Positions 1 through 64,000 of a stretch of 64,000 nucleotides of DNA are shown here, one piece after another. The translations under genes and the position numbers were made by a program. Origin of the DNA: Escherichia coli phage phiS. The DNA is taken from sequence record PP449093.1. One strand, given 5' to 3'. The number at the start of each line of letters is the position of its first letter. Positions within the stretch are counted from its first letter, which is position 1. A model generated the notes under the pieces. The model was not told the origin of the DNA and made no database searches. It saw nothing but the letters and a program-made list of their open reading frames with translations.

Positions 1-213
1 TGTAGCAGTTCGGAAAGTCATCTGACCATCACGATTAAGATAACGTAGGCCGTACAATGCAGATACTGGTTGATCCGTTGGCTGGATTGCTACCAGGTCA
101 GAGAAAATCAGGTTGTTTACCGCGCGAGTTAATGATAATAGTTGCGGTCGCGCTGTCTGGTTAGCTACTGAGGAAGTAGATTCCCGCAACAGTTCAGTAA
201 AAATATGAGTCAT
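1..213 (-). CDS. 24: head vertex protein gp24 (5' part; 3' end lies beyond window start)
   Basis: Minus-strand ORF from ATG at 213..211 running off the window; N-terminus MTHIFTELLRESTSSVANQTARPQLLSLTRA resembles T4 gp24; sits downstream of gene 23 as in T4. Confidence 0.75.
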   Translation of the reverse strand, partial: MTHIFTELLRESTSSVANQTARPQLLSLTRAVNNLIFSDLVAIQPTDQPVSALYGLRYLNRDGQMTFRTAT

Positions 214-250
214 GTTTATGAATCCTGTATTTGCCTTAATGGATATATCA

Positions 251-258
251 TATTTATA
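251..258 (-). promoter_or_regulatory. T4-type late promoter (TATAAATA) for gene 24
   Basis: Plus-strand TATTTATA is TATAAATA on the minus strand, about 40 nt upstream of the gp24 ATG. Confidence 0.5.
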
Positions 259-260
259 CA

Positions 261-287
261 AAAAGAAAAAGGAATCCGAAGGATTCC
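261..287 (-). terminator. Rho-independent terminator-like hairpin
   Basis: Inverted repeat GGAATCC-GAA-GGATTCC followed by a T-run on the minus strand. Confidence 0.45.
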
Positions 288-297
288 AAAAATAAAC

Positions 298-450
298 TTA
301 CTTCTTCCTAGAAACATTATCAACGCTACGGTTAACTTTGTTTACCAGATTAATTGCATGATCAGAACGAATAATTGCATAAGCTAATGCTAACATCAAT
401 TCGTTGTATTCCTTACGAGTCATAACATAGCTGTTTTCTTTCTTACTCAT
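298..450 (-). CDS. small hypothetical protein (50 aa)
   Basis: Minus-strand ORF MSKKENSYVMTRKEYNELMLALAYAIIRSD... preceded by AAGGAGGA Shine-Dalgarno; below the 60-aa cutoff of the ORF track. Confidence 0.35.
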   Translation of the reverse strand: MSKKENSYVMTRKEYNELMLALAYAIIRSDHAINLVNKVNRSVDNVSRKK

Positions 451-461
451 GCATTTCCTCC

Positions 462-608
462 TTATGGAGAATTTGTGGTTAATTCAGGGAACAGCGTACC
501 AAAACCAAAATTACCGCTAGCGTCACGCTGAAATGTCATAACAAGGTCGGCATACACCAGATCTGTATATCTACCAAATCTATCCGACCTAATACTCATT
601 TCATTCAT
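462..608 (-). CDS. small hypothetical protein (48 aa)
   Basis: Minus-strand ORF MNEMSIRSDRFGRYTDLVYADLVMTF... with AAGGA 4 nt upstream; its stop abuts the RBS of the next small ORF. Confidence 0.3.
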   Translation of the reverse strand: MNEMSIRSDRFGRYTDLVYADLVMTFQRDASGNFGFGTLFPELTTNSP

Positions 609-724
609 TGGTCCTTTGCCATGTAGTTACTACGAAAATTGGTGGAATTGTTTGTTGTGTATATCTATTTTAGCTCCCAATAGAATATAGGCTTGCAACC
701 TTATTTATGACGGGTTATAATACG

Positions 725-754
725 CAAAAAGGGAAGACCCTTTCGAGTCTTCCC
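725..754 (-). terminator. Rho-independent terminator downstream of gene 23
   Basis: Inverted repeat GGGAAGAC-N8-GTCTTCCC followed by TTTTT on the minus strand. Confidence 0.55.
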
Positions 755-839
755 TTTGGAATTAACACTTTACACTGTCATAAGGTTTATGATAGGTCGG
801 GTATTGCACCCGACCGGAGTTTTTCAGGAATGGCTTATA

Positions 840-2426
840 TTAGCAACCTTTAACCCATACACGACGGAAGTATGCGTTTTTACCTACGCTGTCTTTGCTC
901 AACATACCGGAGGTGATGCGAGCGGACGGCGCCTGGGATTTGCTGTCAGCAAACGGGTTGATGCCAATGCCATAGCGAGTCTTGAAGCCCAGAACCGGGT
1001 GGAAAGACTGCGGATCAGTTGCACGCAGCGGAGTCAGAGCAACATACGGAGCATAGTAGATACCAGCATCCATTTCGTTGTCACCTTTGTAACCTACGGT
1101 GAAGTAGTCCTGACGAGCATACTGGTCGATGAATACTTTGTACTTACCAGCCAGAACACCAGCGAAAACAGCTTTAGTGGTGTCGGTATTCAGACCTTTT
1201 GCAGCACCCTGCATAGCAAGACTGATACCCTGATCAGCAGAAGCCAGAATGTTTACAACGTTACGGGAAGCGATAACAAAGTTACCAGCACCGCGACCAG
1301 TCTGACGAGCGATTTCAGCAGCTTCTTTGTCGATCTGGTAAATCAGAGACTTGAAGGATTCACCAGCCCAACGAGCACCGCGAGTATCAATCGGGTCTTG
1401 CAGGTCAAATACACCAGCTTTAGAACCAACGGTCTGAGTCATACCAGTCTTACCAACCTGAGCGGTAAAGTTGATCACATCAACGATTTCACGGTTGATT
1501 TCCAGCAGAACTTCGTTAGCCAGAATAGCATTCAGTTCAGCGTCAGCGTCCATACCGTGAACAGCACGCAGATCCTGCGCAACTTCGATAGAGTAACGAG
1601 CTTTCAGTTGGCGAGATTTCGCTTCAACAACCTGTTTGTCAATACGCATTGACATTTCAGCCCACGGGTTATTCTGAGAACCGTTAAAGCCTTCCTGAAT
1701 TTCGGCAATGGAGGTCGCCATACCGAAAGCGATTTCAGCCAGATCGCCTTTTTCGATCAGTTTCATAACCGTTTCGTCTGGGGTTTCTTGACCTGCTTTG
1801 GTCGGGGTTACTGCCCCTGCGGTAACGTTTTGCAGATATGCAATGCCAGTTTCTGCGAAGGTGTGGTATACAATATCACCTGCGTCAATCTGAGTACCGA
1901 TTGCCAGTTGCTTGAATGCAGTACCAGTTGGAGATTCAGTCGTTGCACCTTTAGCAGCAAGAGAGCTATGGAAAGCATCAGGCGCATACATCGGGTGGAA
2001 TGCTTCTTTAGCCTGAGGCGCCAGCGGGTTAGGACCGTATACAGAACGGATTGCAAAGATCTGGCTAGTCGGAGTGCTCATCGGCTGAACGCCACAAATA
2101 TCAAATGCGATCAGGTTAGGAATAGCACGGCGAACCATACCGATAACAGCCGGACCTACGTTGGTGATTGCGCCAGTAGTCTGACCAGCCGCGATGTGAG
2201 ATGCGTCATAACCGTGGTCGCCAGCAACTTCGGCTTCTGCGATAAAGCCACCAAATGCTTCAACAACTTTTTCATCCTTATAGATCGGGTCTACAGCAAA
2301 ATCCGCTTCCTGAGATTCCAGAATTTTAGCAACCAGTTTCTGCTTAGACGCAGTTGCGATTTCCGGCAGTTTTTCGTTCTCCAGCAGCGGGGACCATTTT
2401 TCCATCAGTTCTTTGGTAGTTTTCAT
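840..2426 (-). CDS. 23: major capsid protein gp23
   Basis: 528-aa ORF; N-terminus and internal blocks (GDHGYDASHIAAGQTTGAITNVGPAVIGMVRRAIPNLIAFDICGVQPM) match recalled T4 gp23; synteny 24-23-22. Confidence 0.95.
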   Translation of the reverse strand: MKTTKELMEKWSPLLENEKLPEIATASKQKLVAKILESQEADFAVDPIYKDEKVVEAFGGFIAEAEVAGDHGYDASHIAAGQTTGAITNVGPAVIGMVRRAIPNLIAFDICGVQPMSTPTSQIFAIRSVYGPNPLAPQAKEAFHPMYAPDAFHSSLAAKGATTESPTGTAFKQLAIGTQIDAGDIVYHTFAETGIAYLQNVTAGAVTPTKAGQETPDETVMKLIEKGDLAEIAFGMATSIAEIQEGFNGSQNNPWAEMSMRIDKQVVEAKSRQLKARYSIEVAQDLRAVHGMDADAELNAILANEVLLEINREIVDVINFTAQVGKTGMTQTVGSKAGVFDLQDPIDTRGARWAGESFKSLIYQIDKEAAEIARQTGRGAGNFVIASRNVVNILASADQGISLAMQGAAKGLNTDTTKAVFAGVLAGKYKVFIDQYARQDYFTVGYKGDNEMDAGIYYAPYVALTPLRATDPQSFHPVLGFKTRYGIGINPFADSKSQAPSARITSGMLSKDSVGKNAYFRRVWVKGC

Positions 2427-2459
2427 GTTCTTTAAACCTTGTTTGTTGTTAACCTAAAG

Positions 2460-2467
2460 TATTTATA
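2460..2467 (-). promoter_or_regulatory. T4-type late promoter (TATAAATA) for gene 23
   Basis: TATAAATA on the minus strand about 35 nt upstream of the gp23 ATG. Confidence 0.6.
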
Positions 2468-2485
2468 AAGTAGATTTGAATTACA

Positions 2486-3280
2486 TTAGATGAAATTCAG
2501 GTAGCGGGATACGCCGGAATCTACAGTTGCCTTTTTCTCTGATTCTTCGACAGCTTCTGCAATAACATTCAGCTTGTCGGCATCAGTATTTAGTGATTCT
2601 TCAATCTTCGCTGGTTTGTCTTCTTTCTTAGCCACCATTTCGACAATTGCAGTTAATTTCTTATCGAAAGTTTCGCTATATTCCAGACCTTCAATCAGCG
2701 CGGTTACTTTTTCTTTCTGAGTATCGGAAAGATCACGAGTGCTTTCATTGATCGCTTGTTCGCGCTTCATGTCACGAATTTCGCTTTCAAGTTGCAGTTT
2801 GGCATCAAAGAGTTCAGAGGTTTTTTCTTTTTCTTCTTTGAGTGCTTCGTCAAGTTCAGCAACAACGTCTACAGATTCTTCCGGTACTACAACATTGTGA
2901 GTAACGAAAACATCTTTCAGAGAACCAATCAGGGATTCGCACAGATCCGCTTTAATATTACGGGTGACGGCTTCTTTATTTTCTGCCAGCCATTTAGCGC
3001 CTAAGTGATTCAGGAATTTATCTGCATCTTCGTACAGTTTGGTTTCAATCTCGGTGCGTGCTTCTTCGACCTTTGATTCTACCAGTTCATCGGCTTTAGC
3101 GGCGATTTTTTCAAGGTGGCTTTCTGCCAGTGCAACAGCATTAGCTTTTACCGCCTGAGCGTAGATAGTACCAAAATTTTCTTTTACTTCCGGCGACAGT
3201 TCGACGGATTCAAACAGGTCATCGAGAGCAACGTCTACGGTGATCTGTTTTGCTTCTTCGAGCAGCATTTCTTTAAGCAT
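2486..3280 (-). CDS. 22: prohead core scaffold protein gp22
   Basis: 264-aa highly acidic, helix-rich ORF immediately upstream of gene 23; T4 synteny and size. Confidence 0.8.
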   Translation of the reverse strand: MLKEMLLEEAKQITVDVALDDLFESVELSPEVKENFGTIYAQAVKANAVALAESHLEKIAAKADELVESKVEEARTEIETKLYEDADKFLNHLGAKWLAENKEAVTRNIKADLCESLIGSLKDVFVTHNVVVPEESVDVVAELDEALKEEKEKTSELFDAKLQLESEIRDMKREQAINESTRDLSDTQKEKVTALIEGLEYSETFDKKLTAIVEMVAKKEDKPAKIEESLNTDADKLNVIAEAVEESEKKATVDSGVSRYLNFI

Positions 3281-3311
3281 GGTTATAACCTTCTTGTTGA
3301 TAACGACGTTA

Positions 3312-4007
3312 TTATTTATAGCGTTTAGATAACGCTTCTGCGAGCGCCATAAACGCGCTATTATTCGATTCTACGATGTTTTGTTGTGAGGCTGTAGGGT
3401 TAGTCACTTTTTCGGTTTTATCGCTTTCTGGTGCGTCTGACGCGCTAGAATCGCTATCCGTTGACTCAACCACCGGAGTTACCCACGCATCCGGTGCGCT
3501 CGGACCCCAAACAACATCAACACCAACCGTCAACACAAAACCTTCCTGTACAATATTGTATCCGCGACCAGAGTCTTTCAACCGACCCAACCCACGGGAG
3601 GAAACGCCAGGAATCCAGCCAGCGCGAATCAGTGCAGCAAGTTTATCACCTGCGCCTTTATCCCCTTCAATAACACGGGCTTTACCCATCACGTTATTAC
3701 CTTCCCACCATAATTTTTCAATTATGATGCAAGCATTAGATGGATCTGGCATTGCTCTTGCTGGGTGATTAAGTTCGCCTAGAGCTTGATGTGTCTCAAC
3801 TTGTTCATGTATGTATTTAGTAACCGCATTTTCTAGAACACTGCGAGGATACCAGCGTTTATTACGGTTTACCGTTTCGGCTTGCAGGAAAATCCCTTGA
3901 ATATAGAGATTTCCTGTAGCCTTATCATCAAATGATTCAAGCAATGACGAACTACCGCGAGCACAAGGAACGCCCCATTGTTCGATCAGTAATTCGTTCT
4001 TTTCCAT
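3312..4007 (-). CDS. 21: prohead protease gp21
   Basis: 231-aa ORF in the T4 gene 21 position between 68 and 22. Confidence 0.8.
   Translation of the reverse strand: MEKNELLIEQWGVPCARGSSSLLESFDDKATGNLYIQGIFLQAETVNRNKRWYPRSVLENAVTKYIHEQVETHQALGELNHPARAMPDPSNACIIIEKLWWEGNNVMGKARVIEGDKGAGDKLAALIRAGWIPGVSSRGLGRLKDSGRGYNIVQEGFVLTVGVDVVWGPSAPDAWVTPVVESTDSDSSASDAPESDKTEKVTNPTASQQNIVESNNSAFMALAEALSKRYK
3313..3320 (-). promoter_or_regulatory. T4-type late promoter (TATAAATA) for gene 22
   Basis: TATAAATA on the minus strand about 35 nt upstream of the gp22 ATG. Confidence 0.5.
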
Positions 4008-4018
4008 GTTGTTTCCTG

Positions 4019-4426
4019 TTATAATCCTAACGCCTTACGTTTACGCATTGCTTTTTTGCGCTTACGTTCCGCATGACGTTCGATAGATGGATTTGCACGT
4101 TTGGTTTTTGCAGCACGACGGGCAATTTGACGGCGTTTAGCTTTGCTTAGGCCAGTAGTCATGTAAGCATTACGCTCACGGGTTTTGCGATCTTTCTTAC
4201 GTTCAACTTCCCCGCGTGCGTTTACATGTTTAACCATTGCTTCATTTACAGTAATTCCGTCGATGATAGACAGCATTGCTACCGCCAGTTCAGGCTCATC
4301 CTCGGAGATACCTTCAACGATTTTCAATAGTTCTTCTGACTCAAACATAGCCAACATGTCCAATTTTTCCTGTGCTTCCGGCAGAAAAGTTTCTAAGTCA
4401 GCTTTAGGAGTAAAATCTTTAATCAT
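4019..4426 (-). CDS. 68: prohead core protein gp68
   Basis: 135-aa ORF with basic C-terminus, in the T4 gene 68 position. Confidence 0.7.
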   Translation of the reverse strand: MIKDFTPKADLETFLPEAQEKLDMLAMFESEELLKIVEGISEDEPELAVAMLSIIDGITVNEAMVKHVNARGEVERKKDRKTRERNAYMTTGLSKAKRRQIARRAAKTKRANPSIERHAERKRKKAMRKRKALGL

Positions 4427-4438
4427 GTTGGCTTCCTA

Positions 4439-4681
4439 TTATTCGTCGTCTTCTTTGTCTTTTTTATCGTCTTTGCGATCTTCGTCTTCGTCGTCCTCAT
4501 CTTCCATATCTTCTTCATCATCGCGGTCTTTTTCTTCTTCACCTTCGATCATGATACTGGATGCGATTTCGACACGCTGGGATTCGATGATCTGGGCTTT
4601 TTTAGCCTCCATGATCTTATCAAATTCTTTTTCGATCAGCGTTAGATCGCGAGTTTTAATTGCTTCGATAAATTGTTTCAT
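4439..4681 (-). CDS. 67: prohead core protein gp67
   Basis: 80-aa ORF with extremely acidic C-terminus (DDEEDMEDEDDEDEDRKDDKKDKEDDE); same size and position as T4 gp67. Confidence 0.7.
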   Translation of the reverse strand: MKQFIEAIKTRDLTLIEKEFDKIMEAKKAQIIESQRVEIASSIMIEGEEEKDRDDEEDMEDEDDEDEDRKDDKKDKEDDE

Positions 4682-6247
4682 TTAAAAATCCTCTATTTCA
4701 TCGGGAGTTTGTTTAAAGCGCGGATCGTTCGCTTCTTCTTCGATCTGTTTCTTCTCGGTGTCCATCTGGTCATCGGTATATTTCAGAATGTCACGCATCA
4801 CTGTCTGGTTAGAGAAATATTTACCAATGTAAGGTGTAATACGTTCGATTAGACCGATTCGACGTTCTAAAATTTCCGCGTCTTTAACTTCTGTATAGTA
4901 AGAGTCCCGATGGAAAACCACCTTGATATTATTTATTTCACGATCCCAATCGTCTTCCGTAATTACATTTTTGAGAATCAGATTATATTTCAGAGGATCG
5001 CGCAATACTTCCGAAAACTGTGATTGCAGAGTTCTAATGAATTTCGAAAATTCCAACTCATCGCGAGTAATTTCTGAACCGTCACCACCGATCACCATAT
5101 TAGCATCGGAGAGATTACTACGTGACAATGGCACACGCAACGCTTCATACAACTTACGGTTAAAGTAGCGAATATCATCGATATCACTCATACCGGATGC
5201 ACCGGGTAAAGTAGTAACGTCGGTGATTGCTTTACCATCTCGACGCTGTAACCAGTAGTCCTCTGTCATTGATAGATTTGCTTGCTGGTTTTTAAGTTTA
5301 CCAGTCGATGCATCATAAACAACGCGGTTTTTAAAAGACTGTGCCACTGAGTTCATGTGCTGTGCAGCCTTGCGGTTGTTCATGTTTCCGGTATCAATAA
5401 AGAACACTCGGCGTTCCGGTGCACGCGTGATACGATAAACGACCATTGCGTCTTCCAACAATTTAAGCTGGTTTGCTGGCTTAACCGCCCGATGCAAATA
5501 ACCAATGATATATTTATCATCGCAATCCATCAAGCCGCTGTGAGCGTATGTAATAGCACTACGCGGGATTTTAACGCGACTATTAGGAGAGAATACTTGA
5601 CCACCTGCGCAATAAGAGCTATTACCTACAGTGTAGATGAAATATTCTTTCGTTGCTTTATAAATTTTACCTTCCGGTGTGTCTTCTGTAATGATCTCTC
5701 GAACGTATTCAAGATTTCGTGGATCAAGCTGGCGTAATTCTACGATACCATCTTTTGGATTTTTGCCGATGATTTTATGGAAGAAAATACGAGAATCGAC
5801 ATACCAGCGACGGAACATATCCTGACCACGCTTATCAAACTGGATAGTGTTTAAAAGATCTTTAAATTCTTCATGAATGCGCTCTTTTACAGATTCACTA
5901 AAGCCAGTCGCCTCAAGATTTAATGAAACAACGTCATGACCGTCTTCGAATACAATAGCATCGTTAACGATATTTTGTACAGCGTTTTCGACTTCATGGT
6001 TATTCATCAAACCGCGATATGTGTTAACTAATTGCTTAGTTGTACTGATTTTCTGGTCGGTGCTGTAAAATTGCTGGGTAAGAGAGTTCCACGCGCTAGC
6101 AGGTGAATTATCATTAATTTCTACTTCCGTAGCACCATCATTGTTTTTAGGTGCGGCGATAGACTCTGCTTTATCTTTAATTTGTTCTTCGTATTTGTCG
6201 TTGTCAAAATCAGCCCAACGCGCAAGCATTTTTAATCTACTAAACAT
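4682..6247 (-). CDS. 20: portal vertex protein gp20
   Basis: 521-aa ORF; size and synteny with T4 gp20 (524 aa). Confidence 0.9.
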   Translation of the reverse strand: MFSRLKMLARWADFDNDKYEEQIKDKAESIAAPKNNDGATEVEINDNSPASAWNSLTQQFYSTDQKISTTKQLVNTYRGLMNNHEVENAVQNIVNDAIVFEDGHDVVSLNLEATGFSESVKERIHEEFKDLLNTIQFDKRGQDMFRRWYVDSRIFFHKIIGKNPKDGIVELRQLDPRNLEYVREIITEDTPEGKIYKATKEYFIYTVGNSSYCAGGQVFSPNSRVKIPRSAITYAHSGLMDCDDKYIIGYLHRAVKPANQLKLLEDAMVVYRITRAPERRVFFIDTGNMNNRKAAQHMNSVAQSFKNRVVYDASTGKLKNQQANLSMTEDYWLQRRDGKAITDVTTLPGASGMSDIDDIRYFNRKLYEALRVPLSRSNLSDANMVIGGDGSEITRDELEFSKFIRTLQSQFSEVLRDPLKYNLILKNVITEDDWDREINNIKVVFHRDSYYTEVKDAEILERRIGLIERITPYIGKYFSNQTVMRDILKYTDDQMDTEKKQIEEEANDPRFKQTPDEIEDF

Positions 6248-6260
6248 TATTCACCTCGAA

Positions 6261-6293
6261 TTGGGAGAAATTAAGCGGGGAACTTCTCCCCGC
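6261..6293 (-). other. GC-rich intergenic hairpin (GCGGGGA-N-TCCCCGC) between genes 20 and 19
   Basis: Perfect inverted repeat gcggggaacttctccccgc in the 58-nt gap between gp19 stop and gp20 start. Confidence 0.5.
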
Positions 6294-6305
6294 ATGATAA
6301 TATAT

Positions 6306-6800
6306 TTATTCTACCCAATCGATAGCAAAAGTAACTTCAAACGTTTCAACTTCGTTGTTTTGTTCCCAATCGAGGGTTACTTCACCAACGTTGGTCGGGA
6401 AAATACCGTACAATGTTTTTTCGCTAGTTGATTCGGTGTTACGGTTAAGTTGACGAACAATAGCTTGTTTCTTATATTGTGCAGGAGTTGCACCAGTGAT
6501 CGCCGAACCTGTGCCATGTGTCTGATCGCTCCATGCAACGATAGCATCACGGATCTTGTGTGCGTCATCGTTGAATACAGTGATGGTCCAGTCGTCGTAT
6601 ACACGGTCGCCAGCGATGTTAATTTTACGGTTTTGATAGCCTACAGCAATTTTTTCTACGGTTGCGGCCGGGACAGTCGCAGCCTTACACATCAGCTTAA
6701 AGTTTTGCCCCAGATACGGGATCTCAACTTCAAACAGGTTAGGACGAGCAAAATCGCCAGACTCGAAACCGCGTGTAATATCATTCAAATCGAGTGCCAT
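6306..6800 (-). CDS. 19: tail tube protein gp19
   Basis: 164-aa ORF; T4 gp19 size and position between 20 and 18. Confidence 0.85.
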   Translation of the reverse strand: MALDLNDITRGFESGDFARPNLFEVEIPYLGQNFKLMCKAATVPAATVEKIAVGYQNRKINIAGDRVYDDWTITVFNDDAHKIRDAIVAWSDQTHGTGSAITGATPAQYKKQAIVRQLNRNTESTSEKTLYGIFPTNVGEVTLDWEQNNEVETFEVTFAIDWVE

Positions 6801-6820
6801 AATTGATATTCCTTAATAGA

Positions 6821-6839
6821 GCGGGGATTTTCTCCCCGC
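6821..6839 (-). other. GC-rich intergenic hairpin (GCGGGGA-N-TCCCCGC)
   Basis: Inverted repeat gcggggattttctccccgc between the HNH ORF stop and gp19 start; near-copy of the hairpin at 6261-6293. Confidence 0.5.
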
Positions 6840-6843
6840 TTGA

Positions 6844-7404
6844 TTAATCTAATAATTCCCAGACGTCAATACTATTTTTAGTGTATTTCTGTCTATTGTT
6901 TTCCCATGTGATTATTTCTAAATTCTTTATGCCGCCTATGATATGCGGCGGGATGTGATTATCAAATCCATAACGTATAGAAACTTTATGGTCTAGTTGA
7001 TATGCACCTTTTTTACCACACATTCCTAACTTATCGGCATTTTCCCATTTAGACCATATTGGCTTATGTTTTCGTGTCTCTGAATAAACACGGGCTTTAT
7101 ATTCCGCCAATTTATCCTTATCAGTTTTCCATCTTGGGTGATTTTCACCGCTAACGTGAGGGCGATGTGTGTTTTTTGTTTTTAACCCAGATTTGCGAGA
7201 TGCATCTTTCTTTGCACAAGAATAACATAAATGAATATCCCTTTTCATTAAAATTTGAAACTGTCTTTCAAATTTAGACCCGCATTCATCGCAAATACAA
7301 TTTACTTTTTTATTACTATTGATCGGTAGATTTTCTACAGGAACTTCAATAATAGAAAATGGTTTAACTTCATATCCTAAATGCTCTGTCCATCTTTTAG
7401 ACAT
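6844..7404 (-). CDS. free-standing HNH homing endonuclease (zinc-finger + HNH)
   Basis: ORF trimmed to Met MSKRWTEHLGY; CxxC...CxxC zinc-finger motifs and HNH-like motif YQLDHKVSIRYGF...NLEIITWENNRQK; inserted between genes 19 and 18, which I recall as adjacent in T4. Confidence 0.65.
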   Translation of the reverse strand: MSKRWTEHLGYEVKPFSIIEVPVENLPINSNKKVNCICDECGSKFERQFQILMKRDIHLCYSCAKKDASRKSGLKTKNTHRPHVSGENHPRWKTDKDKLAEYKARVYSETRKHKPIWSKWENADKLGMCGKKGAYQLDHKVSIRYGFDNHIPPHIIGGIKNLEIITWENNRQKYTKNSIDVWELLD

Positions 7405-7466
7405 TGCTCTTACATTTATAAAGACCGGTTTAGTAGTAATCACATGGGAATCCTCGCTTGTTAATG

Positions 7467-7485
7467 GGGGGAGTTGACCTCCCCC
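7467..7485 (-). other. GC-rich intergenic hairpin upstream of HNH endonuclease gene
   Basis: Inverted repeat gggggag-ttgac-ctccccc between gp18 stop and the HNH start. Confidence 0.45.
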
Positions 7486-7495
7486 TTCATTAATG

Positions 7496-9496
7496 TTATG
7501 CTTGGTTGGGTGGACCGATAATTTCGTCAAAATCAGCACCAGTTGCAACAGCCGTGAAGTTCAATAGAATGTAGTTAATCGATTTTGCTGGTTTGATGAA
7601 CATACTGGCAACAAATTCGTTACGATCAATTACATCCGGCGTGTTATTCGTGGTGTCGCATTGTACTCGGAAGTCATAAATGCCGCCCAGAGAGCGAATC
7701 GTGCTGAGATATTGCGAAACCTCCATACGGAAGGAAGCGCGAGTAAAGTTATCGTTGTTTTCAAACAGTTTGTATTTGCTTGAATCGCCGATATTCTTTT
7801 TCAGCATGTTAAACAGACGACGAACGTTAATGCGGTCAAACGGGCTAGGAACAGTCGTAGCGGTTTTATCACCCATCAGGATAAACCCTTCACCACCAGC
7901 ACCGATCACCGGGTTAATTGCGGACTGATACAGACGATCGCGGTGCGCTTTGCGAGGCTCAATTGCCAGTTTAACCACGTTCATGATCTGACCACGGTTA
8001 TAACCTGCCGGACTCATCCACGGCTGGGATACAGCATCAGTACGAGCGCACAGACCAGCAATATCAGCAGCCAACGGAACCCAACGGTTTACGTCGTTGT
8101 ATTTGTCATACTGATATTTGTAGTTACCATCAATAACCGCGTAAGTGGTATTAATGTTCATGTTGTTTTCATTATAGTTTCCTGAACCTTCGCGCCATGC
8201 AATCAGGTTATCAATTGCGGTAGTCACCGGAATATTAACAACAGTGCTACGCGGCGGAGAAACCATTACTAAGCAATCCTGACGCTCATCACCGATGGAA
8301 ACAGCATGTTTCTGTACGGTAGAGAACGCATCGCCTTCGCCAGCACATGCACCAGCGATCAACAGGTTTACGTGAATAGATTCACGTTCAGCAAACAGAT
8401 CCCAACCTTGCATCATCGCACCGATGAACGGATCAGCACCAACTCCACCAGTCGTTGCTTCGTTAGCAGAAACACCACCAGCAAGAGAGATAATACCACT
8501 GAAACCATCTACCCACCCTTGAGCGGTTGCATAGATGTACTGGCTAGAACCACGAGCAAAGAAGTCGTCCATGTAGATAGAATTGCCGTATACGTCTTTA
8601 TCCCCTTTCAGAGTAGACAGTACATAGGATTCTACCACAACACCATCGCGACGAACAATAAATGCATATTGATTATCATTCTGCGGTGCATATGGAATCA
8701 GGTTGCGTGCTGCGGTGCGCTCGCCACCATAAGGATACATGGTCAGATCCGGTGCAGTATTCTTAAACGCACTACGTGCCAGAATTTCAACTTCCAGAGA
8801 GTTACCAATCTCACCAGCATAGATCGCGCTTACCGCTGGCATGTCATATTTCTTGAGTTTAGTCAAGAAAGTTTGACTTGTGATATTGGCACGGGAAGTT
8901 TCCAGATCCGTTAAGAGAAGACCGGAATCGGTAACAATTTTAGTTACTGACAGCGCCGCACTACCGTTACCTGACGAAGAAGTGAACTCTGCCGTCCAAC
9001 CTCCATCAAGTTCTGGATATACACCGATTGCTTTAGCGTGAGCGATAATTTTACCAGTTGGGATAAATACGCCCTTAACTTTACCATCACCATCAACTTT
9101 AGTTACTTTACCTGCCGTTTCAATCTCTTGACGGTTATGTTTAATCTTGATGGTATCGCCTACTTTATAGTTTGAACCTTCGTTTGTGATTTCAAACTCT
9201 ACGTTACCAGCTAGGGCAGTTGCGTTTTTTGCTTTTTCTTTATTGAGTACACGAACAACACGCAGGTCATTGCCATACTGGAGGAAGTTAGCCCCGCTCA
9301 TGAAATAGTCTGCGGTGTTATTATCCGGCTGACCAAATTTATTAACTAATTCAACTTCATTAGTTACTTGAATAATCTGGAAAGCTGGACCCCATTGGAA
9401 TTTACCCACCAGTGCCGCGCGACCAGTCGCAGATTGCACAATGGTAGTGGAGAGAGTAGTTTCTTTCGTTTCGAAACCCGGTGATAATAGAGTCAT
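7496..9496 (-). CDS. 18: tail sheath protein gp18
   Basis: 666-aa ORF; size and synteny with T4 gp18 (659 aa). Confidence 0.9.
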   Translation of the reverse strand: MTLLSPGFETKETTLSTTIVQSATGRAALVGKFQWGPAFQIIQVTNEVELVNKFGQPDNNTADYFMSGANFLQYGNDLRVVRVLNKEKAKNATALAGNVEFEITNEGSNYKVGDTIKIKHNRQEIETAGKVTKVDGDGKVKGVFIPTGKIIAHAKAIGVYPELDGGWTAEFTSSSGNGSAALSVTKIVTDSGLLLTDLETSRANITSQTFLTKLKKYDMPAVSAIYAGEIGNSLEVEILARSAFKNTAPDLTMYPYGGERTAARNLIPYAPQNDNQYAFIVRRDGVVVESYVLSTLKGDKDVYGNSIYMDDFFARGSSQYIYATAQGWVDGFSGIISLAGGVSANEATTGGVGADPFIGAMMQGWDLFAERESIHVNLLIAGACAGEGDAFSTVQKHAVSIGDERQDCLVMVSPPRSTVVNIPVTTAIDNLIAWREGSGNYNENNMNINTTYAVIDGNYKYQYDKYNDVNRWVPLAADIAGLCARTDAVSQPWMSPAGYNRGQIMNVVKLAIEPRKAHRDRLYQSAINPVIGAGGEGFILMGDKTATTVPSPFDRINVRRLFNMLKKNIGDSSKYKLFENNDNFTRASFRMEVSQYLSTIRSLGGIYDFRVQCDTTNNTPDVIDRNEFVASMFIKPAKSINYILLNFTAVATGADFDEIIGPPNQA

Positions 9497-9527
9497 TAGA
9501 ATTTCCTCATCTTTTTATGCATTATCG

Positions 9528-13136
<3,609 letters not shown>

Positions 13137-13149
13137 AATAAATTACCTC

Positions 13150-14013
13150 TTAAAATTCTCTTACAATACGTGGACCCGGTGGAGTCGGTGCAACTGGTAT
13201 TGGAATATCACTAGAATATGATTCTTTGATAGTTCCGTCCCATTCTTCTTGCTCGACGTCACGTTTAACGACCTCGTGATCCACAGATTCAAAATTACCG
13301 CTAGGATTTAATTCACGAGAATTAGCATGAAAATCAAGATAAATCGTTCTGATTTCCCCCTTAACGTCGGTAGCTGGAGGATAGATAAACCCGATGAACT
13401 CAAACATAATGGTCCACTCAAGACGACGACGAGAAAACTTATCTTCGCCTACCTGTTCATCTGGAGTAATAGAACTAATTGTGACCTGAATATCTCGATC
13501 AATCCATACATCATTACCGTGTAGTTCTTTAATCTTACAGTTAAAATGAGGCTGGAAGTAAGGAAGAATCTGTTCAATTATCTGAAACATATCATCTTCG
13601 TTACGTGTATAAATCCCCAGCTCGAAGGTAAACTTATATGGTACAGGATTATATTGTGTCACACTCCTGATACCATCAGCCGTATATTTTGGTACTGTCT
13701 TATTTGCAATATTTGTTTTAAAGTTCTGGGCGTATGTCATATCAATCAAAGAAAGACACATACGAGGTAAAATAGTTTCTACCTTTGCTACGTCTTCCTC
13801 GCTTAAGATATTGTTATATTTGTCCAGACTCATCATGAATTTTTCTTTCTTTGCGTAGGTGATAGGAACTTTAATAAAACGCTCACCGTCACTACGCACC
13901 CTTTTAATTTGTACGCCGGAGAATAAATTACCCAGCAATACAATATATCTTCTAATTGACGAATTATAGTGCCAACCGAACATTTGACCCCCTTGTTTAT
14001 GAGTATTTATCAA
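13150..14013 (-). CDS. 15: tail sheath stabilizer / tail completion protein gp15
   Basis: 287-aa ORF in the T4 gene 15 position. Confidence 0.75.
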
Positions 14014-14750
14014 AAATTAGCAAAAGGTGAACCAGTGCCATTAATAGGATCAAACGGGTCAATAAAATCTTGTCCTTCGCTTCTGAATTGCTTATCTTCT
14101 TTGTACTGATCTAAGTTGATATCTGTTAACCCGTCCAGATTAGTGATCGGTGCAAGGTCCAGATCCGCAAACTCATCAACATTAATTCCCTCATTGCGTT
14201 GTAATTCTGGTCGCAATTCCTCACCGCTATACACGAATTTCTCTGCAATAATTTTACGCATGGCATTTTTGCCAGCCTGAAAAAACGGCTGATATGGCTC
14301 TACATATGAGATTTCAAATAAATCATTGCTCATAGGAATGTAAAACAAATCACCGGATTTAGGCTCTTGGTTATCTACTTGATGTTTAAATAAATTTGGA
14401 TTTATAGTTATGGTTAACTCATCATTAGCGGTATAACCGAAAGATTGAAAGAAATTGCCAGCACCCTCATACCCATCGAAAGAATTTATGTATGCTGCAA
14501 ACTTCCACGCCTTAGTGAATTTGCTTTGCACGTCCTCCCCAAATATCATATCAGGTTTCACAAATTCTCTCGGTATGTAGTACATCTCGACGCCGCGCAT
14601 TTGTATAGACTCGGCAACCATAATATCGGCTAGAGTTTGTGTATTTGTATGTGAATTGAAATTCACATAAGGATTGAGAATTTCTGTTTGTCTAGTGTTC
14701 TCATAATCCTTCTGTGACTCCAATCTGGCAAATAATGTAGAGTCAAACAT
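14010..14750 (-). CDS. 14: neck protein gp14
   Basis: 246-aa ORF in the T4 gene 14 position. Confidence 0.75.
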
Positions 14751-15327
14751 AATAAAACTCCTTCCATTTTTCTGCGGTTGACTTTACTCGTTTCCTCATA
14801 GAAGCGGCTGATATCCCATACTTTCTACAACATTCTTGAGTGGTTAAGTATAGAACACCTTCTGCCATAATTTTTCTTGCGCCTTTAAAATTTTCCCAAT
14901 CTCTATTTCTATTTTTTGCCGATTGACTCATTTTATTTTTAGTCTCGTCTGAGTGAGATTCTCTTTTTCGACTGGATGCTTTTTCAGATATTTTTCTTCT
15001 TGCTTCATTTTTGGTTTCTTCGTCCATGTCATCCCACAAAGAACCTCTATTCACTCCACCCAGAGCAATATTATATGTATCTTCTCTTTCTACAAATTCC
15101 TTAGTCACTATCTTTTTTTCTGCTAAAGCTAGTTCTTCTAACGTGTTGTGTGTGGAAAGAATAGTTTTTGTGAAGTTCTCTATTCCATACTTTTTTATTG
15201 CTCTTTTAATTCGTTTTCCGCTCCCCCAATAAGAATCCTTTTCTATTGGTTTTCTGGACGTTCTCATACCAACATAGACCATCCCATTTAAATTATTTGT
15301 TATTTGATATAGATAATAATATGCCAT
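14743..15327 (-). CDS. GIY-YIG homing endonuclease (Seg-like)
   Basis: N-terminal GIY-YIG motif [19 protein letters not shown]...YNIALGG; inserted between genes 14 and 13. Confidence 0.75.
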
Positions 15328-15394
15328 ATGATTCTCCTTTTTATGTTCTCGTCAGATCATACACTAACGAGAACATATTAGTCAACACATTTAA

Positions 15395-16327
15395 TCAAAT
15401 CATGAGGATGCCGAACGGAGGATCTAATAATTCTAGTTCTTGTCGCAATTTCTCAATGTCGGCTCGTGCTTCTTCAATGATTCGGATACCATCAACAGTG
15501 ACACCACCGGGTAATTGCAGACCTTGATGTTTAGCCATGATGGACCCCCAAACCTCCTTAGTGAAGGCGGTGGCCATATCTTTCACCCAACGGTTATTAT
15601 ATGCGCCCTGCTTGTTCTCACTGATCGGTCCCATGCCAGCAACAATCCCGCTTAAACCAGCAGTTGGGTTATCATAAACGGCGCTAATCCCGCCAGCGGT
15701 AGAACATCCTCCCGCATGAGCATAACCAGCAACCGCACCGATCATATCAGGAACGTCTATATAGCTTTTAACATATAATTCAACAACAATGAGATCACCT
15801 TCTCGGAAGTTTCCTGTAATCTTAAGTTGTCCGTTTGCGCTATTATACCAATAATCTGGAAGCGGATTGAGCATATTTTGCATAGTTGCGCGATAGCTCA
15901 TAAGCTGTTCGAAATATCCCAGATCACCGCCCATTGCATTTGGACCATAAAATTTACTACAGCCAGATCCTAAACCGCCATTTACACCCGCTAAACCCAA
16001 CAGAAAGTCAGTAAACCACGGATAAACGGCAGTGCCATCCATCGTAGCCGCGCTACCTACGTTTGTTCGAATTATTTTAGTTACTGCGAATACTCCAGAA
16101 TCGCTTAAATCAAATACCCCGTGTTGCGCTTGCTCTGCACTAACACGAAATACTTTATATCCTTTATTCACACCATCGAAATGATATTCCCCATAGAGTT
16201 CTAGTGCTCTCTGAATACAATCGTAAATCTGGTCTTCTGTGACTTCTACGTTAATTACTGGTGCGCCTAAACGACGCAGAATAGCGTCTTTTAATTCTCT
16301 TGGGTTATTGGTTACATATCCTGACAT
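15395..16327 (-). CDS. 13: neck protein gp13
   Basis: 310-aa ORF; T4 gp13 size and position. Confidence 0.75.
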
Positions 16328-16341
16328 AATATCACCTATAA

Positions 16342-16366
16342 ACGGAAAAGGGGCTTAACGCCCCTT
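16342..16366 (-). terminator. hairpin/terminator-like element between wac and gene 13
   Basis: Inverted repeat AGGGGCGTTAAGCCCCT followed by TTTT on the minus strand. Confidence 0.4.
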
Positions 16367-16373
16367 TAATTTC

Positions 16374-18143
16374 TTATACCGGAGAAATTCCAAAGAGGAA
16401 CTCTTTAATTTGTAGCTGTTGCGCTAATGCTTCTTCGGATACGCCCTTAATGCGAATATCGATCCGGTCGCCCTTTTCAATATTTAGGAAAGCACTGGTA
16501 GAATAGCTAATTAAATCATCAGGTCCATAATGACCATTTCGTACCTCATGTACAATCAGACCATTTTTAGCAATACCGACTACGAAAGTAGCGTTATGTG
16601 CCGCATTTACAGAACAACGGAAATCACAACGGAATAAGCCTTTGTCGTTAACCGTAACAAGAGATTCGCTCTTAACCATTCCACGCGCAGGAACTTCTTC
16701 GGTCATATCGTTTAGCGGGATTCCTTTGTATTGATCTTGTCCGTCGAGAGTAATATCAATCTGAGCGGTGTTTTTAAATGCACCAGCCGCCCATGCGACC
16801 TGAACCCATTCCCCGTGCTTACGTAGATAATGGAAACCATCATCAGGAACGTCTGTTACCTTGCTTGCATTTGATGTGCTCAATTCCTTAACAGTTTTCA
16901 CGATCCCATCTTGTTCAAGCTGCGTGCTTCCTTCTGGATTGCCGTACATGTCGCTTGACAGCTTAATAACCCCGGCGGTTAGACCGGAATCTCGATCTCC
17001 GATCATTTGCTCGATATCCTGTACGCTAGCTTCTAGTCGTCCCTGTGTATTTTCTACAATTTTTAGACGACCTGCGATAGTATGACGCTCACTATCAGTA
17101 CCAACTGTGTTAGAGATTCGTGCAACCTCACCACGTAGACCATCAGCACCACTAACACCGACAATAGATTTAAGATCTACAAATTCCCGTTCTTGATTAG
17201 TCAATCGATAATCAATACTTCCAGCGGCTTGAGGACTGCCAATCGTATTTTCCAGAAGAGTTAAACGAGGACGGATACCAGCGTCAACCCCGTTGACTTC
17301 ATCATTAAGCTGTGTATAATCAGATTGTAGCTTAGTTACTTTAGTACCGATATCAGGAATTGATTCAAATAGAATCGCTTTCTTTACTTCCTGAACTTCG
17401 TTTGATATACTAGCGATATTGCGAGTATTTGTGCGAAGACGAAGATAAACATTGTCCTGTGTTGCTAGTGATGTGTCGCCTAGCTCGCTTCGCATTTTGT
17501 TAACTTGTTCTGTTAGCTCTCCAACGTCAGAATCTTGCCAGTCGTTTTCTAGTTGGCGGATTCGCTGACCGTGGTTGTTTAATGCTTCCGTATTCTGGAT
17601 AACTCGATATTTGATACCGGAACCGGAACTACCCGGATCTGGAGAGCCGTTGATATTGAAGTTAGGGAAAGCGCCCAATTCTTGTTTGATGAAAGAAATA
17701 TCATCATATATTGTTCGTGTACTCGGATCTGCTGCCGGACGAACACCAATTTTCTTTCCTGTCTCTGCCAGTTCATCTACTGTGGTTTGTAATGTCCTTG
17801 AAGTTTCTCCTAAATTTTCTTCTACAGACTCAACCTTTGAAATAGTTTGATTGACAATATCAATAATACTACCATCAGCAACCGCGCCTAAAGTAGTTTT
17901 AATATCATTAACTGCTGTAACAACTTCGTTAACTTTTGTTACCGTTGTCTTAGAATTTTCATCCAGACGAACAATATTTTCTTGAATAGCATAAGGGGCG
18001 CGGTTAAGCGTCCCCTCATGTCCTGTTTCTGTGGTTGCTGCGCTTAGACATTCACCATTTTTAATCCAGCTAATAGAATGCTGTCCCTCTCCAGGGACAC
18101 CATCGACGTTAGGGATCTTTCGAATGTTTAACTGTTCGATCAT
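16374..18143 (-). CDS. wac: fibritin (whisker antigen control, wac) with extended C-terminal domain
   Basis: N-terminus NVDGVPGEGQHSISWIKNGE matches recalled T4 fibritin; foldon-like DGFHYLRKHGEWVQV near residue 440; about 140 extra C-terminal residues not present in T4 wac. Confidence 0.8.
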   Translation of the reverse strand: MIEQLNIRKIPNVDGVPGEGQHSISWIKNGECLSAATTETGHEGTLNRAPYAIQENIVRLDENSKTTVTKVNEVVTAVNDIKTTLGAVADGSIIDIVNQTISKVESVEENLGETSRTLQTTVDELAETGKKIGVRPAADPSTRTIYDDISFIKQELGAFPNFNINGSPDPGSSGSGIKYRVIQNTEALNNHGQRIRQLENDWQDSDVGELTEQVNKMRSELGDTSLATQDNVYLRLRTNTRNIASISNEVQEVKKAILFESIPDIGTKVTKLQSDYTQLNDEVNGVDAGIRPRLTLLENTIGSPQAAGSIDYRLTNQEREFVDLKSIVGVSGADGLRGEVARISNTVGTDSERHTIAGRLKIVENTQGRLEASVQDIEQMIGDRDSGLTAGVIKLSSDMYGNPEGSTQLEQDGIVKTVKELSTSNASKVTDVPDDGFHYLRKHGEWVQVAWAAGAFKNTAQIDITLDGQDQYKGIPLNDMTEEVPARGMVKSESLVTVNDKGLFRCDFRCSVNAAHNATFVVGIAKNGLIVHEVRNGHYGPDDLISYSTSAFLNIEKGDRIDIRIKGVSEEALAQQLQIKEFLFGISPV

Positions 18144-19546
18144 TATTGTACCCTTATCATGTAGTTTAATGCAAGGCTTTTAACGCGAGTTTCGCCAGAC
18201 GTTCTAACCTGTCTTGCGCTGTCAAAGTTAACAATACTACCCCAATCATCACCACCACCGTTTTTATAGTTCGTGCTCCATTGACCACCTGTGATGGAAA
18301 ATGCACCACCAGTCCAACCGCGCCAACGGTTAGCTACAGGGAAGTTACCTGTCATATGTTGCATGGTGTCGTCTTGATAAGTACCAAATCCACGACCTGG
18401 GTCTAGTCCTCGACCGTGGTCGCATCCTCTAGCAACAAGCCCTCGCATATCGGGTAGAGCAAAGTTGTCTCCGCCATCTCCGCCGTAAGTGAAACCGATT
18501 CGTGAAAATAATACTGGATATTGGTGTTTATTTAACCATTGACCGTTACAGATTTTGAATTGTGCGTGGTCGAAACTGTTAAATGCTGTAAGAATGATGC
18601 CACCAATAGGCATACAAAGACCATCCAGTTCATTTTTAATGATAAACTGGTTTCCGTCGCCTCCGCTATGACGATACACATCACCAGTAACGACACCACC
18701 ACTTAGAGGCAATACACGAGCATTTGCCGACAGTGCTGTGTTTGCCTCGCCTGATCCTGGGTTATCTGTTAGCTTAACAACACCGAATTGTCCAGTGGTT
18801 GCTTTAGTGTTCGCAAATTTTTGTGCTGATACTACTACTGTGTTGTCATTGCCGTCAATCATTTGTTGGGATGAGGCAATTTTAACAGTACCCGCCTGAT
18901 TTTCATTGGCTCTTGCGTTGGAAAATGCATATGGACTAACGGCAAATCCTTCTCTGATAGTACCAGCAAGCGTTTGTTGGCTTGTCGCCAGTCTAACTAA
19001 ACCCTCACGGGACTCGGTCGCCGTGTTTTGTTCTGGAATCAACCCAGGAACAATCTGAGCAATAGCAGCGTGCATCTTTTTAGGCGTTACTGCCATAGTG
19101 TCATCGCTACCTATTTTTGCCGCATCCATAGAACAGATTTTAATTGTACCCTGTACGGTTTCCGTTGCTTTCTTGTTCTCGAATACATGGGTTAATGTAT
19201 CAGGACCAATTGCAATATTTGGAGTATCGCCCATAGCTTCATCGTTATTAGCATAGCGAGTGATCCCTTTGACAAGTTTTGTTGCGTCCGGTCTTGACAG
19301 CTTAACAGCCAATGTTTTTGGGGTAACAATTTTAGTTCCATCCAACCCATCATCTACTTCTTGTTGAGTAGCAATTTCAGCAATACCCGCTGTTTCTTCG
19401 GTTGCCGTTGGAAGACCTGCAATCGCAAATCCCTGAATAGCGGCTAATGCCGCTTGTACGTTTTTTATATTGCTAGGCCAATTTCCGGTAGGGTCAAACT
19501 TAACATACTGTGCATCGTCTTTTACGTGATTAATAGTGTTATTCAT
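18143..19546 (-). CDS. 12: short tail fiber protein gp12
   Basis: 467-aa ORF in the T4 gene 12 position between wac and 11. Confidence 0.7.
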   Translation of the reverse strand: MNNTINHVKDDAQYVKFDPTGNWPSNIKNVQAALAAIQGFAIAGLPTATEETAGIAEIATQQEVDDGLDGTKIVTPKTLAVKLSRPDATKLVKGITRYANNDEAMGDTPNIAIGPDTLTHVFENKKATETVQGTIKICSMDAAKIGSDDTMAVTPKKMHAAIAQIVPGLIPEQNTATESREGLVRLATSQQTLAGTIREGFAVSPYAFSNARANENQAGTVKIASSQQMIDGNDNTVVVSAQKFANTKATTGQFGVVKLTDNPGSGEANTALSANARVLPLSGGVVTGDVYRHSGGDGNQFIIKNELDGLCMPIGGIILTAFNSFDHAQFKICNGQWLNKHQYPVLFSRIGFTYGGDGGDNFALPDMRGLVARGCDHGRGLDPGRGFGTYQDDTMQHMTGNFPVANRWRGWTGGAFSITGGQWSTNYKNGGGDDWGSIVNFDSARQVRTSGETRVKSLALNYMIRVQ

Positions 19547-19557
19547 AATTTTACACC

Positions 19558-20202
19558 TTACGCAATACGCTTAAAATAAAATAGTGTTGAATCAAATTTT
19601 TCTTCCGTTCCCAATCTGGACCATGCACCATAACCATAACGAGCAGGGGAATTTATTTCCCCACGAACGCTAATACCATATTTTTCTACGACCGTTGCTT
19701 CGTGTGCGTTTGAATCAATATACTGAATCTCTATTTTATCATTACCAGTGCCTTTCCGCTCAACTTTAGAGAATAAGATACTTTTGTCTTTCAATTCAGT
19801 AAATTTTGTTGTGACCATTTCGCATAATGCAACATTCGATGTTCCAACATTAACAACAAATGGATAACCCAAAACTTCAATTACAACTTTTGTCGCGGCT
19901 GGATCGTGTTTATTTGTTACCGTTCCAGTGAAAGAAAGAGTTTCTATTTGTCCCGCCGCTTCCGGTGGAGTTGAATTTGTAGTTACCAATACATCACCGA
20001 CATTAAGCATAGAAATGCTATACAAATCATCAATGGCTGATTGTACGTTGTTAATAAAAGAACCTTTGCGAGATTGGTCTACGTTTAATCCACCAATTGG
20101 GCGAATGTCACCAATAATGGGGTCTTTCGACCCCGGATCGTATGAAATGAATGCTGCGTCGCTAGAAAATACGCTTGCTTTAGAACGTGTTTTAGAAATC
20201 AT
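19558..20202 (-). CDS. 11: baseplate wedge protein gp11
   Basis: 214-aa ORF; T4 gp11 size (219 aa) and synteny. Confidence 0.65.
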   Translation of the reverse strand: MISKTRSKASVFSSDAAFISYDPGSKDPIIGDIRPIGGLNVDQSRKGSFINNVQSAIDDLYSISMLNVGDVLVTTNSTPPEAAGQIETLSFTGTVTNKHDPAATKVVIEVLGYPFVVNVGTSNVALCEMVTTKFTELKDKSILFSKVERKGTGNDKIEIQYIDSNAHEATVVEKYGISVRGEINSPARYGYGAWSRLGTEEKFDSTLFYFKRIA

Positions 20203-20203
20203 A

Positions 20204-22006
20204 TTAACCTACCCTTAACCAGCGATGAACGGTACGATATGGAGGAAGAATACCCATCATTGATGGATCAGCATTTCCAGAATTAACTTTTACGATATCC
20301 TCTCTATATTTCGTAAACGCTGGACCTGCCGCATCAGGATCAACTTGACAACCACCAATGATAATTGACCCTGTATCGTCTTTCACCAAAACACGATCGC
20401 TGGATTGTAATTCAGGAATCATATCTTTCTTGATTTGATAGGCAACTTCACCACCAGTACCACCAGCGGTGTGTGTAGGTTGTCCATGAATATCAAGATC
20501 GTTATTGTTTAATGCAAAATTCTGGTCGCTGGCATCAGAAGACCAACCAGCAAGAAATTCTCCTTCCGCATACCGAACCCAGATACCAATACCCATATAT
20601 GTCGCTGGGTTAGCTGGGTTATGTGCGTTTTCGTATATCGTGCCGATCGGATGGAAAATATCAAACAGTGCATATATATCCATAATTCGACCTGAATACT
20701 CTTCTGCCGGACGAGTGTTTTTCTGGCTAGGATTCTGGAAGTCGGTATATTCAATTTGTTTTGTTAAATTAACTTCGTCTTCGTTATTGAGATAAATCTT
20801 GTCTGCTTTTTCTTTAATTCCGCCGACACCATCCCATTCTAATAGAGTTCCGATATCGTTATTAAACCAACGAATTGTTATAGTATCTCTATTGTCCAAC
20901 GCTTTAGCTAATTTAATCCCTGTTACAATGCTATTCTCATCAAATACCAGTGAATAATCTTCTCCAGACTGTACCCACTGACCGCCAGCAAGTGCGCAAC
21001 TCTCTTCGGTTTCTCCGTCAGCACCTTCACAAACAAACGAAGGAAGATCAGCATCACCAGCTTTAATCATTTGAGTACCATTTATTAATAACTCAAATGA
21101 ATTTGGGTTAATTATATCACGTTTACTAACTCCCAAATCAGCATTGGTAAATTCTTTTTTCGTCGATAAATCACCTACCCACACTTCACCCGGAATAGTT
21201 TCTAGTGCTGTCATTCCGGTATCATACACTCTAATTGTGTGTGTGATATAACTAGATCGGAATGATGCAATTCCGTCCATATATGTAATAATTTGAACGG
21301 TGTCCCCAGCCGAACAAGGAAAACGAAGTTTTATGCTTTTGCCATCAAGTTCAACAAGTGATCCATCCTCACCAATTGAACCGTAGTTAGAGTCATTACT
21401 AAAAGACTTGCCATAATATAAAAGGTTTCCTCGATAATATACTTCAACATTTCGAGTGTTATATGTGTTAGAACCAAATACATTAGGGAAATCTGTTTGC
21501 CCTTCTGTGGCAATATAAACTTCCTTAGCTACTGTGCTTAGGTCAGACGTGGTGATCGTGTCAACTCGCTTGTTTTCGATATATTCCCAGCGTCCAGGCG
21601 CACAATAAACCAGTTCAACATCCATAAAATCTTTATACAACTCACGGTCGATTGGAGATCCCTTAATGGTATCACCTTGTGCTGGCTTCAATGTTACGTT
21701 ATGTGCAGCCCATGAGCGCCAAACATCACGAAGTTTAATTGTTTTATTGTAATCACTCGCGCTTCCTTTAGGCAATTCAACAGAAACAGCGTTGTTCGTT
21801 GTATTAATTGCCCATGCATCACCAAAATTTGGTTTTAATACTGGTTGTGTGTGAGTTTTCCACGCGCCGGATGCATGGGGGATATCACCGTCCCCCAGCT
21901 TAGTATAAAGTTCAGAAAAGTTGTCATTAATCTTTTGACCGCCTTTTCTTAGATAATCACCTGTACCGTCATCAACAACGTTACCGATATTAATTAATTG
22001 TTTCAT
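20204..22006 (-). CDS. 10: baseplate wedge protein gp10
   Basis: 600-aa ORF; T4 gp10 size (602 aa) and synteny. Confidence 0.7.
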   Translation of the reverse strand: MKQLINIGNVVDDGTGDYLRKGGQKINDNFSELYTKLGDGDIPHASGAWKTHTQPVLKPNFGDAWAINTTNNAVSVELPKGSASDYNKTIKLRDVWRSWAAHNVTLKPAQGDTIKGSPIDRELYKDFMDVELVYCAPGRWEYIENKRVDTITTSDLSTVAKEVYIATEGQTDFPNVFGSNTYNTRNVEVYYRGNLLYYGKSFSNDSNYGSIGEDGSLVELDGKSIKLRFPCSAGDTVQIITYMDGIASFRSSYITHTIRVYDTGMTALETIPGEVWVGDLSTKKEFTNADLGVSKRDIINPNSFELLINGTQMIKAGDADLPSFVCEGADGETEESCALAGGQWVQSGEDYSLVFDENSIVTGIKLAKALDNRDTITIRWFNNDIGTLLEWDGVGGIKEKADKIYLNNEDEVNLTKQIEYTDFQNPSQKNTRPAEEYSGRIMDIYALFDIFHPIGTIYENAHNPANPATYMGIGIWVRYAEGEFLAGWSSDASDQNFALNNNDLDIHGQPTHTAGGTGGEVAYQIKKDMIPELQSSDRVLVKDDTGSIIIGGCQVDPDAAGPAFTKYREDIVKVNSGNADPSMMGILPPYRTVHRWLRVG

Positions 22007-22857
22007 GTAGCAACCCCGATTTTAATAGTGTCTACGGCTTTAACTGCTAAACGAATATTTTCGCCAGTAGCCTTATACTCTGCATATACTTTATCGCCGG
22101 AACCGATGAAATAACGAACTTTGTATAGCTCATCTTCTGTCTTCTGCAAAACTGCATATTCCGTCGCATAAACTTTTCCGGCTTTAGAATCAATCATCAG
22201 TAGCGTTTCACTTGAACGCATTTTTGAACCGGATGTATTGCTAGCGGTAGTTAATAATTTGATGGAAACGTATTCTGTTTTTGCGGCAATAGCAACGTTT
22301 GTTGCTACTCCAGTTACGTTAACTGTTTTATCTAATGGCATTGTTGTATCGGTAAACATACTTTCGATACCCAATCGCCATGTTACGCGACTACCTTCAA
22401 CGGCAGTACACCAAACAGTGACTTTTGAGAAAGGTTGAGTTATTACCGCGTCACCTGAATACCCGCTAATAGAATCACCTGCTTGAGTTCGAATATTGAG
22501 CGGTGTCGTCGTTGAAAAGCTACCGTTACTATTTATGAATACAACACCCTCACCAACCTTTGCTTTAGGTAGAATAGCAATAAGTGCGCCTTGAGTTGTA
22601 TCGATATCGTGTAGACTCCCAATCTCAACAGCGGAACCAGCGTAGCTTTGACGTGGATGTTTCTGATAGTATCCGGTTGCATGAATAACCATTCTTCCCA
22701 CGCCGTGGTCTATGTCTTTAAACCGTTGATCAGCGAATGCGTCATAGATTGAATCAAAGTTATCGTTAATTTTATTACCGCCATCATATAAGATATCGCC
22801 AGTCGATGGATTGCCGACAGTACCTGTGTCTATTCTTTTCTTTGGAACTTGTGCCAT
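22003..22857 (-). CDS. 9: baseplate wedge / long-tail-fiber socket protein gp9
   Basis: 284-aa ORF; T4 gp9 size (288 aa) and synteny. Confidence 0.7.
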   Translation of the reverse strand: MAQVPKKRIDTGTVGNPSTGDILYDGGNKINDNFDSIYDAFADQRFKDIDHGVGRMVIHATGYYQKHPRQSYAGSAVEIGSLHDIDTTQGALIAILPKAKVGEGVVFINSNGSFSTTTPLNIRTQAGDSISGYSGDAVITQPFSKVTVWCTAVEGSRVTWRLGIESMFTDTTMPLDKTVNVTGVATNVAIAAKTEYVSIKLLTTASNTSGSKMRSSETLLMIDSKAGKVYATEYAVLQKTEDELYKVRYFIGSGDKVYAEYKATGENIRLAVKAVDTIKIGVAT

Positions 22858-22884
22858 TGTTTAATTCCTCATGTTATGATGTAT

Positions 22885-22892
22885 TATTTATA
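22885..22892 (-). promoter_or_regulatory. T4-type late promoter (TATAAATA) for gene 9
   Basis: TATAAATA on the minus strand about 30 nt upstream of the gp9 ATG, just downstream of a terminator. Confidence 0.5.
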
Positions 22893-22900
22893 AAATACAT

Positions 22901-22928
22901 ACAAAAAAGCCGCCCACAAGGACGGCTT
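22901..22928 (-). terminator. Rho-independent terminator after the methyltransferase gene
   Basis: Hairpin AAGCCGTCCTTGTGGGCGGCTT followed by TTTTTTGT on the minus strand. Confidence 0.55.
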
Positions 22929-22932
22929 ATAA

Positions 22933-23772
22933 TTAAATGTCAAACAAATCTGAGAGCGTCCCAGACTCGCTTTCCTGTTTCGGTAAGGTAATATCCTTAC
23001 TTTCTTCTATTTGTTCGTTAGGACGTGATTTAGGCGCTTCTACGGCTTCTTTCTCGTAATACCGAACCTCAACCACTTCTGTTAAAACGTTGGTACTATG
23101 CCATTCATCGCGATAGATTGATGTATCGATCCCGCATCCGGCGTAAGTCACCAAACCAGTTTGTTTGCTCCATTTTAGATATTTATTAGACTTCACTGAT
23201 TCATCATAATAAGGTCTGCCGGAATAAGCAAACCCAGCGGAACTAGCAGGAACAATAAAATAACCTACATCGGCAAACTTCTGGCCTAACGTCATAACCT
23301 TAAATTCAAACTCACCGCCAGTATATTCAAATACATCCTTTGTGTCTGTAGTATTGATTTTACCGAAAGGTGGATTGCTGATCACCACATCGAATTTTTC
23401 GTTTGACTCAAATTCGAATACATCGCTGGTGATCCATTCTGCCTCCGGTAATAGTCGCTTGCCAATCAGCGCAAATTCTGGATTGAGTTCGACGCATACG
23501 ATCTTTTCTGGCTTACAACGATGTAACATACAAAAAGATAAGCGACCGATCCCCGCACAAAGATCTAATACTTTTCCGGTGCAATATGCATCAATGGTAA
23601 AATCCCAGGCAAGCCATTCTGGGGTAAAGAATGCACCGGAACCACCTAGTCCATCGCCATGATAGTTGTTATAGCAAAATTCTTTTTCTTCAAATGTCAA
23701 TGGACGATCTGAATTAATCAACTCCATCACCCGATCGTGTAATTTTTGTTCTTGTTTAGAAAGTCGTGCCAT
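22933..23772 (-). CDS. SAM-dependent amino-methyltransferase (probable DNA N6-adenine or N4-cytosine MTase)
   Basis: Motif I-like VLDLCAGIGRLS and motif IV ISNPPFGKI; inserted between genes 9 and 8. Confidence 0.65.
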   Translation of the reverse strand: MARLSKQEQKLHDRVMELINSDRPLTFEEKEFCYNNYHGDGLGGSGAFFTPEWLAWDFTIDAYCTGKVLDLCAGIGRLSFCMLHRCKPEKIVCVELNPEFALIGKRLLPEAEWITSDVFEFESNEKFDVVISNPPFGKINTTDTKDVFEYTGGEFEFKVMTLGQKFADVGYFIVPASSAGFAYSGRPYYDESVKSNKYLKWSKQTGLVTYAGCGIDTSIYRDEWHSTNVLTEVVEVRYYEKEAVEAPKSRPNEQIEESKDITLPKQESESGTLSDLFDI

Positions 23773-24104
23773 TATTTAACCTTTGCTGTGACGGTAACGC
23801 TATGTCCCAAATAAACATGAGACATAAAGAACACAAAGTTTTTAAATTGCGGATTCTTACGAATCCATCGTTTCAATTTTCGAATGCAAGTTATACGATG
23901 GTCATAATTAGAATAACTAAATTCAATACCCTGTTTCATCATCTCGTGCATTTCTTCGTATGTGTGCCATTGGTTATCATGTTTACAAAACCAATGAGTA
24001 CCATAGAGTTTAGGATCTTGTGCACGTAGACCATAGTAATGCTTTTGCATTGGGAACTTAGCTTTATTCATTGTGTAGTGCAATTTAATATTTACGCGTG
24101 CCAT
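23772..24104 (-). CDS. hypothetical protein (110 aa)
   Basis: ORF with start overlapping the MTase gene; His/Trp-rich; no recognisable motif. Confidence 0.5.
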   Translation of the reverse strand: MARVNIKLHYTMNKAKFPMQKHYYGLRAQDPKLYGTHWFCKHDNQWHTYEEMHEMMKQGIEFSYSNYDHRITCIRKLKRWIRKNPQFKNFVFFMSHVYLGHSVTVTAKVK

Positions 24105-24349
24105 TTTCTATTACTCCACATACCGAAAGTTGGATTATACACAAAATAGATAGCTTCGTCGATAGTCTTGAATCGTTTAGTGTCATTCATGAAGTTGATA
24201 CCCTCCCATAGTTCATCGGTGTAATCGGCTAATGATGAATGAGTATGATCGATGATCTCTCCGATCTTTTCACCGTTCGCGATCACATCCCAACCGCAAG
24301 GGGATACCTGAATTGCTTCACAATTATCTGTAAATTTACGACGTGCCAT
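24092..24349 (-). CDS. hypothetical protein (85 aa)
   Basis: ORF in the island between gp8 and gp9; no recognisable motif. Confidence 0.5.
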   Translation of the reverse strand: MARRKFTDNCEAIQVSPCGWDVIANGEKIGEIIDHTHSSLADYTDELWEGINFMNDTKRFKTIDEAIYFVYNPTFGMWSNRKWHA

Positions 24350-24459
24350 AATTTATCCTCCGTTGTTTAGATGTGTGTATTATACCTTACCAAATAAGAT
24401 TGTCAACACCAAAAATGGAAAAAGCCAACTCTCTCGAATTGGCTTTTAAAATCATACAC

Positions 24460-25455
24460 TTAGAACTCAAACAATACAGAAACAAGTTCTGTTTGATCTA
24501 ATGACCGAACGATAGGTTGTCGGTTTTCCATGTAGACCATTTCGCCTGAGTGTGGCTCTAAGTCTTGCGGACGATACTTATCTTTAACCGCTTTAACGTC
24601 TGGATCGCTAGGACGTGCTTTCTTTTCCAATGGGTTAAGGATAATGCTTAACTGACGGAAACCAGTATTACCCACTAACGCGGTAGTTGGGAATTGTGCA
24701 GAGTCCATATAAGCCTGAAAACGCAAAGTTACTACTTTCAGCCGATAAAGCAGATTATAGTCATTATACCAGGTGATCACATTGTCATAGCCCCAACGCG
24801 CCGGATCTTGTCGCAGTTCATCGGGGAACGGTACAACAATATGTTCATTGGTGCAACGGTTGATCGCCGCATCAGGTGGAATTGTGTACAGATATTCCCA
24901 ACGATACCCATCACCCATATCAATAGAATCGCCCTTTCCTACAGGTGGCGCAATTGATTCATGAGTGGGGGTCCACTTTCCGCCCAACTTCAAACACTCT
25001 ACTTTATCGTCAATGCTTGAAATCGAGCAGTAACCGCGATCAGGAACATCGGTTACGCGATACACCATCCAGCCGCTACCAACATCAGTTCGGTTATATG
25101 GTGCTGAGTTGACAACAACAATGTCATTGATAAAGAATGTGCGCGGGTTATCCTGTCCGGTATCACCCCAATCTTTACGAGGTATAACCGCATCAAGAAG
25201 TGATTTGTTAATCTTAACCGCCCCCAACATATGGGTCCACATATCAACAACGCCAGCCGTTGAATCGGTCGGATAAGGTGGGGCAAAGCCCACCTCTTTT
25301 TCGTTTTCTGACCACGGCTCCGAACGTCCAAACGTTCCATAAATTGTAATTTGATTTGCTCCATCGCCTACAGAATTATAGAAGTTCAGAAGTTTTTCTG
25401 TTCTGAATTTGCTAGTAATGATTGAGCGATAGATCACACTATTTTCATTAGCCAT
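24460..25455 (-). CDS. 8: baseplate wedge protein gp8
   Basis: 331-aa ORF; T4 gp8 size (334 aa); start overlaps gp7 stop. Confidence 0.75.
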   Translation of the reverse strand: MANENSVIYRSIITSKFRTEKLLNFYNSVGDGANQITIYGTFGRSEPWSENEKEVGFAPPYPTDSTAGVVDMWTHMLGAVKINKSLLDAVIPRKDWGDTGQDNPRTFFINDIVVVNSAPYNRTDVGSGWMVYRVTDVPDRGYCSISSIDDKVECLKLGGKWTPTHESIAPPVGKGDSIDMGDGYRWEYLYTIPPDAAINRCTNEHIVVPFPDELRQDPARWGYDNVITWYNDYNLLYRLKVVTLRFQAYMDSAQFPTTALVGNTGFRQLSIILNPLEKKARPSDPDVKAVKDKYRPQDLEPHSGEMVYMENRQPIVRSLDQTELVSVLFEF

Positions 25456-28400
25456 TAATTTTCCTCTGTGTCGGATTCTTCGGATCGCGTGGATTCCCTA
25501 TATTATCCTTCAACCGTTTATCTACAAGTTCACGGAACATAGAGAATGTTACCGCCGACTGGTCAAACAGTGGACTCATTGCAAATCTTCGTTCGCTTGC
25601 TTTAAGTCCGTGGAACAATTCGCTGTTCTCCTGATCATATTCAGGAGGAACGGGGAACTCTTCGCCCATTGTCGGTGACGTTAAGTATAATGCTTTCCCT
25701 GTTAGTGGGTCAATCTTAATGTTTCCGTCAACGTCAAGGTCTGCCACCCGATCAGGATACACGCTAGGCAATCCGCTGTCAAACTTATAATTTTTCAGAG
25801 ATTGAATTATAGTCTCGGTGTGCTTCATGCTCAACCCGCTGTTAATGAACATCGTAAGCAGGGTAACACCGATAAACCCAAAGCCGACAGGATGAACGAA
25901 TCGCATTACATCATTTGCATAGCGCGAAACTGGCAATGCACTTTTAATCTTCATGGTGTATTGGCTTCGTGAGCGGTTGATATAGTCGATTGAACTACTC
26001 AACAACTCTTTACCACGTACACCAACAAGGATCATCCCCTCAAACGCTGTTTTCTCTGATTTGATCACTTGACCTTCTTCGAACCGTCCGATCAGGTTAT
26101 GAATGGTTACTCGCCAGCGTAGGCGACCACCTTCATATTCCCTTTCAAGATACGTCACGTTAGCCCGTCCGGTTGGAGTATAGATCGTGCGACCTACGAT
26201 ATCCTCGTCAATGTTCGTTGAACTAACAACAATATCATACTCTAGTCCGGCTTGTGATTCAACCTCAATTTCCACATCTTCATTATAAAGTAACTTAAAC
26301 AAGAACTTGTAAGAAGCCTCCACGCCCTTAGTGGAATAAAAATCTGATTTGCGGGATTCAAAGAATCTTACGACCGCATCTCGCTTGTTTTTATCTGCAT
26401 AGATGTTTCGTTTGTTCATCTCTGACCAAAGATACTCATATGCATCTTGCTCGCGTGGATATTTGTTTTTAATCAGATTTTTTAGTTTATTATAATATGT
26501 TCCTGAACCATCACTTAAGAATTGCAGATAATATTCAGAGAATTTTCTGAAATTTTCGTTCTCAAGTAAAAAGCTATCAGGTGTCATCTTATTCAGTAAA
26601 GGTCGCAAATCTGGGTCTTGCTCTCTGTCATAATGAACAGGAACCCAGGGAACCTCTCGGACCTGATTTTGCAGTTCAGCAACAAATGCTACATTTGTAG
26701 GTTTCCAATATACACCAACCAGATCGCGAACACGATAGTTAAATTGATAGAATCCAATGATCTCTCCCGTGTTTTTATGGAACATTACACCGGATGCATA
26801 TTGTTTGAACCCTTCAAATTTAACATTGTTAAGATAACAGGTCACGGTCCCTTTATCATAAACTTCACGGTTAATTCTGTTTTTATCAAGAATGCCGGAA
26901 GTATCAACGTCTTGAGTATAGATAACCTCTGGATAAACAACCAACGGGCGATTATCATTTGTGATCCACACACGAACACCATTTCGACGCATCCATGTAT
27001 AATCAGCCTCATTATAATACGCTTGCGGTCCTAATTCCCAAATACGCAAATCATCATAACTTGCTCTGAAAGTAGTTTGATGTATTTTCTTATCAGTTAG
27101 ATAAGTTGGCTCCTGAGAATATTTTACAGCTTCGCTTAATTCATATTTCGCGGCAGTTTCTGGATCAGGTAAAATGCTTTCGAAATGATGATTATAATGG
27201 CTTATGAACACCTCATCACCATTGGTTGACATATTACTGAACCCATGCTGAATATATTCCCTTTCCTGCGGAGTGTTGCCAAATACTCTCTGAAAAGACA
27301 GACCATCACTCCCAATTAAGTATACACCCGCATCGTCTGACGGAACAACGTTTTCTGGTTTAGTTGGATCTTGATAACGCTGTTTAACTTCACCCGTAAC
27401 AAATACAAGCAATTTACCGTCGATCACATCCATTTTCTGAATGACAGCTTTATCATTTCCTGTTACTCGGATAACATCAGGATCGAATATTTTTTCTCCA
27501 AACGTAGGCGAACCCTGTACGGTATCGACCGGAGTATTCTTAAGGCGAATCCTGCGAATAACATCCTTAGCACCAACCCACAAATAATCGTCACTACACG
27601 CCATCGCTTCGGCGTATTTTGTGGTGTCGCCTGTTAATCGGGAAAATACGCCAAATACCTCAACGTCAAACCCTAAATCGTTCTCGTCACCAACCTTTGC
27701 AAAAGTGATCGTATCATCACTAAATCGAACATCGTCCGCGCTCCATCGAGTATCGCTCGCTTGTCGTCCGTAAAAGATTCGGTCATAACCTAAAACGTAA
27801 GTAGTTGTTTTAGACTGATAAACGCATGTACGGGAAACCGGATTGCCTACACGGTCATTAAAAGCCTTGTATGCTTTCCATGATTGACCTTTATCATTTG
27901 ACACTTTCACGATCGGCTGGAACCGTTCGAAAAGGTACAAAACACCGTTCATTTCCGCTAACATAGTGCGGTTTATATCAATACAAACTTTTTCTATGTG
28001 ATCCTGTATTTCATGAAAGTTCTCATCAACTACAATGTAGTTTGAGATATTTGTCATGTTTGCATATTCAGGACTAAAGACAAAATCTTCCTTCATCAAT
28101 GATGCTTGAATCAGGTCAGTATTAAACTTGACATACTCTCGATTATCGTATGTAAATTTTTCCTTTATAAACTCATTTGCAAGGTTGAACTCTCGCATCA
28201 TAGAAAAATTATATGCGTTTGTTTTAAATGTCTGAAACTCTTCTGTTTCAACCCATTTACTTTGTTCAAATCCTTCTGCGGCTACTGCTACACGAAACTT
28301 GTAATAATATTCTGGAAAAAGGTTTTTATCCTCAAACCAGTTTTGTTCGGCAGTATATCCCAGGTTTACCCAGCTTAACTCATCGACGGGGATGATCTCC

Positions 28401-28534
28401 CCGTCTCGTGTTCTGGTTTCGGCTAACTCCACAAAATAAAAGAAGTTTTCGCCTACGTCATCCCATGTGATATACGCCTGATTAGCAGACAATTTTTCTA
28501 TTGTCAAGCTAGTTACACTAGGCGCTTTAATCAT
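25448..28534 (-). CDS. 7: baseplate wedge initiator gp7
   Basis: 1028-aa ORF; T4 gp7 size (1032 aa) and synteny. Confidence 0.8.
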   Translation of the reverse strand: MIKAPSVTSLTIEKLSANQAYITWDDVGENFFYFVELAETRTRDGEIIPVDELSWVNLGYTAEQNWFEDKNLFPEYYYKFRVAVAAEGFEQSKWVETEEFQTFKTNAYNFSMMREFNLANEFIKEKFTYDNREYVKFNTDLIQASLMKEDFVFSPEYANMTNISNYIVVDENFHEIQDHIEKVCIDINRTMLAEMNGVLYLFERFQPIVKVSNDKGQSWKAYKAFNDRVGNPVSRTCVYQSKTTTYVLGYDRIFYGRQASDTRWSADDVRFSDDTITFAKVGDENDLGFDVEVFGVFSRLTGDTTKYAEAMACSDDYLWVGAKDVIRRIRLKNTPVDTVQGSPTFGEKIFDPDVIRVTGNDKAVIQKMDVIDGKLLVFVTGEVKQRYQDPTKPENVVPSDDAGVYLIGSDGLSFQRVFGNTPQEREYIQHGFSNMSTNGDEVFISHYNHHFESILPDPETAAKYELSEAVKYSQEPTYLTDKKIHQTTFRASYDDLRIWELGPQAYYNEADYTWMRRNGVRVWITNDNRPLVVYPEVIYTQDVDTSGILDKNRINREVYDKGTVTCYLNNVKFEGFKQYASGVMFHKNTGEIIGFYQFNYRVRDLVGVYWKPTNVAFVAELQNQVREVPWVPVHYDREQDPDLRPLLNKMTPDSFLLENENFRKFSEYYLQFLSDGSGTYYNKLKNLIKNKYPREQDAYEYLWSEMNKRNIYADKNKRDAVVRFFESRKSDFYSTKGVEASYKFLFKLLYNEDVEIEVESQAGLEYDIVVSSTNIDEDIVGRTIYTPTGRANVTYLEREYEGGRLRWRVTIHNLIGRFEEGQVIKSEKTAFEGMILVGVRGKELLSSSIDYINRSRSQYTMKIKSALPVSRYANDVMRFVHPVGFGFIGVTLLTMFINSGLSMKHTETIIQSLKNYKFDSGLPSVYPDRVADLDVDGNIKIDPLTGKALYLTSPTMGEEFPVPPEYDQENSELFHGLKASERRFAMSPLFDQSAVTFSMFRELVDKRLKDNIGNPRDPKNPTQRKING

Positions 28535-30435
28535 TGAGCAATTGCCTCCAGACTAATAGTTGTGTACTGAGGACGGAGATCGTTTTCAAACACGATCAAA
28601 GAACCGTCTTTAGTAAAGATGTTATCAGCAATCGGTTTAGCTGTCAACTCAATATATGAACCAGTAAAGCGATCGCTATTGATATTCAGTTTACCCAGAT
28701 CCCATGAAATAAGGTCGTCATAATGCTTAACCTCTCCAACCTCAAAGTATAGGTCCGCACCGTCGATAACCTCTTTATCAAAATCAGTGCCGGAATAGTG
28801 CGGTAAAGCGATTGTAGAATCAACAGGGAAAGGTCCAACCAGCAATTTAGCTAAACCGGATTCTTTGTTCATTTCTGTACTTACATAATGGATCGGATAT
28901 TGCTTGTCGTCCTTTTCGAAGTTGAATGAACTAGACTTGATTCCGCTCTTATACTGGTTTAAAAACTTGATTCCAGCCATCGGTGCTTTATAGAAGTTGT
29001 CGATCTCTCGCACCATCTCGATTTCTGCACTAGAACCTATCACAGATACATCAGCTTTGTCAATACGCGCAAGCATTTTAGACTTACTAAAGGTCTGGTT
29101 AAAAATTTCCACTTCGTCGTTATAATATGCATCAATCTGATCAATAACCGCACCGCGCAGCCACTGTTCTGATTCAGACAAGTCATTTATTGAATATGAA
29201 ACTTTAATATTCTGTTTAATATACAGATAGTTAGGGTCAATGATGCTCGGTGTGATAGGGGCAAGATTATATTTTGCCAGATAATCCCGCATATCTTCTT
29301 TTTGAACAGTTGTCAAGCGCAAGCCAGATTTCGGCTTAACAGCAACAAAAGCATAACCTGGCTTTTCTCGGTCGGTGAAACATTGTACCGCCTGAACAAT
29401 ACTACCAAAACGGCTAGATACAAAAGCCTCATAGTCGGAAGCAGTAACACAACGACGCTGAGATTCACGCATTACCGGAGCAAGTTCACGAATACGTTCG
29501 ATTGATTCAGGATCACCACCACCATCTGCGCCGACATAATCACGATCATTTGTCGGATTCTCAATAATTTTAACAATAGAGATAGATGCAAGGGTATCCG
29601 CATATGTAAAATTAACTGAACCGTTTGCTTCCGCTCCCTTAGTGCTGATATATTCGATAACAATATTAGCACCAGTTGACGGCTTAAGGCCACCAATATA
29701 ATTTGCTTCCAGCGCCCCGCCAGCCGCAGATAAGGTTGATTCACCTTCACCAAAGAAGATTTCTGTATGTCCGTCTACGGTTTCGCGCATATAGAAAATA
29801 TTGCTTGCACCAGTTGCATTAACAATACTTTCGCGCGTCCAGTCTTTCCATTCAGCACCGTCTACCCACAACTTAACCTGAGCGCGGTCAATATCAGGAT
29901 CGCGGATCAGAATTTGTTTCTTCGGATCAAATAACATCTCTGTACGAACGATACGACCTTGTGCGACTTTAAGCATAGGCGTATATAAACCATTTGAACC
30001 TAAAACGCTCACAACGTCTTCTGTAGTAACAAATGGGTAAGAAGTCTGGCGATCCACACTTGCAATAAATTTAGTTCCTCGTGGGATTCGAATACTTGCC
30101 GGATTTCGCGGATGTGTTACGTGCAACATAATTGTAGTCGATGCACTAGTTTTACTTGCTGGCAAATATCCTAAATCTTGCGCGGCTTGAACAACTGAAC
30201 TACGCTTAATTGCAGTTCTGATAAAAGATTCATATAGCGCGGCGTTAGCGAATTGCTGAATATACAGAGTGTTATATGCGAGCAAGTCCATCAATACGTT
30301 AATACCAGCACCATTAAAATCAAAATCTTTAAATTCTTCCTGGTTTCTCATCCAGTCTGTTAATGCGCTTTTAATTTCATCGAATGTGGCAGCATTAAAA
30401 ATGTCAGGGATTTGTGTAATCTTTTGCTTTGTCAT
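28531..30435 (-). CDS. 6: baseplate wedge protein gp6
   Basis: 634-aa ORF; T4 gp6 size (660 aa) and synteny. Confidence 0.8.
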
Positions 30436-30725
30436 TTTATAAACACCTTCGGTGATGCCATAGCGACGGTATCGCCACAGCTAATACGGTCTGCCATTTG
30501 AATTGCTTTCTTTCCGGTAACAAATACTTTCGGGGTACTGGCGACCGTAGTTCCCCCGTGTGTATCATAAGGTTTTGTTGTTCTTGTATGTGGGATTATA
30601 GAATCACCTTCCACCAATACCGGAATACCTTCAACGAATACTTTAGATTGAGATGCATTAATCATTGTAGGCGGAAAATTTGAATGCCCTGTTGTTTTTG
30701 CTTTATCATAAGATAATCCAGCCAT
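30432..30725 (-). CDS. 5.4: baseplate spike tip protein gp5.4 (PAAR-repeat)
   Basis: 97-aa ORF; MAGLSYDK...[15 protein letters not shown]...[42 protein letters not shown] closely resembles recalled T4 gp5.4. Confidence 0.85.
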
Positions 30726-31291
30726 TAAACACCCCTATGTACATAATCTCTTAATTGCTCTGCCCAGATATCCCAATTACCGAAAACTGTTTGAGTATAA
30801 ACTTTCTCTATTGTGTGCTCGGTTACTACCGGAGGCGGATTAGTTTCACCAGCACCCTCTCGGCTATTGGAACCACCACTATTTCCTTCACCGGAACCAC
30901 CAGAAGACTCCGAAACAGATTGGATATAGGTTAGGGTTACTTTATAAGTATAAACCTCCTGTAGACGTGTAGGAGCGTTAAAATAATATAGATCTGCGGT
31001 AGTTGGATCTGGTAAATCATCAAAACTTCCGGCAGATTTTTTAATTCGATCTTTCGTTATATATTTAAGAGAATCCTCGCCAAGCGAAAAACTATCCCGA
31101 TACTCACCAGATATTTTAGTTTCTTCAACGGTAACGCCCTTATTAGGGCGATACTCGATGATCTTAAACTCTTTAATCGTGTATGTGGTATTTGCATCAG
31201 GTGGCGTTGCTTTATAAGAGAACACCACCTCAAAGATTTCTCGCTCGCTGATATCCTCCAATTTTGAACTCATCGGAAGAATTTCAACCAT
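30725..31291 (-). CDS. hypothetical protein in the position of T4 gene 5.1
   Basis: 188-aa ORF between gp5 and gp5.4; Gly/Ser-rich C-terminal stretch. Confidence 0.55.
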
Positions 31292-31299
31292 TAGTTACC

Positions 31300-33099
31300 T
31301 CACCCAAGATCAATACGGCTACCATCAATTTTAACTGTACCCGATGCAATATCTTTAACGTTTGCACCACAATTACGGGACCAGTCACCATTAACCTGAT
31401 CTGATTTAGTGCCATTGACGGTCATATTAAAATTACCTTCAACGGTTAAATCATAGTTACCTTTAATTGTCTCGGTAGTATTACCCTCGATCATTAATTC
31501 AGCATTACCCTTGACGTTAGCCGTCAAATTAGCGTCAAGCTGTGCGGTAACATCACCTACAACATGCATATTCGCAGTACCCTCAACGGTCTGATTAACA
31601 TTGCCACGAATAAATTCAGTGACGTTACCATCAACGGTTTGCATCACATTACCCATATAATAAACTTGCGCGTCACCTTCAACAACAACTTGCAGATTGC
31701 CTTTAACGTTGACTTTGCGACCTTGCTTAACGATCAAATAATCATCACCTTCAATCTTTTCTACCCTCGTTCCGTCCGGTCTGGTTTCTTCAAATGTACC
31801 AGAAGGATGTTTACGATGATATCGCTCGTGAGAAGGAGTATCATCAATCTCTATAATATGACCGCTCTCTGACTCGTATACATGGTTATAAGGATACCTT
31901 GCAGAATACGAACTCTTAGGCTCTTTAAACATGATTCGTGTGTCTTGTGGGGTAAACGGTGCTTCTGGGTCTTCTTCTGCTCTCTGTGTCTTATAGGCAG
32001 CAATACGGGCTTTTCTTAAACGCTCTCTAGGATCATCAGAAATTGATTCCTCTTTCTTTGTAGCAATTACGCCATATGATTCTAAGTTACCAGTAAGAAT
32101 AATTTTAGAAACACGGTTGGAGCGTCCTGGAGTTTGACTAGCCCATACAGATTGACGTAATCCATCATAGGCTTGTTTCCATTCTTCCGCCAGCATTGCA
32201 GCAAGACTATTCTTAAATTTACCCAATCCACCAACGCCCATTTGAAACGCCATATTTTCTAATGCCATACGACGAGAAGCATTACATTTATTATAGACAG
32301 GTGCAATACGTGGATGTTTGCGCATATCACGACGGGTCTTTTCTATATCGTCAGCAAATACTTTACTAACTTCTTCGGCGGTAAGTCTTCCGTTTGTAAC
32401 TTCACGCCCTACCAGCTTAGAAAGTTCATTATTGATAATACCCAGATCACTGGTTTTCTTATAAATGATCAAATGCCCGATCCCTATTGTCGGATATCCT
32501 TCTGAATCAAGATACCATTTCTCGCGATATCCCTCATCGCCCCGCAGCATTTTTTCTATTGTAAAATCAGGATTATCATCAACCGGAATTTGGTCTAATG
32601 GCTCGTCGTCTGGATTTACTGCAACTCCAGTGTTTTCATCTCGAATATAGACACTATCAGGTTTTGTTGTTTGTCCGGTTTCTGGGTTAATACCGCCACG
32701 GGCAAGAATATTAACATCATTACCAATATAACGAGGATATGCACCAGAAGGGTCACAAAAACCTTCTGTAGTGAGTGGTTTCTCTGTATATTGTCCGGCA
32801 ATAGTACCCAGAATAACGCAGTTTAAATAACGTTCATCTAAAGCCAAACCAAATACCATTGAACCTTCAACAATACCAGTAGGACTTTGACCTATACCGG
32901 AGATCGCCGCGCTTGTAATATCTTGTACTGGAGTAATCCATAATAGATCTTCGGTTGGGAGACCTTGAATGTCACCGTGTGCGGATAGCGAAGGATGTAT
33001 ACCATGAATCCTAACCTGAACACGCCCCAGCATTAATGGGTCTTCCCTGTTTTCTACAATTCCGGTAAACCATTTAACGGAGTTATTAAACATTAGCAT
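31300..33099 (-). CDS. 5: baseplate hub and tail lysozyme gp5
   Basis: 599-aa ORF; T4-lysozyme-like block DSEGYPTIGIGHLI; C-terminal VxGxxxxx beta-helix repeats. Confidence 0.9.
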   Translation of the reverse strand: MLMFNNSVKWFTGIVENREDPLMLGRVQVRIHGIHPSLSAHGDIQGLPTEDLLWITPVQDITSAAISGIGQSPTGIVEGSMVFGLALDERYLNCVILGTIAGQYTEKPLTTEGFCDPSGAYPRYIGNDVNILARGGINPETGQTTKPDSVYIRDENTGVAVNPDDEPLDQIPVDDNPDFTIEKMLRGDEGYREKWYLDSEGYPTIGIGHLIIYKKTSDLGIINNELSKLVGREVTNGRLTAEEVSKVFADDIEKTRRDMRKHPRIAPVYNKCNASRRMALENMAFQMGVGGLGKFKNSLAAMLAEEWKQAYDGLRQSVWASQTPGRSNRVSKIILTGNLESYGVIATKKEESISDDPRERLRKARIAAYKTQRAEEDPEAPFTPQDTRIMFKEPKSSYSARYPYNHVYESESGHIIEIDDTPSHERYHRKHPSGTFEETRPDGTRVEKIEGDDYLIVKQGRKVNVKGNLQVVVEGDAQVYYMGNVMQTVDGNVTEFIRGNVNQTVEGTANMHVVGDVTAQLDANLTANVKGNAELMIEGNTTETIKGNYDLTVEGNFNMTVNGTKSDQVNGDWSRNCGANVKDIASGTVKIDGSRIDLG

Positions 33100-33110
33100 A
33101 ATTAATCACC

Positions 33111-33665
33111 TTACACATCAGCCTTTTCCATTTCTCGAATGAATGCGTTAATAAATTGTTTAATTTGTGTAGGATCTATGATCTTGATCTTGCGTCGTTC
33201 CTCGTTGCGGAGGATCGCATCTTCCAGTGTATCTACTGCCGATAATGCACCATGAAACTGCAAATGACGGTGATGAATATCACCTTTATCATACCAATTG
33301 CTTGATCCTTTCGGATATTCGGTAAGATTCCAATACTTGTTTCCGTCAATATCAACGTGGTATAATACTTGATTTCCTCCTACATTTGCATATCGTTGTT
33401 CGGCTGATTCATATGCTGTCTCTTGATCGGTGATCCAGTCATGAAACGGATCGTATACGTCATTAAGCATCAGCAAGATCCAATAAAGTTGCTGGTTTCC
33501 GTATACTTCATATGCAACCTGTTCCGGTCGTGGGCTACCTTGAATGTAATATGTTTGTATGTTATAATCAGAAATTATTGCATTGAAATATGCGCGGTAA
33601 TTGCGCACAATGTCAGTAATCATCTTGCCGTTGTATTCAATGGCAGGGAAGAAAGAAAAGAGCAT
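33111..33665 (-). CDS. 53: baseplate wedge protein gp53
   Basis: 184-aa ORF; T4 gp53 size and position at the end of the baseplate cluster. Confidence 0.7.
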   Translation of the reverse strand: MLFSFFPAIEYNGKMITDIVRNYRAYFNAIISDYNIQTYYIQGSPRPEQVAYEVYGNQQLYWILLMLNDVYDPFHDWITDQETAYESAEQRYANVGGNQVLYHVDIDGNKYWNLTEYPKGSSNWYDKGDIHHRHLQFHGALSAVDTLEDAILRNEERRKIKIIDPTQIKQFINAFIREMEKADV

Positions 33666-33697
33666 TTTAGCACCCTCAATTGATAAATAGTATTATG

Positions 33698-33705
33698 TAT
33701 TTATA
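33698..33705 (-). promoter_or_regulatory. T4-type late promoter (TATAAATA) for gene 53 in divergent region
   Basis: TATAAATA on the minus strand about 30 nt upstream of the gp53 ATG. Confidence 0.45.
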
Positions 33706-33712
33706 ATAAAGG

Positions 33713-34198
33713 GTGCTAAAAATGGGAGGATCTAACACTTATAAGGGCAAGTATAAGCCAGAAAATCCTGAGAAGTATAAAGGGAATAACTTACACAAGA
33801 TCACGTATCGGTCAAGCTGGGAGTTGCACATTTTTAAGTGGCTAGACCGTAACCCTAGAGTCGCTAAATGGGGGTCGGAGACCGTAGTGATTCCATACTG
33901 GTCCAGCGCCGATAACAAAAAAAGGCGCTACTACATGGATATATACGTTAAGTTTGATGATGGTAAAGAGCATTTATGGGAAATAAAACCAGCAAAAGAG
34001 ACAAGGCCACCAGAAAGGCCAAAAAGAATAACCACTAAGACTAAGCAAAGATATATGCAAGAGTGTTACACATACACAGTGAACACAGAAAAATGGAAAG
34101 CTGCGGTTGATTTATGCCAAAAGCATAACATGGAGTTTAAGATCATAACTGAACACGCATTAAAGAAAGTATTTGGCTTTAAAGGGCTTAACAAATAG
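33713..34198 (+). CDS. 4: head completion nuclease gp4
   Basis: 161-aa ORF with YKGKYKPENPEKY...ITYRSSWEL...EIKP motifs; T4 gene 4 position divergent from gene 53. Confidence 0.75.
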   Translation: MLKMGGSNTYKGKYKPENPEKYKGNNLHKITYRSSWELHIFKWLDRNPRVAKWGSETVVIPYWSSADNKKRRYYMDIYVKFDDGKEHLWEIKPAKETRPPERPKRITTKTKQRYMQECYTYTVNTEKWKAAVDLCQKHNMEFKIITEHALKKVFGFKGLNK

Positions 34199-34209
34199 AG
34201 GATAATATT

Positions 34210-35031
34210 ATGAGCGTATTTGAAATAATCACAGAAGACGAAAAGCCGTCTCCCCAAAAGCGAAAGTCTAAACAGTGGGTCGAATTGGGCGTAGAATTTG
34301 CGAAAGCAAAAGCCAAAGGCATGACAGCTAAAGCATTCGCAGATTCTAAGGGAATAGCCTATGCGACTTTCACTAAAAGTATGTCTCGTTATGCCAGCGA
34401 AATTAAAACAGCAATAGAAGTTGAAAAACTAAAAGGGAAAGGTGCAAAGGGTCTCAATAAGCAGCAACGCGCAATGATGATGATTAATGATTTTCGTGCG
34501 TCTATGCGTGCTGTATCAAAGAGTCGTCCTAAAGAAAAATCACAAGAGTGGTTTACTAAAACAATAAAATCGGGAATAAAGGGACACCAGATTGTAAAAC
34601 CGCAAGTAGGGAGAATCTATACCTTTATGTATGATGCGAAGTATAAAGACACTTTGCCATATTGGGATGTTTTCCCGCTGATCATTTGTCTGGGTGATTC
34701 TAAGACAAAGGCGGGTAATACTGTAATGCTGGGTCTTAACTTACACTATGTAACGCCTAAAGCCCGTCAGCAGTTTTTAGAGGCACTTTTAAAGCAATAT
34801 GCATCTACTCCTACCTTGAGTAATAAAACACGCTTAAAAATCAAATGGAGCGATGTAAAAGGTATGCGTGGAAGTGATCACATGATCAAAGCATATCTAC
34901 CGGGACACATTAAAACAAAACTTGTTGAGATTAGCCCGAAAGACTGGAGCAATATCATCTATATGCCAACATATCAGTTTATGTCAAAAGGCAAGAAATA
35001 CGACGCAAGGAAAGTCTGGAAGGATGCATAA
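34210..35031 (+). CDS. 2: DNA end protector protein gp2
   Basis: 273-aa ORF; T4 gp2 size (274 aa) and position after gene 4. Confidence 0.75.
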   Translation: MSVFEIITEDEKPSPQKRKSKQWVELGVEFAKAKAKGMTAKAFADSKGIAYATFTKSMSRYASEIKTAIEVEKLKGKGAKGLNKQQRAMMMINDFRASMRAVSKSRPKEKSQEWFTKTIKSGIKGHQIVKPQVGRIYTFMYDAKYKDTLPYWDVFPLIICLGDSKTKAGNTVMLGLNLHYVTPKARQQFLEALLKQYASTPTLSNKTRLKIKWSDVKGMRGSDHMIKAYLPGHIKTKLVEISPKDWSNIIYMPTYQFMSKGKKYDARKVWKDA

Positions 35032-35035
35032 GATT

Positions 35036-35062
35036 AAGCCCGTCAATGACGGGCTTTTTTAT
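35036..35062 (+). terminator. Rho-independent terminator after gene 2
   Basis: Hairpin AAGCCCGTCAATGACGGGCTT followed by TTTTTTATT. Confidence 0.6.
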
Positions 35063-35316
35063 TATAGATCGATAGCATGAGCATAACCATGTAAGAAGTC
35101 TTTTAATTCTTCCTTATTGGTAACACGCTGTAAAATCTCTAATGCCTTGTCGCGATCACGTAATGCACCTGAAAGGGATTTTATTTGTTCATCCCTTTCT
35201 GCAATCTGCTTAAGCAGATCTGTATTGCATTTAGACAAATAGAGAACTTCACCCCGCAATGTTGCTAATTCGTTATCCAAACGATCATAGAGTTTTAACA
35301 AAATGTCTTCTGTCAT
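35062..35316 (-). CDS. hypothetical coiled-coil protein (84 aa)
   Basis: Minus-strand ORF with GAGGA 5 nt upstream of ATG; helical heptad-like sequence. Confidence 0.4.
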   Translation of the reverse strand: MTEDILLKLYDRLDNELATLRGEVLYLSKCNTDLLKQIAERDEQIKSLSGALRDRDKALEILQRVTNKEELKDFLHGYAHAIDL

Positions 35317-35472
35317 AAGAAGTCCTCGTATAGTACCCGTTTTATTTATTACTGTATAAAAATATAGTTATTGGTTAAAACATAACCAAAACGAAGAAAG
35401 ATCTTATAGAATAATAAAAATTTGTTTCGGTTAAAAAGTAGTCAGTGCCTCCGGCACGTCGCAAAGCGACAA

Positions 35473-35501
35473 TTGACATTATATACTAGATATGTTAGAT
35501 T
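35473..35501 (+). promoter_or_regulatory. sigma70-like promoter (TTGACA-17-TAGATT)
   Basis: TTGACA at 35473 and TAGATT at 35496, upstream of the HNH-AP2 gene. Confidence 0.35.
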
Positions 35502-35534
35502 GATGTTGTTATTAATATTATCAGGAGAAAATGT

Positions 35535-36068
35535 ATGTCTGGTTTTAAGATGTGGGATGATTTTACACAAAAAGAAATTAGAGATAAGTATAAACACGTT
35601 AATGGTATATTGTACCATTTGAAAGACAGTGGAAAGAATGGTCGATGGTATAAGGCAGGAGACCCGGTTAAAGTTTATAAAAATAGTCGAGGTTATCTAT
35701 GTTTTAAGTTTTGGCGCAGTGATGGCTATTCTTTGGTCATTAAAGTTCATAGGGTTGTTTGGTATCTTGAACATGGTACGCAAGTTAAAATGATCGACCA
35801 TGTAGATAGAAACCGAGAAAATAATGCACCGGATAACTTGAGAGAATCCACTTCTCAGGAAAATGCATTCAATCGCGGAAAACTTGATGGTTGTAAGAGC
35901 AAGTATAAAGGAGTGATTAGAACACAGAATAACAAATGGTGTGCTCAGATATCAATCAATCGTAGAAAGGTCCATTTGGGCGTCTTTCTTGACGAAGTTG
36001 ATGCTGCAAAGGCTTATGACGAAGCAGCAAAGGAACATTTTGGAGATTATGCTAGTTTAAATTTTTAG
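35535..36068 (+). CDS. HNH homing endonuclease with AP2 DNA-binding domain
   Basis: HNH_3-like motif IDHVDRNRENNAPDNLRESTSQEN; AP2-like domain YKGVIR...KWCAQISINRRKVHLGVF...AAKAYDEAAKEHFGDYASLNF; inserted between genes 2 and 3. Confidence 0.8.
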   Translation: MSGFKMWDDFTQKEIRDKYKHVNGILYHLKDSGKNGRWYKAGDPVKVYKNSRGYLCFKFWRSDGYSLVIKVHRVVWYLEHGTQVKMIDHVDRNRENNAPDNLRESTSQENAFNRGKLDGCKSKYKGVIRTQNNKWCAQISINRRKVHLGVFLDEVDAAKAYDEAAKEHFGDYASLNF

Positions 36069-36099
36069 TTGATAAATATTTTCATTTAAGGAATCGTAA

Positions 36100-36690
36100 A
36101 TGTCCAATCTCTTTAACTATGCTAACCCTAGCAACTGGCAGATTGCCATTCCAGATGGTCAACTAACAAAAGGCTTTACTTTAAACTGTCAAGGTGTTAC
36201 ACTTCCGGCTATAACCATTCCACCGACTAAACAAGTTGCTGGTCAATATGGTTTGGCGGTTGCTGATTATCCGTCTAGTCATGTAGAGTTTGACCCGCTG
36301 GTAGTCCGGTTTATTGTCGATGAGCATTTGGAAAGTTATCTAAACCTTTACACATGGATGCTTTCTATAGTAGACTACAATAACGGTAACTCCACAGCGT
36401 GGAAGGATTCAATGCCGGAAGCCGTTCAAGTTCACATGATGGACAACGAACGCCGTAACATTGTGTGCACTTTTAACTTTTATGGTTGTTGGTGTTCACA
36501 ATTGGGGGAACTTGAGTTAACATACACCGATGATATGCATGAATCTCTGGTGTGTACTGCAATTCTTCCCTTTAAAACAATGAGCATTGAACGTGATGGT
36601 CAACTGATCGTTCCTCGCCCAGCAATTCAGGCGGCGGATCGTCAGAGGGTGGAAGGTATTAAAGCTATGCACCCTGCTTTTAGAAAGTAA
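36100..36690 (+). CDS. 3: tail completion / tube terminator protein gp3 (by position)
   Basis: 196-aa ORF between gene 2 and gene 1 as in T4. Confidence 0.55.
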   Translation: MSNLFNYANPSNWQIAIPDGQLTKGFTLNCQGVTLPAITIPPTKQVAGQYGLAVADYPSSHVEFDPLVVRFIVDEHLESYLNLYTWMLSIVDYNNGNSTAWKDSMPEAVQVHMMDNERRNIVCTFNFYGCWCSQLGELELTYTDDMHESLVCTAILPFKTMSIERDGQLIVPRPAIQAADRQRVEGIKAMHPAFRK

Positions 36691-36705
36691 TAAGAGGCTT
36701 ATATA

Positions 36706-37362
36706 ATGAAATTGATTGCACTTTGTGGTAAAAAGCGAGTAGGAAAAGACACTGCCGCGTTAATCATTGATGGACATAGTTATCAACTGGCAGCACCGAT
36801 CAAAGAAATATTGTGCGAATGTCAACCAGACTTAGGTCTGACTTATCTTGACTTTGACGGGTTAGGGCGTGACAGAGAATCCGATCTAGGTATTGATACC
36901 TATACCGCGCATAAGTGGTTTATTCAGTGTCTTCTTATGCTAGATTCGAAGTATGGTGGTAGTTCCTTTACTTGTGATCGTCTGGCTGAGATTTACAAGG
37001 TCGTTAATGAGATTGGCGAAAAACATAATAACGTCTGGTCTATTCGTCTCATGTTAACCACTCTCGGTACTGATATAATGGTTAACTTGATCAATCCGCT
37101 TTATTGGTGTAATCTCTTCGTGGATGAGTTTATGAAGCGCAAAAATGAAGAAGGTTATTTTGTAGTGGTTGATGTGCGTCAGCCTATTGAAATTGCTCTC
37201 GTGCGTGCTATGGGTGCTAAGGTGTTGCATATTCAGCGTGATACTGGTATTGTATCGACTCACTCCACCGAAAAAGGAATTTTGCCTATTGACGGTGAAA
37301 CCATTATCATAAATAATGGTACATTAGAAGAATTTGAAAGCGCGATTCTCGCGAACATTTAA
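36706..37362 (+). CDS. 1: deoxynucleoside monophosphate kinase gp1
   Basis: P-loop LCGKKRVGKDT near the N-terminus; T4 gene 1 position. Confidence 0.8.
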   Translation: MKLIALCGKKRVGKDTAALIIDGHSYQLAAPIKEILCECQPDLGLTYLDFDGLGRDRESDLGIDTYTAHKWFIQCLLMLDSKYGGSSFTCDRLAEIYKVVNEIGEKHNNVWSIRLMLTTLGTDIMVNLINPLYWCNLFVDEFMKRKNEEGYFVVVDVRQPIEIALVRAMGAKVLHIQRDTGIVSTHSTEKGILPIDGETIIINNGTLEEFESAILANI

Positions 37363-37388
37363 TAAAAAGTTATCAACAAGTAGGAGAT

Positions 37389-37655
37389 GTGAATATGTCC
37401 AATCAGCATGAACAAATGATTAATGTCCTGAAAGTACGTCTGTTTGACACTCAAGAAAAGGCCGCATTCTTAGAAGGCCAACTGAAAGATCGTGAGCGTG
37501 TATTGATGGAACTGGTACGCATTCTGGGTATTCAGCCAGACGAAAACGGCACTGTTTCCCTTGATGCTATTGTCGAAGAAGTGAAAGCACTTCTCCCTAA
37601 AGACGAAGCCGCAGAAGAAGCAGAAGAGGAAGTAGAACTGATCAAGGAGGCTTGA
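37389..37655 (+). CDS. 57A: tail fiber assembly chaperone gp57A-like
   Basis: 88-aa helical, acidic-tailed ORF between gene 1 and 57B; position and size. Confidence 0.5.
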   Translation: MNMSNQHEQMINVLKVRLFDTQEKAAFLEGQLKDRERVLMELVRILGIQPDENGTVSLDAIVEEVKALLPKDEAAEEAEEEVELIKEA

Positions 37656-38122
37656 TTATGACCCCGTTTAGAGAATCCGTTAAAGGTACATATGCGGCGG
37701 TTAAATTCACTGAGGATACACTAGACCGCATTGAAAAATTGCAGGAGTTCTACGATCTGCCTAATGCCGTTCCTCGTGATAAACTGCATAGCACTATCTT
37801 ATATTCTCGTGTCTATGTTCCGTTTATCCCAGAAGAAGGGGAGAAGTTCTTAGGCTCTCTATGCCATCTGAAAGTGTTTGAAACTCAATCCGGTACTAAT
37901 GCGCTTGTGCTGGCATTTGAAAGCGACTACATGCAATTCAGACACGATATCGGCACTGCTTTAGGTGCGACGTGGGATTATCCTGAATATGTACCGCATA
38001 TCACGCTTTCTTATGATGTTGGTGCGCGTAAATTTGGCACTGACCTAGAGTTTGATTTAGAGATTGTCCGATCTCATGAGTATGTCGAAGATCTAGACCT
38101 GGAGTGGACGACCAAACTGTAA
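37652..38122 (+). CDS. acb1: 2H phosphoesterase, Acb1-like (gene 57B) cyclic-oligonucleotide nuclease
   Basis: 156-aa ORF with two H-x-T/S-x motifs (HSTIL and HITLS) typical of the 2H/LigT fold; position of T4 57B, which I recall as anti-CBASS Acb1. Confidence 0.7.
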   Translation: MIMTPFRESVKGTYAAVKFTEDTLDRIEKLQEFYDLPNAVPRDKLHSTILYSRVYVPFIPEEGEKFLGSLCHLKVFETQSGTNALVLAFESDYMQFRHDIGTALGATWDYPEYVPHITLSYDVGARKFGTDLEFDLEIVRSHEYVEDLDLEWTTKL

Positions 38123-38129
38123 TTTTATA

Positions 38130-38160
38130 CCCCGAAAATTTTTCGGGGTTTTTTGTTTTT
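38130..38160 (+). terminator. Rho-independent terminator
   Basis: Hairpin CCCCGAAAATTTTTCGGGG followed by a long T-run. Confidence 0.7.
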
Positions 38161-38165
38161 AGGTG

Positions 38166-38194
38166 TTGACAACCATAAACGACTATAGCATAAT
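38166..38194 (+). promoter_or_regulatory. early promoter cassette copy 1 (TTGACA-17-CATAAT)
   Basis: Sigma70-like -35/-10 followed by conserved leader ATCGAAACGAAACAC and SD GGAGAATCAAA ATG. Confidence 0.6.
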
Positions 38195-38231
38195 GCACAT
38201 ATCGAAACGAAACACATTTAGGAGAATCAAA

Positions 38232-38609
38232 ATGATGATGATGTTTAAAGATAAGTTCGAATGTCACTACACCCGTAACTTTTACTTAGTATCCCGCTAC
38301 TACATTCATAAAGAAACTGGTACGCAAGTAGTTCTTGAATCTCACAGCGAAGTAGGATTCGATTCAACAAAAGTAGCAATTAGTGCTCGCTTCTGGGATA
38401 ACGGCAAATTTGCTTATATCGCTTGGAACGACGACGAAAATGTAATTACAGTAGCTTTCGGTGATGACTACTACACTAAAAAGACTTTCGATAGCAAGCC
38501 ATCAAATGAATACCTGAAAGCGTATGTGCAGCACATGTTCCAACGTGTTCTGACCGGAATGGAAATCAATGTCATGAAAGACATTGTAGACGAAGTAAAA
38601 TTTTCTTAA
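38232..38609 (+). CDS. hypothetical protein (125 aa)
   Basis: ORF trimmed to first ATG after the GGAGAATCAAA SD (MMMMFKDK...). Confidence 0.55.
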   Translation: MMMMFKDKFECHYTRNFYLVSRYYIHKETGTQVVLESHSEVGFDSTKVAISARFWDNGKFAYIAWNDDENVITVAFGDDYYTKKTFDSKPSNEYLKAYVQHMFQRVLTGMEINVMKDIVDEVKFS

Positions 38610-38615
38610 AAACAG

Positions 38616-38644
38616 TTGACAACATGAAACGGGGGTAGTAAGAT
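38616..38644 (+). promoter_or_regulatory. early promoter cassette copy 2 (TTGACA-17-TAAGAT)
   Basis: Same cassette architecture with palindromic spacer. Confidence 0.55.
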
Positions 38645-38675
38645 ACACCCACAAACAAACGAAAGGAGAATCAAA

Positions 38676-38834
38676 ATGAAATTTATCGGTAAAACTTTTA
38701 TGTTCGTAGCTGGTACTCTGTTTACTGCAACTCTGTTAGCTGGTGGCTTAGATATCTTTACTGCATTTGAAACTTTCGGGTATACTGTAGCATCGGGTGC
38801 TCTCTTCGGATTGGGTTTAGCGATTAGCAAATAA
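38676..38834 (+). CDS. small membrane protein (52 aa)
   Basis: ORF MKFIGKTFMFVAGTLFTATLLAGG... after SD AGGAGAATCAAA; hydrophobic; below ORF-track cutoff. Confidence 0.5.
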   Translation: MKFIGKTFMFVAGTLFTATLLAGGLDIFTAFETFGYTVASGALFGLGLAISK

Positions 38835-38843
38835 GGTGATAAT

Positions 38844-39047
38844 ATGGAATTTGATATGGTTAAAGCAAAATTTATGGGTAAGGATAAGAGCGGTAAAACA
38901 TTTGTTATTAATAGAACATTGTTTCGCTCTGACCTTAAGTGGGTAACACAACAATTTGCGGAAGTCAACGAGGCAGTTGTGACATGCTTCGTTGATGGTA
39001 AAAAAGTTTTTGAAATTGATCGTCGTGGGATGTCTAATGATCACTAA
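38844..39047 (+). CDS. hypothetical protein (67 aa)
   Basis: ORF with SD GGTGA upstream. Confidence 0.5.
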   Translation: MEFDMVKAKFMGKDKSGKTFVINRTLFRSDLKWVTQQFAEVNEAVVTCFVDGKKVFEIDRRGMSNDH

Positions 39048-39234
39048 ACTGTTTAGCAATACTTTGTTTCTGATTGTATTTGTTTTCTTTCTGTGTCTGA
39101 TGACCGGTGTTGTTACAGTAGGTAGCTATTCCGGTATTACCTTAGATGATTTTTGTGATCTTGTTTTAGTGTCGTTTATTCCTAGTCTACTGGTCGCTTT
39201 ATGTAGTGCTTTAATGTGGGTTTGTAAGCTATGA
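39037..39234 (+). CDS. small membrane protein (65 aa)
   Basis: Hydrophobic ORF MITKLFSNTLFLIVFVFFLCLMTG... Confidence 0.45.
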   Translation: MITKLFSNTLFLIVFVFFLCLMTGVVTVGSYSGITLDDFCDLVLVSFIPSLLVALCSALMWVCKL

Positions 39235-39341
39235 ACGAAATAGACCGAATGATGTTGATAGGTGGACCGGAGTCCACTAAATTTGATGCAATTCTTATTG
39301 CGTTGGGTTTTCTTATGATCTTTTGTATGGTTGCGCTATGA
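39231..39341 (+). CDS. small membrane peptide (36 aa)
   Basis: ATGA overlap with preceding gene; hydrophobic C-terminus ILIALGFLMIFCMVAL. Confidence 0.35.
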   Translation: MNEIDRMMLIGGPESTKFDAILIALGFLMIFCMVAL

Positions 39342-39562
39342 GTAGTATAAAATATTTCGCTTTCTTGTGCTTTATGATGTTCTTTACATTCTTAGCATGT
39401 GTTTTCTTTACCTGGCTTGCTCATGTTGATAATGCAACCGGACCGTTTTACTTCTTCTGTGTATTGTCTGTGTTGACTGGTGCTCTTGTTACGTGGATGA
39501 TTCGAGATTGTTATGGAATGTATAAGTTTGAAAAGACTCGACCGAAATTGGGCAAACGATGA
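39338..39562 (+). CDS. small membrane protein (74 aa)
   Basis: ATGA overlap start; two hydrophobic segments. Confidence 0.45.
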   Translation: MSSIKYFAFLCFMMFFTFLACVFFTWLAHVDNATGPFYFFCVLSVLTGALVTWMIRDCYGMYKFEKTRPKLGKR

Positions 39563-39741
39563 AATTATTTGCGTGGCTAATTATTTTAAATGTAATTGTT
39601 AAGACCGTTCTCGCTGGTCTGATGATGGCGCATAGCACCGAACCAGAAGAAGCATTAACGTATTTTGTTGCTTATGTGTTGGGATTCTTGCTTACTGCGT
39701 GGATGTGTGATGAATATCGAAGAATTGAGGTAAAACCATGA
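39559..39741 (+). CDS. small membrane protein (60 aa)
   Basis: ATGA-coupled ORF; hydrophobic. Confidence 0.45.
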   Translation: MKLFAWLIILNVIVKTVLAGLMMAHSTEPEEALTYFVAYVLGFLLTAWMCDEYRRIEVKP

Positions 39742-39956
39742 AAATGACTTTTTATATCTTAGCAAGTATCATGCTTGTGATCTCTTCTGCACTATTTGCA
39801 TTTCTTACCGTTTGGGGGATCTGTACTGATGCGAAGCCGTGGGATATCGTAGAAAATACGGTTATGTTTATTATTAGTGTCATGTGTCTTTTTGATGCAT
39901 TTAACTCTATCAAGGAAGAAGATCAAAAACGTCGCGAGAGAAAGCGATATAAATAA
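39738..39956 (+). CDS. small membrane protein (72 aa)
   Basis: ATGA-coupled ORF; two hydrophobic segments and basic C-terminus. Confidence 0.45.
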   Translation: MKMTFYILASIMLVISSALFAFLTVWGICTDAKPWDIVENTVMFIISVMCLFDAFNSIKEEDQKRRERKRYK

Positions 39957-39959
39957 TAG

Positions 39960-40106
39960 TGAACTAAAGACAGCGCGGTTAGAATGATTTGGACGTCACC
40001 TAGCCGCATTTATTACAGCGTATGTTGGCGATCCGGTACGCTAAAGCATTCACTTGCTAGGCCGCTAGCAGGTTGGAGACAAGGAAGATTCGCTACCTTC
40101 CCTATA
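39960..40106 (+). ncRNA. candidate structured small RNA (unclassified)
   Basis: 150-nt ORF-free segment with several inverted repeats (GCGGTTAG...CTAGCCGC, GCTAGGCCGCTAGC, GGAAG...CTTCC) ending at a strong terminator. Confidence 0.25.
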
Positions 40107-40132
40107 AGCCACTCTTCGGAGTGGCTTTTTTA
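40107..40132 (+). terminator. Rho-independent terminator
   Basis: Hairpin AAGCCACTCTTCGGAGTGGCTT followed by TTTTTAT. Confidence 0.7.
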
Positions 40133-40158
40133 TTGCCTAAAATTTTTTAAAAAAGTTG

Positions 40159-40187
40159 TTGACACCAGATCCGGCCTATAGCATAAT
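40159..40187 (+). promoter_or_regulatory. early promoter cassette copy 3 (TTGACA-17-CATAAT)
   Basis: Conserved cassette with leader ATCGAAACGAAACAC. Confidence 0.6.
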
Positions 40188-40233
40188 ACACCCATCGAAA
40201 CGAAACACACTTTCTTAAACGGAGAATCAAATT

Positions 40234-40419
40234 ATGGCACGTCGCATCACTAAAGCACTGAAAGCAGTAAGCAAAGAAAACGTAGTAGCTATTCTGGTAA
40301 TCTGGGGTTATAACGAAGAATCCGCTAAACAGAAAGTTGAAGCAGGGTTTGAACTGGCAGTAAAAGCAATGCCGAATGATGACTCTGTAGGACTGGCAAA
40401 CTATATTGCATATTTCTGA
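40234..40419 (+). CDS. hypothetical protein (61 aa)
   Basis: ORF after cassette SD GGAGAATCAAA. Confidence 0.55.
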   Translation: MARRITKALKAVSKENVVAILVIWGYNEESAKQKVEAGFELAVKAMPNDDSVGLANYIAYF

Positions 40420-40427
40420 TAAAAGTG

Positions 40428-40456
40428 TTGACAGGGGAGGATAACTCCCCTACAAT
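40428..40456 (+). promoter_or_regulatory. early promoter cassette copy 4 (TTGACA-17-TACAAT) with GGGGAG/CTCCCC palindrome in spacer
   Basis: TTGACAGGGGAGGATAACTCCCCTACAAT. Confidence 0.6.
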
Positions 40457-40485
40457 ACAAACATCAACGAAACGGGAGAATCAAA

Positions 40486-40707
40486 ATGATTAACTTTAAA
40501 GACGCAGCAAAAGAAATTATCGACTTTGAGCGTGAACTGTTTGAGATGGAACCAAATATGAGTAAACTGGAATTGGCTAACCAGATCTGGTGCTCTAAGA
40601 TGAATCCATCCGACCGCTTAGAAGTTATGAACATCGTAGGCGAAGTGAAAGGTAGTGCATTAATGAAACTCCGCGCTTGTCACGCTTACATCGCTGATCA
40701 ACTATAA
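40486..40707 (+). CDS. hypothetical protein (73 aa)
   Basis: ORF after cassette SD. Confidence 0.55.
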   Translation: MINFKDAAKEIIDFERELFEMEPNMSKLELANQIWCSKMNPSDRLEVMNIVGEVKGSALMKLRACHAYIADQL

Positions 40708-40716
40708 GGGGGTAAT

Positions 40717-40911
40717 ATGGGGGATAAACCATTAGTACAACTAAGAGTACGCTATAACCAGATTTTAGCATTACTTAAAGCTGAGGGTGTAGACCCATCG
40801 GACCGCGAGGCTGTAAAAGCGTGTCTATCTGATACGGTACAGCCAAAACATAATTTTGCTTGTTATATGTACTTTTACAATAGGTTGAATAGACCGTTTG
40901 AGTTTGAATAA
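40717..40911 (+). CDS. hypothetical protein (64 aa)
   Basis: ORF with SD GGGGG upstream. Confidence 0.5.
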   Translation: MGDKPLVQLRVRYNQILALLKAEGVDPSDREAVKACLSDTVQPKHNFACYMYFYNRLNRPFEFE

Positions 40912-40933
40912 CGTTAAGTGTTGAGGTGATACT

Positions 40934-41122
40934 ATGGAAGACCAAATTGAACAATTACGCGAATCCGCTAAAGAGCATGGTATGAGCGAAGCGTTTGTAG
41001 AATGGTTTATCTCTAAAAAGGTTGATTCCTGCGGGTGCTTTAACTTCCTTACTATGTCCATTATGTGGGAAGGTTGGAAAGGTGCTGTAGAAACTGCTCT
41101 AGAAATTATGAAAAAAGACTAA
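40934..41122 (+). CDS. hypothetical protein (62 aa)
   Basis: ORF with SD GAGGTG upstream. Confidence 0.5.
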   Translation: MEDQIEQLRESAKEHGMSEAFVEWFISKKVDSCGCFNFLTMSIMWEGWKGAVETALEIMKKD

Positions 41123-41130
41123 AAAAGTTG

Positions 41131-41159
41131 TTGACACGCGAGAGGGTGTATAGCATAAT
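41131..41159 (+). promoter_or_regulatory. early promoter cassette copy 5 (TTGACA-17-CATAAT)
   Basis: GGGTGTAT/ATACACCC palindrome spanning the -10. Confidence 0.6.
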
Positions 41160-41201
41160 ACACCCATCGAAACGAAACACGAACTACTAAGGAGTATCAA
41201 A

Positions 41202-41528
41202 ATGAAACCAGTATCTGTTAAAGTTATCTTCTCTGAATCTTCTGTATTCGCTAACGCAAACGAAGTATTCCACTTCGAAGACTTCGAGCGTAAAGCACAG
41301 GACGCGGCAGCAAAAGCCTATGAAAGCGAATATGACAAAACTCAAATCGAGGTTACTTTCGAAAACGGCACTACTTACGCTTGCCGCCTTGACCTGGGTG
41401 ATCGTCTGTCTGGCTTCCGTCACCATGTAGAGAAGACAATCGCTTTCTCTAAAACCGAAAAAGGAAAACACTACTTTTCTGTTTTCGGTACTAAAAATCT
41501 GGATTTCTTGAAAACTGTTTCTTTCTAA
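41202..41528 (+). CDS. hypothetical protein (108 aa)
   Basis: ORF after cassette SD AGGAGTATCAAA. Confidence 0.55.
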   Translation: MKPVSVKVIFSESSVFANANEVFHFEDFERKAQDAAAKAYESEYDKTQIEVTFENGTTYACRLDLGDRLSGFRHHVEKTIAFSKTEKGKHYFSVFGTKNLDFLKTVSF

Positions 41529-41536
41529 GGTATATT

Positions 41537-41719
41537 ATGAAAAAGATTAATTGGTTAGCGAACATAGGCGCGGTCTGCGCCTTTAACATCCTCGGATGGA
41601 TAATGTTACATTTTGATGAGCGAGTTTCAAAATGTGAGGGTGCATTGATTCTCGGATCTGCTAGCATATTCATTATGCTGTATGTAATTGCTGTTGACTT
41701 AAGCCGCGAGGATTGTTAA
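41537..41719 (+). CDS. small membrane protein (60 aa)
   Basis: Hydrophobic ORF. Confidence 0.45.
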   Translation: MKKINWLANIGAVCAFNILGWIMLHFDERVSKCEGALILGSASIFIMLYVIAVDLSREDC

Positions 41720-41720
41720 T

Positions 41721-41915
41721 ATGAATATTACTAATACGGCTATCGGATTTTCTAGCGCCTTTGCTAGTTTCTTTGCGCTGGTCTGTATGTTTGTTTTTAT
41801 TCCTGTTGTATATCTTGGATATTGTGATATTGAAATTGCATTGATTGCTGGGATCTATATGTGGGTTGCGGTCTTTGTTCTTTCTGTTATAATGTGCAAG
41901 ATTATTGACCATTGA
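41721..41915 (+). CDS. small membrane protein (64 aa)
   Basis: Hydrophobic ORF, two predicted TM segments. Confidence 0.45.
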   Translation: MNITNTAIGFSSAFASFFALVCMFVFIPVVYLGYCDIEIALIAGIYMWVAVFVLSVIMCKIIDH

Positions 41916-41937
41916 TTAACTATGTGAGGATTATACT

Positions 41938-42258
41938 ATGAGCAAACTGTTTGAAACTCCGCGTGAAATTCTAATTGATAAGCTGAAACAACGTGGTTTT
42001 AAAATCAAAGATGCAACCAAATACAGCCGAATTGATGAAATTAAGTTGCATTCTCTTGATGAACTGGTAGAATATGTTGCGGCAGTGGCTGATCCGCAGT
42101 TTGATGTGATTGTAGGTGACGTTGAATATCTCGATAATGTATATTCATTCTTCACTTATGGTAAAATTGTGTCTGTGAAAATATCATTCTGTGAAAATGT
42201 GGAGGTGCTTGCTAGTGAACCAGAAAAACCAACTGACAACGGTCCTACGGCAGCGTAA
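41938..42258 (+). CDS. hypothetical protein (106 aa)
   Basis: ORF preceded by TGAGGATTATACTATG initiation motif. Confidence 0.55.
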   Translation: MSKLFETPREILIDKLKQRGFKIKDATKYSRIDEIKLHSLDELVEYVAAVADPQFDVIVGDVEYLDNVYSFFTYGKIVSVKISFCENVEVLASEPEKPTDNGPTAA

Positions 42259-42529
42259 CAAGGAAGACCGTCTGATTTATGCGCTGGCGGTTATCCTTGA
42301 AAAAGAATTACCGGATCTTGATGTAGTTTTTACTGACCGACCAGTAGGCCAACGTTACGGAGGATATGACAGCCTAGTTTATCCATCATATAGCATTGAA
42401 ATGTGGGTAGAAGATTTTAAAAACTTGGCTGATACATCTAAACCGCTTTATTTGTGGGATGTTGAGTATAATTGCGATCCTAACTGGCCTGGCATTAATG
42501 TTTATGCGTCTATGACTTTAAAGGTGTGA
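42191..42529 (+). CDS. hypothetical protein (start uncertain, GTG/ATG within upstream gene)
   Basis: Long ORF overlapping the preceding gene by about 65 nt; true start not resolved. Confidence 0.4.
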   Translation: MKMWRCLLVNQKNQLTTVLRQRNKEDRLIYALAVILEKELPDLDVVFTDRPVGQRYGGYDSLVYPSYSIEMWVEDFKNLADTSKPLYLWDVEYNCDPNWPGINVYASMTLKV

Positions 42530-42531
42530 TA

Positions 42532-42690
42532 ATGGTTGAACAAATGTTAACTTCAATGGTAATGGCTTTCTGTGTGGGTGTTGTTCTGTTTGCGATGATT
42601 CCAAAAGACCGAATGAATCTGCTTGTTGCTGTGTGTTTGGGTGTGGTTAGCGGTTGGTGTGGAATCGTTCTAGAACACGCTCTGCGATGA
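42532..42690 (+). CDS. small membrane peptide (52 aa)
   Basis: Hydrophobic ORF MVEQMLTSMVMAFCVGVVLFAMIP... Confidence 0.4.
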   Translation: MVEQMLTSMVMAFCVGVVLFAMIPKDRMNLLVAVCLGVVSGWCGIVLEHALR

Positions 42691-42751
42691 TTAACAATGC
42701 GGGTAGGGTAATGTACTACCCGCACTAAATTAGCTCACTGGAGGGCTTTCT

Positions 42752-42940
42752 ATGGCGTTTTGTCTATGGTTGCTTATAGTATGCTTTGTAATTGGTTTAT
42801 GCTTCTATACTGGCGTATTCTGTTTTGTCGCCTGGATAGACGGCGGATTCTCTAATATCATTTTGCTTGCAGGATCAATTGCCTCGTTTCTGTTTATTTG
42901 GCTATTTTCATATTTGATTGGTGAATGGGATTTATTATGA
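42752..42940 (+). CDS. small membrane protein (62 aa)
   Basis: Hydrophobic ORF. Confidence 0.45.
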   Translation: MAFCLWLLIVCFVIGLCFYTGVFCFVAWIDGGFSNIILLAGSIASFLFIWLFSYLIGEWDLL

Positions 42941-43116
42941 ACAAATATATGTTTTGGGCGACCATTGCCTATGTTGTGATTGCGGTAGTATGGGGATTCT
43001 GTGTTATTGTCGCTTCTCTGATCTGGTGGGAATCACTTGGTGCGGGTTGTCTGATTAGCGGCGCATCATGTCTTATCACTGGCGTGATTGTTGGTTTTCT
43101 TGTGTCGGAGGCTTGA
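42937..43116 (+). CDS. small membrane protein (59 aa)
   Basis: ATGA overlap start; hydrophobic. Confidence 0.45.
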   Translation: MNKYMFWATIAYVVIAVVWGFCVIVASLIWWESLGAGCLISGASCLITGVIVGFLVSEA

Positions 43117-43118
43117 CA

Positions 43119-43334
43119 ATGGTTTTCTTCGGTCTTATTATAATGGTGCTTAATGTCATTTGTGGCGTTGCTATGTTAGCTATGGCCTTTACTGTTCCTA
43201 TGTCTGTTGATAGCGCCGCATCCGTAGGTGTGTTGGGAATTGTAAACCTGTTTACCGCCCTAGCATGTTGGATCACCGGACGCGATGAGGTAATGTATTA
43301 CTTTTATAAACGTAAACAGAGAAAAGGAAAATAA
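43119..43334 (+). CDS. small membrane protein (71 aa)
   Basis: Hydrophobic ORF with basic C-terminus KRKQRKGK. Confidence 0.45.
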   Translation: MVFFGLIIMVLNVICGVAMLAMAFTVPMSVDSAASVGVLGIVNLFTALACWITGRDEVMYYFYKRKQRKGK

Positions 43335-43335
43335 T

Positions 43336-43527
43336 ATGAAATTTGCATTTGGTTTTACCGTGATGTTGATTATTGCTCTGAGTATGTGTACCGGAATGCT
43401 TGTATTTGGTCTTGCAAACGGGTTTAGCATTTATAATAATCAGTGGGTTGATTGGGGAATGGTTGTCGTTAATGCGATCCTGATTGGTGCTAATACAAGA
43501 AATCTATGCAGGATCGCCGGAATCTAA
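43336..43527 (+). CDS. small membrane protein (63 aa), immediately upstream of endolysin
   Basis: Two hydrophobic segments; adjacent to the endolysin gene. Confidence 0.45.
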   Translation: MKFAFGFTVMLIIALSMCTGMLVFGLANGFSIYNNQWVDWGMVVVNAILIGANTRNLCRIAGI

Positions 43528-43555
43528 ATATTATCACTCACAAAGGGGGTGAATA

Positions 43556-43945
43556 ATGTTTAAATTATCTCAAAGAAGCAAAGATCGGCTTGTTGGTGTA
43601 CATCCTGATCTGGTAAAAGTCGTTCATCGTGCGTTAGAACTGACTCCGGTCGATTTTGGTATTACGGAAGGTGTGCGTAGTCTAGAAACGCAAAAGAAAT
43701 ATGTTGCGGAAGGTAAATCTAAGACTATGAAATCTCGTCATCTTCACGGTTTCGCGGTTGACGTTGTAGCGTATCCGAAAGATAAGGATACATGGAACAT
43801 GAAATACTACCACATGATCGCGGATGCATTTAAACAAGCTGGTCGAGAATTGGGTGTTCCTGTTATCTGCGGTGTTGATTGGGTTACTTTTAAAGACGGA
43901 CCGCATATGGAACTCGATAAAAAGGTATATCCAGACCCGGTATAA
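43556..43945 (+). CDS. endolysin, L-alanyl-D-glutamate peptidase (peptidase M15 family)
   Basis: 129-aa ORF with T5-endolysin-like blocks VHPDLVKVVHRALELTPVDFGITEGVRS, SRHLHGFAVDV and DGPHMEL (Zn-binding H...D...H). Confidence 0.75.
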   Translation: MFKLSQRSKDRLVGVHPDLVKVVHRALELTPVDFGITEGVRSLETQKKYVAEGKSKTMKSRHLHGFAVDVVAYPKDKDTWNMKYYHMIADAFKQAGRELGVPVICGVDWVTFKDGPHMELDKKVYPDPV

Positions 43946-43990
43946 CTAAAATCAAGCCAGCTTAATCGCTGGCTTTGTGAGGATTATAAA

Positions 43991-44566
43991 ATGGCTTTTA
44001 AATATTGGGATGAATCCCTACAAAACGAGATAAAACTTAGATATGCTCATATAGAGGGTATCTTATATTATAGAGTCGATAGTAAAGCTATCAAAGGACG
44101 ACCATTAGGGAGTAGATATAAACACGGCGATTTAGTTAAAGTCAGAACAAATAAAGATGGTCATCTTAGATTTTGGCATAGTAGAGATGACGGTCTTCCT
44201 AGAGTTCATCTATTCGTGCATAGGGTTGTTTGGTTTCTGGAACATGGGACGCAAGTTAGATTAATTGATCATATTGACGGGAATCCTGCTAATAACAATC
44301 CTCCAAATCTTAGGGAGGCAACCGACGCGCAAAATCAACACAATAGAAAGAAGAAGTCTAAAAAGTTTTCTAGTGTGTATAAGGGTGTTAGTAAGTGTAA
44401 CAGGAAGGATTTGCGTAAGAAATGGAGAGCTAGTATAATGGTCAACCTAAAAAGACATGTTCTTGGACAATATGACACAGAAATCGAAGCTGCAATCGCT
44501 TATGATAATGCAGCTAGGAAATTTTATGGAGAATATGCTCTATTGAATTTCCCAGATCCAAAATAA
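43991..44566 (+). CDS. HNH homing endonuclease with AP2 domain
   Basis: HNH motif IDHIDGNPANNNPPNLREATDAQNQHN and AP2-like YKGVSK...IEAAIAYDNAARKFYGEYALLNF; paralog of 35535-36068. Confidence 0.8.
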   Translation: MAFKYWDESLQNEIKLRYAHIEGILYYRVDSKAIKGRPLGSRYKHGDLVKVRTNKDGHLRFWHSRDDGLPRVHLFVHRVVWFLEHGTQVRLIDHIDGNPANNNPPNLREATDAQNQHNRKKKSKKFSSVYKGVSKCNRKDLRKKWRASIMVNLKRHVLGQYDTEIEAAIAYDNAARKFYGEYALLNFPDPK

Positions 44567-44628
44567 AATATTAACCATCAACGGGGAGACAATCTAAGGA
44601 TCTCTCCCCGTTCACTGGAGACTTTACC

Positions 44629-45114
44629 ATGAATATTGATGTAAAATTAGAAAGTAAAGATTTGATTTATGCTGCGTGTGTATCTGCCGTAAATGGCATC
44701 ATAGAACGCCGTAAGCGACGAAATTTTGCTGATGACCTAGATTCCATCGTCTCAATCAATTTAGGCCGTCAAACAGGGCATACAGACGCTACAATCAAGC
44801 TATATGACCATTATACGCGAAAAGGATATAGTGTCTTTATCGTTTCAACGACGCGGGAACATGCCAAAACGATCCGAGATCGCGGTCGCGGTGAAAATGT
44901 AAATATTTCAAATGTAGATTGTACGTCGATCCGAACTTTCCTGAATCCGATCACATGGCGAGGGCGTAGTCTTGACAAAACAATTTTTATCCTAGATACT
45001 ACCATGCGCGGATTTACTGACAGCGTATTGCAGTTTTTAGAAGTAAATCGACTTAGTGTTGGGATGGGTAATGTAGAAGACCAACCTATTTTCATTGGCT
45101 TAGGTATCAACTAA
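44629..45114 (+). CDS. hypothetical protein (161 aa)
   Basis: ORF with SD upstream; no recognisable motif. Confidence 0.55.
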   Translation: MNIDVKLESKDLIYAACVSAVNGIIERRKRRNFADDLDSIVSINLGRQTGHTDATIKLYDHYTRKGYSVFIVSTTREHAKTIRDRGRGENVNISNVDCTSIRTFLNPITWRGRSLDKTIFILDTTMRGFTDSVLQFLEVNRLSVGMGNVEDQPIFIGLGIN

Positions 45115-45239
45115 TGAAAAATAAAGATAGCGTAGCTCGTCGATTCCGTGCTACAATCAATAAGAATCGTAAAGTCCAACCTGATAAACTCTATGGTGTT
45201 TTGGTTGGTAAAATTAATGACGAACGTCCTGATCTATAA
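45114..45239 (+). CDS. small basic hypothetical protein (41 aa)
   Basis: TAATG overlap with previous stop; below ORF-track cutoff. Confidence 0.3.
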   Translation: MKNKDSVARRFRATINKNRKVQPDKLYGVLVGKINDERPDL

Positions 45240-45249
45240 GAGGTGAATT

Positions 45250-45666
45250 ATGGAATTTAAAGCAATTCAAATCATGAAAGGTGAGCATAAAGGTACTATT
45301 ATTGGTGGACACTTCGCGCCTATGATTCTGGTATCCGAACCGAAAGCACTGATCGGCGCTAAAGTAATTGTTAGTAAAACTTTCGCAGAAGACCATGTGA
45401 TCACCGCAGAAGACGTCGATTCTCTGGCACTGCACACAACTAGCTTCCGTCCTGTTTATATCGAAGATAGTATTGGTATGAAGCGAGGATCTCAACATCT
45501 CAACGTCAATGTAATGAATCGCGACCTTCTTCTGGATGCGGTAGAGAATCCGGATAAATATCCATCACTAACTGTACGAATTTCAGGCTATGCGGTCAGA
45601 TTTAATGCACTTACGCCGGAACAACAACGAGATATCATTACCCGAACCTTCACGGAAGCAATGTAA
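45250..45666 (+). CDS. grcA: autonomous glycyl radical cofactor (GrcA/YfiD-like)
   Basis: C-terminus GSQHLNVNVMNRDLLLDAVENPDKYPSLTVRISGYAVRFNALTPEQQRDIITRTFTEAM carries the glycyl radical motif RxSGYAVRF and closely resembles recalled E. coli GrcA. Confidence 0.85.
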   Translation: MEFKAIQIMKGEHKGTIIGGHFAPMILVSEPKALIGAKVIVSKTFAEDHVITAEDVDSLALHTTSFRPVYIEDSIGMKRGSQHLNVNVMNRDLLLDAVENPDKYPSLTVRISGYAVRFNALTPEQQRDIITRTFTEAM

Positions 45667-45672
45667 TTTTTT

Positions 45673-45705
45673 AAGCCAATCCTAAAGGGTTGGCTTTTTC
45701 TTTTT
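45673..45705 (+). terminator. Rho-independent terminator after grcA
   Basis: Hairpin AGCCAATCCTAAAGGGTTGGCT followed by TTTTTCTTTTT. Confidence 0.6.
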
Positions 45706-45749
45706 ATTGTGATATGATGACAAAACTTAACAACATGGAGATTGACATT

Positions 45750-46277
45750 ATGATTAAAAGATATTGTGACGACCATCCGGTGGAAGAGTGGAAAGTGATT
45801 GAGGATCTTTATCCGTTAACTCATTTTGAGATTAGCTCTCATGGTCGAGTTAGAAATTCTATTACCGGAAAATATTTGTCTATTGTTGAAACGAAAGATT
45901 ATACTAAAGTTTCTTTTAAGCATCGTCCTAGTAAAACGCATAAAACTTTAAACATGCATAGGATGATGGCTGTTGCGTTTATTCCTAATCCTAATAATTA
46001 TCGTGTAGTTAACCATAAGGATGGAAACAAGAGAAATTTTGACCTGTACAATCTTGAATGGACTACAGACACGCGAAATCTTGCTCATGCAAAGGAAGAA
46101 GGGTTAAACAAAAATTGGGGAGAGAACCACGGAAACGCAAAACTAACAGATAAGCAAGTGAAAGAGATTTTAGCTTCTCCACATATGAAAGGTGTAGAGC
46201 TTGCAAGAAAATATAATGTTACCCCTGCCACAATTAGCCGTGTCCGAAATGGTAAAGTCCGTAACGTCAAATACTAA
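45750..46277 (+). CDS. HNH homing endonuclease (NUMOD4-type N-terminus, C-terminal HTH)
   Basis: NUMOD4-like EEWKVIEDLYPLTHFEISSHGRVRN; HNH-like VNHKDGNKRNFDLYNLEWTT; C-terminal HTH ARKYNVTPATISRVRNG. Confidence 0.7.
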   Translation: MIKRYCDDHPVEEWKVIEDLYPLTHFEISSHGRVRNSITGKYLSIVETKDYTKVSFKHRPSKTHKTLNMHRMMAVAFIPNPNNYRVVNHKDGNKRNFDLYNLEWTTDTRNLAHAKEEGLNKNWGENHGNAKLTDKQVKEILASPHMKGVELARKYNVTPATISRVRNGKVRNVKY

Positions 46278-46290
46278 TGAGGGTTTAATT

Positions 46291-46989
46291 ATGCATACAA
46301 TGGTTAAAATGGTTTTCGGATCTCACTTATACGGCCTTGATACTGAAAATTCCGATAAAGATTATCGTGGTATCTTTGTTCCGACTGCGAAAGAAATTAT
46401 CTTAGGATCGATGAAAGAACACTATGACCAAAGCACTAGCGGTCAAGGTATCAAGAACACCAAAGACGATATTGATGTTAATATGTTCAGTCTAAAACGG
46501 TTTATCAATCTGGCATGTAAAGGCGATATCGGCGCTATTGACATGGTGCACGCTCCTAGTAACATGTTGATCGAATCCTCCAGAGAATGGGAATACATCC
46601 GAACACATCGAGATAAATTCTATCATGTTGGTATGTGGGGTTTGTCTGGCTATCTCAAAAAGCAGGTAGCCAAATCTGAAAAGTATTTCAGTAACTGGAA
46701 AGATCTTTCTCATGCTCTGCGTGTTGGTTATCAGCTACTTGAAATCTATCAAACTGGTGATCTACAATTCCCGCTCGCGCGACGTTCTTCTATTTTAGCG
46801 TGTAAGTTAGGAGAAAGAACCTTTGATAATGTGCGGGAAGAATTGAAAGATCTCTACGAGCGTGTTAAACTCGCGCGTGAAGAGGCAAAGAAAAACGGTA
46901 TGCCGGAAGAACCAGATATTGACTTTTGGAAAGATCTATTAGAATATATTCATCTGACAGTTGTTCTGGAACACTATACCCGTGGTTAG
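46291..46989 (+). CDS. predicted nucleotidyltransferase (Pol beta superfamily fold)
   Basis: N-terminal VFGSHLYGLDTENSDKDYRGIF fits the G[SG]-x(9-13)-DxD NTase signature; helical C-terminal domain. Confidence 0.5.
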   Translation: MHTMVKMVFGSHLYGLDTENSDKDYRGIFVPTAKEIILGSMKEHYDQSTSGQGIKNTKDDIDVNMFSLKRFINLACKGDIGAIDMVHAPSNMLIESSREWEYIRTHRDKFYHVGMWGLSGYLKKQVAKSEKYFSNWKDLSHALRVGYQLLEIYQTGDLQFPLARRSSILACKLGERTFDNVREELKDLYERVKLAREEAKKNGMPEEPDIDFWKDLLEYIHLTVVLEHYTRG

Positions 46990-47010
46990 TTAATATAGGA
47001 GATTAAGAAA

Positions 47011-47205
47011 ATGCAAGTTTATACCAATAGCAATAAAGGACAAGATATTACGCCCGGAAAGATGTATGATTTTACCCCGGCACGAGACGACGAAAATCCA
47101 CCGACAATCGGGTATATTGAAGATGATGCGGGGTTTCGTATTACAATACTTCTTAAGGATGGATGTTTTCATCTTCGCGGTGATCGTTGGGAGTTAGTAC
47201 CATGA
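47011..47205 (+). CDS. hypothetical protein, tandem paralog family member 1
   Basis: 64-aa ORF; shares Y-x-TP...GYI-DD-G...I-I-LK-C-HL-GR-W-LV pattern with the next two ORFs. Confidence 0.5.
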   Translation: MQVYTNSNKGQDITPGKMYDFTPARDDENPPTIGYIEDDAGFRITILLKDGCFHLRGDRWELVP

Positions 47206-47447
47206 TGTATGTGATGACACCTTATAGTAACCGCAAGTATATTACACCTAATACACTGTATGAATATACACCACATGAAAGATTTTCGAATAGTGGTTAT
47301 ATCCGTGATGATAAGGGACACCAGATTTTTATTTGTCTTAAAAATTGTGCACACTTAGACGGTCGAACCTGGACACTGGTCGAAGAACCAAAACAACATG
47401 AGAATAAAGGTCTTTGGAATGTGCTAAAAAAATTCTTGAAAAAGTAG
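47202..47447 (+). CDS. hypothetical protein, tandem paralog family member 2
   Basis: ATGA overlap start; same family pattern. Confidence 0.5.
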   Translation: MMYVMTPYSNRKYITPNTLYEYTPHERFSNSGYIRDDKGHQIFICLKNCAHLDGRTWTLVEEPKQHENKGLWNVLKKFLKK

Positions 47448-47478
47448 TTGACAGCATGAAACGGGGGGGTAGTAATAT
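47448..47478 (+). promoter_or_regulatory. early promoter cassette copy 6
   Basis: TTGACA ... GGGGGGGTAGTAATATACCCCC palindrome; leader ATCGAAACAAAGGAGTATTAAA ATG. Confidence 0.55.
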
Positions 47479-47506
47479 ACCCCCATCGAAACAAAGGAGT
47501 ATTAAA

Positions 47507-47842
47507 ATGAGTGTTAAAGAAGTGTTTGTTTATACCGACTATGACGGGTGCGCCTATCTCACTGCTGGAAAACTTTACCGTTGTGAGATTATTCATGGTA
47601 CGCTAGGTCGAATTATGTGCGATCCGATTACAAAATTGTGGAAAAATAATCCTAGTGAGCGAGAAACTCTTATTAACCTAGATCCAGACGGTTGTTCACA
47701 TTTGGACTATAGAAAATGGCATATAGTTACACATGATGCTTATGGTATTCATCTTGCTACTAAAGAATTAACTATTGACAAGTTCAAGTTTAAAGAAATC
47801 CCGTTTGTATACTGGCTTCGCAATTTGTTTAAGAAAGGATAA
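47507..47842 (+). CDS. hypothetical protein, tandem paralog family member 3
   Basis: ORF trimmed to ATG after cassette SD (MSVKEVFVYTDYDGCAYLTAGKLY...); same family pattern. Confidence 0.55.
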   Translation: MSVKEVFVYTDYDGCAYLTAGKLYRCEIIHGTLGRIMCDPITKLWKNNPSERETLINLDPDGCSHLDYRKWHIVTHDAYGIHLATKELTIDKFKFKEIPFVYWLRNLFKKG

Positions 47843-47846
47843 TAAA

Positions 47847-48269
47847 ATGGAAACAATTAACGTACATGTTCGCCGTAGTAAGCTGCGTAGATTCTTCGAA
47901 ACCGAAATGCGCAAAACCAATGCGCAGATCAAAGAAAAGTGCTTGAATGATGGTTACGGTGAGTATATTTTCATTCGCTTTAGTCCGCATATGATCGACC
48001 GTCTAACCGATCGTCATATCGATGAACATAAGACAATGGAACTATTCAATAAGATAGAAACTCGTTTGCCGGAGATCTTCGACTTCCTGAAAATGGAAGA
48101 CCGTCCGAATCGATTAGAAATTACTGACGGTAACATGTGGATCGGGATGACAGTAGATCTAATCGAAGACGGCAAGCCATATCACGGTCTATGCTGCCGA
48201 ATGATTATAGAGAATCCAAAACGACTGGCGGGTAAAATGTCGGCGGTTGTTTTGAAGGTAGACCAATAA
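47847..48269 (+). CDS. hypothetical protein (140 aa)
   Basis: ORF trimmed to METINVHV after SD AAGGA. Confidence 0.5.
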   Translation: METINVHVRRSKLRRFFETEMRKTNAQIKEKCLNDGYGEYIFIRFSPHMIDRLTDRHIDEHKTMELFNKIETRLPEIFDFLKMEDRPNRLEITDGNMWIGMTVDLIEDGKPYHGLCCRMIIENPKRLAGKMSAVVLKVDQ

Positions 48270-48292
48270 TGGAAATTGGTTAAAAATAATGC

Positions 48293-48319
48293 TTGACTTT
48301 CTGGTGATAGGGCTATATT
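48293..48319 (+). promoter_or_regulatory. sigma70-like promoter (TTGACT-15-TATATT)
   Basis: Upstream of the secreted transglycosylase gene. Confidence 0.35.
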
Positions 48320-48355
48320 ATGGAATCAGAAAGTTAAGCCAAACAGGAGAAATTA

Positions 48356-48946
48356 ATGTTAAAAGTTCTAAAAGCGATAGTATTGAGTCTGTCACTAGCC
48401 GTTGGTGCTACACACGCATCGACTAGCGCACCGATCAAAAAAGCGCCGATAGACAACTTTACAGCACACCAACTAGATAATTTACATTTCGCCTATCAAT
48501 ACGGCGAGCAATTCGAGAAAAGCGGTAAGTTGAAAAAGTACCATCCGAATATTCGCTATAACGGAAAGGGTTTAGGTCACATCCTGGCGGGTATCGCATG
48601 GCAAGAATCAAGCGCGGGTGCAAACTTAGCACCAAAGAAAAATCATCATGCTTATGGATTATTTCAAAATTACCTTAAAACGGTGAAAGCGAAAAATGCA
48701 AAGCGCGGTGTTAAAATGAGTGATCGCCAGACTATCAACTTTATCATGAATCGCGAGGTTTCTGCATTCTACGCGATGGATGAGTTAGCATACTGGCTGG
48801 ATGTTCGAAACGGTAATATCCGACTCGCGCTAGCTTCTTACAATGCAGGGTGGAACTATAAAGCCGGGTTAGGTTATGCTGATGACGTACTAAAAAAGGC
48901 TAACCATCTAAAGAGTAAAGGCATTCTTAAGACTAAACGCTATTGA
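48356..48946 (+). CDS. secreted lytic transglycosylase (SLT domain) with signal peptide
   Basis: N-terminal signal peptide MLKVLKAIVLSLSLAVGATHA; SLT-like motifs AWQESSAG, AYGLFQ and SYNAGW. Confidence 0.6.
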   Translation: MLKVLKAIVLSLSLAVGATHASTSAPIKKAPIDNFTAHQLDNLHFAYQYGEQFEKSGKLKKYHPNIRYNGKGLGHILAGIAWQESSAGANLAPKKNHHAYGLFQNYLKTVKAKNAKRGVKMSDRQTINFIMNREVSAFYAMDELAYWLDVRNGNIRLALASYNAGWNYKAGLGYADDVLKKANHLKSKGILKTKRY

Positions 48947-48953
48947 GGAATAT

Positions 48954-49313
48954 ATGAAAAAGTTGACAATAATTGCTATGATTGCTATGATGTTCTCGGC
49001 TGGTGCGCTTGCTAGTAATGAGCGCCCTTATCCAAAGTTTGAATACAAAGGATTTGAGATCAACAAAAAGATCATTAAAACTTTCTGTGATGATGATAAC
49101 ATGTGTAGTGATTTTATCGCGCTCGAACTTGATGAAGCATACAAACAAGGTAGAGACGAAAAACGAAAAAATCGAGCATGGGATCTGAGTATTGCCAGCT
49201 TTGCTAAAACAAAACGCAACCTGTGTGATACTGCCCCTGATAAGCAATTATGCTTTGCTTATCGCGACACACTGTTAAGCCGTTTTATGGCTGGGTTGTC
49301 GTCCCGTGACTAA
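48954..49313 (+). CDS. secreted/periplasmic Cys-containing protein (119 aa)
   Basis: Signal peptide MKKLTIIAMIAMMFSAGALA; 4 Cys in the mature part. Confidence 0.5.
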   Translation: MKKLTIIAMIAMMFSAGALASNERPYPKFEYKGFEINKKIIKTFCDDDNMCSDFIALELDEAYKQGRDEKRKNRAWDLSIASFAKTKRNLCDTAPDKQLCFAYRDTLLSRFMAGLSSRD

Positions 49314-49328
49314 TGAGAGGTTTATATT

Positions 49329-49784
49329 ATGATTATTGATACTGTAAAGGGCGATCTCATCGCCCTGTTTAAACAAGGAAACGGTCATTTAATTCATGGT
49401 TGTAATTGTTTTCATACTATGGGCGCTGGTATTGCTGCAAAGATCGCGAAAGAGTTACCGCAAGCGTTAGAGATTGACAAGCAAACTTCTCGCGGTAAGG
49501 TAGAAAAGCTGGGTGGGTTTAGTGTCTGGACGCATCAAGTTAATGGTTATAACTGGTGCGGGGTGAATCTCTATACCCAATTCCGACCGGGTCCAAATGC
49601 TGAATATGGTGCTATCCTGAAAGGATTTGAGACTATCAATGATGTTTTTGAAGGTGCTATACAGCCTTTCTATATTCCTAAAATCGGTTGCGGTATCGGT
49701 GGCCTTGAGTGGGAATGTGTAGAAGAGATCATTAATATTGCTACTCCAGACATTAACATTGTGGTGGTTGAATATGACAAATAA
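49329..49784 (+). CDS. macro-domain-like protein (putative ADP-ribose binding/hydrolase)
   Basis: Pattern GDL...LIHGCNCFHTMGAGIAAKIA...GGFSVWTHQVNG...IPKIGCGIGGLEWE resembles the macro-domain glycine-rich loops; weak assignment from motif reading only. Confidence 0.45.
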   Translation: MIIDTVKGDLIALFKQGNGHLIHGCNCFHTMGAGIAAKIAKELPQALEIDKQTSRGKVEKLGGFSVWTHQVNGYNWCGVNLYTQFRPGPNAEYGAILKGFETINDVFEGAIQPFYIPKIGCGIGGLEWECVEEIINIATPDINIVVVEYDK

Positions 49785-49968
49785 AAATGATCTATATTCC
49801 GGTGATTGGGTGAAACGTCAGTCTGTAGAAAACGTAACTTGTTTTCGTTGTTTCACTGAATACAATATAAAAACCGCTCCTGTTAGTGTTCCAAAGACAG
49901 ACGGGTATTATATTAAAGAACCGCATTGCCCTAAATGTAAATGTCGATTATATTGGAGTCATCTATGA
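49774..49968 (+). CDS. small zinc-ribbon protein (64 aa)
   Basis: CFRC...CPKCKC motif pair. Confidence 0.45.
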   Translation: MTNKNDLYSGDWVKRQSVENVTCFRCFTEYNIKTAPVSVPKTDGYYIKEPHCPKCKCRLYWSHL

Positions 49969-50183
49969 AGAAGCCTAATACCGCTCACATGAAAGAAAAC
50001 TGCCGATGTGTTAGATGTGGTTGGCCTATTATATTCACTTGCTGTAACGACGATATGCAGCGTTTACCGTGGGGAATGTGGGATTGGTGGATGTATTGCA
50101 GCAATAAAGGTTGCGACCATCATGAAGGTGAAGGAGTCTTTCAGGAAACACCTGATTGGGTGGAGGTGATAGAAAATGCTTGA
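49965..50183 (+). CDS. small Cys/Trp-rich protein (72 aa)
   Basis: ATGA overlap start; CRCVRCGW...FTCCN...CSNKGCDHH. Confidence 0.45.
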   Translation: MKKPNTAHMKENCRCVRCGWPIIFTCCNDDMQRLPWGMWDWWMYCSNKGCDHHEGEGVFQETPDWVEVIENA

Positions 50184-50469
50184 GACTATCATTAATCTTG
50201 TTGTGTGGACTTTTATTTTCGTTATTGTTATTATGGCGGGTGTAGAGATTGTAAAACAATATCTATTGCAATCTCGAAATAAACATGTTGTCGTTGATAT
50301 GGACTCGCAAGGCAATAAGTTGATCCGGTTAGAAGATGGTCGGGAATATTGGGTCGGGTATCCCAAAACTCTGAAAGGGTTTATCCTTGCCATGAGCATT
50401 AACATCTTTTTCATTGGTATCTGGACTTATATCGGTTTAGGTCTTGTTGGATTTTTGGAGATTAATTAA
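50176..50469 (+). CDS. membrane protein (97 aa)
   Basis: Two hydrophobic segments at the N- and C-termini. Confidence 0.5.
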   Translation: MLETIINLVVWTFIFVIVIMAGVEIVKQYLLQSRNKHVVVDMDSQGNKLIRLEDGREYWVGYPKTLKGFILAMSINIFFIGIWTYIGLGLVGFLEIN

Positions 50470-51065
50470 TGGCGCAATTATATTTCTACTATGCATCTAT
50501 GAACGCTGGCAAATCAACTTCTCTGTTACAAAGTGCTTATAACTATACCGAACGTGATATGCGAGTATTAATTCTTAAGCCAGCGATTGATAATCGAGAT
50601 TCAGAAAGTGAAGTCGTTTCCCGAATTGGCCTAAGTGCCCCAGCGATCACCTTCACTAAATCGGATGATCTTTTCGATTTGGTTTATCGTGAATCGTTAG
50701 GTAAGCGTAGACCGGATCGATGGCGTCCAGATGCAGTTTTTGTAGACGAAGCCCAATTTATGACTAAAGAGCATGTTTTAGGCTTGTGTGCGCTTGTTGA
50801 TGATGCTAATATCCCTGTACTGTGCTATGGCCTTCGCACTGACTTTCAGGGCAATCTATTTGAAGGATCTGCGGCATTAATGGCATTTGCTGATAAACTG
50901 GTCGAAATGAAGGGTATTTGTCATTGTGGCAAGAAAGCGACTATGGTCCTTCGCGTAGATAAAGATGGTAATGTTATTCGCGATGGTGCTCAAATAGAAG
51001 TTGGTGCAGAGGATAAATATGTTTCGGTGTGCCGTAAACATTTTATTGACGGTACTACCAAATAA
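50469..51065 (+). CDS. tk: thymidine kinase
   Basis: P-loop YYASMNAGKSTSLLQ, VFVDEAQF, and zinc ribbon CHCGKKA...CRKH typical of type II thymidine kinase. Confidence 0.9.
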   Translation: MAQLYFYYASMNAGKSTSLLQSAYNYTERDMRVLILKPAIDNRDSESEVVSRIGLSAPAITFTKSDDLFDLVYRESLGKRRPDRWRPDAVFVDEAQFMTKEHVLGLCALVDDANIPVLCYGLRTDFQGNLFEGSAALMAFADKLVEMKGICHCGKKATMVLRVDKDGNVIRDGAQIEVGAEDKYVSVCRKHFIDGTTK

Positions 51066-51133
51066 GAGTTAATCATAAATAAAGCCCCGGATTATAAATA
51101 TAACTGAATATTTTCAATCTGGGGGAATGACTT

Positions 51134-51436
51134 ATGTCATTTATTCGTAAAACTCTAACAGCGGCAATATGCTTGACTGCGGTCGGAAGTGTCAGTGCTG
51201 ACCAATATGATCCAACTGGTGATTTTACTGATTATTTCGACGGCGCAATGATAGTATATGTAAACAAAATATCTCCTTCCATTGAAACCAGCCAGAAATT
51301 TCATGCCCATATTATGAAGATGTATGCTCGTAGTAAATGTATGGATTCTAGGCAGTGTTTTATTATGGGGGGATATGCCGCACAACAATTTGTTCTGTTG
51401 CATAATATGGAGAATCGAGAACATGAAATTCAGTGA
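51134..51436 (+). CDS. secreted hypothetical protein (100 aa)
   Basis: Signal-peptide-like N-terminus MSFIRKTLTAAICLTAVGSVSA. Confidence 0.5.
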   Translation: MSFIRKTLTAAICLTAVGSVSADQYDPTGDFTDYFDGAMIVYVNKISPSIETSQKFHAHIMKMYARSKCMDSRQCFIMGGYAAQQFVLLHNMENREHEIQ

Positions 51437-51821
51437 TTTTCTAAAGACTTCCGAAGAGGGAAAGGCTAATAAAGTTGACCGCTTTATCGGTGAATGTCTG
51501 ATGAGTGTTACTTATATGCATTCTGCGCATTTTGGGGTAACTGGTCCTGGATCTTATGCAAAACATAAGGCTCTAGAAGAGTTCTATCTTGAAATGCAAG
51601 AATTGGTTGATAATTTCACTGAAACCAATATTGGGATCACTGGTCGTTATCAGCCAAAGTTGGTCGTCCGCAAGGAGATTAGCGAAATTGCCTATTTGCA
51701 AGAGTTAACGCAAATGGCTAGTGAGATTTATAATGATGTTGATAGCTCGTTACAGAGCGTTTTAGACGATATCAAAGCTCTATGCTTTAAAACAATTTAT
51801 AAACTCACTCGACTGGCTTAA
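51423..51821 (+). CDS. hypothetical protein (132 aa)
   Basis: ORF trimmed to MKFSDFLK overlapping the previous stop. Confidence 0.5.
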   Translation: MKFSDFLKTSEEGKANKVDRFIGECLMSVTYMHSAHFGVTGPGSYAKHKALEEFYLEMQELVDNFTETNIGITGRYQPKLVVRKEISEIAYLQELTQMASEIYNDVDSSLQSVLDDIKALCFKTIYKLTRLA

Positions 51822-52053
51822 TGTTAGCCACTGTGGGATGCATACCAGAAGTAAAAGAATACTAGCATTAACACAACTATTTGGCTTCCTCATACTTTCT
51901 CGTGTTCAATTACTACCGAATCGGAAGACCCGTCTAAGACGAGGAAGGGTTATCATTGGAAAGGGATGGTGAATTGGTTACTATGTTTAACTAGTTTAGC
52001 AAAGGTCGATTCAAACACTACTATACAAATGGACGTGAATAAAATATAATCAA

Positions 52054-52086
52054 AAGCCATCCGAAAGGGTGGCTTTTTCGTTTTTA
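52054..52086 (+). terminator. Rho-independent terminator
   Basis: Hairpin AGCCATCCGAAAGGGTGGCT followed by TTTTTCGTTTTT. Confidence 0.55.
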
Positions 52087-52090
52087 GGTG

Positions 52091-52119
52091 TTGACAACCG
52101 GAATAGGGTATAGCATAAT
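52091..52119 (+). promoter_or_regulatory. early promoter cassette copy 7 (TTGACA-17-CATAAT)
   Basis: Conserved cassette; leader ATCGACAACAAAGGAGAATCAAA ATG. Confidence 0.6.
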
Positions 52120-52148
52120 GCACACATCGACAACAAAGGAGAATCAAA

Positions 52149-52358
52149 ATGATTAATCCAGTAGCCGCAGCACTTGCCCCCGAAGAAACTTTGAAGTATA
52201 TGGTAGAACATGCAGCAAAGAAAGGAGAAATTGTTACTGCCGATGAGATCGTAGAAACCATGCTCCGCGATCCGAAGGGTAACACTGCAAAGTTTTTTGG
52301 TGATCATCTTAAACTGGCTTACAAAACAATTATGGAGACCGTGAAGAATGCAAAATGA
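52149..52358 (+). CDS. hypothetical protein (69 aa)
   Basis: ORF after cassette SD. Confidence 0.55.
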   Translation: MINPVAAALAPEETLKYMVEHAAKKGEIVTADEIVETMLRDPKGNTAKFFGDHLKLAYKTIMETVKNAK

Positions 52359-52686
52359 TGTGATTGAAATTATTATGAATCAATACCGAAACCGGATTTG
52401 GTCTGGACGTATCAAAGAAGAAAAGGCAAAACGGATCATCGAAAAATATGCTGAAAAGACTAAGCAAGCGCCAACGGCTAACAGAGTTATGATTCTTAAA
52501 TGTCTGGTGCTTTCAGGTGACGATATGCCGATTGATGCAGAGACAGCTACCGATTTTCATAAGACCTATCGTCAGTGTGATGTAATTTTTACTTCTGGCT
52601 TCGGTAGTTATGACTCTATTATGTGGAATTTAATGCACCTTGACGCAACGATCTGGGATGTACTTTCAGAGGAGGGTTACAATTGA
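52348..52686 (+). CDS. hypothetical protein (112 aa)
   Basis: Overlapping-start ORF. Confidence 0.5.
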   Translation: MQNDVIEIIMNQYRNRIWSGRIKEEKAKRIIEKYAEKTKQAPTANRVMILKCLVLSGDDMPIDAETATDFHKTYRQCDVIFTSGFGSYDSIMWNLMHLDATIWDVLSEEGYN

Positions 52687-53033
52687 ACATTGATATTCAG
52701 CGATTAATTGATCATATTCACGCGGGAATACCTTATCATGGCGACGTTACCCGCGATATTCTTGATGTGTTGGAATATACCCAGCAAGTGATCAACGAAA
52801 AGCAAGCATTAGAATCACGGATCGACGAGGCAATAGGAAACATTGCAACCGAAGATGAATTAGATAATCACTTTGGACCTGTTCTTGATGCTCTTATGGC
52901 TGCGCGTGATACCAAACTGAAACAGGATAAACAAGAATTTATCCTTGATGGTTTAGCTCGCTATCACAACGCAATTGATATTATGAATAACCAGCATGAT
53001 TATGCTATTAGTGTTTTGCGAGGTCTGGCATGA
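52683..53033 (+). CDS. hypothetical protein (116 aa)
   Basis: ATGA-coupled ORF; helical. Confidence 0.5.
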   Translation: MNIDIQRLIDHIHAGIPYHGDVTRDILDVLEYTQQVINEKQALESRIDEAIGNIATEDELDNHFGPVLDALMAARDTKLKQDKQEFILDGLARYHNAIDIMNNQHDYAISVLRGLA

Positions 53034-53314
53034 AAGACACAAACGGATTTAACAGCATTCAGGTAAGCCCGAATTTTATTGTTCCATCACTGGTGACTAA
53101 GCTGAATGGTCATATGGTCGCTTTGTCTTCCACACCGCCAGAATCAGGAAAGTTTATCACTATCGTAGTTTATGCGGGGCAAATTTTCTCTCATGATTGC
53201 TGCATGAAAAATGATCAGTTGATGGTTGCAAATTATGACTACGGCGACCTTGAATGGGAAGTTTTAGACCTGGCTAAAAGTGCTGAAATTCTGGGCTATA
53301 TTCGATTAATTTAA
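53030..53314 (+). CDS. hypothetical protein (94 aa)
   Basis: ATGA-coupled ORF. Confidence 0.5.
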   Translation: MKDTNGFNSIQVSPNFIVPSLVTKLNGHMVALSSTPPESGKFITIVVYAGQIFSHDCCMKNDQLMVANYDYGDLEWEVLDLAKSAEILGYIRLI

Positions 53315-53332
53315 AATTTTTCTTAGAAAGTG

Positions 53333-53361
53333 TTGACAGCGATCCGGTGTTATTGCACAAT
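53333..53361 (+). promoter_or_regulatory. early promoter cassette copy 8 (TTGACA-17-CACAAT)
   Basis: Conserved cassette; SD AGGAGAATCAACA ATG. Confidence 0.5.
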
Positions 53362-53400
53362 ACACACATCGAAGCACGACACTTTCTAGGAGAATCAACA

Positions 53401-53691
53401 ATGACCACTGAACAATTAATCAAACATATCCGCAGTATTATCTGGGATCTGTCTGGCGATAAAGAGGAACAAGCCGAACGCATTTTAGCTAAACTGTATA
53501 AACGCCGCGATCGTGGAGTATCAGCAAAGAAAGTAGAAACTTTCAAAGAATTGTCTTTCATCGAAGCTAAAAAGGATGGATTAATTTATCAGTTGACAGA
53601 TGGTTACTGGTGCTATGATAATACTCGCTATGACACCTCGACTGATGCATTAAAAGCATGTAATGACCATCTTCGCAAAACTACCATTTGA
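53401..53691 (+). CDS. hypothetical protein (96 aa)
   Basis: ORF trimmed to ATG after cassette SD. Confidence 0.55.
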   Translation: MTTEQLIKHIRSIIWDLSGDKEEQAERILAKLYKRRDRGVSAKKVETFKELSFIEAKKDGLIYQLTDGYWCYDNTRYDTSTDALKACNDHLRKTTI

Positions 53692-53701
53692 GGATTATAT
53701 T

Positions 53702-53899
53702 ATGAAGGTTAAAACATTAGCTGATATGGATGAGATCGAGACTCAAGTACATGCGGCGTTAGTCGGTTATGAGTTTGGTCGATTCCTTAATAAGTTCCAT
53801 GATTATAAATGTTTAAATTGTGGTGCTCATAACGTAATTGGTGCTTGCTGTATTAATCCTGTTATAGTACCATATAAAAGAAATGAAACAGAAGAGTGA
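53702..53899 (+). CDS. small zinc-ribbon-like protein (65 aa)
   Basis: Preceded by GAGGATTATATTATG; CLNCGAHNVIGACC motif. Confidence 0.5.
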   Translation: MKVKTLADMDEIETQVHAALVGYEFGRFLNKFHDYKCLNCGAHNVIGACCINPVIVPYKRNETEE

Positions 53900-53909
53900 G
53901 GAATATAGA

Positions 53910-54128
53910 ATGAAGACCAACGAATCAGTAATACCGCCAGCTTTCGGATATACTCCGGTCGAGATCACAAAATCTAATACTTCTTTCGTGAAAGTGGGAG
54001 AGAAAACGCATATTTCAACTATGCAGGACGGCACACAATATCTATGGTCCGATTTCTGCCAGCGTTACGAGCGTTTATCATGGGCTACCCGCTTATGGTG
54101 TGTTGAGTATAAGGAGATCACAAAATGA
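53910..54128 (+). CDS. hypothetical protein (72 aa)
   Basis: Preceded by GAGGAATATAGAATG. Confidence 0.5.
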   Translation: MKTNESVIPPAFGYTPVEITKSNTSFVKVGEKTHISTMQDGTQYLWSDFCQRYERLSWATRLWCVEYKEITK

Positions 54129-54373
54129 TCGTCGGATACATCCCATATTCAACAACAAAACATATTGTCGGATTCGAAGACATAGAAAAGTCTTGCTTTC
54201 CTCTTAAGGTTGAAGTAGACTTTATTACAGCGAACGGATGGGCTTACGTTACCGTAGAAGAAATGAAGCGCGTAGGATGGGAAAACTGCATTCACCTACC
54301 GCATCTTATCCTAGATGTTCGCGCTGGTGAAATTGATATTGATGGAAAGATCTATGGAGATAATGTAAAATGA
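54125..54373 (+). CDS. hypothetical protein (82 aa)
   Basis: ATGA-coupled ORF. Confidence 0.5.
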   Translation: MIVGYIPYSTTKHIVGFEDIEKSCFPLKVEVDFITANGWAYVTVEEMKRVGWENCIHLPHLILDVRAGEIDIDGKIYGDNVK

Positions 54374-54573
54374 AAATTAAAATTGAAATTTTTGACAATG
54401 GCGGATATTCTTTCATGAAAGGCGTTGAACTTCCTATCATCGTGGAAGGTCGACCGTATGGGCATGATTATCTTGTTGAAACGCAGGAATTACGCAAAGC
54501 TGGCGTACCGATTAAAGGTTATTCTCCTGAGTATAAATGGTGTTTTCTTAGCAAAGAAGCCTGGGAAGTGTAA
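54370..54573 (+). CDS. hypothetical protein, tandem paralog family B member 1
   Basis: MKIKIEIFDNGGYSFMKGVELPIIVEGRP...; paralogous to the following two ORFs. Confidence 0.5.
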   Translation: MKIKIEIFDNGGYSFMKGVELPIIVEGRPYGHDYLVETQELRKAGVPIKGYSPEYKWCFLSKEAWEV

Positions 54574-54630
54574 TTAATTGAGGATTATATTATAAAGATT
54601 GAAATTTTTGGTGATGGCGGATATTCTTTC

Positions 54631-54849
54631 ATGAAAGGTGTTAAACTTCCGATTATTGTTAGAGGAACTCCCTTCTATGATAGTTTCTTGATACCAACAA
54701 GAGAACTACGCAAAGCTGGCGCTTCCTTTGAGGGAATTTATAATGATGATTATGAATGGTGTTTCTTGGATAGGTTTGCCCGTAAAGCAGAAGAAGCACG
54801 AAAAGCATCATTGTTTGCTCGTTTTAATAACTGGTTGAGGAAGCTGTAA
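54631..54849 (+). CDS. hypothetical protein, family B member 2 (start codon unresolved; possible ATA/ATT initiation or N-truncated)
   Basis: Homology to member 1 extends upstream to 54592 where ATA replaces the expected ATG behind an intact GAGGATTATATT SD; first ATG in frame is at 54631. Confidence 0.4.
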   Translation: MKGVKLPIIVRGTPFYDSFLIPTRELRKAGASFEGIYNDDYEWCFLDRFARKAEEARKASLFARFNNWLRKL

Positions 54850-55187
54850 TGAACGAACTGAAAATGTATTTGTTGCTGAATGATTCAGGGTATACCTTCT
54901 TACAAGGTGTCGAACGTGATTCGCGTCCTATTGTATATGGCAAGGGACATCCGACCATTCCTGGGATCATTGTTGTTACGACAACATCACTTCGTCGTGT
55001 GTCGGAAAGCCCATACCTACAAAACGTAAAGCAGGACCGAGAATGGGCTTTCGAGTTAGGTAAAGATCTTGTTGAATGGGTAAACTGTGAAGACAAGAAC
55101 CAACGAAATCATGAAAAGAAGATTGCACGACTTGAACATAGAAGAAAACTTGATGAAATCAAAAACAGGATTCTACAATCAATGTAA
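54849..55187 (+). CDS. hypothetical protein, family B member 3
   Basis: N-terminus LLLNDSGYTFLQGVERD resembles members 1 and 2. Confidence 0.5.
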   Translation: MNELKMYLLLNDSGYTFLQGVERDSRPIVYGKGHPTIPGIIVVTTTSLRRVSESPYLQNVKQDREWAFELGKDLVEWVNCEDKNQRNHEKKIARLEHRRKLDEIKNRILQSM

Positions 55188-55416
55188 CAGAGTATTCATT
55201 GTCCTGATGGAGTCCGAAAACTATCCCGAACTCGCTAAAACGCGTTTTCCGTGCGTTGTTGAAGCATATAAGACAGATGCGCCAGATAAACAGTTTATCG
55301 TGTTAGCGAGCGAAATAGAGCGGTTGGGCGTGATTCCTAAACATGATGAATACGTGTTTCGTAATGTGTACTCTGTACATCATTTTGATGTAGTAGTTAA
55401 TTCACTAATATCATAA
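55153..55416 (+). CDS. hypothetical protein (start uncertain)
   Basis: ORF overlapping the previous gene; candidate starts at 55153 or 55207. Confidence 0.35.
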   Translation: MKSKTGFYNQCNRVFIVLMESENYPELAKTRFPCVVEAYKTDAPDKQFIVLASEIERLGVIPKHDEYVFRNVYSVHHFDVVVNSLIS

Positions 55417-55424
55417 AAAAGTTG

Positions 55425-55453
55425 TTGACAGGGGATCGCGTATCCCCTATACT
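55425..55453 (+). promoter_or_regulatory. early promoter cassette copy 9 (TTGACA-17-TATACT) with GGGGAT/ATCCCC palindrome
   Basis: TTGACAGGGGATCGCGTATCCCCTATACT then conserved leader. Confidence 0.6.
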
Positions 55454-55495
55454 ACACACATCAAAACGAAACACACTTTCTTAAGGAGAATCAAA

Positions 55496-55774
55496 ATGAG
55501 CAACCTTTCTTTCGCTAAAGTAGAAATTTCCAAAACTCGTGGTGGTATCAAAATCAAAACTTCCAATATCACGTCCTGCCGTGGTTGCGACCAGTTTGCT
55601 CGTGACCTGGCTGTTAAGCTGGGTATTAAAACCTTTACCGTTGAGAGCGGATCTAACTGGACCACTCTGATTGTTACTGCCGCTTGGATCAATGGCGAGT
55701 ATGTGGAAAAAGCATACTTTGACATTTTCTATGACTACGAAGAAAAATGCTTTTATGCACTGCAAGACATGTAA
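55496..55774 (+). CDS. hypothetical protein (92 aa)
   Basis: ORF after cassette SD. Confidence 0.55.
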   Translation: MSNLSFAKVEISKTRGGIKIKTSNITSCRGCDQFARDLAVKLGIKTFTVESGSNWTTLIVTAAWINGEYVEKAYFDIFYDYEEKCFYALQDM

Positions 55775-55783
55775 GGAGGTATT

Positions 55784-56080
55784 ATGGATTTAAACGCGTT
55801 AGGCAGAAATCTTTCTATCTGGGCGGTAGGTGCAATGATCTCGTATCTTGTATTCTGCTTGTATGCCAGATTCGACAAGGACACTAAAGAGGTCGATACA
55901 GGAGCATTTTGTATTGCTGCGATCGTCTGGCCTATAACGTGGATTATTGTAGAAATTGTCATGATCTATAAAGGATTGAAATGTTTTGGTTTATCAATTG
56001 CTGGTAAGCCGGAAGCTAAACCGCGCACGCATAAAGGATTCAGCCCAAAACAGGAAGATGGCGGTCGATATAAACCGTAA
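55784..56080 (+). CDS. membrane protein (98 aa)
   Basis: SD AAGGAGG; two hydrophobic segments. Confidence 0.5.
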   Translation: MDLNALGRNLSIWAVGAMISYLVFCLYARFDKDTKEVDTGAFCIAAIVWPITWIIVEIVMIYKGLKCFGLSIAGKPEAKPRTHKGFSPKQEDGGRYKP

Positions 56081-56098
56081 GAAGATTTTTAAAAACTG

Positions 56099-56127
56099 TT
56101 GACATGAAAATGTGGTTATCCTATAAT
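56099..56127 (+). promoter_or_regulatory. early promoter (TTGACA-17-TATAAT)
   Basis: Consensus -35 and -10 with 17-nt spacer; followed by GTGAGGAATATATTATG. Confidence 0.6.
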
Positions 56128-56161
56128 AGCCGCATCAAATGAACGATGTGAGGAATATATT

Positions 56162-56470
56162 ATGTTTATCTCTTCTGATACTCCAGTTAAAGTTTACGGC
56201 GAAACTGTATATCTTCCGGCTGGCTATCGCTATGTTATCGTTGACCGTTACGGTGATGTATATGCTTTTAAAGGTCGTCCGGTTGAGATTGATGCTGAAT
56301 ATTGTACATGGGGATATAAAGCCGCTTACATGGATATTCCTGATTTGGGAGTACGCTTAGGAAGATTTGATAATGATGTTAAACCATGCTTGATTAAGTA
56401 TGCATCCTATGGTAAAACTGTTAAACCAAATAGCGTCGGCTGGATTGATGACGGCGTTAACGTGAAATAA
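56162..56470 (+). CDS. hypothetical protein (102 aa)
   Basis: ORF after promoter. Confidence 0.55.
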   Translation: MFISSDTPVKVYGETVYLPAGYRYVIVDRYGDVYAFKGRPVEIDAEYCTWGYKAAYMDIPDLGVRLGRFDNDVKPCLIKYASYGKTVKPNSVGWIDDGVNVK

Positions 56471-56484
56471 TGTGAGGTGAATTT

Positions 56485-56778
56485 ATGCTGTCTACTCGTA
56501 AAATGGTTGTTGGTGTCGCTGAAAATGCTTTAGAAATCGCTGATGAGGCTTTGACCGTCGCTTATGTTCGACGTGAAGAACTGCTACTGAAACACGCGGA
56601 CCTGTTGGTTGAACTGAAAGAGACTATGAAAGCGGGTAAAAGCAGCACGGCAATTGCCATTAAACTTTCTGATAGTGAAGATGAGATCGTGGAGATCCAC
56701 ACTAAGATCAAGGAAGTAGAAAAATACTCTGAAATGCTGCGACACAATCTTGATGAATTGGGGGTAAATCATGGCTAA
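56485..56778 (+). CDS. hypothetical helical protein (97 aa)
   Basis: ORF with SD GAGGTG. Confidence 0.5.
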   Translation: MLSTRKMVVGVAENALEIADEALTVAYVRREELLLKHADLLVELKETMKAGKSSTAIAIKLSDSEDEIVEIHTKIKEVEKYSEMLRHNLDELGVNHG

Positions 56779-56992
56779 GTTACGATCTGGACGAGTTTTA
56801 ACGCTGGCTGAACTGAGAGAAAAAGGATTAGACCCTGATTCTGTAGGTATTAGACCTATTAATTACATTCTGTTTCTAGAGGGTAAACACTTTACTAATG
56901 CTCATCCAGCATTGAATGCACCACATTTTTATAAGTGTAATGACTTTAACGGGTATATCGTTCCAGAATATTTCTTAGACTTTGATGATTAG
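56771..56992 (+). CDS. hypothetical protein (73 aa)
   Basis: Overlapping-start ORF. Confidence 0.45.
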   Translation: MAKLRSGRVLTLAELREKGLDPDSVGIRPINYILFLEGKHFTNAHPALNAPHFYKCNDFNGYIVPEYFLDFDD

Positions 56993-57278
56993 TATAAAAC
57001 ACTCACCGACCGGAAAGGGGTCGGTGATCTTCAATGATGATAAACCGTTAATCTTAATTCGAAATGGTGACTGGACATTACATGATACCCGTGTTACTAT
57101 CCATTCACCGCCTAAAGAGATTCAACGGGAATTGGTTAGGATCGCCCTAACCGATAAGCATAAAGAGGCGGTAGGCTATTCTCTTCTGAAATTAGGTGTT
57201 GACTTTCCTTTCGAGTATACGCTAACATTCAGAGAGCAGTCAGTGAAGCTAACAGAGATTCTATTCTCTGAGATATGA
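56982..57278 (+). CDS. hypothetical protein (98 aa)
   Basis: Overlapping-start ORF. Confidence 0.45.
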   Translation: MMISIKHSPTGKGSVIFNDDKPLILIRNGDWTLHDTRVTIHSPPKEIQRELVRIALTDKHKEAVGYSLLKLGVDFPFEYTLTFREQSVKLTEILFSEI

Positions 57279-57288
57279 GGATTATATA

Positions 57289-57720
57289 ATGGTTTATCCA
57301 ACTCCTAGTAAGATTTACATTGATGATACCCATTTTATGGTTGATATGATGGGTATAAAGTTTAGTGGTATTGTTAAAATTGTAGAATGGGAATTGCACG
57401 GTCAACCTGTCACTGACTATGACCATTACATTCCTTTTTTGGGTGATGACAATTTTGTCTCGTTTGACCATGAAGGTTACATGATCTTTGAACAGTCTGA
57501 CGTACCAACCTATCTGGCAATGATGCAAATTCCTACGAAGGTTTCTGTTGCTGAGGGTGATTGCGATTGCTGCGGTTGGTATAGTGTAACAGATATTAAG
57601 TTGCCATCCGGTAAAGAACTCTATAACGAAGACCATTTTGGAAACTGCAACTTTCCGTGTGATTGGGATGAATTTTTCGAACTGGTAGAAACTGAAAGAA
57701 CTTATTTAAGGAAGGGATAA
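57289..57720 (+). CDS. hypothetical Cys-rich protein (143 aa)
   Basis: Preceded by GAGGATTATATAATG; CDCCGW...CNFPCDW. Confidence 0.5.
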   Translation: MVYPTPSKIYIDDTHFMVDMMGIKFSGIVKIVEWELHGQPVTDYDHYIPFLGDDNFVSFDHEGYMIFEQSDVPTYLAMMQIPTKVSVAEGDCDCCGWYSVTDIKLPSGKELYNEDHFGNCNFPCDWDEFFELVETERTYLRKG

Positions 57721-58490
57721 TGAAGAAAGCATTAGGTTTAATTCCCTATACTGGCAATAAGGAAAAGTTATTGCCAGGTGTTAGTAAGTATTTCCCTAAG
57801 CACTACAACCGCTTTGTTGATGCCTTTTGTGGTGGTTTGAGCGTGTCTCTGTATGTTGAAGGTGATGTGCTGGCTAATGACTATGATCACCGTTTAATTG
57901 ACGCTTACAAGGCCATTGATGCGTGTCCTGAACCAGTTTCTACGATCAAGCGGATTATTGCCGAGAATGGTTTGTCTCGCGATGATAAAGATGCTTACAT
58001 GGCATTCCGTAAGAAGTATAACGAGAATCCAGATCCGCTATCTCTGTTTGTTCTGATCCAGCATAGTTTTAGCAACATTAACCGCCATAACCGGAAGGGC
58101 GAATTTAATGCTAACTTTGGTCGCCGGACTTTTAACGAAAATGCGGTAGAGCGTGTCCTGAATTTTAAAGAAGAAAACAAAGACGGTCGAATCAATTTTA
58201 CTTCTGGACGATATGACGAGATCGAGATCTTGCCGGATGATTTCGTTTTCCTTGATCCGCCATATTGGATCACGTCGGCAGAATATAATAAGTTCTGGAG
58301 TGAAGAAGAAGAGATTAAATTCTACATGTGGATAGAATCATTAATGTCTAGCGGTGCTAAGTTTGGATTAAGCAATGTTACTCACCACAAAGGGAAAGTT
58401 AACAACCATCTGCTCGATTTTATCGAACGTAATGATGTTTCTGTTGTTGAACTGGATAAAACATATTGTTTAGATCGTAGCGGGGGGTAA
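57720..58490 (+). CDS. dam: DNA adenine methyltransferase (Dam)
   Basis: Blocks YTGNKEKLLP, NRFVDAFCGGLSVSL and DPPY closely resemble recalled T4 Dam. Confidence 0.85.
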   Translation: MKKALGLIPYTGNKEKLLPGVSKYFPKHYNRFVDAFCGGLSVSLYVEGDVLANDYDHRLIDAYKAIDACPEPVSTIKRIIAENGLSRDDKDAYMAFRKKYNENPDPLSLFVLIQHSFSNINRHNRKGEFNANFGRRTFNENAVERVLNFKEENKDGRINFTSGRYDEIEILPDDFVFLDPPYWITSAEYNKFWSEEEEIKFYMWIESLMSSGAKFGLSNVTHHKGKVNNHLLDFIERNDVSVVELDKTYCLDRSGG

Positions 58491-58513
58491 AAAATCCGAT
58501 ACTAAGGAAGTTT

Positions 58514-59269
58514 ATGTCACCAATGTTAAAATATGAGGTTATACACAAGACTCCAGAAGATAAACGTTTATATGATTTATATCATTCACGGTTTTATTAT
58601 GATGATGGTTTTCTTAGGTGGAAGATTCACCCGCACCGAAAAGGTGTTATAAACGGATTAGCTGGAAGTGATACCCCCGATGGGTATCGTATTGTATGGA
58701 CTGGCGAGCGATACGAACGTATGCACCGTGTTATCTATCATATGTTTCATGGTCATTGTCCTAAGTATATAGATCATAAAGACCGAGATCGTTATAATAG
58801 CCGCATTGAAAACCTTAGAGAGACGACAAGCAAACAAAATAATATGAATATGAGCAAGACCAAATGCAAAACATATTCGAAGTATAAAGGTGTGTCGTTT
58901 AATAAGAATAAAGGTTATTGGACTGGTGCAATAATGTTGGATGGGAAGTCGATACATTTAGGATATTTTCCCTCTGAGATCGGTGCGGCGTATGCATATA
59001 ATCTTGCAGCGTTGAAACATTTTGGTGATAGGTCTTGTATAAACGAGATTGATGATATAGAATATGCAAAGTCTGAATATGACAAGAAGCTCCAAAAAGC
59101 AGCAAGTTCCCGTCATAGATACGTTTACAAAGTACCAAAACAAGGTAATTACGGTGCTAAAGTTCGCGGTGTGTATATAGGAAGATTTGACACAGAATAT
59201 GATGCGGCACGGGCAGTTAATGCCTATATTATTGAAAATGAACTTGATATAGAACTGAATGAGGTATAA
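58514..59269 (+). CDS. HNH homing endonuclease with two AP2-like domains
   Basis: HNH motif IDHKDRDRYNSRIENLRETTSKQN; AP2-like YKGVSF...GYWTGAIMLDGKSIHLGYF...AAYAYNLAALKHFG and a second AP2-like repeat. Confidence 0.75.
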   Translation: MSPMLKYEVIHKTPEDKRLYDLYHSRFYYDDGFLRWKIHPHRKGVINGLAGSDTPDGYRIVWTGERYERMHRVIYHMFHGHCPKYIDHKDRDRYNSRIENLRETTSKQNNMNMSKTKCKTYSKYKGVSFNKNKGYWTGAIMLDGKSIHLGYFPSEIGAAYAYNLAALKHFGDRSCINEIDDIEYAKSEYDKKLQKAASSRHRYVYKVPKQGNYGAKVRGVYIGRFDTEYDAARAVNAYIIENELDIELNEV

Positions 59270-59270
59270 T

Positions 59271-59552
59271 ATGGTAGAAATTTTTGGTTTTGAAGGTTAC
59301 AACTGTAAGTATTGCCAGAATGCAAAGCGCCTTTGTGAAGCGCGTAAGATCCCTTACATCTACATTCCGGTTAATGATGGTGTGGACGAAAACGGTCGTC
59401 CGGTAAAGATTGATTCTATCATTGCCGACATTCAGGATCGCGCAGGGGTAGAAGTTATTGCCACCATGCCGCAGATTTTCTATAATGGTGATTATATTGG
59501 TGGTTTTGATGAGTTCCGTTCCTTTGTAGTCAAAAACAAGATTAATGGTTAA
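59271..59552 (+). CDS. nrdC: glutaredoxin-like thioredoxin NrdC
   Basis: MVEIFGFEGYNCKYCQNAKRL...MPQIFYNGDYIGGFDEF resembles recalled T4 NrdC including the CxxC redox motif. Confidence 0.85.
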   Translation: MVEIFGFEGYNCKYCQNAKRLCEARKIPYIYIPVNDGVDENGRPVKIDSIIADIQDRAGVEVIATMPQIFYNGDYIGGFDEFRSFVVKNKING

Positions 59553-59576
59553 ATACCTTCTTTGGAGGGTGAATTT

Positions 59577-60050
59577 ATGTTACTGACTGCTAAGAGTGCT
59601 AAAGAGTACAAACAAGAACTATTCGAAAAACAGGGGGGCATTTGCCCCCTTTGTCAAATGCCACTTTTTGAGGATATGAGCAAAAACCATCTTGACCACG
59701 ACCACGATCTAGATGGGAAAGGGCAAGGCCGAGTAAGGGGATTGCTTCATTCGTGTTGCAACCGCCTAGAAGGATCGTTGACCGGAGACTTTAAACGGTT
59801 TGGTGTTGGTGCTTTAGGTGCTGACTTCGTTGTTTGGGCTACAAACTATGTTAATTACATCAAAGGAGACTACACCAACAATCATTTACATCCTCAATAT
59901 GCTGTTGATAAAGTAAAACGATTTTCACGCTTGACACGCGCGGAGATGGTTGCTATTATGGACGCAGAAGGTTTCGATTACTGCGACGCTGATACACGAG
60001 AAGAGATCACGAAGAAGTATAAGAAACAATTTATACAAAGATTAAGATAG
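59577..60050 (+). CDS. 49: endonuclease VII (Holliday junction resolvase, gene 49)
   Basis: MLLTAKSAKEYKQELFEKQGGICPLCQ...NHLDHDHDLDG...VRGLLHSCCN resembles recalled T4 endo VII. Confidence 0.85.
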   Translation: MLLTAKSAKEYKQELFEKQGGICPLCQMPLFEDMSKNHLDHDHDLDGKGQGRVRGLLHSCCNRLEGSLTGDFKRFGVGALGADFVVWATNYVNYIKGDYTNNHLHPQYAVDKVKRFSRLTRAEMVAIMDAEGFDYCDADTREEITKKYKKQFIQRLR

Positions 60051-60053
60051 TAG

Positions 60054-60082
60054 TTGACAATAAGAAATGGGAGTAGTAAAAT
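60054..60082 (+). promoter_or_regulatory. early promoter cassette copy 11 (TTGACA-17-TAAAAT) with GGGAGTA/TACTCCC palindrome
   Basis: TTGACAATAAGAAATGGGAGTAGTAAAATACTCCC then SD AGGAGAATCAACA ATG. Confidence 0.6.
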
Positions 60083-60113
60083 ACTCCCATCTAATCAAGA
60101 AGGAGAATCAACA

Positions 60114-60386
60114 ATGCGTAAGATGTTTAAATCCGGTGTGGCCTATGTTTTTAAATCTGAGCAAGCACATAAAGACTTCTTAGATGATGAATACGAAGGG
60201 GTGAAAGATACCTACGAAGTCATCAAGAATGGGTTTACTGTTCTTAAAGTGTCACCTGTTGGTTATGTAAGTGAAATCTCAGTTGATGGGAAAACATACA
60301 CCGCTAAAGACTTTGATCCGCGTTGGGAATTTATGCTGCTTCCGTGTGAGCGCATTCTGTTCCGTGCTGTTCAATTAGTGAAATGA
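60114..60386 (+). CDS. hypothetical protein, one-module member of paralog family C
   Basis: MRKMFKSGVAYVFKSEQAHKDF...NGFTVLKV...VDGKTYTAKDF...W; module shared with the next two ORFs. Confidence 0.55.
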   Translation: MRKMFKSGVAYVFKSEQAHKDFLDDEYEGVKDTYEVIKNGFTVLKVSPVGYVSEISVDGKTYTAKDFDPRWEFMLLPCERILFRAVQLVK

Positions 60387-60400
60387 TAGAGGATTATATT

Positions 60401-60961
60401 ATGGTACAGAAAACGTATAAATTGTATCCGGCTAAGTCTTCAAATGATGCTGTTTTTGAACGAGGTCGTTATTACACTTTCCGTAATGCTGAGTCCGCAG
60501 AGGAATTTGTTAAACGCTATCCACAACATAACAAGTTCCTGTATGGTGTGCTTCACAAGGGCTTTAAAGTTCTGACTGTTAATGTTATGGGTAAAGTGTA
60601 TTTGGTAGAAACTCATGATTATGAGGGCGCGTCAATCATGATTGATGCCAGCGAGCGCAAATACTTTAAGCGTATCACTAAAAAGCAGTTTGAAGAAATG
60701 AAGCCAGTTAAGAAAGAAGAATCGCTGGAAGATCTGATTAACTTGTTTGCGAAGTCTTCTTTGGTATCATTGACGCTGGAAGATTTTAGCGTTGATAATC
60801 AGCTATACTTTAAAAATGCCGATGACCTGAAAGATTTTTTGATTGAGAATAAACCTAAGCTAGAAACCTATATCAAAGGTGAGATTAAGCGCATGGAACA
60901 TCAAGCAAAATATAGCGCAGATAAAGTAGCTGAACTGAAAGAGATCCAAAAGTCACTTTAA
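60401..60961 (+). CDS. hypothetical protein, family C (one N-terminal module plus coiled-coil tail)
   Basis: Preceded by GAGGATTATATTATG; N-terminal module and C-terminal tail LKDFLIENKPKLETYIKGEIKRMEHQ paralogous to 61025-62203. Confidence 0.55.
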   Translation: MVQKTYKLYPAKSSNDAVFERGRYYTFRNAESAEEFVKRYPQHNKFLYGVLHKGFKVLTVNVMGKVYLVETHDYEGASIMIDASERKYFKRITKKQFEEMKPVKKEESLEDLINLFAKSSLVSLTLEDFSVDNQLYFKNADDLKDFLIENKPKLETYIKGEIKRMEHQAKYSADKVAELKEIQKSL

Positions 60962-60964
60962 CGC

Positions 60965-60993
60965 TTGACATGATGAAACGGGAGTAGTAAGAT
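60965..60993 (+). promoter_or_regulatory. early promoter cassette copy 12 (TTGACA-17-TAAGAT) with GGGAGTA/TACTCCC palindrome
   Basis: Near-identical to copy 11. Confidence 0.6.
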
Positions 60994-61024
60994 ACTCCCA
61001 TCTAAACAACGAGAGGATTATATT

Positions 61025-62203
61025 ATGGCTCAATTCTTTGAAGGGCATTACTATGCATTCCGTGAAGGCGGTAAAGATGAGTTTCTAGACTTTTCTCGCT
61101 ATTCAATTACTCTGACCGATGATTCGCGCCGTGGTCATATTCGGGTTGCTGAAATCGTAGAAAACGGTTTTAAAGTATTAGAAAAAGATGACCACGGTCA
61201 TGTTGTTACTATTGAAGCTGGAGATGTAGTTTATTCCTCTGAGGATATTGTGGACTATTGGGCTACTATGTTTATGCACAATGAGCGTAAATTCTTTAAA
61301 CGTATCTCAAAAGAGGCATACGAAGCAATGAACAAGAAAGAAGATGTAATGCCGACTTACTTTGAAAAAGGTAAGTGCTATTCGTTTACCCCAGAAGGTT
61401 TGCAAGAATTTAAGCGATTCTGGGGAGAGCATGATCCAGATCACAAAGAAGCCATGAAACTTGTTGATTTTGTTGAATATGGCTTTTTAGTTGAAGAAGA
61501 ATTTCATGGGTCGGCTACCATGATCACCGCGAAAGGTGAAACCGTTAAGGCGGATCGTTTTTGTGATCAATGGGCGTGTGTGATTGACGGTGGCGAATTT
61601 GAATACTTCGCTGAAATCACGAAACAACAATTTCATTCTATGCAAGCGGCTGGTCAGAGATTTAAAGTAGGTGAACGCTACAAGCCAAATCAGCATAATT
61701 TGCCATATTGGTTTACCGCTGAAACTGTATCAAGTCATGTTGTTGAAATTGTTCAAAAGCTGGGACAAGGATTTAAGGTAACTAAAGTAGATGATTATGG
61801 AAGTGTTGACGCGGTTGAAATTGATGGTGTAGAATATACACCGAAATCTTTCGGGCTTTGCTGGTATCACCTGATCAGCAATGATGAACGTTATTACTTT
61901 GTTGAACTGCCATCTGAACCGGAAGAAGCACTAGAAGATCATGATCATCTGTCTGAACTGGTTAAACTGTTTGGTGATCTGCCGGATGGTGTAGGCGTGG
62001 CGGTAATGGGTGAAGGTGCTGTTATCCGAAACCTGAAAGACCTTAAAAAGTTCTTGATTGACATGCTGCCTAAACTTGATGATAATCTCGATAAAGATAT
62101 TCAGAATCGCAAAGAAATTGTTAAAGATACTGAAAAAGAGATCGAAGAGATTCGAGCAATTCGCCAGAAGGTGAAAGCAGTAAAGAAAAAAGTTAGTGCT
62201 TGA
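61025..62203 (+). CDS. hypothetical protein, family C (three tandem internal modules plus coiled-coil tail)
   Basis: 392-aa ORF with three approximately 100-aa repeats (Y-x-F ... GF-x-VL ... ERKFFKRI-like ends) and C-terminal LKDLKKFLIDMLPKLDDNLDKD... coiled coil. Confidence 0.6.
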   Translation: MAQFFEGHYYAFREGGKDEFLDFSRYSITLTDDSRRGHIRVAEIVENGFKVLEKDDHGHVVTIEAGDVVYSSEDIVDYWATMFMHNERKFFKRISKEAYEAMNKKEDVMPTYFEKGKCYSFTPEGLQEFKRFWGEHDPDHKEAMKLVDFVEYGFLVEEEFHGSATMITAKGETVKADRFCDQWACVIDGGEFEYFAEITKQQFHSMQAAGQRFKVGERYKPNQHNLPYWFTAETVSSHVVEIVQKLGQGFKVTKVDDYGSVDAVEIDGVEYTPKSFGLCWYHLISNDERYYFVELPSEPEEALEDHDHLSELVKLFGDLPDGVGVAVMGEGAVIRNLKDLKKFLIDMLPKLDDNLDKDIQNRKEIVKDTEKEIEEIRAIRQKVKAVKKKVSA

Positions 62204-62227
62204 CATGCGAAGGGAGTATGCTATAAT
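62200..62227 (+). promoter_or_regulatory. early promoter cassette copy 13 (TTGACA-16-TATAAT) with GGGAGTAT/ATACTCCC palindrome
   Basis: CTTGACATGCGAAGGGAGTATGCTATAATACTCCC then GAGAGGATTATATTATG. Confidence 0.6.
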
Positions 62228-62257
62228 ACTCCCACTTAACAACGAGAGGATTATATT

Positions 62258-62752
62258 ATGTGGGTACAAGATGTTTGGTATACTGTAACTAAAGAAAACC
62301 TTGACGCATTCAGCGACCAATCTTGCGCTAATAGCTCAATTGCTGGTATACTTACTGATGTGTTTGGTGGTGTAGATAAAATTCGTTTTAAAGTTGTTGT
62401 TAGTTCGCTGGGTCAGGTGAAAGATCTTTACACCGAAGATAAAGACCTTGATCTTGAACTTCGTCTTCGTATTGATAATGCAAGTCTAGGTTATTGGTTT
62501 GAAGATAACGAATATGAATACTTCACACCAGCAATTAAAGTTTTTGCGACTAAACTGGAAGCTGTACTGAATCTACGACCAATTAATGTTGACGGCTACA
62601 TTATCAAAAATATTCAGGATTGGGAGTTGTATCTAGATCAGGTTATCCGAAATAGTAAGCAGGAAGCCGCTAATAAGAAGCGACAAGAGATTAAACAGCT
62701 TAAAGCTGAACTGGAATCGGCGGAAAAAGAATTAGCAGAACTGGTAAAATAA
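62258..62752 (+). CDS. hypothetical protein with C-terminal coiled coil (164 aa)
   Basis: C-terminus QEAANKKRQEIKQLKAELESAEKELAELVK; similar tail architecture to the two preceding genes. Confidence 0.55.
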   Translation: MWVQDVWYTVTKENLDAFSDQSCANSSIAGILTDVFGGVDKIRFKVVVSSLGQVKDLYTEDKDLDLELRLRIDNASLGYWFEDNEYEYFTPAIKVFATKLEAVLNLRPINVDGYIIKNIQDWELYLDQVIRNSKQEAANKKRQEIKQLKAELESAEKELAELVK

Positions 62753-62761
62753 CTATCAACG

Positions 62762-62786
62762 AGCGGGAGAAATCCCGCTTTTTCAT
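62762..62786 (+). terminator. hairpin/terminator-like element upstream of nrdD
   Basis: Hairpin AGCGGGAGAAATCCCGCT followed by TTTTTCA. Confidence 0.45.
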
Positions 62787-62796
62787 AGGTGATACA

Positions 62797-63666
62797 ATGG
62801 AAAAACTAATCAAAGACATTACAGAGATCGCAACGGGTAAAGAAAACGAAGTAAGCAAAGAGAACGCGAACAAAGACGCGCGAACATTCCCGACACGTCG
62901 AGATCTGATTGCTGGTGCTGTGTCTAAACAGATTGCTAAAACCGTGTTACCTGAGCACATCTATAAAGCGCATGTAGACGGTGATATTCATTATCATGAT
63001 ATGGATTATGCACCCGCTATGCCGTTTACTAACTGCTGTCTTGTTAATCTCAAAGACATGTTAGAGAATGGTTTTAAATTGGGTAGCGCACAAATCGAAA
63101 GTCCGAAATCAATCGGCGTTGCTTGTGCTGTAACCGCTCAAATTATCGCACAGGTGGCAAGTCATCAATATGGCGGGACCACAATTGCAAACATCGACCA
63201 GGTGTTAGCACCGTATGTTAAGAAAACATATCATAAACACCTTGCTGATGCCGAAACCTACGGAATCAAAGCTGATACTCTCTATGCACAAGAGAAAACA
63301 GAAAAAGAAACGTTAGACGGATATCAGGCGTTGGAATATGAGATCAACACTTTGTTCTCCACCAACGGTCAAACGCCTTTTGTGACTTTAACCTTTGGTA
63401 TGGGTACTAGCTGGGAAGAAAAACTGATTCAGAAAGCGATCCTGAATGTTCGAACTAAAGGTTTAGGTAAAGACGGTATAACTCCGGTGTTTCCTAAGCT
63501 GGTGATGTTCTTAGAAGAAGGATTAAACCTTAAACCGGAAGATCCGAACTACGACATTAAGCAACTTGCATTGGAATGTTCTAGTAAGCGTCTTTACCCT
63601 GATTATATCTCTGCGAAGAATAACCGTAGTATCACTGGATCTAGTGTTCCGGTTAGCCCGATGGGT
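62797..63666 (+). CDS. nrdD: anaerobic ribonucleoside-triphosphate reductase NrdD, exon 1 (reading frame hits a stop at 63673-63675 inside the intron)
   Basis: Blocks FPTRRDLIAGAVSKQIAK, PFTNCCLVNLKDMLENGFKLG, VASHQYGGTT and GSSVPVSPMG match recalled T4 NrdD; ORF breaks after PMG where a group-I-intron-like sequence begins. Confidence 0.8.
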
Positions 63667-64000
63667 AAACTTTAAACAGCTCATCTAAAATCTGCCTAAA
63701 CGGGGGAACTCTCTAGAAGACAATCCCGTGCTAAACATAGCGATCATATTCTCTTTACGCCAATGTGTATAAGAGGATATATTATGGAACTTAGAAAAAT
63801 TCGTGATACCGAATATATGGTATCGAAAGATGGACGGGTGTTTTCTCCTAAAGGTAAACAGTTGAGCACCTGGATAGAAAACAATACCGGATATACATTA
63901 GTAAGGGTAAGGAGAGACAAGAAACCTTTATGTTTGCGTGTTCATGTTATTGTGGCTGAATGCTGGATTCCAAATCCTAACGGCTATCGATACGTGAAAC
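63667..64000 (+). mobile_element. group I intron in nrdD (5' part; continues beyond window) carrying an HNH endonuclease ORF
   Basis: Sequence GCCTAAACGGGGGAACTCTCTAGAAGACAATCCCGTGCTAAA resembles the conserved 5' core I recall from T4 td/nrdD group I introns; the exact 5' splice site is not determined. Confidence 0.6.
63783..64000 (+). CDS. intron-encoded HNH homing endonuclease (I-TevIII-like), 5' part
   Basis: ORF after AAGAGGATATATTATG; NUMOD4-like N-terminus MELRKIRDTEYMVSKDGRVFSPKG; truncated by the window end. Confidence 0.6.

Follow-up and report, generated by a model that had tools for sequence, protein, structure and literature searches.

Three adjacent small genes of a Krischvirus genome carry copies of one domain family with a predicted SH3-like fold

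The analysis of the three small open reading frames lying between nrdC.11 and regB shows that two protein groups, phrog_6261 and phrog_15978, belong to a single domain family, predicted to fold like SH3, of which these Krischvirus genes, here called A1, A2 and A3, are three copies. The window, a 64,000-nucleotide stretch of Escherichia coli phage phiS (PP449093.1), belongs to a Krischvirus genome, that is, to an RB49/Phi1/JSE-like T4-type coliphage. Our preferred account is that A1-A3 are three early accessory genes of a hyperplastic region, each with one copy of an approximately 60-aa SH3-like barrel that would function as a binding module; for this account as a whole, we regard the balance as even.

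The genes correspond to ORF097, ORF096 and ORF095 of phage Phi1 (Table 1), and 58 Krischvirus records list A1 as a hypothetical protein. The coordinates and the ATGA overlap of A1 and A2 proposed in an earlier note on this DNA agree with the sequence: the A1 stop codon TGA (47203-47205) shares bases with the A2 start codon ATG (47202-47204), and this arrangement is kept across the complete Krischvirus loci examined. A GGAG Shine-Dalgarno motif is found 7-9 nt upstream of each ATG (46998-47001 for A1 and 47190-47193 for A2). Since the gap between nrdC.11 and A1 is 21 nt long and promoter-free, nrdC.11 is presumably co-transcribed with A1 and A2, while regB, which starts 4 nt past A3, is presumably transcribed together with A3 from the promoter described below. 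No credible RNA family was detected by an Rfam scan of positions 45000-49000, and a literature search by family name and locus tag produced no match. Further loci were sought with an A2 query of viral contigs, yielding two loci, and with a RegB scan of metagenomes, yielding only three.

Table 1. Features of the nrdC.11-regB region, in positions of the window
Feature	Position	Strand	Description
nrdC.11 (RlaP-family nucleotidyltransferase)	46291..46989	+	Pfam RlaP 3e-14; annotation of relatives
A1 (= Phi1 ORF097 / RB49p097)	47011..47205	+	64 aa; SH3-like domain only; acidic, pI 4.6; ORF list
A2 (= Phi1 ORF096)	47202..47447	+	81 aa; SH3-like domain, then linker, then C-terminal helix
A2 SH3-like domain	47202-47387	+	residues 1-62
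A2 C-terminal cationic amphipathic helix KGLWNVLKKFLKK	47406..47444	+	hydrophobic moment 0.66, net charge +4
PeSL-type cassette (predicted)	47448..47499	+	-35, -10, stem-loop and Shine-Dalgarno; sequence, RNA fold (-15.8 kcal/mol, z -2.7)
-35 TTGACA	47448-47453	+	
Stem-loop GGGGGUA/UACCCCC	47465-47484	+	overlaps the -10 box
-10 TAATAT	47473-47478	+	
GGAG Shine-Dalgarno of cassette	47496-47499	+	followed by the A3 ATG
A3 (= Phi1 ORF095)	47507..47842	+	111 aa; divergent SH3-like domain with insertion, then linker, then tail
A3 SH3-like domain	47507-47734	+	residues 1-76, insertion included
A3 C-terminal tail KFKFKEIPFVYWLRNLFKKG with amphipathic helix	47780..47839	+	hydrophobic moment 0.59, net charge +3
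regB (GGAG-specific endoribonuclease)	47847..48269	+	Pfam REGB_T4 1.5e-48; annotation of relatives

The earlier note had placed the three genes in one family, and comparison with shuffled controls, the check it called for, upholds this to different degrees for each pair. A1 and A2 align over 63 aa at 43% identity (E 2.5e-13), with a Smith-Waterman z of 21.8 and none of 2000 shuffles scoring as well, and can be considered clear paralogs on their sequences. The A1-A3 comparison reached z = 5.6 (0/2000), and that of A2 with A3 was weak (z = 3.7; 11 of 2000 shuffles as good), the one point in favour of a chance resemblance between unrelated or non-coding ORFs. The profile searches nevertheless picked up all three. 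The phrog_6261 profile matched A1 (1e-26) and A3 (1e-37) over its full length as well as A2 (1.6e-6), the latter being best placed in phrog_15978 (7e-57) with a cross-match to phrog_6261. A second profile, built from 127 domains of non-Krischvirus origin only and run on 961 ORF fragments from a six-frame translation of the window, matched A2 (2.5e-26), A1 (1.7e-20) and A3 (8.4e-16), all at E 1e-15 or better, and no other ORF of the window, the next best scoring 0.9. In addition, the ORFs are conserved across about 20 genomes with dN/dS well below 1, and the structural model of the domain is confident. The shuffle z-scores, the dN/dS values and the distant-family profile together refute chance similarity, whose probability we regard as negligible. 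No fourth copy was found elsewhere in the window, the 961 fragments of the profile search included.

The family is characterized by four motifs, Y.TAGK.Y, DD.G, C.HL and W.[IL]V, in which the Y and W are invariant and the K and C at least 90% conserved among 94 family sequences. A1 and A2 carry all four, whereas A3 lacks DD.G and keeps the other three. The longer ordered motif described initially (GYI-x-DD-x-G, I-x-I-x-LK) is complete in A1 and A2 and partial in A3, where only the N-terminal Y.T...Y.TAGK.Y and the C-x-HL...W-x-[IL]V elements are kept, with an insertion between them. The description as three tandem paralogs is too simple: A3 matches distant members of the family (35% identity, E 2e-10) better than A1 or A2 (E ~1e-3). 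The three copies are not one another's closest relatives; this relationship applies only in part to A1 and A2, each of which has orthologs of its own (P0016-P0023) with a divergence above 50%, and not to A3. Being nearer to distant members than to its two neighbors, A3 is either an ancient branch of its own or a cassette gained independently, and not a tandem copy made recently.

At the family level, the domain comprises about 60 aa, is usually acidic, and is predicted by AlphaFold with confidence (pLDDT 88) as an SH3-like barrel of five strands, in which a short 3-10 turn precedes the last strand. As modelled, the barrel resembles the SH3-like small beta-barrels, such as eukaryotic SH3, Tudor, KOW and the integrase C-terminal domain, and the model superposes on many SH3 domains (about 50 residues at 2.1-2.7 A), although a Foldseek search of it against the PDB gave no significant match. 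The model of A3 itself was poor (pLDDT 62.8). In contrast to canonical SH3 domains of the Pfam SH3 clan, A1-A3 have no sequence match to SH3 or SH3-like Pfam models, and neither they nor ten longer, fused relatives gave any Pfam hit at E < 0.1, so that no informative partner domain emerged from the fused proteins. Scans of A1-A3 with Pfam, NCBIfam and PADLOC returned nothing meaningful, the MGP3_C and FosA fragments being far below the cut-offs. The sole match of the family profile among PDB sequences, a beta-propeller blade of dipeptidyl-peptidase-4 (E 0.035), was judged spurious, and a shared Zn site formed by the conserved Cys-x-His at a dimer interface was rejected, as clear family members carry Tyr or Phe in place of His, and Ser in place of Cys.

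The family consists of about 131 clusters at 50% identity, mostly of 58-70 aa, with some proteins containing two or three domains per chain. Common among phages of Gammaproteobacteria, it occurs in myoviruses as well as in T1-like and temperate phages, and 144 isolate phage genomes of unrelated groups carry it, every copy being annotated as hypothetical. In temperate-like contigs, the gene is located among small early genes beside Cro/CI or ERF. PHROG keeps 6261 (containing A1 and A3) apart from 15978 (containing A2), both under the label "unknown function"; distant multi-domain fused relatives match both. The hyperplastic regions of T4-type phages are crowded with unnamed small early genes, three of which can now be described as copies of one foldable domain, and a domain shared by so many clusters offers a concrete target for functional screens.

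The claim that A3 has its own promoter cassette is supported by the presence of TTGACA, TAATAT, a G/C stem-loop and a Shine-Dalgarno motif directly upstream of the gene, preceded by an AT-rich region. Folding energies of the stem-loop range from -15.3 to -15.8 kcal/mol, with z between -2.2 and -2.9. The -35 box, the stem-loop and the -10 box are invariant across 22 loci, while the 5' part of the spacer varies; the whole spacer measures 19 nt in the window, with a run of seven G, versus 17 nt (G5) in 21/21 related loci. Because of this longer spacer, the promoter consensus scan missed the cassette in the window. The PeSLs of RB49-like phages combine an early promoter with a stem-loop; a class with the stem-loop over the -10 box has been described (Arbiol et al. 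2010, PMC2839356), and the cassette before A3 matches this class in its stem-loop; its activity is predicted by analogy with other PeSLs, for which promoter and terminator activity has been published (PMC2839356). The early expression of the genes is suggested by the type and position of this promoter.

PeSLs also underlie the known modular exchange by which RB49-like phages shuffle non-essential genes within their hyperplastic regions (PMC2839356), and the PeSL-flanked ORFan cassettes of RB49 and Phi1 (PMC2839356; Comeau et al. 2014, PMC4122927) occur in the same genus and with the same layout as A3. Neither PMC2839356 nor PMC4122927 mentions ORF095-097, regB or their paralogy. In metagenomic Krischviruses, the A3 domain is replaced by an alternative allele of 40% identity, DNA identity dropping to 22-42% at about 47560-47760 and being 95-100% on either side; a tblastn search of isolate phages with this allele gave no match, and it comes from metagenomes only. 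As the shuffling model predicts (PMC2839356, PMC4122927), the exchange begins at the PeSL. However, only the upstream crossover is located there, the downstream one lying inside the coding sequence of the conserved tail, and the segments exchanged are homologous rather than unrelated ORFans. The A3 swap thereby provides a clean natural case of PeSL-anchored module exchange, in which a putative variable binding domain is replaced and a constant tail retained. The cluster is a tidy, fairly ordinary set of accessory genes in a known gene-shuffling hotspot.

Variation at the locus extends to the other two genes. Pooled dN/dS was 0.27 for A1, 0.28 for A2 and 0.125 for A3, 3-6 times the values of the flanking genes (0.045 for nrdC.11 and 0.044 for regB), and A2 occurs as deep dimorphic haplotypes, in which dS reaches 1.6, versus at most 0.24 in nrdC.11. 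A1 and A2 share an identical patch of 20 nt in some haplotypes, and one metagenomic scaffold carries a candidate A1/A2 fusion, which may have been misassembled across that shared 20-mer. The genes are probably dispensable, as suggested by phage FL04, in which A1 is truncated and which grows on K-12.

The locus is more variable than its neighbors, and the earlier note linked tandem diversification of this kind to an arms race. In the strict form of this reading, A1-A3 would be inhibitors serving anti-defence or host takeover; selection on them would be diversifying, and their paralogs and alleles would track variants of the host target. The elevated dN/dS, the A2 haplotypes and the A3 replacement would all fit such a role, as would the concentration of A1 variation in loops (ratio 0.39, versus 0.10 in strands), where codons 21-30 form the sole ten-codon window with dN/dS above 1. 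However, that window owes its value to very few changes, every structural partition has a dN/dS well below 1 (0.39 at most), and the main A3 allele is near-invariant in 17 isolates (dN 0.011). Furthermore, A1-A3 match no characterised inhibitor or defence-related family, and the mosaicism is explained, with no need for selection, by PeSL-driven recombination among dispensable genes (PMC2839356). Pooled dN/dS exceeded 1 in none of the three genes, and judged on substitution rates, selection on A1-A3 is relaxed or diversified, not positive. We therefore regard the strict arms race as rather unlikely; the variability also fits PeSL-mediated shuffling of non-essential genes.

Beyond the barrel, A2 and A3 end in amphipathic helices, modeled by AF2 at residues 66-79 and 99-109, respectively. 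Both tails are under purifying selection at the protein level: dN/dS is 0.23 with a pS of 0.23 for the A2 tail and 0.11 for the A3 tail. Amphipathic tails are retained in the divergent orthologs P0020 and P0021, and the A3 tail, the downstream boundary of the allele replacement, is identical in the alternative allele. Two points weigh against the proposed role of the tails: the DNA coding for the A2 tail runs into the AT-rich element at the upstream side of the PeSL, and a frameshifted tail is tolerated in JSE. Proteins such as MinD and FtsA carry C-terminal amphipathic membrane-targeting sequences, and the A2 and A3 helices resemble them in being located at the extreme C-terminus, spanning 10-14 residues, and presenting a bulky hydrophobic face and a Lys/Arg face; their hydrophobic moments (0.59-0.66) compare with 0.45-0.57 computed for the MinD and FtsA peptides. 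However, the tails are non-homologous, and helices that are basic and amphipathic might just as well bind nucleic acid or dock into a groove on a protein. We propose that the acidic barrel may be a protein-binding module directed against a host or defence protein, that A2 and A3 would additionally be tethered, most likely at the inner membrane in the manner of MinD and FtsA, and that copies and alleles may differ in target specificity.

Regarding expression, nrdC.11, A1 and A2 may form a single early transcript, with A1 and A2 translationally coupled through the ATGA overlap. The PeSL, combining a stem-loop with a sigma-70 early promoter, would attenuate this transcript and restart transcription for A3 and regB. 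In T4, RegB cuts at GGAG. Because GGAG is the motif cut in T4 by the enzyme that is here encoded downstream, the Shine-Dalgarno sequences of A1-A3 could also be cleaved, probably turning off their translation after the early period.

The location of the genes between RlaP and RegB raises the alternative that they are factors of RNA metabolism, the barrels acting as RNA-binding or adaptor subunits with RlaP (RNA 3'-end repair) and/or RegB and the basic tails contacting RNA. RlaP acts on damaged RNA 3' ends (bioRxiv 10.64898/2025.12.29.696909), the predicted co-transcription would link the products, and the SH3-like/Sm/KOW fold class is rich in RNA binders, Spt5 KOW and L24 being among the structural matches. 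Moreover, in the distant T4-like contig L032, a single family copy occupies the RlaP-RegB interval and shares bases with the RlaP stop (TAATG), and a second, divergent member is located just upstream of RlaP. However, the core is acidic (A1 as in Table 1; family median pI 4.7 and median net charge -5), which is unfavourable for nucleic-acid binding, and most family members occur in phages without RlaP or RegB nearby. None of six other RlaP-carrying T4-like loci has a family member within 2.5 kb, and T4 keeps RegB and NrdC.11 without a detectable member. On this evidence, a role in RNA metabolism is unlikely. Returning to the binding-module account, the arrangement in L032 suggests that the ancestral T4-like genome probably had one copy only, in the RlaP-RegB interval. 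An old duplication would then have produced A1 and A2 in Krischvirus, with a third, more distant lineage, A3, added behind its own PeSL, and the haplotypes, the shared patch, the candidate fusion and the domain swap would reflect continued reshuffling of the copies.

A more far-reaching version, in which the acidic SH3-like barrel is a new and widespread class of phage early effector (for instance, an inhibitor or decoy of a conserved host or defence protein) recruited beside RlaP/RegB in T4-type phages, with three specificities, two of them membrane-anchored, and A1/A2 as a stoichiometric pair, appears to us quite improbable. The three-gene finding leaves current understanding unchanged unless a target emerges.

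The position next to regB is not specific to this family. In T4, the same regB-adjacent slot (regB-vs.6) is occupied by vs.3, vs.4 and vs.5, which are also small early genes of unknown function. No family member was found among the ORFs of T4 at 57-68 kb, including these three, whose HMM matches to the family have E > 0.1 and whose sequences read as helix-forming rather than beta-barrel. Judging from these sequences, different genera fill the regB slot with genes that are not homologous.

The earlier note had described A1, A2 and A3 as tandem paralogs sharing a motif, and their membership of one family is borne out. A1 and A2 align over 63 residues with 43% identity (E 2.5e-13), their local alignment standing 21.8 SD over shuffles. 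The pairwise similarity of A3 to these two appears marginal, at z 5.6 with A1 (0 of 2000 shuffles equally good) and z 3.7 with A2 (11 of 2000), although better than shuffled sequences in both cases; kinship was settled by profiles. PHROG 6261 matched A3 (1e-37), A1 (1e-26) and A2 (1.6e-6), A2 itself being PHROG 15978, while an independent HMM of 127 domains from non-Krischvirus relatives only, run on the window's 961 six-frame ORF fragments, singled out the same three ORFs (2.5e-26, 1.7e-20 and 8.4e-16 in order of score; next-best fragment 0.9). No fourth copy was detected in the window by this HMM and other scans, nor were further copies found elsewhere in Krischvirus genomes, which hold the family at two or three places per record.

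When 1.84 billion cluster representatives were searched with a profile, 131 clusters reached E 1e-3 or below. Members are mostly single-domain proteins of 58-70 aa; a few have two or three domains per chain (P0024, P0025, P0045, P0114 and P0138) or are extended at the C-terminus by unrelated sequence. A single Tyr and a single Trp never vary, while conservation of Lys and Cys is 90% or higher (consensus mkVkTdy.gc.YiTaGK.Yev...g.I.dD.G..i.Ill.gCaHLdg..Wevve). Searches of Pfam, NCBIfam and PADLOC gave no match for A1-A3 or the fused relatives, and no solved structure was matched by sequence. In the window this domain, a conserved and foldable acidic barrel, occurs three times (A1 pI 4.6; family median pI 4.7, median net charge -5). 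With the family consensus, tblastn located it in 144 isolate genomes, always annotated as hypothetical, among Krischvirus, Vibrio myoviruses, T1-like Escherichia/Klebsiella phages, and Pectobacterium and Pseudomonas KIL phages; in temperate-type contigs the gene lies among small early genes, near Cro/CI-like regulators, ERF recombinase or replication genes. This catalogued but uncharacterised family is newly described here, in a setting that is a known type of shuffling hotspot. One ENA contig protein (P0005, 111 aa) joins A3 residues 1-28 to MraZ-like (PF02381) sequence, most probably as a chimera of metagenome assembly.

By sequence identity the region is assigned to Krischvirus, T4-type coliphages, 58 genomes of which (including RB49, Phi1, JSE and GEC-3S) are 96-97% identical to window 46900-47950. 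In the Phi1 annotation A1-A3 are hypothetical proteins ORF097, ORF096 and ORF095, flanked by nrdC.11 and regB (Table). The ATGA overlap coupling A1 to A2 is present as had been claimed, with the A2 start ATG at 47202-47204 and the A1 stop TGA at 47203-47205. The nrdC.11-A1 gap is 21 nt long and promoter-free, which suggests two early units, nrdC.11-A1-A2 and PeSL-A3-regB. A mechanical ORF list starts nrdC.11 at TTG 46201, inside the HNH gene (46201-46290 being the extra stretch); the ATG at 46291, preceded by GAGGG, is the conserved start in all annotated relatives. The free-standing HNH/NUMOD4 homing-endonuclease gene between the vs.6 terminator and nrdC.11 is missing in Phi1, RB49, G2494, KMB43, kvi and others; JSE, MIZ5, FL04, JK32 and the Hadza contigs have the same or another HNH gene at this place. 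The product of vs.6 is a GrcA/YfiD-like autonomous glycyl-radical cofactor with a C-terminal RISGYAVRF motif. A 99-aa antisense ORF over the A2/PeSL/A3 junction was treated as spurious, since conservation is accounted for by the plus-strand genes and it had no homolog or profile match.

Table. Features of the A1-A3 region, with pooled pN/pS among Krischvirus loci (window coordinates unless stated)
Feature	Position	Strand	Description	Pooled pN/pS
vs.6	45250-45666		GrcA/YfiD-like	
Terminator	45673-45696		clean intrinsic terminator, 3' of vs.6	
HNH gene	45690-46277		HNH/NUMOD4	
nrdC.11	46291-46989	+	Pfam RlaP 3e-14	0.045
A1	47011-47205	+	ORF, 64 aa	0.27
A2	47202-47447	+	ORF, 81 aa	0.28
Antisense ORF	47297-47596	-	treated as spurious	
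PeSL -35 TTGACA	47448-47453	+	sequence, A2-A3 gap	
PeSL -10 TAATAT	47473-47478	+	sequence, A2-A3 gap	
A3	47507-47842	+	ORF, 111 aa	0.125 (main allele)
regB	47847-48269	+	REGB_T4 1.5e-48	0.044
L032 family genes	607-843 and 1854-2048 (L032)			

The promoter cassette that had been proposed for A3 lies between A2 and A3: a -35 box, a -10 box overlaid by a GGGGGUA/UACCCCC stem-loop (folding energy -15.8 kcal/mol, z -2.7), and a GGAG Shine-Dalgarno further 3'. It is of the PeSL type (promoter-early stem-loop), known from Phi1 and RB49; such elements were reported to act as promoter and terminator/attenuator, and their native promoters to be so strong that mutants get selected on cloning (Arbiol et al., PMC2839356). 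The same study, which makes no mention of ORF095-097, proposed modular shuffling of ORFans via PeSLs. Across 21 related loci the -35 box, stem-loop/-10 box and leader are invariant and the 5' part of the spacer is variable, a pattern that points to functional constraint. The G run at 47463-47469 is G7 only in the window and G5 in 21/21 related loci, giving a spacer of 19 nt versus 17 nt, because of which a consensus promoter scan missed the window PeSL; either the homopolymer was misread in sequencing or the change is a promoter-down variant. An alternative A3 of 102-103 aa (P0002-P0004) occurs in Krischvirus contigs of metagenomes, those of the Hadza gut among others, and was not found among isolate phages of the GenBank collection. 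Its domain is ~40% identical to that of the window A3 and its last 20 residues are identical. DNA identity between the alleles is 95-100% up to the PeSL, 22-42% over ~47560-47760 and 97-100% from ~47800, so the A3 domain has been exchanged by recombination, with crossovers at the PeSL and inside the tail-coding sequence.

Pooled pN/pS was calculated by the Nei-Gojobori method for five genes from ~20 Krischvirus loci, isolates plus metagenomic contigs (Table). Constraint acts on A1-A3 as proteins, though less strongly than on the enzymes encoded next to them. The interpretation in the earlier note is partly supported, the ratios exceeding those of the flanking genes; positive selection was not demonstrated, and a strict arms race is possible but unproven. 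Changes in A1 fall mostly in loops (ratio 0.39 vs 0.10 in strands), only one 10-codon stretch (codons 21-30) exceeding 1, with very few changes behind it. A2 forms two deep haplotypes, ...NTLYEY..HERFANSGYIRDDKGHQIFICLKNCAHLDGRT... vs ...NKLYKF..DERMSTYGYIKDDKGYKLFISLKSCAYLDDRP..., with dS between them up to 1.6, far above the flanking genes. In FL04, an isolate propagated on K-12 (L022, PP358550; 1187-1381), a 14-nt deletion cuts A1 short, so A1 is dispensable on this host under laboratory conditions.

The C-terminal ends of A2 (KGLWNVLKKFLKK) and A3 (KFKFKEIPFVYWLRNLFKKG) each contain a predicted helix, strongly amphipathic and cationic in both (hydrophobic moment 0.66 and 0.59; net +4 and +3). 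Within Krischvirus they are under purifying selection at the protein level (A2 tail pN/pS 0.23, pS 0.23; A3 tail pN/pS 0.11); an amphipathic W..[IL]K.. tail is retained in the divergent A2-like proteins P0020 and P0021. Two caveats apply: the codons of the A2 tail overlap with the AT-rich upstream element of the PeSL, and in JSE a single additional A in a homopolymer (A7) run puts the A2 tail out of frame. The JSE protein (L018 1392-1661) has 89 aa versus 81, the last amphipathic-tail residues being replaced and the PeSL -35 box read through. The tails presumably resemble the membrane-targeting helices of MinD and FtsA, a lead rather than a test, and may serve as membrane tethers. A1-A3 would be expressed early and, by analogy with T4, could be shut off by RegB through the GGAG Shine-Dalgarno sequences present before all three, while the barrel may be a protein-binding module with a host or defence protein as its target. 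The whole proposal, from the observed anatomy to early expression, binding and tethering, stands at about an even chance, with most doubt on function.

The description as tandem paralogs requires revision for A3, which resembles distant family members (35% identity, E 2e-10) more closely than it does A1 or A2 and is a separate lineage. The A1/A2 split is old, as each has its own >50% diverged orthologs (P0016, P0018, P0019 and P0022; P0020 and P0021). Some haplotypes share an exact 20-nt patch between A1 and A2, CGGTTACATCAAAGATGATA, at the homologous GYIKDD codons, and an 83-aa gene (L031 45-296, ENA ERZ16268176 scaffold_28569) joins the A1 N-terminal half to the A2 C-terminal half exactly at this patch, through either unequal crossover in nature or misassembly; the sequence 5' of this gene is unlike the nrdC.11 3' end. 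The main alternative for function, that A1-A3 take part in RNA metabolism together with RlaP and RegB, draws on adjacency to and coupling with those genes, but the acidic core domain and the many RlaP-free family contexts make it rather unlikely. The family is absent from the neighbourhood of RlaP in six other T4-like loci, indicating that the linkage is lineage-specific, and the T4 regB-vs.6 slot differs in holding vs.3, vs.4 and vs.5, unrelated to A1-A3. A distant T4-like phage (L032, Logan SRR8048117 contig), whose RlaP, RegB and Vs.1 are 45%, 49% and 63% identical to the window proteins, has in the same slot as A1-A3 the order RlaP, one A1-like gene, G5/C5 stem-loop, RegB, Vs.1. The A1-like gene (61% identical) overlaps the stop codon of RlaP as TAATG. 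Directly upstream of RlaP there is a second, divergent member of the family (E 2e-10 against 6 sequences). The L032 RlaP has 335 aa versus 232 aa in Krischvirus.

Follow-up and report, generated by a model that had tools for sequence, protein, structure and literature searches.

The vs.1-vs-tk.4 block of a Krischvirus: a predicted exported lytic transglycosylase, a Vs protein with a predicted signal peptide, and a stand-alone macrodomain

In bacteriophage T4 the genes regB-vs.1-vs-tk.4-...-tk follow one another in this order. The T4 orthologues of the three genes considered here have been catalogued since 1986, the matches of vs.1 to SLT and of tk.4 to A1pp/macro domains have been in print since 2006 (PMC1524935), and in 2025 T4 tk.4 was named AdfM (anti-DarT factor, macrodomain; bioRxiv 10.1101/2025.11.20.689424). 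In that study tk.4 was the sole significant hit of a DarTG2 screen, and its clean knockout sensitized T4 to this system; the support for AdfM is genetic, with hydrolysis inferred by the authors, and the passages searched contained neither an assay nor an active-site mutant (bioRxiv 10.1101/2025.11.20.689424). PhiKZ AdfM is a phage mimic of DarG2, proven biochemically. The macrodomain protein SCO6735 strips DarT-made, thymidine-linked ADP-ribose from DNA, its Q85A variant being inactive and N27S nearly so, and its Val25 works via the backbone (PMC9411070); both TARG1 and SCO6735 de-modify proteins as well (PMC9411070).

The locus and its promoter

We analyzed a window of 64,000 nucleotides from Escherichia coli phage phiS (PP449093.1), which is that of a Krischvirus (RB49/JSE/Phi1-like; 98-99% identity to deposited genomes). 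Three + strand ORFs were verified at the coordinates given in Table 1; the matching genes of KMB43, E26, JSE and Phi1 (region 98-99% identical) are annotated vs.1, vs and tk.4, and the three products match deposited Krischvirus proteins at 97-100% identity. The gene order is identical to that of T4, with the block just 3' of regB. Identities to the T4 proteins (pairwise BLASTP) are 52% for Vs.1 (E = 2e-55), 27% for Vs (E = 4e-8) and 43% for Tk.4 (E = 6e-44), and the matching PHROG families are phrog_600 for vs.1 (E = 1e-59), phrog_1256 for vs (E = 1.8e-33) and phrog_335 for tk.4 (E = 1.5e-60). The window genes are orthologous to T4 vs.1, vs and tk.4, and an orthology error is very unlikely. 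The T4 block vs.1-vs-tk.4 would be a conserved one in which each gene is dispensable singly.

An earlier note, made from the sequence of the window, had regarded secreted muralytic enzymes as foreign to the canonical T4 early region; this is wrong, because T4 itself carries the same genes in the same order (regB-vs.1-vs-tk.4). Its reading of the three products was borne out. The first is a signal-peptide SLT transglycosylase (WQESS, GLFQ and YNAGW are present; Pfam SLT PF01464 at 25.8 bits over residues 76-167, a marginal pass of the gathering score of 21.3), the second has a canonical n/h/c N-terminus and four Cys, and the third is a macro domain with glycine-rich HTMGAGIA and IGCGIGG loops (Pfam Macro PF01661 at 27.0 bits, cut-off 22, profile positions 1-118 of 118). 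Profile searches of the kind that the note had proposed, here with PHROG and Pfam, gave matches well beyond chance and support both the SLT and the macro folds. The cluster is ordinary and already known, and after the catalog of 1986, the similarities of 2006 and the anti-DarTG2 role assigned to tk.4 in 2025 little is added by describing it again; the one oddity is the site of Vs action. We consider it probable that the locus is the Krischvirus copy of vs.1-vs-tk.4, encoding exported Vs.1 and Vs and a cytoplasmic anti-DarTG2 Tk.4 that would have an operon in common, and not a mechanism. The roles proposed below for all three genes are carried over from T4 or from distant homologues.

The block is preceded by a promoter-like site (TTGACT-17 nt-TATTAT, with A-rich sequence upstream), which lies inside the 86-nt spacer between regB and vs.1 and the -35 hexamer of which, at 48293, is where the segment singled out in the earlier note begins. 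In T4, by contrast, regB and vs.1 are only 7 nt apart, with no such spacer. An equivalent promoter site is annotated in phage GEC-3S. The region has about as many consensus promoter matches as chance predicts (17 against an expected 15.6), and the promoter call therefore rests on position and conservation rather than on statistics. The Shine-Dalgarno sequence of vs.1 (caGGAGaaatta ATG) contains the sole GGAG between 48200 and 49800 (by pattern count), at which, from the specificity of RegB given in the T4 and GEC-3S annotation notes, RegB would be expected to cleave. The three consecutive, co-oriented genes and the site before them are as the earlier note had described; its picture of three genes behind their own promoter holds for the genes and the site, and probably not for a unit of three. 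On the + strand 3' of tk.4, up to position 51500, no terminator-like site was found, and the transcription unit, rather than being limited to three genes, therefore probably continues via small Zn-binding ORFs and reads on through tk. The sigma-70 early promoter would accordingly transcribe vs.1-vs-tk.4 and likely onward.

Table 1. Features of the vs.1-vs-tk.4 locus (positions in the window)
Feature	Coordinates	Strand	Basis
Sigma-70-type (early) promoter-like site	48293..48321	+	Consensus scan, 10/12 matches; GEC-3S annotation
GGAG in the vs.1 Shine-Dalgarno sequence; RegB endoribonuclease target motif	48346..48349	+	Pattern count
vs.1, single-domain GH23/SLT lytic transglycosylase, exported (predicted), 196 aa	48356..48946	+	Pfam, PHROG, BLASTP, AF2/Foldseek
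Vs.1 predicted signal peptide, aa 1-21	48356-48418	+	n/h/c heuristic
Vs.1 catalytic Glu84 (predicted)	48605-48607	+	Motif I, homologue alignment
vs, annotated 'valyl-tRNA synthetase modifier', 119 aa	48954..49313	+	
Vs predicted signal peptide, aa 1-20	48954-49013	+	n/h/c heuristic
tk.4 (AdfM orthologue), stand-alone macrodomain, DarG/TARG1/SCO6735 (ALC1-like) class, cytoplasmic (predicted), 151 aa	49329..49784	+	Pfam, PHROG, BLASTP
Tk.4 Asn26	49404-49406	+	Alignment to SCO6735 Asn27
Tk.4 Gln84, at the DarG/TARG1 catalytic Lys position	49578-49580	+	Alignment

The macrodomain Tk.4

Tk.4 is a full-length orthologue of T4 AdfM, of the same size, encoded likewise 3' of vs and having HGCNCFHTMG, YTQ and IG(C/A)GIG in common with it, although the two proteins are only 43% identical. 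The family comprises about 2,770 phage records, and the Vequintavirus copies (68% identity) are closer to the window's Tk.4 than that of T4 is. The closest PDB sequence matches are DarG 5m3i (the best, E = 2e-7), BT1257, SCO6735 5e3b and TARG1, and DarG is also the sole match in NCBIfam (E = 2e-11) and in PADLOC (E = 1e-12), over its macrodomain part only. Against the DarG equivalog model NF048014, Tk.4 scores 43.7 bits over model positions 2-141 of 338; this is far below the cut-off of 250 because the C-terminal DarT-binding domain of DarG is missing from Tk.4. Tk.4 is an orphan macrodomain and not a DarG equivalog.

The active site sets Tk.4 apart from DarG. With DarG (T. aquaticus 5m3i/5m3e; M. 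tuberculosis) and PhiKZ AdfM it has in common the macrodomain fold and the equivalent of Asn22, but Lys80 of DarG and Lys78 of PhiKZ AdfM are replaced by Gln in the aligned Tk.4 homologues. In an alignment of 38 rows T83 is invariant and Gln84 is found in all 36 Tk.4 family members, whereas the TARG1 and DarG rows have Lys; Tk.4 thus has Gln84 where the Lys-type active site has its Lys after the conserved Thr (DarG K80, TARG1 K84). Q84 aligns with the Gln of 'NMIGQH' (Gln85) in Streptomyces coelicolor SCO6735 (5e3b), and N26 with its N27, the positioning Asn, and both proteins stand alone. SCO6735 is nevertheless a distant relative (phmmer E = 7.6e-6) and, unlike Tk.4, a bacterial housekeeping protein rather than a phage counter-defense; Val/Ile25 and the extended, Lys-rich loop of SCO6735 (Lys89/Lys94) find no counterpart in Tk.4, which has Gly24 at the position of Val25 and a loop shorter by about 5 residues.

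A catalytically dead Tk.4, which the loss of the DarG/TARG1 Lys might suggest, was considered and rejected, because the Gln is invariant in the aligned homologues and SCO6735 cleaves dT-ADP-ribose with this same Gln (PMC9411070). The active site would be of the Gln type seen in SCO6735, rather than of the DarG/TARG1 Lys type, with Asn26 positioning Gln84 for a water-mediated reaction; the catalytic details may differ from those of SCO6735, because of Gly24 and the shorter mobile loop. Having Gln in place of Lys would put the Tk.4/AdfM family mechanistically with SCO6735, and predicts Q84 and N26 as its key residues.

In the cytoplasm, Tk.4 would bind and hydrolyze the ADP-ribose that DarT2 attaches to thymidines of single-stranded phage DNA, with the result that DarTG2 could not block replication. 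The suggestion of the earlier note that the macro domain may counter ADP-ribosylation-based defenses such as DarTG fits the findings on T4 tk.4/AdfM (bioRxiv 10.1101/2025.11.20.689424), and so was already known. Action on ADP-ribose linked to proteins or small molecules instead of DNA (the phage's own Alt/ModA/ModB ADP-ribosylation or RNAylation, host toxin marks, ADP-ribose-1''-phosphate, O-acetyl-ADP-ribose) would agree with the database labels 'phosphatase', 'Poa1p-like' and 'O-acetyl-ADP-ribose deacetylase' and the old 'A1pp phosphatase', with the removal of protein marks by TARG1 and SCO6735 (PMC9411070), and with the many family members that infect hosts without known DarTG2 relevance. 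We regard it as unlikely: DarG is the only defense or antitoxin family matched, the Gln-type relative SCO6735 hydrolyzes thymidine-ADP-ribose on DNA (PMC9411070), and in T4 the clean tk.4 knockout, from the only significant hit of the DarTG2 screen, is sensitive to this system, whereas in the T4 insertion data loss of tk.4 is neutral when DarTG2 is absent.

Vs.1, a lytic transglycosylase homologue with a predicted export signal

Vs.1 has the E-S, G-L-F/M-Q and (A/S)-Y-N-A-G signatures of T4 Vs.1 and of family-1 lytic transglycosylases (E. coli Slt70, P. aeruginosa Slt/MltD, Neisseria LtgA), its motifs I (WQE84S86S), II (YGLFQN) and III (SYNAGW) being all intact. Among 20 homologues E84, S86, G101, F103, Q104, Y162 and G165 are invariant, N163 is conserved in at least 90%, and the HHAYGxFQN and SYNAG motifs are otherwise kept in every one; the Det7 homologue also clears the Pfam SLT cut-off (21.6 bits). 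A PDB sequence search with Vs.1 gave chance matches only (E at least 0.12), and the fold was therefore taken from an AF2 model (pLDDT 84.6) and Foldseek. The top 19 PDB matches of the model are lytic transglycosylases or GH23 chitinase, with MltD, Slt and LtgA as the best (probability 1.0); the probability is 0.92-1.0 across the top 17 and 0.63 by rank 19, at TM scores of 0.40-0.51 and E about 1e-2. As modeled, Vs.1 has the goose-lysozyme-like alpha-helical GH23 fold. The structural matches to bacterial lytic transglycosylases are only moderate (TM 0.4-0.5), and Vs.1 differs from these enzymes in being a single domain of ~175 mature residues, without superhelical, LysM or lipid-anchor modules, and in a phage-specific N-terminal helix-hairpin (aa 35-70). 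Searches of NCBIfam and PADLOC found no match for Vs.1 or Vs.

Both Vs.1 and Vs begin with canonical n/h/c N-termini (MLKVLKAIVLSLSLAVGATHA/S in ORF1 and MKKLTIIAMIAMMFSAGALA/S in ORF2, the slash marking predicted cleavage). We scored such N-termini with a home-made heuristic that asks for a positive n-region, an uncharged hydrophobic h-region, small residues at -3 and -1 and a hydrophilic remainder. Both window proteins pass it, as do 19 of 20 Vs.1 homologues and every one of the 20 Vs homologues; none of the 38 rows in the Tk.4 alignment does. Within the window 11 of 102 ORFs pass; of the nine besides Vs.1 and Vs, eight are 52-79 aa long with more hydrophobic stretches and one has 277 aa. 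Vs.1 and Vs are, on these features, predicted to be Sec-exported. Fold, motifs and export signal are all in evidence for Vs.1, and from them we infer its transglycosylase activity and its biological purpose: Vs.1 would be exported by its Sec signal peptide and processed to a ~19.8-kDa periplasmic family-1 (GH23) lytic transglycosylase, the Glu84 of which would cut MurNAc-GlcNAc bonds of host murein to leave 1,6-anhydro-MurNAc ends.

An enzyme of this type could also serve in lysis or entry, as an accessory endolysin or a virion-associated wall-piercer, instead of as an early periplasmic remodeler. In PHROG, Vs.1 does match 'lytic tail protein' and 'internal virion protein with endolysin domain' weakly (E values around 2e-3 to 4e-3), but these matches span just the common SLT domain; among its homologues, 'putative lysin' is the annotation in Felix-O1-like phages, and the gene of Sf15 lies ~1.2 kb upstream of spanin genes. 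The gene itself, on the other hand, belongs to the early region: it follows a sigma-70 promoter, and its Shine-Dalgarno sequence contains a GGAG of the RegB type. The endolysin e of T4 depends on holin, whereas Vs.1 has a Sec signal of its own, and T4 e is near-essential, whereas vs.1 is non-essential (insertions at 46 of 52 sites). We judge a lysis or entry role improbable, and retain the early periplasmic remodeler.

The compartment of Vs and the vs.1-vs pair

ORF2 had not been identified in the earlier note as vs, the annotation of which reads 'valyl-tRNA synthetase modifier'. A word-indexed search found 5 relatives of Vs and an exhaustive HMMER search 20. Vs is orthologous to T4 ORF 60.9 (BLASTP E = 4e-8, hmmsearch E = 1.7e-13, identical synteny); the two are very divergent, at 27% identity, and have the signal-peptide-like N-terminus and the four-Cys pattern in common. 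In all 20 family members the N-terminus is of this kind, with a positive n-region, 9 or more residues of hydrophobic core and small residues at -3 and -1; the four Cys (C45, C51, C91 and C100 in the window) are invariant, and two members carry lipobox variants. The mature protein is helical and of 11.6 kDa. A PDB sequence search with Vs returned no matches, and our literature search found no discussion of a Vs signal peptide. The inherited functional label conflicts with this predicted export: ValRS binding calls for a cytoplasmic location, and what all 20 members present is a predicted signal peptide and four Cys. The export prediction weakens the ValRS-modifier label of Vs, without disproving it.

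The genomic context ties Vs to Vs.1. Because the Vs alignment contains no conserved stretch of 7-10 columns, vs.1-vs loci were gathered from IMG/VR with a Vs.1 profile; in all 37 loci having a Vs homologue, the distance from the vs.1 stop to the start of vs is in the range -7 to +8 nt. Vs.1 occurs in the absence of Vs in Ackermannviridae, Ounavirinae and Aeromonas T4-likes, and Vs is therefore not needed for Vs.1 function. T4 transposon data bear on the pair as well, insertions in both genes being depleted compared with those in the surrounding genes: in LB liquid culture, mean counts are 26.6 for vs and 22.6 for vs.1, as against 128-652 for regB, tk.4, vs.3 and tk, and both fall further in M9, where the log2 fold change is -2.19 for vs (adjusted p = 0), -0.87 for vs.1 (p = 0.0055, adjusted p = 0.155) and -0.07 for tk.4. 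Polarity on vs might account for the depletion of vs.1 insertions in T4.

Co-expressed directly 3' of vs.1, Vs would most likely be an exported, helical 11.6-kDa protein with two disulfides, located in the envelope with or beside Vs.1. We propose, tentatively and with low confidence in the full scheme, that Vs is a Sec-exported, two-disulfide periplasmic regulator, inhibitor or targeting partner of Vs.1, in an effector-immunity-like arrangement, with the ValRS label either mis-assigned or reflecting a secondary or post-lysis effect, and with the minimal-medium defect being an envelope phenotype.

Also to be weighed is a Vs that binds host ValRS in the cytoplasm as a factor of 10-13 kDa and alters its properties, its N-terminal segment unused for export, or the protein acting before or without export, and its adjacency to vs.1 mere synteny; such a protein is possible, if doubtful. 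In work of the 1960s-80s, a temperature-sensitive ValRS becomes stabilized in vivo on T4 infection, an effect that is lost in vs mutants, which would argue for cytoplasmic action; the ValRS-modifier annotation is found in T4 and most relatives. Minimal medium is where, specifically, the T4 vs knockout does poorly, perhaps through an effect on translation or amino-acid economy. Yet signal-peptide features, lipoboxes and four invariant Cys are common traits of envelope proteins and rare ones for a cytoplasmic enzyme-binder, and at every one of the 37 loci the vs start is no more than 8 nt away from the vs.1 stop. The 1986 T4 record lists only 'ORF 60.9', so that vs was attached to this ORF later, and the T4 region holds several further ORFs of ~10 kDa. 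Finally, T4 Vs with an N-terminal His tag forms inclusion bodies (PMC8076793), as would be expected of a blocked signal peptide. From the sequence features and the gene spacing, a periplasmic partner of Vs.1 suits Vs better than a cytoplasmic ValRS modifier does.

The association does not extend to tk.4 in the same way: vs.1 and vs are closely coupled, and tk.4, the likely anti-defense gene, is a looser neighbor. Among the 37 vs.1-vs loci, tk.4 directly adjoins the pair in 23, is separated from it by an insertion in 8 and is absent within 4 kb in 6; where other phages have ORFs between vs and tk.4, Pfam matched none of these. The three genes could in principle be one functional system, for example an envelope-to-cytoplasm anti-defense module, given that they are co-oriented, close, behind a single promoter and syntenic with T4, and that an Ackermannviridae phage encodes a Tk.4 homologue immediately after its homologue of Vs.1. 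This is very improbable and was rejected as largely refuted by distribution and fitness data: Vequintavirus has tk.4 without vs.1 or vs, in copies nearer to the window's than that of T4; adjacency is kept in just those 23 loci; tk.4 is neutral in T4 where vs and vs.1 are not; and the predicted compartments differ.

The label 'valyl-tRNA synthetase modifier' has been copied into hundreds of phage genomes, for a protein that looks exported and tied to Vs.1, the predicted murein-cleaving enzyme. If Vs is indeed exported, a 50-year-old label would have been given to the wrong gene or would imply the wrong compartment for its product, and an unstudied early periplasmic cell-wall module would be present in T4-like phages.

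Gene order and transcription of the cluster

Between 47700 and 51100 the sequence shares 98-99% identity with the Escherichia phages KMB43, E26, JSE, Phi1 and RB49 (all Krischvirus, Straboviridae), and the JSE annotation names the three ORFs vs.1, vs and tk.4, flanked by regB and tk. The earlier note had correctly recognized three consecutive genes within 48293-49784; they are on the plus strand and tightly spaced, and a Shine-Dalgarno sequence precedes each. Its premise that a secreted muralytic enzyme lies outside the canonical T4 early region was mistaken, because T4 has the identical gene order (regB-vs.1-vs-tk.4-tk.3-tk.2-tk.1-tk) and orthologues of all three products (BLASTP identities of 52%, E = 2e-55, for Vs.1; 27%, E = 4e-8, for Vs; and 43%, E = 6e-44, for Tk.4). 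Matches of vs.1 to SLT and of tk.4 to A1pp/macro were already on record for six T4-like genomes (Nolan et al., 2006; PMC1524935), and by T4 transposon data none of the three genes is classed as essential under laboratory conditions.

The three genes had also been placed behind their own promoter. A promoter-like site is present, and it carries a promoter annotation in phage GEC-3S; matches of this class are not enriched in the region (17, versus 15.6 in shuffled sequence), so that the call rests on position and conservation, not statistics. The transcription unit does not appear to be confined to these genes: a scan found no terminator-like site on the plus strand 3' of tk.4 as far as 51500, and the unit probably runs on through two small zinc-binding ORFs, a 97-residue ORF and tk. 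The only GGAG within 48200-49800, the motif cut by the product of the adjoining regB, lies inside the vs.1 Shine-Dalgarno sequence; this would fit a vs.1 that is expressed early and transiently.

Several neighbouring features were also recorded. The strongest sigma-70 consensus match of the region lies inside vs; it may be fortuitous, or it may serve tk.4 and the genes further down as an internal promoter. The two zinc-binding proteins match the Pfam 'Phage zinc binding domain' (PF23903, E = 1.8e-23; PF23895, E = 5.6e-34) and are followed by the 97-residue ORF (phrog_16027; N-terminus hydrophobic and membrane-like by eye) and then thymidine kinase; these three ORFs stand where T4 has tk.3, tk.2 and tk.1. 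The three paralogues before regB, hypothetical proteins in the JSE annotation, share the pattern '...LY..TP....GYI.DD.G......LK..C.HL.GR.W.LV' (A versus B, 43% identity, E = 6e-13; A versus C, 30%, E = 6e-4).

Coordinates of the features discussed (L numbers denote loci of other phages)
Feature	Position	Strand	Size	Remark
regB	47847-48269			
ORF1, vs.1	48356-48946	+	196 aa	
ORF2, vs	48954-49313	+	119 aa	
ORF3, tk.4	49329-49784	+	151 aa	
Promoter-like site TTGACT-17-TATTAT	48293-48321	+		In 86-nt spacer 3' of regB; -35 hexamer starts at 48293
Sigma-70 match TTGACA-17-TATGAT, extended TG	48963-48991	+		11/12; within first 40 nt of vs coding sequence
Three small tandem paralogous ORFs	47011-47205, about 47199-47447, 47507-47842	+		Just 5' of regB
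Region with the two small zinc-binding proteins	49774-50469	+		3' of tk.4
Run of tiny hydrophobic ORFs	38676-43527	+	52-79 aa	At least eight ORFs
Salmonella phage STP4-a gp109	L010:2818-3219			Slot protein
Acinetobacter phage 133 p122	L008:2722-3141			Slot protein
Aeromonas phage Aes508 gp094	L009:2064-2504			Slot protein
Aeromonas phage phiA8-29 (Ackermannviridae)	L007:3004-4234			Vs.1 homologue, then directly a 239-aa Tk.4-like protein
Shigella phage Sf15 (Ounavirinae)	L005:3001-3549 and 6269-6465			Vs.1 homologue 3' of rIIA-rIIB, and a macro-domain gene
Escherichia phage isim (Vequintavirus, rV5-like)	L011:2501-2959			Tk.4 copy

Vs.1 and Vs as a predicted exported pair

Profile searches upheld both domain calls of the earlier note, with Vs.1 scoring 25.8 bits against Pfam SLT (cut-off 21.3) and Tk.4 scoring 27 bits against Pfam Macro (cut-off 22, entire profile covered). 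Vs.1 also matches phrog_600 (E = 1e-59), and the catalytic Glu84, Ser86 and the motifs HHAYG(L/M)FQN and SYNAG are invariant or nearly so among 20 homologues. The best PDB matches of its AlphaFold2 model (pLDDT 84.6) are the lytic transglycosylases MltD, Slt and LtgA and a GH23 chitinase (probability 0.92-1.0 for the top 17; TM 0.40-0.51, E about 1e-2). By our own n/h/c heuristic the N-terminus (MLKVLKAIVLSLSLAVGATHA/S) qualifies as a classical Sec signal, found in 19 of the 20 homologues, the sole exception being a truncated gene call. Relatives occur in 2,085 phage records (tblastn), including Ackermannviridae and Felix-O1-like Ounavirinae. Together these results point to a widespread, exported, single-domain lytic transglycosylase that is probably active; the literature searched states no biological purpose for it. 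An exported transglycosylase near a macrodomain recurs over phage families, as in two phages outside Straboviridae, phiA8-29 and Sf15; in Sf15 the Vs.1 homologue precedes the spanins by about 1.2 kb, and a macro-domain gene is about 2.7 kb away.

Vs matches phrog_1256 ('valyl tRNA synthetase modifier', E = 1.8e-33) and has only 20 relatives in an exhaustive HMMER search. A charged n-region, hydrophobic core and small -3/-1 residues are present in all 20 aligned sequences (with lipoboxes, LSGC and LLAC, in two), and the mature part has exactly four cysteines, in invariant columns (C45, C51, C91 and C100). The Cys-containing second protein noted earlier stands, as do the two signal peptides, as predictions. 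None of the 38 Tk.4 alignment rows scored positive by the heuristic, and 11 of 102 ORFs across the window did; of the nine besides Vs.1 and Vs, eight are 52-79 aa proteins with additional hydrophobic stretches. Tiny ORFs of this kind, with strongly hydrophobic N-termini, form a run that is probably a small-membrane-protein cluster.

The AlphaFold2 model of Vs (pLDDT 80.8) has an N-terminal signal-peptide helix and then four helices; a structure search found no meaningful PDB neighbour, and strong BFVD matches were limited to other Vs proteins. Such predicted features typify proteins that reside in the periplasm and carry disulfide bonds, and they fit poorly with a factor binding cytoplasmic valyl-tRNA synthetase. 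The 1986 T4 sequence record names the gene merely 'ORF 60.9', so the vs name was given later; His-tagged T4 Vs is published as insoluble.

Scanning IMG/VR with the Vs.1 profile gave 69 loci, which we analysed with HMMs. A Vs homologue is present in 37 (many near-duplicates, so the effective number is below 37), and in every one vs starts -7 to +8 nt from the vs.1 stop; Vs is missing beside four close and all 27 distant Vs.1 relatives. Of the 37, 23 have the macrodomain gene immediately after vs, 8 have it beyond an insertion of 0.35-0.6 kb, and 6 have no tk.4 within 4 kb. The ORF inserted 3' of vs in STP4-a and phage 133 is itself a signal-peptide protein, which suggests a small, variable, envelope-directed neighbourhood of exported proteins. 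More generally, the slot that separates vs (or vs.1) from tk.4 in other T4-like phages holds an extra 133-146 aa protein with a signal-peptide or lipoprotein-like N-terminus; those of STP4-a, phage 133 and Aes508 have no Pfam match, and STP4a_109 and Acj133_p122 share 26% identity (E = 1.6e-5).

The T4 transposon data are independent evidence on linkage. Insertions in vs and vs.1 have a common fitness cost that is absent from the flanking genes, with vs.1-on-vs polarity possible. Insertions in regB rose in M9 relative to LB (not significant after correction) while those in the adjoining vs.1 and vs dropped.

T4 transposon insertions in LB versus M9 (HIDEN-SEQ, Data S8; mean count is the LB liquid control)
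Gene	Mean count	log2FC in M9	p (adjusted)
vs	26.6	-2.19	<1e-5 (0)
vs.1	22.6	-0.87	0.0055 (0.155)
tk.4	289.6	-0.07	not significant
regB	178.6	+1.17	0.049 (0.80)
tk	127.7	-0.07	not significant
vs.3	652	-0.06	not significant

Tk.4, a Gln-type macrodomain

The closest PDB sequence relatives of Tk.4 are the DarG macrodomain (5m3i, E = 2e-7), BT1257, SCO6735 (5e3b) and TARG1. DarG is its sole NCBIfam match (E = 2e-11) and its sole PADLOC match (E = 1e-12), in each case over the macrodomain part alone; the C-terminal half of DarG is absent. The proposal that the macro domain counters ADP-ribosylation-based defence was sound and, according to a 2025 preprint (bioRxiv 10.1101/2025.11.20.689424), already demonstrated in T4: tk.4, named adfM, is the single T4 gene needed on a DarTG2 host, and its clean knockout sensitises T4 to DarTG2. 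The AdfM of PhiKZ, a Lys-type enzyme, takes ADP-ribose off TNTC DNA in vitro.

When 36 family members are aligned with TARG1 and DarG, a Thr is invariant, and the next residue is Gln in all 36 homologues, at the position of DarG Lys80 and TARG1 Lys84 (also in pairwise alignments); the passages searched of the T4 adfM and PhiKZ AdfM papers do not mention this exchange. Loss of a catalytic residue was rejected as an explanation, since SCO6735, with Gln85 at the same position, cleaves the thymidine-ADP-ribose that DarT makes; activity is lost in its Q85A mutant and also requires Asn27, the residue that positions Gln85 (PMC9411070). Because Gln85 and Asn27 have aligned counterparts in Tk.4, Gln84 and Asn26, Tk.4 is best described, from its sequence, as a Gln-type, SCO6735-like orphan macrodomain, differing from SCO6735 in Gly24 (for Val25) and a shorter mobile loop.

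The family spans about 2,770 phage records. The nearest copies outside Krischvirus are in Vequintavirus, where vs.1 and vs are absent; 68% identity to these rV5-like copies, against only 43% to T4 Tk.4, suggests that unrelated E. coli myoviruses have exchanged the gene horizontally.

Biological reading of the cluster

The cluster is an operon neighbourhood and not a single system: vs.1 and vs are tightly paired genes for predicted exported proteins, beside which tk.4 would, by analogy, be a mobile cytoplasmic anti-DarT enzyme. We raise tentatively, as a rather doubtful possibility, that the label 'valyl-tRNA synthetase modifier' may sit on a protein that partners a phage lytic transglycosylase in the periplasm; this possible identity of Vs is the only thread here with real potential for novelty.

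What the first reader, a model, noticed from the sequence alone, without database searches (positions are those of the whole stretch)
54370..55187. Second tandem paralog trio (family B); middle copy has ATA where ATG is expected
ORFs 54370-54573, about 54592-54849 and 54849-55187 share an N-terminal motif (IEIF-x-x-GGYSFMKGV-x-LPIIV / LLLNDSGYTFLQGVE). In the middle copy the sequence GAGGATTATATTATA AAG ATT GAA ATT aligns codon for codon with the first copy, but the initiator is ATA at 54592. The gene therefore either initiates at a non-canonical AUA/AUU, is N-terminally truncated to Met at 54631, or is a decaying duplicate.
Basis: seen in the sequence. Interest (0 to 1): 0.5.

Follow-up and report, generated by a model that had tools for sequence, protein, structure and literature searches.

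The report
Private start-codon loss in phage paralog
One gene in a tandem array of small, uncharacterised early genes of an RB49-like coliphage carries a single-base change, ATG to ATA, found in no related phage, so this is an ordinary recent knock-down mutation (or a base-call error), not an unusual start codon.

Summary
Copy 1 (54370-54573), copy 2 (54592-54849) and copy 3 (54849-55187) are paralogs, and copy 2 has ATA at 54592-54594 behind a good Shine-Dalgarno (GAGGA, 54580-54584).

The ATA is not a conserved non-canonical start. All 27 GenBank Krischvirus records with this context have ATG. So do ten metagenome assemblies whose copy-1 protein is identical to the window's. In five of those, the 480 nt spanning copy 1, spacer and copy 2 differ from the window at one base only, 54594.

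The window is E. coli phage phiS. Its depositors annotated the 72-aa ORF that starts at Met13 (WWV92437.1), a product on record in no other genome.

Best reading: a very recent start-codon loss on an otherwise intact allele, leaving leaky AUA initiation at a few percent. It is probably tolerated because half of the relatives have collapsed copies 1 and 2 into one gene.

The array has five members, not three: 54125-54373 and 55153-55416 also match a profile built from distant relatives. The roughly 60-aa domain has no known function.

Low interest.

The parts
54125..54373 (+). First, most divergent member of the tandem array (82 aa, phrog_15979). Its stop overlaps the copy-1 start (ATGA).
   Evidence: Matches a profile built from distant family members only, E=2.6e-5 among 213 window ORFs with the next-best non-family ORF at 0.63. 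PHROG assignment. Shallow clade-only hhalign missed it.
54370..54573 (+). Copy 1 (67 aa, phrog_7345). It lacks the C-terminal helix that copy 2 has.
   Evidence: An identical protein occurs on 23 metagenome contigs.
54580..54584 (+). Shine-Dalgarno GAGGA serving the copy-2 start, 8 nt before ATA counted from the last G of GAGG.
   Evidence: duplex -6.0 kcal/mol, comparable to the sites of copy 1 and copy 3. The context TTGAGGATTATATT is invariant in relatives.
54592..54594 (+). ATA in place of the ancestral ATG start of copy 2. The variant base is A at 54594.
   Evidence: G in all 27 INPHARED records with this context, in 12 fetched phage loci and one metagenome contig, and in ten Logan/ENA assemblies. 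It is the sole difference in 480 nt from L017-L021.
54592..54849 (+). Copy 2, the full-length reading frame (85 codons, phrog_7345), intact apart from the start codon.
54631..54849 (+). The 72-aa ORF from Met13. This is the product annotated in the deposited genome (WWV92437.1, E. coli phage phiS).
   Evidence: The product is on record in this one genome only.
54398..54422 (+). 25-nt stretch ATGGCGGATATTCTTTCATGAAAGG in copy 1, identical to 54614-54638 in copy 2. It is a substrate for unequal crossover or gene conversion.
   Evidence: The single gene of L014-L016 switches from copy-1-like to copy-2-like sequence inside this stretch.
54614..54638 (+). The second copy of the 25-nt identical stretch, in copy 2. 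It contains the internal ATG 54631.
54849..55187 (+). Copy 3 (112 aa, phrog_16316). Its ATG overlaps the copy-2 stop (TAATG), and it has its own SD, GAGGA.
   Evidence: E=6.2e-12. The SD is unpaired in the centroid fold.
55153..55416 (+). Fifth member of the array (87 aa, phrog_17411). Its start overlaps the end of copy 3 by 35 nt.
   Evidence: Profile E=2.9e-6. The domain begins upstream of Met 55207, so ATG 55153 is the likely start, as annotated in RB49 and as called in L027.

Best explanation
The window comes from E. coli phage phiS, a Krischvirus (an RB49-like, T4-type phage). Within an early, tightly packed run of genes it carries five tandem paralogs of a small (about 60 aa) uncharacterised phage domain. 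The third member (copy 2) has suffered a single G-to-A transition that turned its ancestral ATG start into ATA. Everything else about the gene is intact: the Shine-Dalgarno, the spacing, and all 84 downstream codons. So this is a very recent start-codon loss and not a conserved non-canonical initiator. The expected consequence, which is inferred, is a strong knock-down. Ribosomes still bind the good SD, but fMet-tRNA pairs poorly with AUA (or with the adjacent in-frame AUU at 54589), leaving a few percent of the normal full-length protein. Initiation at the internal Met13 is unlikely to contribute much and would give a product without the conserved N-terminal strands. The loss is probably tolerated because the array is redundant and variable in copy number. 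About half of the sequenced relatives have only one gene where this phage has copies 1 and 2, and recombinants between the two copies exist in nature.
For: Shown: the window is a Krischvirus, and its proteins match NCBI WWV92437.1 and WWV92438.1 of E. coli phage phiS. ATG is present in 27 of 27 phage records that contain this context, and no record holds a 28-mer with the ATA. ATG is also present in 12 fetched phage loci, one metagenome contig and ten Logan/ENA assemblies. In five independent assemblies (L017-L021) the 480 nt from 54370 to 54849 differ from the window only at 54594, whereas copy 3 differs at 13-15 sites. Among about 42 genes mapped from the closest long contigs, copy 2 is the only one that lost its start, and there are no mid-gene frameshifts. 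By alignment boundaries, 29 of 58 GenBank relatives carry copy 1 plus copy 2 and 29 carry a single gene; the single-gene state was verified in G37-3, G2494 and JSE. L014-L016 carry a copy-1/copy-2 recombinant whose crossover lies in the shared 25-nt stretch. From the literature: AUA initiates at about 1-2% of AUG in E. coli in vivo (bioRxiv 10.1101/063800). A T4 rIIB AUG-to-AUA mutant lost about 85% of translation at 25 C and was temperature-sensitive (PMC5499595, which cites the original study). Inferred: the size of the knock-down here, and the tolerance through redundancy.
Against: No reads, proteomics or expression data are available, so a base-call error cannot be excluded and the residual expression level is unknown. 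In vitro, an AUA mRNA can be translated as well as an AUG mRNA in some contexts (PMC5499595), so the knock-down could be milder than 1-2%. The single private change in 480 nt falls on the start codon, which is somewhat unexpected for a neutral event and could point to selection or to an artefact. The orthologues evolve fast (pN/pS about 0.2-0.4 within an allele class and 0.6-0.9 between classes), so the constraint on the gene is weak in any case.
Confidence: 0.8

Rival explanations
1. Sequencing or assembly error: the real phiS genome has ATG at 54592-54594 and the gene is normal.
For: The change is a singleton in a block otherwise identical to five other assemblies. It hits the one codon where a single substitution matters most. 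No other genome on record encodes the truncated product.
Against: The rest of the window shows no sign of poor quality: no mid-gene frameshifts or premature stops in about 42 genes compared with close relatives. By general knowledge, substitution errors in a consensus of a cultured-phage assembly are much rarer than real private SNPs. The window differs from its closest relatives at 1-5% of positions elsewhere.
Confidence: 0.12
2. Selected down-tuning or silencing: the AUA allele was favoured in phiS, for instance because copy 2 is harmful on, or is sensed by, its isolation or propagation host. AUA then serves as a deliberate low-level, possibly temperature-dependent, start.
For: The only private change in 480 nt hits the start codon. 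The SD and reading frame are fully preserved, so leaky expression is possible. Copy number of this gene pair is evidently under flux in the clade.
Against: It is a single event in a single genome, so there is no recurrence and no statistical support. No function is known for the family. Nothing links the protein to any host system.
Confidence: 0.06
3. The functional product is the N-terminally truncated 72-aa protein starting at Met 54631, as annotated in GenBank.
For: It is the first canonical in-frame start, and it is what the depositors' annotation of phiS reports. An SD-like GGUGAU with good pairing energy (-8.9 kcal/mol) lies upstream.
Against: That SD-like element is 14 nt from the ATG, outside the usual spacing, and it pairs with the AUG region in the predicted local fold, which is not itself significantly stable. 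The codon is TTG in PHB13 and G37-3 and is an internal Met of the domain in all family members. The truncation removes residues 1-12, including the nearly invariant K2-I5 and invariant Y11, and the profile score falls from 62.9 to 38.8 bits.
Confidence: 0.04
4. Read-through of the copy-1 TAA yields a copy-1/copy-2 fusion, making a separate copy-2 start unnecessary.
For: Copies 1 and 2 are in the same frame, separated by TAA plus six sense codons. Natural two-domain fusions of this family exist (P0014, P0018, P0020, P0028; 142-159 aa).
Against: By general knowledge, TAA followed by T is an efficient terminator in E. coli. The window encodes no tRNA and so no suppressor. The in-frame relation is not conserved: the offset is 223 nt in KMB43. 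Relatives keep an independent SD and ATG for copy 2.
Confidence: 0.01

Closest known systems
T4 rIIB initiation-codon mutant (AUG to AUA), the classic leaky, temperature-sensitive start-codon mutation
   Same: The same base change (a G-to-A transition in the third position of the start codon) in a T4-type phage infecting E. coli, with an intact SD. That mutant kept roughly 15% of translation at 25 C and was temperature-sensitive (as summarised in PMC5499595).
   Different: That mutant was selected in the laboratory in a gene with a known phenotype. Here the change sits in a natural isolate's genome, in a gene of unknown function, and no expression data exist.
Genes with conserved non-canonical starts (E. 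coli infC AUU, pcnB AUU)
   Same: A near-cognate AUN codon sits behind a normal SD at the position of the start.
   Different: In infC the AUU or AUC start is conserved across bacteria and has a regulatory role (PMC5499595). Here every orthologue has ATG, so the defining feature, conservation, is absent.
Copy-number-variable tandem paralog arrays in the plastic early regions of T4-like phages
   Same: Small overlapping early genes behind sigma-70-type promoters. The paralogs are 25-60% identical. There is presence/absence polymorphism among close relatives and a recombinant collapsed form.
   Different: This particular domain family (phrog_7345, 13367, 16316, 15979, 17411) has no Pfam model and no characterised member. 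That all five neighbours belong to one family had not been recorded in the PHROG split.

Membership tests
Small phage domain family represented by phrog_7345 / phrog_13367 (signature MKhKLLNDGGYxF..V.FPVVVEG...V...EL.R.GA...W.F) | Significant match to the family profile | tested here: met
   PHROGs: copy 1 7.7e-30 and copy 2 1.5e-22 to phrog_7345; both also match phrog_13367 at about 1e-5. Independent profile from distant members: copy 1 4e-21, copy 2 2e-19, copy 3 6e-12, 55111-55416 3e-6, 54125-54373 3e-5.
Small phage domain family represented by phrog_7345 / phrog_13367 | A known fold or biochemical function shared by its members | tested here: inconclusive
   No Pfam family. All relatives are annotated 'hypothetical protein'. 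The AlphaFold model from a 14-sequence alignment has pLDDT 51, too poor for a fold search, so none was run.
Gene with a genuine (maintained) non-canonical AUA/AUU start codon | The non-AUG codon is conserved in orthologues | tested here: not met
   ATG in 27 of 27 phage records, in 13 fetched loci and in ten metagenome assemblies. The ATA is private to the window.
Gene with a genuine (maintained) non-canonical AUA/AUU start codon | Protein demonstrably initiated at that codon | not testable with these tools
   Needs ribosome profiling, N-terminal proteomics or a reporter fusion.
Pseudogene / decaying duplicate | Loss of an element required for expression | tested here: met
   The ancestral ATG is replaced by ATA.
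Pseudogene / decaying duplicate | Further disabling lesions or excess non-synonymous change in the body of the gene | tested here: not met
   The remaining 255 nt are identical to the intact allele in L017-L021. There is no stop or frameshift.
Tandem array shaped by unequal crossover / gene conversion | Copy-number polymorphism among close relatives, with recombinant junctions inside shared sequence | tested here: met
   29 two-copy against 29 one-copy GenBank records by alignment boundaries; one-copy loci verified in L004, L005 and L007. L014-L016 carry copy-1 nt 1-53 joined to the copy-2 body, with the switch inside the 25-nt identical stretch.
Programmed stop-codon read-through fusion | Conserved in-frame arrangement and a leaky stop context or suppressor tRNA | tested here: not met
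   In frame in the window but offset by 223 nt in KMB43. The stop is TAA followed by T. The window has no tRNA genes.

The most novel reading that the evidence does not exclude
The ATG-to-ATA change is a selected escape or down-tuning mutation. Under this reading the copy-2 protein is costly on, or is sensed by a defence system of, the host on which phiS was isolated or propagated. The phage silenced it by the smallest possible change while keeping a leaky, perhaps temperature-dependent, AUA start and a 60%-identical back-up gene next door. That would make this uncharacterised five-gene family a host-interaction module and would provide a natural handle on its function.
Probability: 0.05. Interest if true: 0.5.

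Novelty: new member of a known kind. Interest (0 to 1): 0.15.

Why it matters
It matters little for biology at large. The result shows that the ATA is a one-genome lesion and not a phage trick for non-canonical initiation, so it should not be cited as a natural AUA start.

It has some practical value for annotation. The deposited 72-aa ORF (WWV92437.1) is probably an artefact of start-codon loss and not a real protein. The five neighbouring genes, currently split over four or five PHROGs, belong to one domain family that also occurs as two-domain fusions in other phages.

The locus is also a clean natural example of copy-number flux: duplication, gene conversion, collapse by unequal crossover, and point knock-down within one small array.

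Tried and rejected
1. IMG/VR scans gave nothing usable: neither the start-context pattern nor the copy-2 protein. The genome contigs pattern scan also found nothing. The metagenome scan gave one short contig, L008, with ATG, and that contig is an inverted chimera.

2. The look-up of encoding contigs reported the 72-aa product as not on record. The exact cluster look-up did find it once, in NCBI, so the first result reflected the limits of that index.

3. hhalign on shallow clade-only alignments did not link the two flanking genes to the trio (probability below 2%). I rejected that negative after a profile from distant relatives detected both flanking genes.

4. The AlphaFold2 model of copy 2 was too poor to use (pLDDT 51), so I did not run a fold search.

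5. Pfam gave only sub-threshold noise: DUF4453 and wHTH_TTC3 at E about 0.1.

6. Two hits of the exhaustive search, P0013 and P0017, are internally repetitive proteins. I discarded them as spurious.

7. RNA folding around the copy-2 start and the copy-2/copy-3 junction showed no structure beyond shuffled controls (z = +0.66 and -0.25). I therefore make no structural argument about coupling or polarity.

8. I found no paper on phage phiS.

9. I considered a phage tRNA that might decode AUA at initiation or suppress TAA. The window has no tRNA genes.

Full report
**What is in the sequence.**
- Copy 1 is ATG 54370 to TAA 54571-54573 (67 aa).
- An 18-nt spacer follows, with a Shine-Dalgarno GAGGA at 54580-54584.
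- ATA sits at 54592-54594, and the frame stays open for 85 codons to TAA 54847-54849.
- Copy 3 starts at ATG 54849, overlapping that stop (TAATG), and ends at 55187 (112 aa).
- The first canonical in-frame start in copy 2 is ATG 54631 (Met13).
- The codon just before the ATA is an in-frame ATT (54589).
- Copies 1 and 2 are in the same frame.

**Paralogy.**

| Comparison | Method | Result |
|---|---|---|
| copy 1 / copy 2 | BLASTP | 60% identity, E=4e-27 |
| copy 2 / copy 3 | BLASTP | E=4e-6 |
| copy 1 / copy 3 | BLASTP | E=9e-5 |
| copies 1 and 2 | PHROGs | both phrog_7345; weak match to phrog_13367 |
| copy 3 | PHROGs | phrog_16316 |

- Pfam has nothing.
- An exhaustive profile search of 1.84 billion representative proteins found only 24 clusters.
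- These are mostly proteins of 65-90 aa with the signature MKhKLLNDGGYxF..V.FPVVVEG...V...EL.R.GA...W.F.
- Four of them (142-159 aa) carry two such domains fused in one chain.
- tblastn with one distant member shows the family scattered through sipho-, podo- and T4-like phages of Gammaproteobacteria, always annotated "hypothetical protein".

**The array has five members.**
- I built an HMM only from those distant relatives, with no Krischvirus sequences, and searched all 213 window ORFs of at least 45 aa.

| Window ORF | E-value |
|---|---|
| copy 1 | 4e-21 |
| copy 2 | 2e-19 |
| copy 3 | 6e-12 |
| downstream gene (ORF 55111-55416) | 2.9e-6 |
| upstream gene 54125-54373 | 2.6e-5 |
| next-best ORF | 0.63 |

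- So five consecutive genes, 54125-55416, belong to the family.
- An earlier hhalign test with shallow clade-only alignments missed the two flanking genes.
- In the downstream gene the domain starts before Met 55207. Its real start is therefore probably ATG 55153, as annotated in RB49 and as called in close relatives.

**What genome this is.**
- The window is a Krischvirus, an RB49-like T4-type coliphage. It is about 95% identical to JSE, KMB43 and others over 24 kb.
- An exact-sequence look-up shows the Met13-truncated 72-aa product and the window's copy 3 are NCBI WWV92437.1 and WWV92438.1 of "Escherichia coli phage phiS", 168,209 bp.
- So the depositors annotated the truncated ORF. That product is on record for this genome only.

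**Is the ATA a feature of the gene or of this genome?**
- In 12 fetched GenBank relatives and one metagenome contig the codon is ATG, in an invariant context TTGAGGATTATATT-ATG-AAGATTGAAAT.
- I ran a 34-nt query in which every 28-mer seed spans the G of ATG. It hit 27 phage records, all with ATG.
- The equivalent query with the window's ATA hit nothing.
- Looking up the window's copy-1 protein gave ten further Logan/ENA assemblies from different sequencing runs. All have ATG and a full-length gene of 85-86 aa.
- Five of them (L017-L021) are 97.4-98.9% identical to the window over 1350 nt.
- In those five, the 480 nt from 54370 to 54849 differ from the window at one position only: 54594, A in the window and G elsewhere. 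Copy 3 next door differs at 13-15 positions.
- The ATA is therefore a derived, private, single-base change on an allele that is otherwise identical to intact ones. It is not a conserved non-canonical start, and apart from the start codon the gene shows no decay.

**Sequence quality control.**
- I mapped about 42 genes called on the two closest long contigs (L027, L028) onto the window. Copy 2 was the only gene that lost its start.
- The other flags were benign. Two stop codons have shifted by 1-4 codons, one difference is a 3'-end indel in the relative, and one start changed from ATG to TTG at 52683.
- No gene has a mid-gene frameshift, so nothing suggests a poor assembly. A base-call error at 54594 still cannot be excluded without reads.

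**Likely consequence (inferred).**
- The SD and its spacing are as good as those of copies 1 and 3.
- In E. coli, AUA, AUU, AUC and CUG support about 1-2% of AUG-level initiation in vivo (bioRxiv 10.1101/063800).
- A T4 rIIB AUG-to-AUA mutant lost about 85% of translation at 25 C and was temperature-sensitive. In vitro, AUA can do much better in some contexts (PMC5499595).
- I therefore expect a strong but leaky knock-down of full-length copy 2.
- Initiation at Met13 is unlikely to matter:
  - The only SD-like element is 14 nt upstream.
  - That codon is TTG in PHB13 and G37-3.
  - The product would lack the nearly invariant K2-I5 and the invariant Y11.
  - The profile score falls from 62.9 to 38.8 bits.
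- Copy 3 has its own SD, which is unpaired in the centroid fold, so polarity on copy 3 need not be large. Neither junction shows structure beyond shuffled controls.

**Why it may be tolerated.**
- The copy-1/copy-2 pair is polymorphic in the clade.
- Judging by where the alignments begin, 29 of 58 GenBank relatives have both genes and 29 have a single 258-nt gene directly after the 249-nt gene. I verified the single-gene state in G37-3, G2494 and JSE.
- Contigs L014-L016 carry a single gene. Its first 53 nt match the window's copy 1. Its body is 100% identical to the window's copy 2 for about 200 nt.
- The switch lies inside the 25-nt stretch that is identical in the two copies (54398-54422 and 54614-54638). 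That is the signature of collapse by unequal crossover.
- Compared with PHB13 and G37-3, the window's copy-2 N-terminus also looks partly converted towards copy 1.
- Orthologues of copy 2 evolve fast: pN/pS is about 0.2-0.4 within an allele class and 0.6-0.9 between classes.
- The genes lie between sigma-70-type promoter-like sites at 53593 and 55425, with no predicted terminator that would end the unit between them. This fits an early polycistronic unit.

**Rivals.**
- Base-call error, about 0.12.
- Selected silencing or down-tuning, about 0.06: one event in one genome, with no function known for the family.
- A functional Met13-truncated product, about 0.04.
- A TAA read-through fusion, about 0.01. 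The window has no tRNA genes, the in-frame relation is not conserved in KMB43, and TAA followed by T is a strong stop.

**Verdict.**
An ancestral start has been lost, but this is neither a maintained AUA start nor a visibly decaying gene.
- It is an ordinary, recent start-codon mutation, or an error, in one deposited genome. Interest is low.

Noticed in passing
window 52683-52685: A second start codon is weakened relative to the closest relatives: ATG in L027 and L028 is TTG in the window (ACAAATGA becomes ACAATTGA). The same base change turns the last codon of the upstream overlapping gene from Lys to Asn.
   Followed up: partly
window 53314-53401: The window lacks the roughly 1.1-kb module with the gp38 tail-fibre adhesin (Pfam Gp38_N/GP38) and a 73-aa gene. 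RB49, PHB13, L027 and L028 carry that module at this position; L029 and L030 lack it too.
   Followed up: no
window 54370-54849 compared with L017-L021: This 480-nt block is identical (apart from 54594) in six phages that differ by about 4% in the adjacent copy 3 and by 1-5% elsewhere. That suggests recent recombinational spread of this allele block.
   Followed up: partly
window 35535-36068, 43991-44566, 58514-59269: Three paralogous ORFs (BLASTP E=1e-13 to 1e-46). The third corresponds to an HNH_3/AP2 homing-endonuclease gene that is present in L027 but absent at that position in L028, which suggests a mobile endonuclease polymorphism.
   Followed up: no
window 60114-60386, 60383-60961, 61025-62203: Another set of adjacent paralogs with internally repeated segments (BLASTP E about 1e-5 to 1e-6).
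   Followed up: no
window 55425-55453: A near-consensus sigma-70-type promoter (TTGACA-17-TATACT) whose spacer is a perfect GC-rich hairpin (GGGGATCGCGTATCCCC), directly after the array. The hairpin may also act as a terminator or RNA-processing signal for the upstream unit.
   Followed up: no
window 51821-52149 compared with L027 4350-6494: L027 carries a 714-aa ORF (faint Ig_2 hit) inserted here. It is absent from the window, L028 and L029.
   Followed up: no
L008 (MAVA01000126.1), around position 735: This metagenome contig runs through copy 2 and copy 3 and then continues as the reverse complement of copy 1 and the upstream genes. It is an inverted chimeric join, probably an assembly artefact at the paralogous repeat.
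   Followed up: no
window 47843-47845 and 56078-56080: Stop codons are created 1 and 4 codons earlier than in the closest relatives (GAA to TAA in both cases). These are harmless C-terminal shortenings.
   Followed up: yes
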